Below are positions 1 through 11,688 of a DNA stretch of 11,688 bases, piece by piece. Within the stretch, counting starts at the first letter, position 1; every line of letters starts with the position of its first letter. The position numbers and the translations under genes are program-made. The notes beneath the pieces are model-generated. The model saw only the letters and a program-made list of their open reading frames with translations, had not been told where the DNA came from and ran no database searches. The DNA is taken from contig JBHEMM010000055.1 of NCBI GenBank assembly GCA_046262595.1, positions 1-11,688 on the forward strand, given 5' to 3'. The DNA comes from Vulcanimicrobiaceae bacterium. GTDB taxonomy: Bacteria; Vulcanimicrobiota; Vulcanimicrobiia; Vulcanimicrobiales; Vulcanimicrobiaceae.

Positions 1-1901
1 GCTTTGAGGTCGCCGATCAAAAAGAAGTCGGGCGGTATCGCAGTCACTTTTCGGACCTCCGCTGCGAGGTCTGCGGGATTCATATCCGGCAAGGACGCGG
101 AAACCAGCATTAAATGATAGTGCGCGCCGGACGTCGCGCGGGCGATCGCTTCCGCTCCCGTTGCCGCTTCTTCGAAGGCGACACCCCAACGTTTAAAATT
201 TTGGGTTAACACCCGGCGTGCGCGGTCCGACGGCTCGGCGATGAGCACGTTCAGTTCGGCGATTGTGCCGGTTGTTGCTTCTTCGGTATGATCGAACCGT
301 TTACGCAGACGCACCGTAAACCAGAACGTGGACCCGACGCCGAGCTGCGATTCCGATCCGGCCGCGCCCCCCATAAGCTCCGCCAGCTGCCGCACGATCG
401 AAAGACCGAGGCCCGTGCCGCCATAGCGCCGCGACACGGAGTCGTCGGCCTGTGAAAATGCACCGAAGATACCGGCGTGCGCCTCGGGCTTGATCCCGAT
501 GCCGGTGTCGGTTACGGAAAACCGGACCAGCTGGTGCTCGCGGCTGTCCGACTCAACGGAGACGTCGATATTAACGTGCCCGCGTTCGGTGAATTTGAGC
601 GCGTTTCCGATAAGATTGCTCAGTACCTGTCGCAACCGCCCCTCGTCGCCGCAGACGGCTTGGCAGACTGCGGGTTGCACGAGCGCCGACATTTCCAGGT
701 TCTTCCTCTGTGCCGTCCCGCTAAACAATTCCAACGTGCTTTCGACGAGTGCGTCCAGATTGAAAGCGCGCGATTCGAGATGGAGCTTTCCCGCCTCAGC
801 TTTCGAAAGATCCAATATATCGTTCAAAATTGTCAGTAGCCATTCCGAGCTCGACTGCATCGTCGAGAGGAATCGTCGTTGTTGGGAATCCAGTTTCGTC
901 TCCGAGAGCAGTTCCGCCATGCCCATAATGCCGTTCATGGGCGTCCGAATTTCGTGGCTCATGTTTGCAAGGAATCGGCTTTTGAATTCCGTGGATCGCT
1001 CAGCGGCCTCGCGCGCCGTATCTAACAGTTCGTTCGCCTCGAACACCCGATTATACTGAGAGGCAACTTCTGCCAGCATGACCGCCAATAGGAGTACGGA
1101 GCTCACAAGCGTTTCAACTTTCCCAAAGTACCAACTCAAGGTGTACCGGTTCGGTGCGAAGGAATTCAAAAGCGCATCGAGCCCGCACACGACCACCGCT
1201 AGGAGGAGCCAGTACTGGAATGGCGTCCGAGCCTTCGTTCGTACGACACCGGTCGCTACAACGAATACGGTCAAAACAAAGATCGAGGCGGCAGCATAGG
1301 TGAAAATCCGATGAAAGTGACCTTGTAGAACAAAAACCGGCAGCGACGCCCGCCCCACGATGACCGCAGCGGCGACGATCGTTGCCGATGCAAGCGTGAC
1401 GAGGACCGCCATCCGTAATGCGGCGGGCCTGGCATCGTGCGATAACCGTCGCTTGAATGAGGGATCTACGGCTAAGGAGATGCCGATTAGCAACGCAAAT
1501 GAGGCGTGCCAAATCGTCCACAAAGAAACAGAAACCTGTTGGTCGGCGCTCGGAACGTGCAGGGGCAAGAAAACTCCGGGAAACCATCCGAGATAGAAGA
1601 TCGCGAGCAGTCCACTCGTTCCATAGGCGGCCCCGATGAAGAGAAACGCAACAGTTCCGCCGGTTGTGAATTGGCTAAAGAGCAAGTAGCAGGTTAAGAT
1701 ATCGGCTGCCACGCAGAGCGTCATACAAATCGGTATGAATGCAGGCAGAAAGAAGCGTCCGCCGCTGCCCAAGTAAACGGAGAACAGCGTCATAACGATC
1801 AGGATCGCAGCGGTTGCGACGATACCGTGCCATTCTCTCGGCCATGGGAGACGATCGAGGAATGTCGGTTTCGATCCTTGCGAAGCCACTGGCGCTTTCA
1901 T
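1..1901 (-). CDS. Hybrid sensor histidine kinase: MASE4-like membrane sensor + HisKA + HATPase_c + degenerate receiver domain; 3' end lies beyond the left edge
   Basis: Translated by hand from ATG at 1901 (MKAPVASQGSKPTFLDRLPWP...). All motifs fall in one frame; the ORF track omits it, consistent with no stop before the edge. MASE4-like motifs: PAFIPICMTLCVAADILTCYLLFSQF, FPGVF...QQVSVSLWTIWHASF, RYTLSWYFGK. H-box FLANMSHEIRTPMNGIMG (His at 954-956), N-box RLRQVLSNLIGNALKFT, G1 DTGIGI, G2 RRYGGTGLGLSI. A REC-like segment NVLIAEPS...YHLMLVSASLPDM follows. Confidence 0.95.
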   Translation of the reverse strand, partial: MKAPVASQGSKPTFLDRLPWPREWHGIVATAAILIVMTLFSVYLGSGGRFFLPAFIPICMTLCVAADILTCYLLFSQFTTGGTVAFLFIGAAYGTSGLLAIFYLGWFPGVFLPLHVPSADQQVSVSLWTIWHASFALLIGISLAVDPSFKRRLSHDARPAALRMAVLVTLASATIVAAAVIVGRASLPVFVLQGHFHRIFTYAAASIFVLTVFVVATGVVRTKARTPFQYWLLLAVVVCGLDALLNSFAPNRYTLSWYFGKVETLVSSVLLLAVMLAEVASQYNRVFEANELLDTAREAAERSTEFKSRFLANMSHEIRTPMNGIMGMAELLSETKLDSQQRRFLSTMQSSSEWLLTILNDILDLSKAEAGKLHLESRAFNLDALVESTLELFSGTAQRKNLEMSALVQPAVCQAVCGDEGRLRQVLSNLIGNALKFTERGHVNIDVSVESDSREHQLVRFSVTDTGIGIKPEAHAGIFGAFSQADDSVSRRYGGTGLGLSIVRQLAELMGGAAGSESQLGVGSTFWFTVRLRKRFDHTEEATTGTIAELNVLIAEPSDRARRVLTQNFKRWGVAFEEAATGAEAIARATSGAHYHLMLVSASLPDMNPADLAAEVRKVTAIPPDFFLIGDLK

Positions 1902-2005
1902 GCCGTCACGTTAGTGCTCTTCGCGAAACGGCCTTTGCGCCGCCTCTAGGGCGTGCGCAATTGCCCACCATTGCGGCTAATGCCAAATAGGCGTACCTGC
2001 CGTGA

Positions 2006-3766
2006 TCATTTTTTTTGTGCACGCGAAGACGGCACCGCGTCAGGGGGCACCGGCTCTTTTGCCGCGCTATCGCGCGCGTCGCGCGTTTTAGGTTGGGCGA
2101 AAATCTTATCTTTCGGAAGCGGCCGCCCGTATAGGAAACCCTGGAATTGATCGCACGCCATCTCGCGTAAACGAAGCGCTTGCGCTTCCGTCTCGACGCC
2201 TTCGGCAACGATTCGTAGCCCCAGTGCATGTCCGAGGTCGGTTATGCTGGTGCAGATGGCGCGGCTGAACCGATTCGAGGTGAGATCGTGAATGAACGAT
2301 CGATCGATTTTTACGCAATCAACGGGCAGCGACTTCAAATGCGTGAGCGTGTTATGTCCGGTCCCGAAATCATCGATGCAGATCGATGTGCCGAGTGCGC
2401 GCAAGCGCTTCAAGGTCTTTACCACTTGCGGGACGTCTCGAATGATCGTCTGTTCGGTTACCTCGAAGCCCAGCAGCGCGGGGTCCGCTCCAGATTTCTT
2501 CAATGCAGAAGAGACGTTCTTCACTAAAGTCGGGGACATAAGCTGTTGAGCGGAAAGATTCATCGTAATCTGAATTGGAGCGCCAAACGCTTTTTGGAAG
2601 GCGATGACGTCATCGCACACCGCCGGCAACATCCAATCGCCGACCTCCAGCATCGTGCGGTCCTTTTCGAGGTTGTCCAGAAAAGCCGAAGGCGCCAGTA
2701 ATCCCAAACTCGGGTGCCTCCAGCGCAGCAGCGCCTCAAGGCCGACGACCCGCAGTGTATGCGCATCCACAACCGGCTGGTAGAAGACCTCGAACTGCTT
2801 CTCTTGCATCGCCTTTCTAAGGTCGCCCGCGAGCTGCCGTTCGCGGCTGATGATCCGTTCAAATTCGGGCTCGTAGCGACAGAGTGTTCCGCGGCCGGCA
2901 TGCTTGGCGCGCGAGAGTGCGATTTCGGCACGTTGGAAGAGCCCATCTTCACCATCGTCTGGGAAAACGGCCAAGCCGGCTCCGCACGTAACGCGGATCC
3001 CGGTCGGCCCGACGGGCGGCGGATTCACGACGGCTACATGCATCTTGTGAACGAGTTCATGCATCTCCAGCTCATCGTCAATGCGCGTAAGAATGCATGC
3101 AAATTCGTCTCCCGCTATGCGCGCTAATTGGACGCCGGCAAACAATGCTAGCCTTCTTGCAATCTCTCGCAGAATCGCATCCGATTGCGCGTGCCCGATG
3201 GTCTCGTTCACTTTACCGAAGTGATCGATGTTGATAAGCAGCAGCCCGACCCGCTTGTGCCGCTCTCGTGCCGCCTCTACCGATTTCTCGAGGTTTTTGA
3301 AGAACGCCGTGCGGCTCGCCAATCCGGTGAGCCAATCGGAATCGGCGACGACTAGCCCTTGCGCCGCCGCCTCGGTCGTGTCGCTCACGTCCATTATGAT
3401 GCCGCTGCCGTGGGTGGCATTCCCCTGCAGATCGTAGACAAAGCGCATGAGCATTTGTACATGCCGAACGTCGCCGTTCTCTAAGAGAAGTCGCAACTTC
3501 ATAGCCAACGGAATACGTTGATGAATGGCTCGATTGCGGTTCGCATTAAAGTCCGCGCGGTCGTCCGGATGGATCCTGGCGAAAAAGTCGTCTACCGCCA
3601 GAGAGCCTGCCGAATCGTCGAGCCCTGAGATTCGCCGAAATCCCGAAGTCGCCGTAATGGTGTTGAGGCGATAATCCGCCAAGAACGTGCCCCAGCAACC
3701 CAGCTCCTCAGCCAGATGCGTGACGGTTTGGTGGTCGATCACTTTGAAGTCAAGGGATTTGCTCAC
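2006..3766 (-). CDS. PAS-GGDEF-EAL protein; probable c-di-GMP phosphodiesterase with a degenerate diguanylate cyclase domain
   Basis: 586-aa ORF with GTG start and a GGGAGG Shine-Dalgarno just upstream. PAS_3-like FFARIHPDDR. GGDEF-domain motifs DWLTGLASR, INIDHFGKVNETIGH, RIAGDEF. EAL motifs YQPVVD, EALLRW, MNLS, FEVTE, DDFGTG, VKID, VAEGVE, QGFLY. Confidence 0.95.
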   Translation of the reverse strand: MSKSLDFKVIDHQTVTHLAEELGCWGTFLADYRLNTITATSGFRRISGLDDSAGSLAVDDFFARIHPDDRADFNANRNRAIHQRIPLAMKLRLLLENGDVRHVQMLMRFVYDLQGNATHGSGIIMDVSDTTEAAAQGLVVADSDWLTGLASRTAFFKNLEKSVEAARERHKRVGLLLINIDHFGKVNETIGHAQSDAILREIARRLALFAGVQLARIAGDEFACILTRIDDELEMHELVHKMHVAVVNPPPVGPTGIRVTCGAGLAVFPDDGEDGLFQRAEIALSRAKHAGRGTLCRYEPEFERIISRERQLAGDLRKAMQEKQFEVFYQPVVDAHTLRVVGLEALLRWRHPSLGLLAPSAFLDNLEKDRTMLEVGDWMLPAVCDDVIAFQKAFGAPIQITMNLSAQQLMSPTLVKNVSSALKKSGADPALLGFEVTEQTIIRDVPQVVKTLKRLRALGTSICIDDFGTGHNTLTHLKSLPVDCVKIDRSFIHDLTSNRFSRAICTSITDLGHALGLRIVAEGVETEAQALRLREMACDQFQGFLYGRPLPKDKIFAQPKTRDARDSAAKEPVPPDAVPSSRAQKK

Positions 3767-3770
3767 CTAG

Positions 3771-3776
3771 CCTCCC
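3771..3776 (-). promoter_or_regulatory. Ribosome-binding site of the PAS-GGDEF-EAL gene
   Basis: The minus strand reads GGGAGG-CTAG-GTG into the start codon at 3766. Confidence 0.7.
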
Positions 3777-3803
3777 GAACGCGACCCGCCGCGTTGCCTC
3801 ACG

Positions 3804-3832
3804 AATGTACCACAGAAAGCATCCTGTATCAT
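3804..3832 (-). promoter_or_regulatory. Possible sigma70-type promoter for the PAS-GGDEF-EAL gene
   Basis: Minus strand: ATGATA (3832-3827, 4/6 match to TTGACA), 17-nt spacer, TACATT (3809-3804) preceded by an extended -10 TG. It lies about 40 nt upstream of the start. Motif match only. Confidence 0.35.
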
Positions 3833-3879
3833 TTCGGTCGTCCCTGCCCCGGTTTTTATCCTGCGGACGGTCTCGAAAT

Positions 3880-3895
3880 CGCGGCTTTAGCCGCG
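3880..3895 (-). terminator. GC-rich hairpin just downstream of the nuclease-fusion gene; possible weak intrinsic terminator
   Basis: CGCGGC-TTTA-GCCGCG inverted repeat 22 nt past the stop codon at 3918. It is followed on the minus strand by only ATTTC, a poor U-tract. Confidence 0.3.
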
Positions 3896-3917
3896 CCCCG
3901 GTCCCCAGCCAGACGCC

Positions 3918-5783
3918 CTAATCAGATACAACAACAATGGCCGTCGACGACGAGTCCCACACCGCCGCCGCCATCAGGGGACTCGTGAGCCAAGCAAAAG
4001 CGAGCCGCACCTCCTGGCGCGTGCAATTAACGTGAGCACCCTGCGCCGCGAGTTCTTGATCCACTAAGAACATCGCCGCATCTTCGGTCAGCAGCGGCGC
4101 ATCCGCCGGCGTATTGGCTTGCGCGGCCGTGCACTGCGTCGACCACCCGACGCTGCGGATGATCTCGGCAATAATGCGTACGCGTTTGCGCTGTCCGCGA
4201 TCGCGCTCCCACACAATGTCCGGCAACACTTCTTGCGCCACCACGCCCGGCGCAAACGCGGCGGCAAGATCCAGCGGTGTTAAGCCCGCGCGCAACGCAT
4301 ACACGATGTCGTCCGCGCCCCACAGGCTCACGCCGTGCGTTTTGATCTCGCTGAGCGCTTCCTGTTGCTGCGTCCCCGACTGGCTGCCGATCAGCGCGGC
4401 ATACTTCGCGCGGTATGCATCCCGGAATTTGGCCGCCTCAAAAATGTTCGGACTTTTCTGCAGCGTCGTGCCGCTCTTGCACTCGAACATCACGCGATAC
4501 CCCATCGTCCCGAGCGGCGCATCGGCGTATCCGTCGGGCGCACCCAATCCGCCCACGTGCGTGCTCAGCAGTCCCATTGCGGAAAACGCATCGCACACCG
4601 CAATTTCGAACGCTTCGGGATTCGCGCTATCGCTCGCCGCGCGCTGTAAGCGCGTAATGAGCGCCTCGGTGTCGGCCTTCGGCGGCGCCGCGTGCGCAGG
4701 GTCGTCGGGCCAATCGTCCGCCGGTTCGTTGATGCGAAACTTATGGTCCTCGGTCGGCACCACCACGGGCTTCACGCCGTTTGCAATCTGGCGATCGACA
4801 TACGACCACAAATTGCTCGAAAGATTCCCCACCGTCTCGCTGCACGGCAGATGGCGTTCTTGTGCGATCGCCCAAATCTCGGCCGGCGTTCGCGCTTTTC
4901 CGTCCGACAAAATCGCGCTCACCGTCGAGACAATTTCGCCATGCCGGTGCGCACACACGCGCCGCGAGTGCTTGAGCGGTTCCACCGCTTCACCGGCCGC
5001 GCCCGCCGCAGGCGGCAACGGCCCCGCATCCAGGCGCGCCAGCATGTCGGCGAACAGATCGCCGCACGCAGCCAGCCGAGCCGCAAACGCATCCAGCGGG
5101 ACGCCCCACATATCGCACGAGCCAAGTTCGTCCCACGTCACCGGCGTTGCGATGCGTTGCCGCTGCATACGAACGCTGTAGGGCAGCATGCTCCAGCGGC
5201 CTTCCGCGTTCGAGGACACGTGAATATGCACGCGGCCATCGTCGTGGACGTTTGCTTGTTTGCTGAACAGATCGGGATACGCAGCGATCGCCTCAGCCGC
5301 AATCGCATGCGCCCACGCGCGCACGTCCTTATACATGGGGCCGCCCGTCAGCGGAACGAAAATCGATACGCCGCCCGCCGCATCGAGCACCGGAATCGTG
5401 CCGTAGCCCTTTGTGTGCAGCAGTTCGCTCACAATGTGCGCGCCGCGCCGGACCGTCTCAAGTAGCGCGCCGGATGTATCCGCGATTGGCCGCTCCAGCA
5501 AAATGCGCGCGAAGTGTGCGCGCAGCGGGTCCTCGGGCGTCGGAGTCCACGAATAAAACTCTTGCGCACCGATCGCGGCCAGATGCGCCACATGCTCGCT
5601 GGTCAGATGGGAATAATGGCCGAAATACTCCGCGTGATAATCCGGCCGCCGATCCGCGCTTCGCGCAGCGGTGGTCCAGACGATTGGAATGCGCCCGAAG
5701 CTCTGCTCCATAAACGGCCCAACGAGCTGGTAATGCGCGACGACGGCGTCGTCAATCGACGGCGGCTTCTCGGTTACAGTCAT
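3918..5783 (-). CDS. Fusion protein: degenerate LigD-type primase-polymerase (AEP) domain + HARE-like winged HTH + PD-(D/E)xK (FokI/Mrr-like) endonuclease + possible C-terminal winged helix
   Basis: Start placed at ATG 5783 (MTVTEKPP, 621 aa), preceded by GGGGAG-TAGGG; this avoids overlap with the upstream gene. LigD-Pol scaffold motifs (~5040-5760): LAAIGAQEFYSW, IFVPL, VRAWAHAIA, YPDLFS, PYSVR, IATPVTWDEL, RLAACGDLFADM. Winged HTH (~4728-4940): AILSDGKARTPAEIWAIAQERHL...KFRIN. Nuclease (~4285-4630): AFEIAVCDAF..MG...HVGGLGAPDG...VMFECKS. Confidence 0.88.
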   Translation of the reverse strand: MTVTEKPPSIDDAVVAHYQLVGPFMEQSFGRIPIVWTTAARSADRRPDYHAEYFGHYSHLTSEHVAHLAAIGAQEFYSWTPTPEDPLRAHFARILLERPIADTSGALLETVRRGAHIVSELLHTKGYGTIPVLDAAGGVSIFVPLTGGPMYKDVRAWAHAIAAEAIAAYPDLFSKQANVHDDGRVHIHVSSNAEGRWSMLPYSVRMQRQRIATPVTWDELGSCDMWGVPLDAFAARLAACGDLFADMLARLDAGPLPPAAGAAGEAVEPLKHSRRVCAHRHGEIVSTVSAILSDGKARTPAEIWAIAQERHLPCSETVGNLSSNLWSYVDRQIANGVKPVVVPTEDHKFRINEPADDWPDDPAHAAPPKADTEALITRLQRAASDSANPEAFEIAVCDAFSAMGLLSTHVGGLGAPDGYADAPLGTMGYRVMFECKSGTTLQKSPNIFEAAKFRDAYRAKYAALIGSQSGTQQQEALSEIKTHGVSLWGADDIVYALRAGLTPLDLAAAFAPGVVAQEVLPDIVWERDRGQRKRVRIIAEIIRSVGWSTQCTAAQANTPADAPLLTEDAAMFLVDQELAAQGAHVNCTRQEVRLAFAWLTSPLMAAAVWDSSSTAIVVVSD

Positions 5784-5796
5784 CCCTACTCCCCGC

Positions 5797-5818
5797 AAGC
5801 AGTATTTCGCGACTGCTT
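5797..5818. promoter_or_regulatory. Perfect 7-bp inverted repeat next to the RBS of the nuclease-fusion gene (possible operator or leader hairpin)
   Basis: AAGCAGT-ATTTCGCG-ACTGCTT, 14-35 nt upstream of ATG 5783. Confidence 0.35.
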
Positions 5819-5902
5819 CGGCCGGCAGGCAAGCGCTCCCTATAGGCGGTTTACATCTATGGCGTCCCGACGGAAGACGCGCACGCTCGAGCTGCGGTAC
5901 CT

Positions 5903-6970
5903 TTAACCGTCGGTGAACGGCGTACGGACGCCGCGCAAACCGACGGACCATCGTTCCCGATCGTTTCCCTCATGTTGCGCTCCGTCGCGGAACGTGATCG
6001 TCAAGATCGCGACATCATCCAACGGTTCGTATTGCGCGAATATCGCGTCTTGTATCTCCGCCGCCGGGTTTTTCGCCTTGCGTCGTCCAATTTCTCGCGC
6101 TATCTCCAGCACTCGACGCTCGCCCTCGATCAGGTTGCGATCGTATTCGATCAGTCCGTCCGTGTACAGCACGAGCACCGACTCCGGTTCTGCCGTAAAA
6201 TGGAACGTGCGATATCTGGCATCGGCCTGAACGCCGAGAGGCAAACCGCCATAGTTCAGCAGGCTAGCCGAGCCATCGCTTGCAACGAGGATCGCTGGCG
6301 GGTGCCCCGCCGTCGCATATGTCACTTCCAGGGTGCGCGCGTCGACGTAGCCGCAAATCGCGGTAGCAAACGCCGTCTCCTCGAGCATCAAGCTCGTGTT
6401 GGCTCGTGCAAGGATTGAGCCGGGGTTGTCTTCGTGGAGTGCCGCAATAACGATCGCCTGCCGCGCCTTACTCATCCTCACTGCCGCTTCGACCCCATGC
6501 CCGACGACATCTCCGATGCAGAACATGATGCGCCCGTGCGGCAGTTCGAACGCATCGTACCAGTCGCCACCGACCTTTTCCGACACCGCCGAAGGCAGGT
6601 ACGTGGCGCTGAAACCCAAGTTCGAGACCGCCGGTAGCCGTTGTTGCACGAACGCCTCTTGCAAGCTGTCCGCGAGTTGATGTTCCATGTCGGCGCGCGC
6701 TTTCTCGTCCGCAAGGGCCGCCGTCATGCGTGATTGCCGCCGACCATAATAGAAAACGGCGCTCACGGCGAACGACGCGACGAGACCGGTGAGCGCCCGC
6801 GTTCTGACGTGCGGCCGCAGCTTGGTCCGGCGCAGGACAGCGCTCAACGCAAAATACGAGGCCGGCAAAAACAACAGAAACGGAGCGTTCCAGGGCGACG
6901 TCCCGCGAAAGAAACGGCCTTCAAACCACTTATAGCCGGCTTTCCCGGCCGCCACCGTGCGCGTCAACAA
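5903..6970 (-). CDS. PP2C/SpoIIE (RsbU-like) protein serine phosphatase with two short N-terminal hydrophobic segments
   Basis: 355-aa ORF with TTG start and AGGAG 10 nt upstream (exact start uncertain). Coiled-coil linker EHQLADSLQEAF. Intact PPM motifs VGGDWYD, IGDVVGHG, AGHPP, LYTDGLIE, DDVAIL. Confidence 0.93.
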   Translation of the reverse strand: MLTRTVAAGKAGYKWFEGRFFRGTSPWNAPFLLFLPASYFALSAVLRRTKLRPHVRTRALTGLVASFAVSAVFYYGRRQSRMTAALADEKARADMEHQLADSLQEAFVQQRLPAVSNLGFSATYLPSAVSEKVGGDWYDAFELPHGRIMFCIGDVVGHGVEAAVRMSKARQAIVIAALHEDNPGSILARANTSLMLEETAFATAICGYVDARTLEVTYATAGHPPAILVASDGSASLLNYGGLPLGVQADARYRTFHFTAEPESVLVLYTDGLIEYDRNLIEGERRVLEIAREIGRRKAKNPAAEIQDAIFAQYEPLDDVAILTITFRDGAQHEGNDRERWSVGLRGVRTPFTDG

Positions 6971-7187
6971 AACTTGGAAACTCCTCGGCTTCGCTTAAAT
7001 CGTCTCGTTTCAGCCGACGTTCGCGCTTCCTTCCACACGGCCTCGGATTCGGACGCTTGGCTTGGTAGAACGTCTATCGGGCCGCTCGGCTTTTGCGCCA
7101 AATGCCGCGGCCGCGAGCGATACGAAGCTGAATCGGGTTTGGTGGAAAGCAGCAGATTGGATACGGCGCATGACGCTGCAATAACGA

Positions 7188-9206
7188 TCACGGTATGGGG
7201 GCTGCGTCGAATGTAAGCACCTCGAAAGGCTCGAGGTTGAAGCGATGCGATCGTCCGGCCTGCAGCTCGAGGGGTGAGCGGTGCGGGTCCCCCGCCCACG
7301 GACTGCGCAGGCGATAGCGTTTGGCAGCACCGTCGGGAAGCTCGAATGCCTGACCCGGATCCAGCGCAATCGATTGCGGGCGGTCGCTGGGATTGCGCAG
7401 CGAGATGATTCCTTTGCGCGGCGACCACGCCGCGTGACCGTACGGTTCGAGCTCGCCCGGGTCGCCGCCAATCCAATGAACGTCGACGAGCGTTTGCGCG
7501 CCGCTGCGTGACCATTTCGCCGCTTCCGCGATGACGTTCCAATTGTCGGCGGACAGCAGCTCCGGCGTAATGTACATTTCCTGCAGCTGCGTACCGGTGC
7601 CGAAGTACGAGCGAACTTCGTCGCCGAAATCGCCGTGCGGGTCGTCCGCCAAATGCTTCGCGTGTTGCGCGTAGATCATCCCGTGCAGCATGAGCGAGTT
7701 CAGCGGATAGAGTGGGCCGCCCAAGACGATGCCGCGATACGTGTCGAGATCGCGGTACGTGATCCACTGCTGGCGCCATGAGCCTGGACCGGCGAAGTTG
7801 TGATCGTAGCCGCCGCGCCAAATCGAGTCCGCGTATTTGAGCCAAAACGGTGACGGGTACGTGCCGGTCGTCAAGTTGATGTAGAGGTCCGGTTCGGCGG
7901 CGCGCAACACCTCGATGAGATGAATGGCGGCATCGAAGTCGCTGTTGAACGTGCTCCCGCGCACCGTCGTGTCCGTGGAACCCGTGCCGTCGAACTTGAA
8001 CTGATTGATGCCGTACTTCTGGACGAGCTCCAGACAGCGCCCCTCAAAGAGCCGGTAGTACCTCGGACCGGAGAGTGCCAGACCATTCGCGTCGGTTTCA
8101 AGCCCCGCTTTCTTCGCGCCCGCGACGCGCAGATCGTGTGGTTTGCCGTAGCCGCCCCATGGTGAGAGCCAGCAACCCGGGTCCCCGCCGTATTTCTGCG
8201 CGGCGATTTTGAGCGGCGTGAATCCGTCGGGGAATCCGCTGTTGAAATTCCACGCGCCGCTATAGTCGTCCCAACCGTCGTCAAAAAGAAATGAGTCCAG
8301 CTTGACGCCGCGCTGCACACTGAGTATTTCTCCGAACGCATTAATCCGCTGAACGCCTTGCGCCGCAGTGTACGGCGTGAAATGGCCCAAGTCGTACCAG
8401 GAATTGTAGTGCAGAAACGTGCGGTACGGATGCGCGCGCTCCCGCTCGACGTATCGCAGGAAGTCCCGCCGTATTTGCCCCCGAACCGCGGTACCCATGA
8501 CCGTCGAGGCGACGAATCGCCGCTCGTGCTCGAGCGGCAGCGAGACCGATCGGAAGATGCGGGCGCGCGTGCCGGAGACCTCGGCTTGCGAGATGGGGTC
8601 TTCGTAGCCGAAGAACATGCTTCCGGCGACGATGGGTGAGCCCTGAACGATACCGGCGACCGTCGCGCCGCGCAGATCGAGATCGACCATGCGAATCTCG
8701 CTGAGCGGCACGGCTTTTCGCGTTGCGGTAAAGGTCACTTCTTGACGAACGTAGTGCGATCCGTCTCGAAGAATGCCACGCCATTCCGCATGCAATCCGG
8801 TCGCTTCGTCGATGAGCTCGACGATGATCTCGCGGCCGCCAAGGCGTTCGCTCACGCGCGCAGCGCGCGGATCCGCTTGAAGCATGTGCTGGCGCGGGGC
8901 TCCGACGATCTTCATGCGCGAAGAAGCGATCGGACCGCTGTTTTCGAGCGGTCCGTTTTCGTAGAGCACGCTGAACGCGTCGGACGGCAATGCCAGGGAA
9001 CTGCCGGTGCGGCGATTTCGAAAGAGGACCGGGCGAAATGCCGCATCGTCGATTTCCCAAAGCGCTGCGACCGCGTCGTTTTGCAGTACGAACCTGCGGC
9101 CCATCGTGCCGGCATGCGCCGCGCCCGCGTCGCCGAAGCAGACGAAGGAACCGATTTCGGCGGCCGCCGTGAGTCTGATGAAGTCTCCACGCGATATCGT
9201 GCGAAT
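7188..9206 (-). CDS. Exported glycoside hydrolase of clan GH-D type (GH27/GH36 alpha-galactosidase-like TIM barrel); substrate unknown
   Basis: Long ORF (track 7188-9347). Motifs YNSWY, FLFDDGWDD, FPDGFTPL, PGCWLSPWGG, FKFDG (putative nucleophile Asp) and SIWRGGYD (putative acid/base Asp). Tat-like signal ISRGDFIRLTAAA...AAHA. Start uncertain: ATT 9206 has a perfect GGAGG SD; alternatives are ATG 9254 and ATG 9347. Confidence 0.82.
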   Translation of the reverse strand: MRTISRGDFIRLTAAAEIGSFVCFGDAGAAHAGTMGRRFVLQNDAVAALWEIDDAAFRPVLFRNRRTGSSLALPSDAFSVLYENGPLENSGPIASSRMKIVGAPRQHMLQADPRAARVSERLGGREIIVELIDEATGLHAEWRGILRDGSHYVRQEVTFTATRKAVPLSEIRMVDLDLRGATVAGIVQGSPIVAGSMFFGYEDPISQAEVSGTRARIFRSVSLPLEHERRFVASTVMGTAVRGQIRRDFLRYVERERAHPYRTFLHYNSWYDLGHFTPYTAAQGVQRINAFGEILSVQRGVKLDSFLFDDGWDDYSGAWNFNSGFPDGFTPLKIAAQKYGGDPGCWLSPWGGYGKPHDLRVAGAKKAGLETDANGLALSGPRYYRLFEGRCLELVQKYGINQFKFDGTGSTDTTVRGSTFNSDFDAAIHLIEVLRAAEPDLYINLTTGTYPSPFWLKYADSIWRGGYDHNFAGPGSWRQQWITYRDLDTYRGIVLGGPLYPLNSLMLHGMIYAQHAKHLADDPHGDFGDEVRSYFGTGTQLQEMYITPELLSADNWNVIAEAAKWSRSGAQTLVDVHWIGGDPGELEPYGHAAWSPRKGIISLRNPSDRPQSIALDPGQAFELPDGAAKRYRLRSPWAGDPHRSPLELQAGRSHRFNLEPFEVLTFDAAPIP

Positions 9207-9568
9207 GAGCGTGCCTCCGAACGGCGGCGCAATAAAAAGCTCGCGCCGTTCCATTCCGCTGAGTGCCGTGCCGACGCGTTCCTTCCCTAAACGCGCACTC
9301 CTTTGCAAGGCCGCGCACCGCAGCGTTTCAATGCGATCGATCAGCATGACGTCGGACTCCGCAGCGCCACCAGGCCGCGGCTTTTGCCAGTATTTCGTTT
9401 CTCATGAAGACATGCGGGCATACTGCGTGCACCGCACTAGCGACGTTGAGCCATTCTTTTGACGTGGAGGGTCGCTCCGGTGAAAGGCGCTCGGCCAAAT
9501 CGTTCGAGCCGCGCCTACGCAGCAACCGCCGCCCAAGGAGTTTGACTCGGTCTAGGCAAGAGTCGTCC

Positions 9569-11383
9569 ATGGAAGCGTGCATGCGGATCGCTGCGTCCTG
9601 TTTGCTTGCCGCAGGCTTACTTTTTGTCGGCTTGTATCTGTTTGCGAATCGTACGAACGGCACGTTCGGATTCACATCCACGCTTTTAATGGGACGTGCC
9701 GCGGTTCGCGTCGACTCGGTGGACCGCGCCGGCGCTGCGCAGCGCGCGGGGATACACGCCGGCGACGTTTTCGCACCAGCAAGCGGATCGTGGCACGACC
9801 GCGCTCCGTTGTATCTCTTCGCAAACGCGCCGATCGTTGCTGCGGGCGATGTCGGCCGCATCGTGCTCGAACGTGGAGACTCACGGCGCGTTGTTTCGCT
9901 TCGCGCGGCCGCGAACGCATCGAGTCCCGCGATCGAAGCGCTATTTTTTGCTCTGCTCGCAGTCCCGATGCTCGCGCTGGGCTGGTTTATCAGTTGGCGC
10001 AAGCCGGGCGATCGCGACGCGGTGCTGCTCGGCGGCATGCTGCAACTCTTTGGCGTCGCGCTCGCAATCCCCGACCGCGTCGGATCACCGCTCGCGCGCT
10101 TGGTTCTCTACGAACTTACTGCGTCGACGTTTTTTATTTTGGGTGTGTATTGCGCGCTCGTGTTTTTCGCCGGCTATTCGCGGGGCGCCGGATTCAAGCG
10201 GCTGCTGCGGCGGGTCTGCCTGTACGCCGGCACCGCAGTAACGGCGCTTGAAATATTGCTCATGAGCGCTACCTATATGCTGCCTGCGTTCGTCGGCGAT
10301 GTTTCGGGTCTAACGGGGCCTTCCGTTGCATGCGTGGTGCTCGTCCCGGTTTTGGCGTTCGTTTGTCTCGTTGACGCTTTTAGAGCAGGCACGATAATCG
10401 ACCGTCAGCGTTTGCGCTGGATTGGCGGTTCGTTCTTTCTTGGCTTCAGCGGCCCGATGCTCTTACCCGGGGCAACGCTGCTGATGGGCTCGAGTTATAC
10501 GGTTATCGATCAGGTACTGTTTTCTGCGACCTTCTACGTTCTGGCTGCAGGGCTAACGTACGCCGTTTTGAAACGCCGCGTGGTCGACGTTGCCTTCGTG
10601 CTCAACCGGGCACTCGTCTTCAGCGTCGTATCGGGAATCGTCGTTGCCTGCTTCATCGCGCTCGAGTGGCTTGCCGGCGCGCTTCTCGTCAATCTTTCGC
10701 GCCCGACCAGCTTCATCATCGAAGGCGGAATCGCGATCGTGATAGGATTCTCGCTGCGGCCAATTCACGATCGCACCGACCATTTTATCGATCGCGTGTT
10801 TTTCGCTAAGCGGCACGCGGCGGAGAAGGCGCTGCGCCACTTGGCCACCGAGGTAAACTTCATTCGCGATCGAGAGTCGCTGCTGGCCCGTGTCCAACGC
10901 GACTTAACCGCATACCTCGAAACGACGGCGGTATGCATCTACTACCGAAGCGACGTGCAGAGCGACTTCGCGCTTCTGTGCAGCACCTCGGACGCTGCGG
11001 AATTTGTCGACGCGGACGACGATGCGGCCGTCGGCATGGCTGTCGAAGAGGTGCCGATTGAATTGCACACGCGCGTAACGAACATAGCTGGAGAGCTGGC
11101 CGTTCCCATGGCGGTGCGCAAAGCCCTCATGGGCATTCTCGTCGTCGGACACAAGCGCTCCGGCGAGGCGTTTGCTCCAGACGAAATCGAATCACTGCGG
11201 TTTCTCGCGGGATACCTTGCAACCGCACTTGCGTCGACGTCCGCCTCGGACGGAGCATCGCAGACGACTGACGCGCTGCTGCGCGAGCTGATCGCCGAAA
11301 CGCGCCAGCAGCGTGAGGAAATCACCATGCTTCATCGCCGGTTGGACGCCACTGCCGCTCGCCTTCCGGAGGCAAATTTGTGA
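9569..11383 (+). CDS. Polytopic membrane sensor-like protein: PDZ-like domain + multiple TM helices + C-terminal GAF domain and short coiled coil; no output domain
   Basis: Track ORF 9404-11383; likely start is ATG 9569 or 9581, directly before the first hydrophobic helix. PDZ-like VRVDSVDRAGAAQRAGIHAGDVF, then about 8 hydrophobic segments and FIDRVFF. GAF-like ELAVPMAVRKALMGILVVGHKRSGEAFAPDEIESLRFLAGYLATAL. Confidence 0.88.
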   Translation: MEACMRIAASCLLAAGLLFVGLYLFANRTNGTFGFTSTLLMGRAAVRVDSVDRAGAAQRAGIHAGDVFAPASGSWHDRAPLYLFANAPIVAAGDVGRIVLERGDSRRVVSLRAAANASSPAIEALFFALLAVPMLALGWFISWRKPGDRDAVLLGGMLQLFGVALAIPDRVGSPLARLVLYELTASTFFILGVYCALVFFAGYSRGAGFKRLLRRVCLYAGTAVTALEILLMSATYMLPAFVGDVSGLTGPSVACVVLVPVLAFVCLVDAFRAGTIIDRQRLRWIGGSFFLGFSGPMLLPGATLLMGSSYTVIDQVLFSATFYVLAAGLTYAVLKRRVVDVAFVLNRALVFSVVSGIVVACFIALEWLAGALLVNLSRPTSFIIEGGIAIVIGFSLRPIHDRTDHFIDRVFFAKRHAAEKALRHLATEVNFIRDRESLLARVQRDLTAYLETTAVCIYYRSDVQSDFALLCSTSDAAEFVDADDDAAVGMAVEEVPIELHTRVTNIAGELAVPMAVRKALMGILVVGHKRSGEAFAPDEIESLRFLAGYLATALASTSASDGASQTTDALLRELIAETRQQREEITMLHRRLDATAARLPEANL

Positions 11384-11510
11384 AGCCGTTCGTTTCGGCG
11401 TAACGCCGCTGTGATGTTTGGGCATCGTCGTGCTTTGTTTGGCAACCGCCGCGGCGGTTGCCGCACCCGGACTCACGGGCAACGTTGTGCCGGTAATCGT
11501 CCTTGCCGGG
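11380..11510 (+). pseudogene. Possible decayed 5' end of a translationally coupled downstream gene for a secreted or membrane protein
   Basis: GGAGG (11368-11372) lies 7 nt before GTG 11380, which overlaps the upstream TGA, but this frame stops after MKPFVSA. The neighbouring frame reads RFGVTPL*CLGIVVLCLATAAAVAAPG, a signal-peptide-like stretch interrupted by TGA at 11412. Confidence 0.25.
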
Positions 11511-11688
11511 CGGCCGCCCGCGGCTTCATGTTGCCTGAGATCGTGTGTCGGCGGCTATGTTCTATCGAACCATTTTCGAAGCGGCACGAATGAGGCGGCC
11601 CGAAATCCCTTGGAGAAGTCGGGCGATGGACATGTCGCCTGCCAGAAGTTGCACACCTGTGGAGTAGGTGGGATATGGGTGGATGCAC

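Follow-up and report, generated by a model that had tools for sequence, protein, structure and literature searches.

What is a dedicated DNA-repair domain doing on a restriction-type nuclease? The question is raised by a single gene of a soil bacterium from the uncultured phylum Eremiobacterota, found in a window of 11,688 nucleotides (the whole stretch of DNA that was analyzed), in which a polymerase domain of the LigD type (PolDom) is fused to a nuclease. The coding sequence runs over positions 3918..5783 of the minus strand, on which all features described below lie, and encodes 621 amino acids followed by a stop codon at 3918-3920. The farthest ATG would give an open reading frame of 677 amino acids (3918..5951). 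The start at 5783, chosen in an earlier note on this sequence, is supported by the N-termini of homologues, which fall within a few residues of it in 27 of 27 cases (28-member family alignment), and by a Shine-Dalgarno-like GGGGAG (5789..5794) located 5 nt upstream of the ATG.

Reading from the N terminus, the protein consists of the PolDom, a disordered linker rich in Pro and Ala, and a PD-ExK nuclease with a winged helix (wH) on either side. Pfam and a full-length AlphaFold2 model (mean pLDDT 89.5) bore out this five-part architecture, which the earlier note had read from the letters alone, and the model set the boundaries at residues 5-255 (PolDom), 260-279 (disordered linker), 281-352 (winged helix), 370-500 (nuclease) and 503-621 (C-terminal domain). 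Its pTM of just 0.58 means that the prediction does not establish that the PolDom touches the nuclease. The PolDom-nuclease fusion is real: the possibility of an assembly chimera is answered by the homologues, as 111 of the 119 listed non-self matches span 90% or more of the query, with identities of 36-73%. In total, 219 proteins matched at E <= 1e-3 among 8000 scored candidates. The fusion appears to be undescribed so far; our literature searches found no publication with a PolDom-nuclease fusion, and the protein is absent from the PADLOC catalog, with 0 families matching at E <= 1 in PADLOC-DB 2.0 (5027 models, including Shedu).

The PolDom-like domain (residues 5-255, 5019..5771) is, judged by its sequence, a descendant of the LigD NHEJ polymerase domain that keeps the fold without the catalytic and end-binding residues. 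A single-sequence search with Pfam LigD_Prim-Pol (PF21686) matched residues 62-244 (E 1.3e-17, 64.7 bits against a cut-off of 27.4) and spanned only profile positions 73-254. A family profile searched against the PDB gave E-values from 5.7e-23 to 7e-19 (5.7e-23 for 5dmu and 2.9e-21 for 2iru), its positions 9-244 aligning with chain residues 26-289 of 2iru. As had been predicted, the domain models as a LigD-Pol fold, with Foldseek E-values of ~1e-12 and TM scores by target of 0.70-0.73 against 5dmu, 2r9l and 2fao, and its columns are better conserved than those of the linker (mean majority-residue frequency 0.52 vs 0.20). It shares its fold with the LigD PolDoms of Mtb (Rv0938; 2iru, 2r9l and 4mky), P. 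aeruginosa (2fao) and Methanocella (5dmu) and keeps the equivalents of R244 (R205), a conserved Asn (N192), P55 and the F64 aromatic. Unlike them, it no longer has two of the three metal-binding Asp, either motif II residue (Ser and His), N13, K16, K26, R53, K217, R220 or loop 1, and it is joined to a nuclease rather than standing beside Ku or a ligase.

Using a 108-sequence family alignment for residue counts and Mtb PolDom numbering for equivalents, we asked what has become of the active site. The catalytic and nucleotide-binding roles of the Mtb residues, including R244, S172 and H178, are as given in the available text of PMC8656161. The metal-binding trio (D137, D139 and D227) is reduced to one carboxylate, E97 (5493..5495; E in 95/108), the sole survivor of the motif I DxD pair, which is equivalent to D137 by HMMER and to the second Asp by MAFFT with the genome's own paralogues; the second motif I position (D139) is variable, and the D227 position is His in 104/108. 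The motif II Ser and His, which hold the incoming nucleotide according to that same available text (PMC8656161), are likewise gone, the S172 position being occupied by D134 (5382..5384; Asp in 92/108) and the H178 position by Ala in 92, Ser in 11 and His in 0 of 108 sequences. All the motifs lost from the fusion are retained by three canonical PolDom paralogues in the same genome. With two of the three metal-binding Asp and both motif II residues missing, the polymerase reads as dead, in agreement with the earlier note.

Rather than having decayed, the former active site is, as far as residue conservation can tell, remodeled around a new conserved set: E97, D134, H186, H188, N192 and R205. H186-I-H188 (5220..5228; H186 in 105/108 and H188 in 104/108) puts H188 in place of the catalytic Asp of motif III (Mtb D227), N192 is invariant across the 108 sequences and is the equivalent of the conserved PolDom Asn, and R205 (5169..5171; R in 108/108) is the kept equivalent of the nucleotide-binding Arg (Mtb R244; available text of PMC8656161). 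That E97, D134, H186, H188 and R205 cluster in one pocket follows from homology with the active site of Mtb PolDom. Not every member has the HxH pocket: one fused subclade (G077, P0153 and P0155) has Gly at the H188 position and Ala, Trp or Phe at the other His position.

A Pro/Ala-rich disordered linker (residues 256-280, 4944..5018) follows, with pLDDT below 50 at residues 260-279 (LDAGPLPPAAGAAGEAVEP); its mean majority-residue frequency is 0.20, and 0 of 25 columns reach 0.9. The first winged helix (residues 281-352, 4728..4943) aligns in VIA-align with the D3 region of FokI inside the 2fok_A match, and also with generic winged helices at Z ~8. The earlier note was right to see a wHTH here, but HARE-HTH (PF05066), the type it named, matched 0/62 family members at E <= 0.01 and failed to match the window protein at E <= 1. 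Given the generic fold, the predicted structure may still reflect a distant HARE-HTH kinship. Overlapping its end is a connector with the motif FR(I/L)N(E/Q)PxDxWP (residues 349-359, 4707..4739), which is conserved in the family, with F349, R350, N352, D356, W358 and P359 invariant or nearly so.

The connector leads into a PD-(D/E)xK nuclease of the FokI/HindIII/BspD6I/Mrr type (residues 370-500, 4284..4676), as identified by Pfam, VIA-align and Foldseek. Pfam Mrr_cat (PF04471) matched residues 386-495 marginally (E 1.3e-4, 22.5 bits against a cut-off of 21) and was found in 40/62 family members at E <= 0.01. Structure gave stronger scores. A model of the core (pLDDT 94, pTM 0.87) matched FokI in VIA-align with Z 15.3 over 220 aligned residues (rmsd 13.6 over two domains; model 2-246 against FokI 301-579 of 2fok_A), and the nuclease matched HindIII (Z 13.7, rmsd 3.1, 156 aligned), the R.BspD6I small subunit (Z 12.2, rmsd 2.7, 139 aligned) and N.BspD6I (Z 11.1). 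With Foldseek also pairing the nuclease with FokI (4.7e-7), the expected FokI and Mrr types were both recovered. By its residues, the nuclease appears intact: E393, the first acidic residue of the nuclease motif (4605..4607), D417 of the PD motif (4533..4535), and E434, C435 and K436 of the ExK motif (4476..4484) are each present in 108/108 sequences, with P416 in 106/108. The positions that the earlier note had assigned to the PD Asp and to ExK are exact.

The C-terminal domain (residues 503-621, 3921..4277) had been described as helical; the domain exists, but it is a winged helix resembling cullin WHB domains (VIA-align Z 8-9.4, rmsd ~2, 73-80 aligned). VIA-align and a dimer model make it the predicted dimerization domain. 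The prediction for the wH-nuclease-wH core is a homodimer, with an ipSAE of 0.71 compared with 0.00 for the best of three controls. The calibration mark for this score is passed by 20/30 proteins solved as pairs and 1/23 solved as single chains, counts that hold roughly for the core dimer, for which our own alignment was the input. Between dimer runs, 98% or more of the contacts are shared, and partner pLDDT never falls below 81. The predicted interface is mostly C-terminal winged helix (residues 531-621) and includes the PD-ExK loop (residues 421-429) that adjoins the catalytic residues. The dimer score expresses model confidence, and likeness to solved restriction-enzyme dimers may be a partial source of it. 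Being compact and predicted to dimerize through its own C-terminal domain, the core may be of interest in enzyme engineering as a cleavage module of the FokI kind.

How does this core compare with known restriction enzymes? In FokI (type IIS; 1fok and 2fok), the D3 subdomain and cleavage domain correspond to the first winged helix and nuclease of the family (Z 15.3), and the family core is likewise predicted to act as a dimer. Unlike FokI, the family has no D1/D2 recognition subdomains, and an additional winged helix at its C terminus supplies most of the predicted interface. Neither the specificity domains nor the cognate methyltransferase of a FokI-like type IIS restriction-modification system were found, the latter being absent from the window and from any conserved neighbor. 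HindIII and the BspD6I nickase and small subunit resemble the nuclease alone, and sequence identity to FokI, HindIII and BspD6I is only 10-17%. With the Mrr-type IV enzymes (EcoKMrr; HARE-HTH or Mrr_N plus Mrr_cat), the family shares a solitary Mrr_cat that comes after a winged helix and has no methyltransferase, and look-alikes in the ESM Atlas include Mrr_cat, FokI-cleavage and HARE-HTH+Mrr clusters, although their scores of 0.83-0.96 serve only as leads. It differs from them in the absence of HARE-HTH (0/62) and in three family-specific parts: the PolDom, the C-terminal winged helix and the FRxNxPxDxWP connector.

We used the connector motif FR(I/L)N(E/Q)PxDxWP as a search pattern in a survey of 185,579 species genomes, among which 117 relatives were found; the best 80 of these 117 are almost all Eremiobacterota/Vulcanimicrobiota MAGs. 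The core is present in 100/301 sampled genomes of the phylum (85/234 high-quality ones) and is patchy even inside single genera (30/59 and 10/19 genomes). Genomes carry up to 6 copies, and tandem pairs, fragments and copies with in-frame stops occur. The tandem paralogues are diverged, being 56% identical in one pair of which one member is 85% identical to a copy from another genus, and are old rather than recent duplicates. The full core occurs in 47 cluster representatives, of which 26 are fused to a PolDom and 3 to a partial one, 15 are standalone, 2 carry an M4 protease with its HExxH intact and 1 is of another kind. In the core tree, standalone forms interleave with fused ones, and well-supported branches force at least 10 changes. 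Because the core is found standalone (15/47) or with an M4 protease (2/47), the PolDom is dispensable for it and, by these sequence comparisons, exchangeable.

Several explanations of the fusion have to be weighed against these observations. The earlier note saw the PolDom remnant as a sensor of free or 5'-phosphorylated DNA ends, or of Ku/Gam-like end-binding proteins, whose signal would release the nuclease to attack linear DNA from phages or plasmids. The NHEJ PolDom fold is indeed present, the wedge at the ss/ds junction is partly kept (Pro in 99/108 at the P55 position and an aromatic residue in 107/108 at the F64 position), and Shedu offers a precedent, as its N-terminal domain is proposed to recognize injected phage DNA ends in the available text of 10.1101/2023.08.10.552793. 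However, the 5'-phosphate pocket, in which a single point mutation abolishes DNA binding by Mtb PolDom (available text of PMC3898472), is gone. The N-terminal segment with pocket residues N13 and K16 is missing, the family N-terminus lying ~15 residues ahead of an invariant HY, and nothing in the fusion family corresponds to the segment ITLSNAGKVLWPLDGYTKGDL found in the genome's own canonical paralogues. Residues vary at the K26 position, T/N/S/A stand at the R53 position (basic in 0/108), and in loop 2 the K217 position is N in 101/108 (basic in 0/108) and the R220 position is basic in 4/108. Loop 1 (Mtb H83-S85), which is required for synapsis, is cut down to just 3-6 residues in 73/108 sequences, the window protein among them. 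Because the catalytic, 5'-phosphate pocket and loop residues are lost, the remnant would be unable to polymerize or to recognize DNA ends in the manner of LigD, and the protein probably does not sense ends as first proposed. Add to this that the nuclease core occurs without any PolDom and that the fusion is kept in three genomes with no detectable Ku, and end sensing becomes quite improbable. We give a still slimmer chance to an accessory role in double-strand-break repair, in which the PolDom-like domain would recruit the nuclease to the NHEJ machinery to trim ends. Its LigD descent would suit such a role, as would the full NHEJ loci of the source genome, which counts three canonical PolDoms and three ATP-dependent ligase genes besides Ku and has one complete locus, lying apart from the fusion, on contig C1 (phosphoesterase-ligase, PolDom and Ku); Ku is also common in the lineage that carries the fusion family (190/206 genomes of family f1). 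Yet the core is patchy where Ku is universal (30/59 vs 59/59 genomes of genus g4), and the three genomes that argue against any dependence on host Ku (G033, G077 and G111; 98, 96 and 95% complete) have no Ku match and no PF21686 match other than the fusion, hence no canonical PolDom. Across 66 loci, Ku, a ligase or a canonical PolDom never adjoins the fusion, no neighbor family recurs in more than 10/68 loci, and the window itself contains no Ku, ligase or methyltransferase gene, just as the earlier note stated. A repair accessory would also sit poorly with multiple, tandem and sometimes decayed copies, and with the standalone and M4-protease-fused forms of the same core.

The remodeled pocket invites the thought that the remnant has acquired a new catalysis on its Glu/Asp/His/His site, such as metal-dependent nucleotidyl or phosphoryl transfer, which would be compatible with any biological role. 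E97, D134, H186 and H188 do fall where active-site residues lie, each being conserved in 92 to 105 of the 108 sequences, beside the invariant N192 and R205. Against this stand the fused subclade that has replaced both His and the repeated loss of the domain from the core; to our knowledge, such a site is not used by any known AEP, and we regard new catalysis as very unlikely. A different alternative concerns the gene as a whole: it could be a selfish or addiction-type nuclease, or serve the cell in some other way, for instance by breaking down DNA that has been taken up, and the pattern of spread and decay would then reflect its own dynamics and not immunity. The copy numbers of up to 6, the fragments and in-frame stops, the diverged tandem pairs and the 85% identity to a copy in another genus all fit, as does a genomic location that varies between copies (~700 bp upstream of nusG in genome G069, with no homologue within 10 kb of nusG in five genomes of that genus). 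So does the weak association with known defense genes: where the earlier note looked to proximity of homologues to such genes, PADLOC models matched only 6/118 immediate neighbors in 66 loci at E <= 1e-8, a count given without a background rate, and 0/5 neighbors in the window at E <= 1e-5. However, a Pfam scan of 6 loci found no transposase or integrase within 10 kb, the window copy has no flanking terminal repeats (only 14-27 nt matches, at chance level), 50,697 phage records hold no homologue and 72,556 plasmid records a single weak partial match, and the paralogues are old. Overall, we consider a selfish or otherwise non-immune role unlikely.

The explanation we favor, with middling confidence, is that the protein is an accessory, restriction-like and probably defense-type nuclease to which the PolDom remnant is added as a regulator or sensor that the core can do without, rather than as a repair or Ku-coupled module. 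In this model, the compact wH, FokI/Mrr-type PD-ExK nuclease and wH form the working core, which is predicted to pair through the C-terminal winged helix, and the flexible Pro/Ala linker tethers this core to the LigD-PolDom-derived domain. Possible ligands of the remnant are a metal, a nucleotide and a DNA structure, and its effect may be to tune or gate the nuclease, in which it would resemble the exchangeable N-terminal domains of Shedu; the solitary nuclease would act on foreign DNA, possibly in a modification-dependent way, outside Ku/LigD repair. Defense, which we infer, is plausible, but the genomic context gives it weak backing, both in the few PADLOC matches among neighbors and in the near absence of homologues from the phage and plasmid records, and two further observations weigh on the other side. 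A solitary active nuclease needs a reason to spare its own genome, and the lack of a candidate counts against the defense reading: no methyltransferase or immunity gene is conserved beside the nuclease, and a Pfam search of 6 related loci found no methyltransferases besides generic SAM methyltransferases in two. In addition, nearly all of the family falls within a single class of a single phylum, whereas defense genes that are freely exchanged are not usually so confined.

Shedu, a single-protein PD-(D/E)xK immune nuclease, is built on the same logic: its nuclease core is conserved and is found either by itself or behind various N-terminal domains. According to the available text of 10.1101/2023.08.10.552793, its N-terminal domain inhibits the nuclease until infection, there are 79 N-domain families and type 2 consists of the nuclease alone. 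Shedu belongs to another nuclease family, as no DUF4263/Shedu model matched the window protein (Pfam and PADLOC), and the present family differs further in having only three N-terminal states seen so far: none, PolDom and M4 protease. A bolder version, possible but doubtful in our view, is that these proteins are undescribed, Eremiobacterota-specific single-protein immune nucleases, with a dimeric wH-FokI-like-wH core governed by exchangeable N-terminal sensors. One of these sensors would then be the first known instance of an NHEJ PolDom that has become a pseudoenzyme receptor, its rebuilt Glu/Asp/His/His/Arg pocket binding a metal, a nucleotide or an infection-derived ligand to turn the nuclease on, and the intact M4 protease would be another sensor.

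If the non-catalytic reading is true, a dedicated DNA-repair domain would have been reused on a restriction-type nuclease, with its pocket rebuilt and conserved, and would add a new domain class to the proteins that combine a nuclease core with a swappable sensor. The Eremiobacterota are almost unstudied, and the fusion is an experimentally tractable single gene from this phylum. It also carries a warning for annotation, because the fusion proteins go by 'DNA primase' or 'LigD' in the databases, names that are misleading for them.

We infer that the 621-aa protein encoded on the minus strand at 3918-5783 is a solitary restriction-like nuclease, most likely used against foreign DNA. The longest ORF here (minus strand, 3918..5951) reaches 677 aa when counted from its farthest ATG, and the ATG at 5783 gives the 621-aa product. 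We accept the start at 5783, as the earlier note had proposed, because all 27 aligned homologues begin no more than a few residues away from this Met and a Shine-Dalgarno-like GGGGAG, read in the sequence at 5789-5794 (minus strand), precedes it; the same evidence rules out the start at 5951. Pfam assigns residues 62-244 to LigD_Prim-Pol (E = 1.3e-17, 64.7 bits, cut-off 27.4) and residues 386-495 to Mrr_cat (E = 1.3e-4, 22.5 bits, cut-off 21). NCBIfam returned LigD models only, far under threshold (one, for example, scored 56.9 bits where the cut-off is 989), and PADLOC models gave zero matches to the protein at E <= 1. The nuclease motifs lie on the minus strand exactly where they had been placed from the sequence, D417 at 4533-4535 and E434-K436 at 4476-4484, and the nuclease is intact, since all four catalytic residues (E393, D417, E434 and K436) are found in 108/108 family members.

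The fusion is a real and conserved protein. A word-indexed search scored 8000 candidates, 219 of which reached E <= 1e-3; of the 119 non-self matches listed, 111 span 90% or more of the query and share 36-73% identity with it. They come from Baltobacteraceae and other Eremiobacterota MAGs and carry source names such as 'hypothetical', 'DNA primase' or 'LigD'. Full-length homologues are abundant enough to rule out an assembly chimera. A pattern scan of one genome per species (185,579 species) returned 117 relatives, the best 80 of which are Eremiobacterota/Vulcanimicrobiota nearly throughout; a few relatives lie on MAG contigs labelled Dormiibacterota, Acidiferrales or Limnocylindrales, and one on a 1.8-kb 'Burkholderia' contig. 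The earlier note's claim of novelty holds as far as our literature searches and PADLOC 2.0 reach: the searches (supplements aside) brought up no account of a LigD-PolDom-nuclease fusion, the accessible portion of a survey of AEPs (PMC5862659) mentions LigD as background only, and PADLOC 2.0 has no model for the family. We describe the fusion as a solitary FokI/Mrr-type nuclease with an unprecedented N-terminal domain.

The core of the protein, a nuclease between two winged helices, is an independent unit with an exchangeable N-terminus. When residues 261-621 were searched with phmmer against 1.84 billion cluster representatives, 383 proteins reached E <= 1e-3, 173 of them even E <= 1e-10, in two size classes. 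Among the 47 representatives with a full core, 26 are fused to a PolDom (plus 3 partial), 15 consist of the core alone, 2 are fused to a thermolysin-type M4 protease whose HExxH and downstream Glu are intact, and 1 has another N-terminus. In a FastTree phylogeny of 159 cores, standalone and M4 forms are interspersed among the fused ones, and well-supported branches force at least 10 state changes, in a tree whose rows over-represent fused forms, owing to the length window applied in the word-indexed search, and whose support values are approximate. The M4 fusions are P0139 (696 aa) and P0150 (703 aa); the latter has a weak match, below cut-off, to the protealysin propeptide family.

AlphaFold2, given a 108-row alignment, modelled the full-length protein with a mean pLDDT of 89.5 and a pTM of 0.58, with residues 260-279 disordered. 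Modelled alone, residues 275-621 reach a pLDDT of 94 and a pTM of 0.87, and because of these values they are predicted to form one compact body. An all-against-all structural search aligned residues 2-246 of this core model with FokI 301-579, its D3 winged helix and cleavage domain (Z 15.3), followed by HindIII (Z 13.7), the R.BspD6I small subunit (Z 12.2) and N.BspD6I (Z 11.1). Residues 250-346 of the model match cullin WHB-type winged helices (Z 8-9.4), so the C-terminal domain, first read as helical, is instead a second winged helix. The first winged helix is of a generic type; its proposed HARE-HTH identity was dropped for want of sequence support, since none of 62 family members (0/62) matched HARE-HTH.

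A complex predictor gave the core homodimer an ipSAE of 0.71, against 0.00 for the best of 3 controls; among proteins of solved structure, 20 of 30 pairs and 1 of 23 single chains attain the calibration mark for this score, counts that hold only roughly because our own alignment was fed to the predictor. Across runs, contact agreement was at least 98% and partner pLDDT at least 81. The predicted interface consists mainly of the C-terminal winged helix (residues 531-621) and the loop 421-429 between PD and ExK. The homodimer is supported by model confidence, which may draw on restriction-enzyme dimers of solved structure.

Two loci of related genomes carry standalone cores as head-to-tail tandem pairs (L030:9493-11713, on contig C58 of G250, and L031:3053-5195, on contig C2 of G182). 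Within one pair the two members are only 56% identical, and one of them shares 85% identity with a copy from another genus; they look like a conserved paralogue pair and might form a heterodimeric enzyme. In L030 the pair is followed ~600 bp downstream by an HNH-effector-like gene (PADLOC PDC-M68A, 2.3e-34). A 643-aa ORF in L031 that seemed to extend a standalone copy is Arg-rich, matches neither family HMM and was set aside as spurious.

The N-terminal domain groups in Foldseek with the NHEJ polymerases 5dmu, 2r9l and 2fao (E about 1e-12, TM by target 0.70-0.73), as expected from its reading as a LigD PolDom fold. We mapped residues of the M. tuberculosis PolDom through a profile alignment to 2iru and a second alignment, made with MAFFT, that includes the three canonical PolDoms encoded in the window's own genome, counted residue states on 108 family members, and took functional roles from the accessible portions of PMC8656161 and PMC3898472. 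In place of the motif I pair D137/D139 a single Glu is left, E97 in 95/108, with the other position variable; the two aligners disagree on which Asp it replaces. In motif II, S172 has become D134 (92/108) and H178 is Ala (92/108) or Ser (11/108), with His in 0/108. The motif III residue D227 is H188 (104/108), two residues after H186 (105/108), and R244 is kept as R205 in 108/108. The N-terminal strand with N13 and K16 is absent, K26 and F63 are variable, and R53 is replaced by T/N/S/A (basic in 0/108); F64 stays aromatic in 107/108 and P55 stays Pro in 99/108. K217 is N in 101/108, R220 is basic in 4/108, and loop 1 has just 3-6 residues in 73/108, the window protein among them. With active-site, 5'-end and loop residues lost, the remnant is dead as a polymerase, and the NHEJ-specific apparatus for recognizing DNA ends is gone from it too.

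The remnant is not decaying. Its columns have a mean majority frequency of 0.52, versus 0.20 in the linker, and the former active site holds a new conserved polar set. This set is not universal, since a fused subclade (G077, P0153 and P0155) has Gly at the H188 position. One fused protein of that subclade, P0153 (924 aa), has a far better PolDom score (125.7 bits, full length) and an additional C-terminal extension of ~250 aa with no Pfam family.

We suggest that the PolDom remnant serves as a regulatory or sensor add-on to the nuclease. The closest logic is that of Shedu, a nuclease core that is bare or carries differing N-terminal domains: the accessible portion of a preprint (10.1101/2023.08.10.552793) describes a PD-(D/E)xK core that occurs by itself or joined to any of 79 kinds of N-terminal domain, the N-terminal domain holding the enzyme off. 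The fusion protein differs by sequence, with no Shedu match in Pfam or PADLOC.

The nuclease might instead trim ends in NHEJ, and the remnant might, as the earlier note supposed, sense DNA ends or Ku/Gam-like proteins. Ku is nearly universal in the core-bearing families (190/206 in f1, in a tally that takes in nine unpublished genomes). In three genomes (G033, G077 and G111; 98, 96 and 95% complete) Ku gave no match and the sole PolDom-like match is the fusion, which persists in genomes without detectable Ku. Because the end-recognition pocket and loops are missing and Ku-less genomes keep the fusion, a trimming role is unlikely; the same two lines contradict sensing of 5'-phosphorylated ends or of Ku. 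A minority of family genomes seem to have lost Ku, these three and also G029, G280 and G282; in the first three every canonical PolDom has apparently been lost too and the nuclease fusion kept. In addition to the fusion, the window's own genome (G000), small at 2.4 Mb, encodes three canonical LigD PolDoms and three ATP-dependent ligases: a canonical NHEJ locus of phosphoesterase-ligase, PolDom and Ku (contig C1:108937-111447), a second ligase-PolDom pair (C65:804-2227), a third PolDom (C9:6980-7768) and a third ligase (C7:20223-20816).

A selfish gene or another cellular role is a less probable reading than a nuclease against foreign DNA, and we hold it improbable overall; links to known defence genes are weak, and the family scarcely leaves one bacterial class. 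Six of 118 immediate neighbours at 66 loci have a PADLOC match at E <= 1e-8 (a raw count, without a background rate), and six loci of related genomes (L026-L031) show sporadic Fic, WYL and HNH-effector-like matches. There is no conserved partner gene, the most recurrent neighbour family occurring in 10/68 loci. The distribution of the core is accessory: of the 301 genomes sampled from the phylum, 100 carry it (a tally that takes in the unpublished genome G264), as do 85/234 of the high-quality ones. By family it is found in 92/206 genomes of f1, 3/3 of f2, 4/22 of f3 and 0/69 of all others, and inside single genera in 30/59 and 10/19. Genomes hold up to six copies, and some copies are fragmentary, interrupted by in-frame stops or arranged as tandem pairs.

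A scan of five neighbour ORFs in the window turned up genes for signalling or of unknown function: a MASE4 histidine kinase, a SpoIIE phosphatase, a PAS-GGDEF-EAL protein, a GAF-domain membrane protein and a 719-aa ORF (7188-9347, minus strand) that matches no Pfam family (E <= 1e-3) and no PADLOC model. None of the five matches PADLOC at E <= 1e-5, and none is a Ku, ligase or methyltransferase gene, in agreement with the first reading of the window. The 719-aa ORF and the fusion both belong to a run of five genes on the same strand. A search for sigma-70-like promoters came up empty, and terminator-like sites number 6 versus 2.8 expected, which says little. Carriage by a mobile element was rejected, with no meaningful flanking repeats at the window copy and no transposase or integrase in six loci, as was carriage by phage or plasmid, with zero phage matches and one weak, partial plasmid match.

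In one related genome (G069), a fusion-family gene lies upstream of nusG, at a distance of ~700 bp; in five other genomes of its genus no homologue turned up within 10 kb of nusG, and the exact indel boundary cannot be drawn because the left flank is itself variable. Between nusG and rplK of the same genome (L029:13515-13570), ~50 nt match scattered sites in two genomes of the same genus, 19 in G047 and 23 in G085, and look like a dispersed short repeat (a REP-like element) of the genus.
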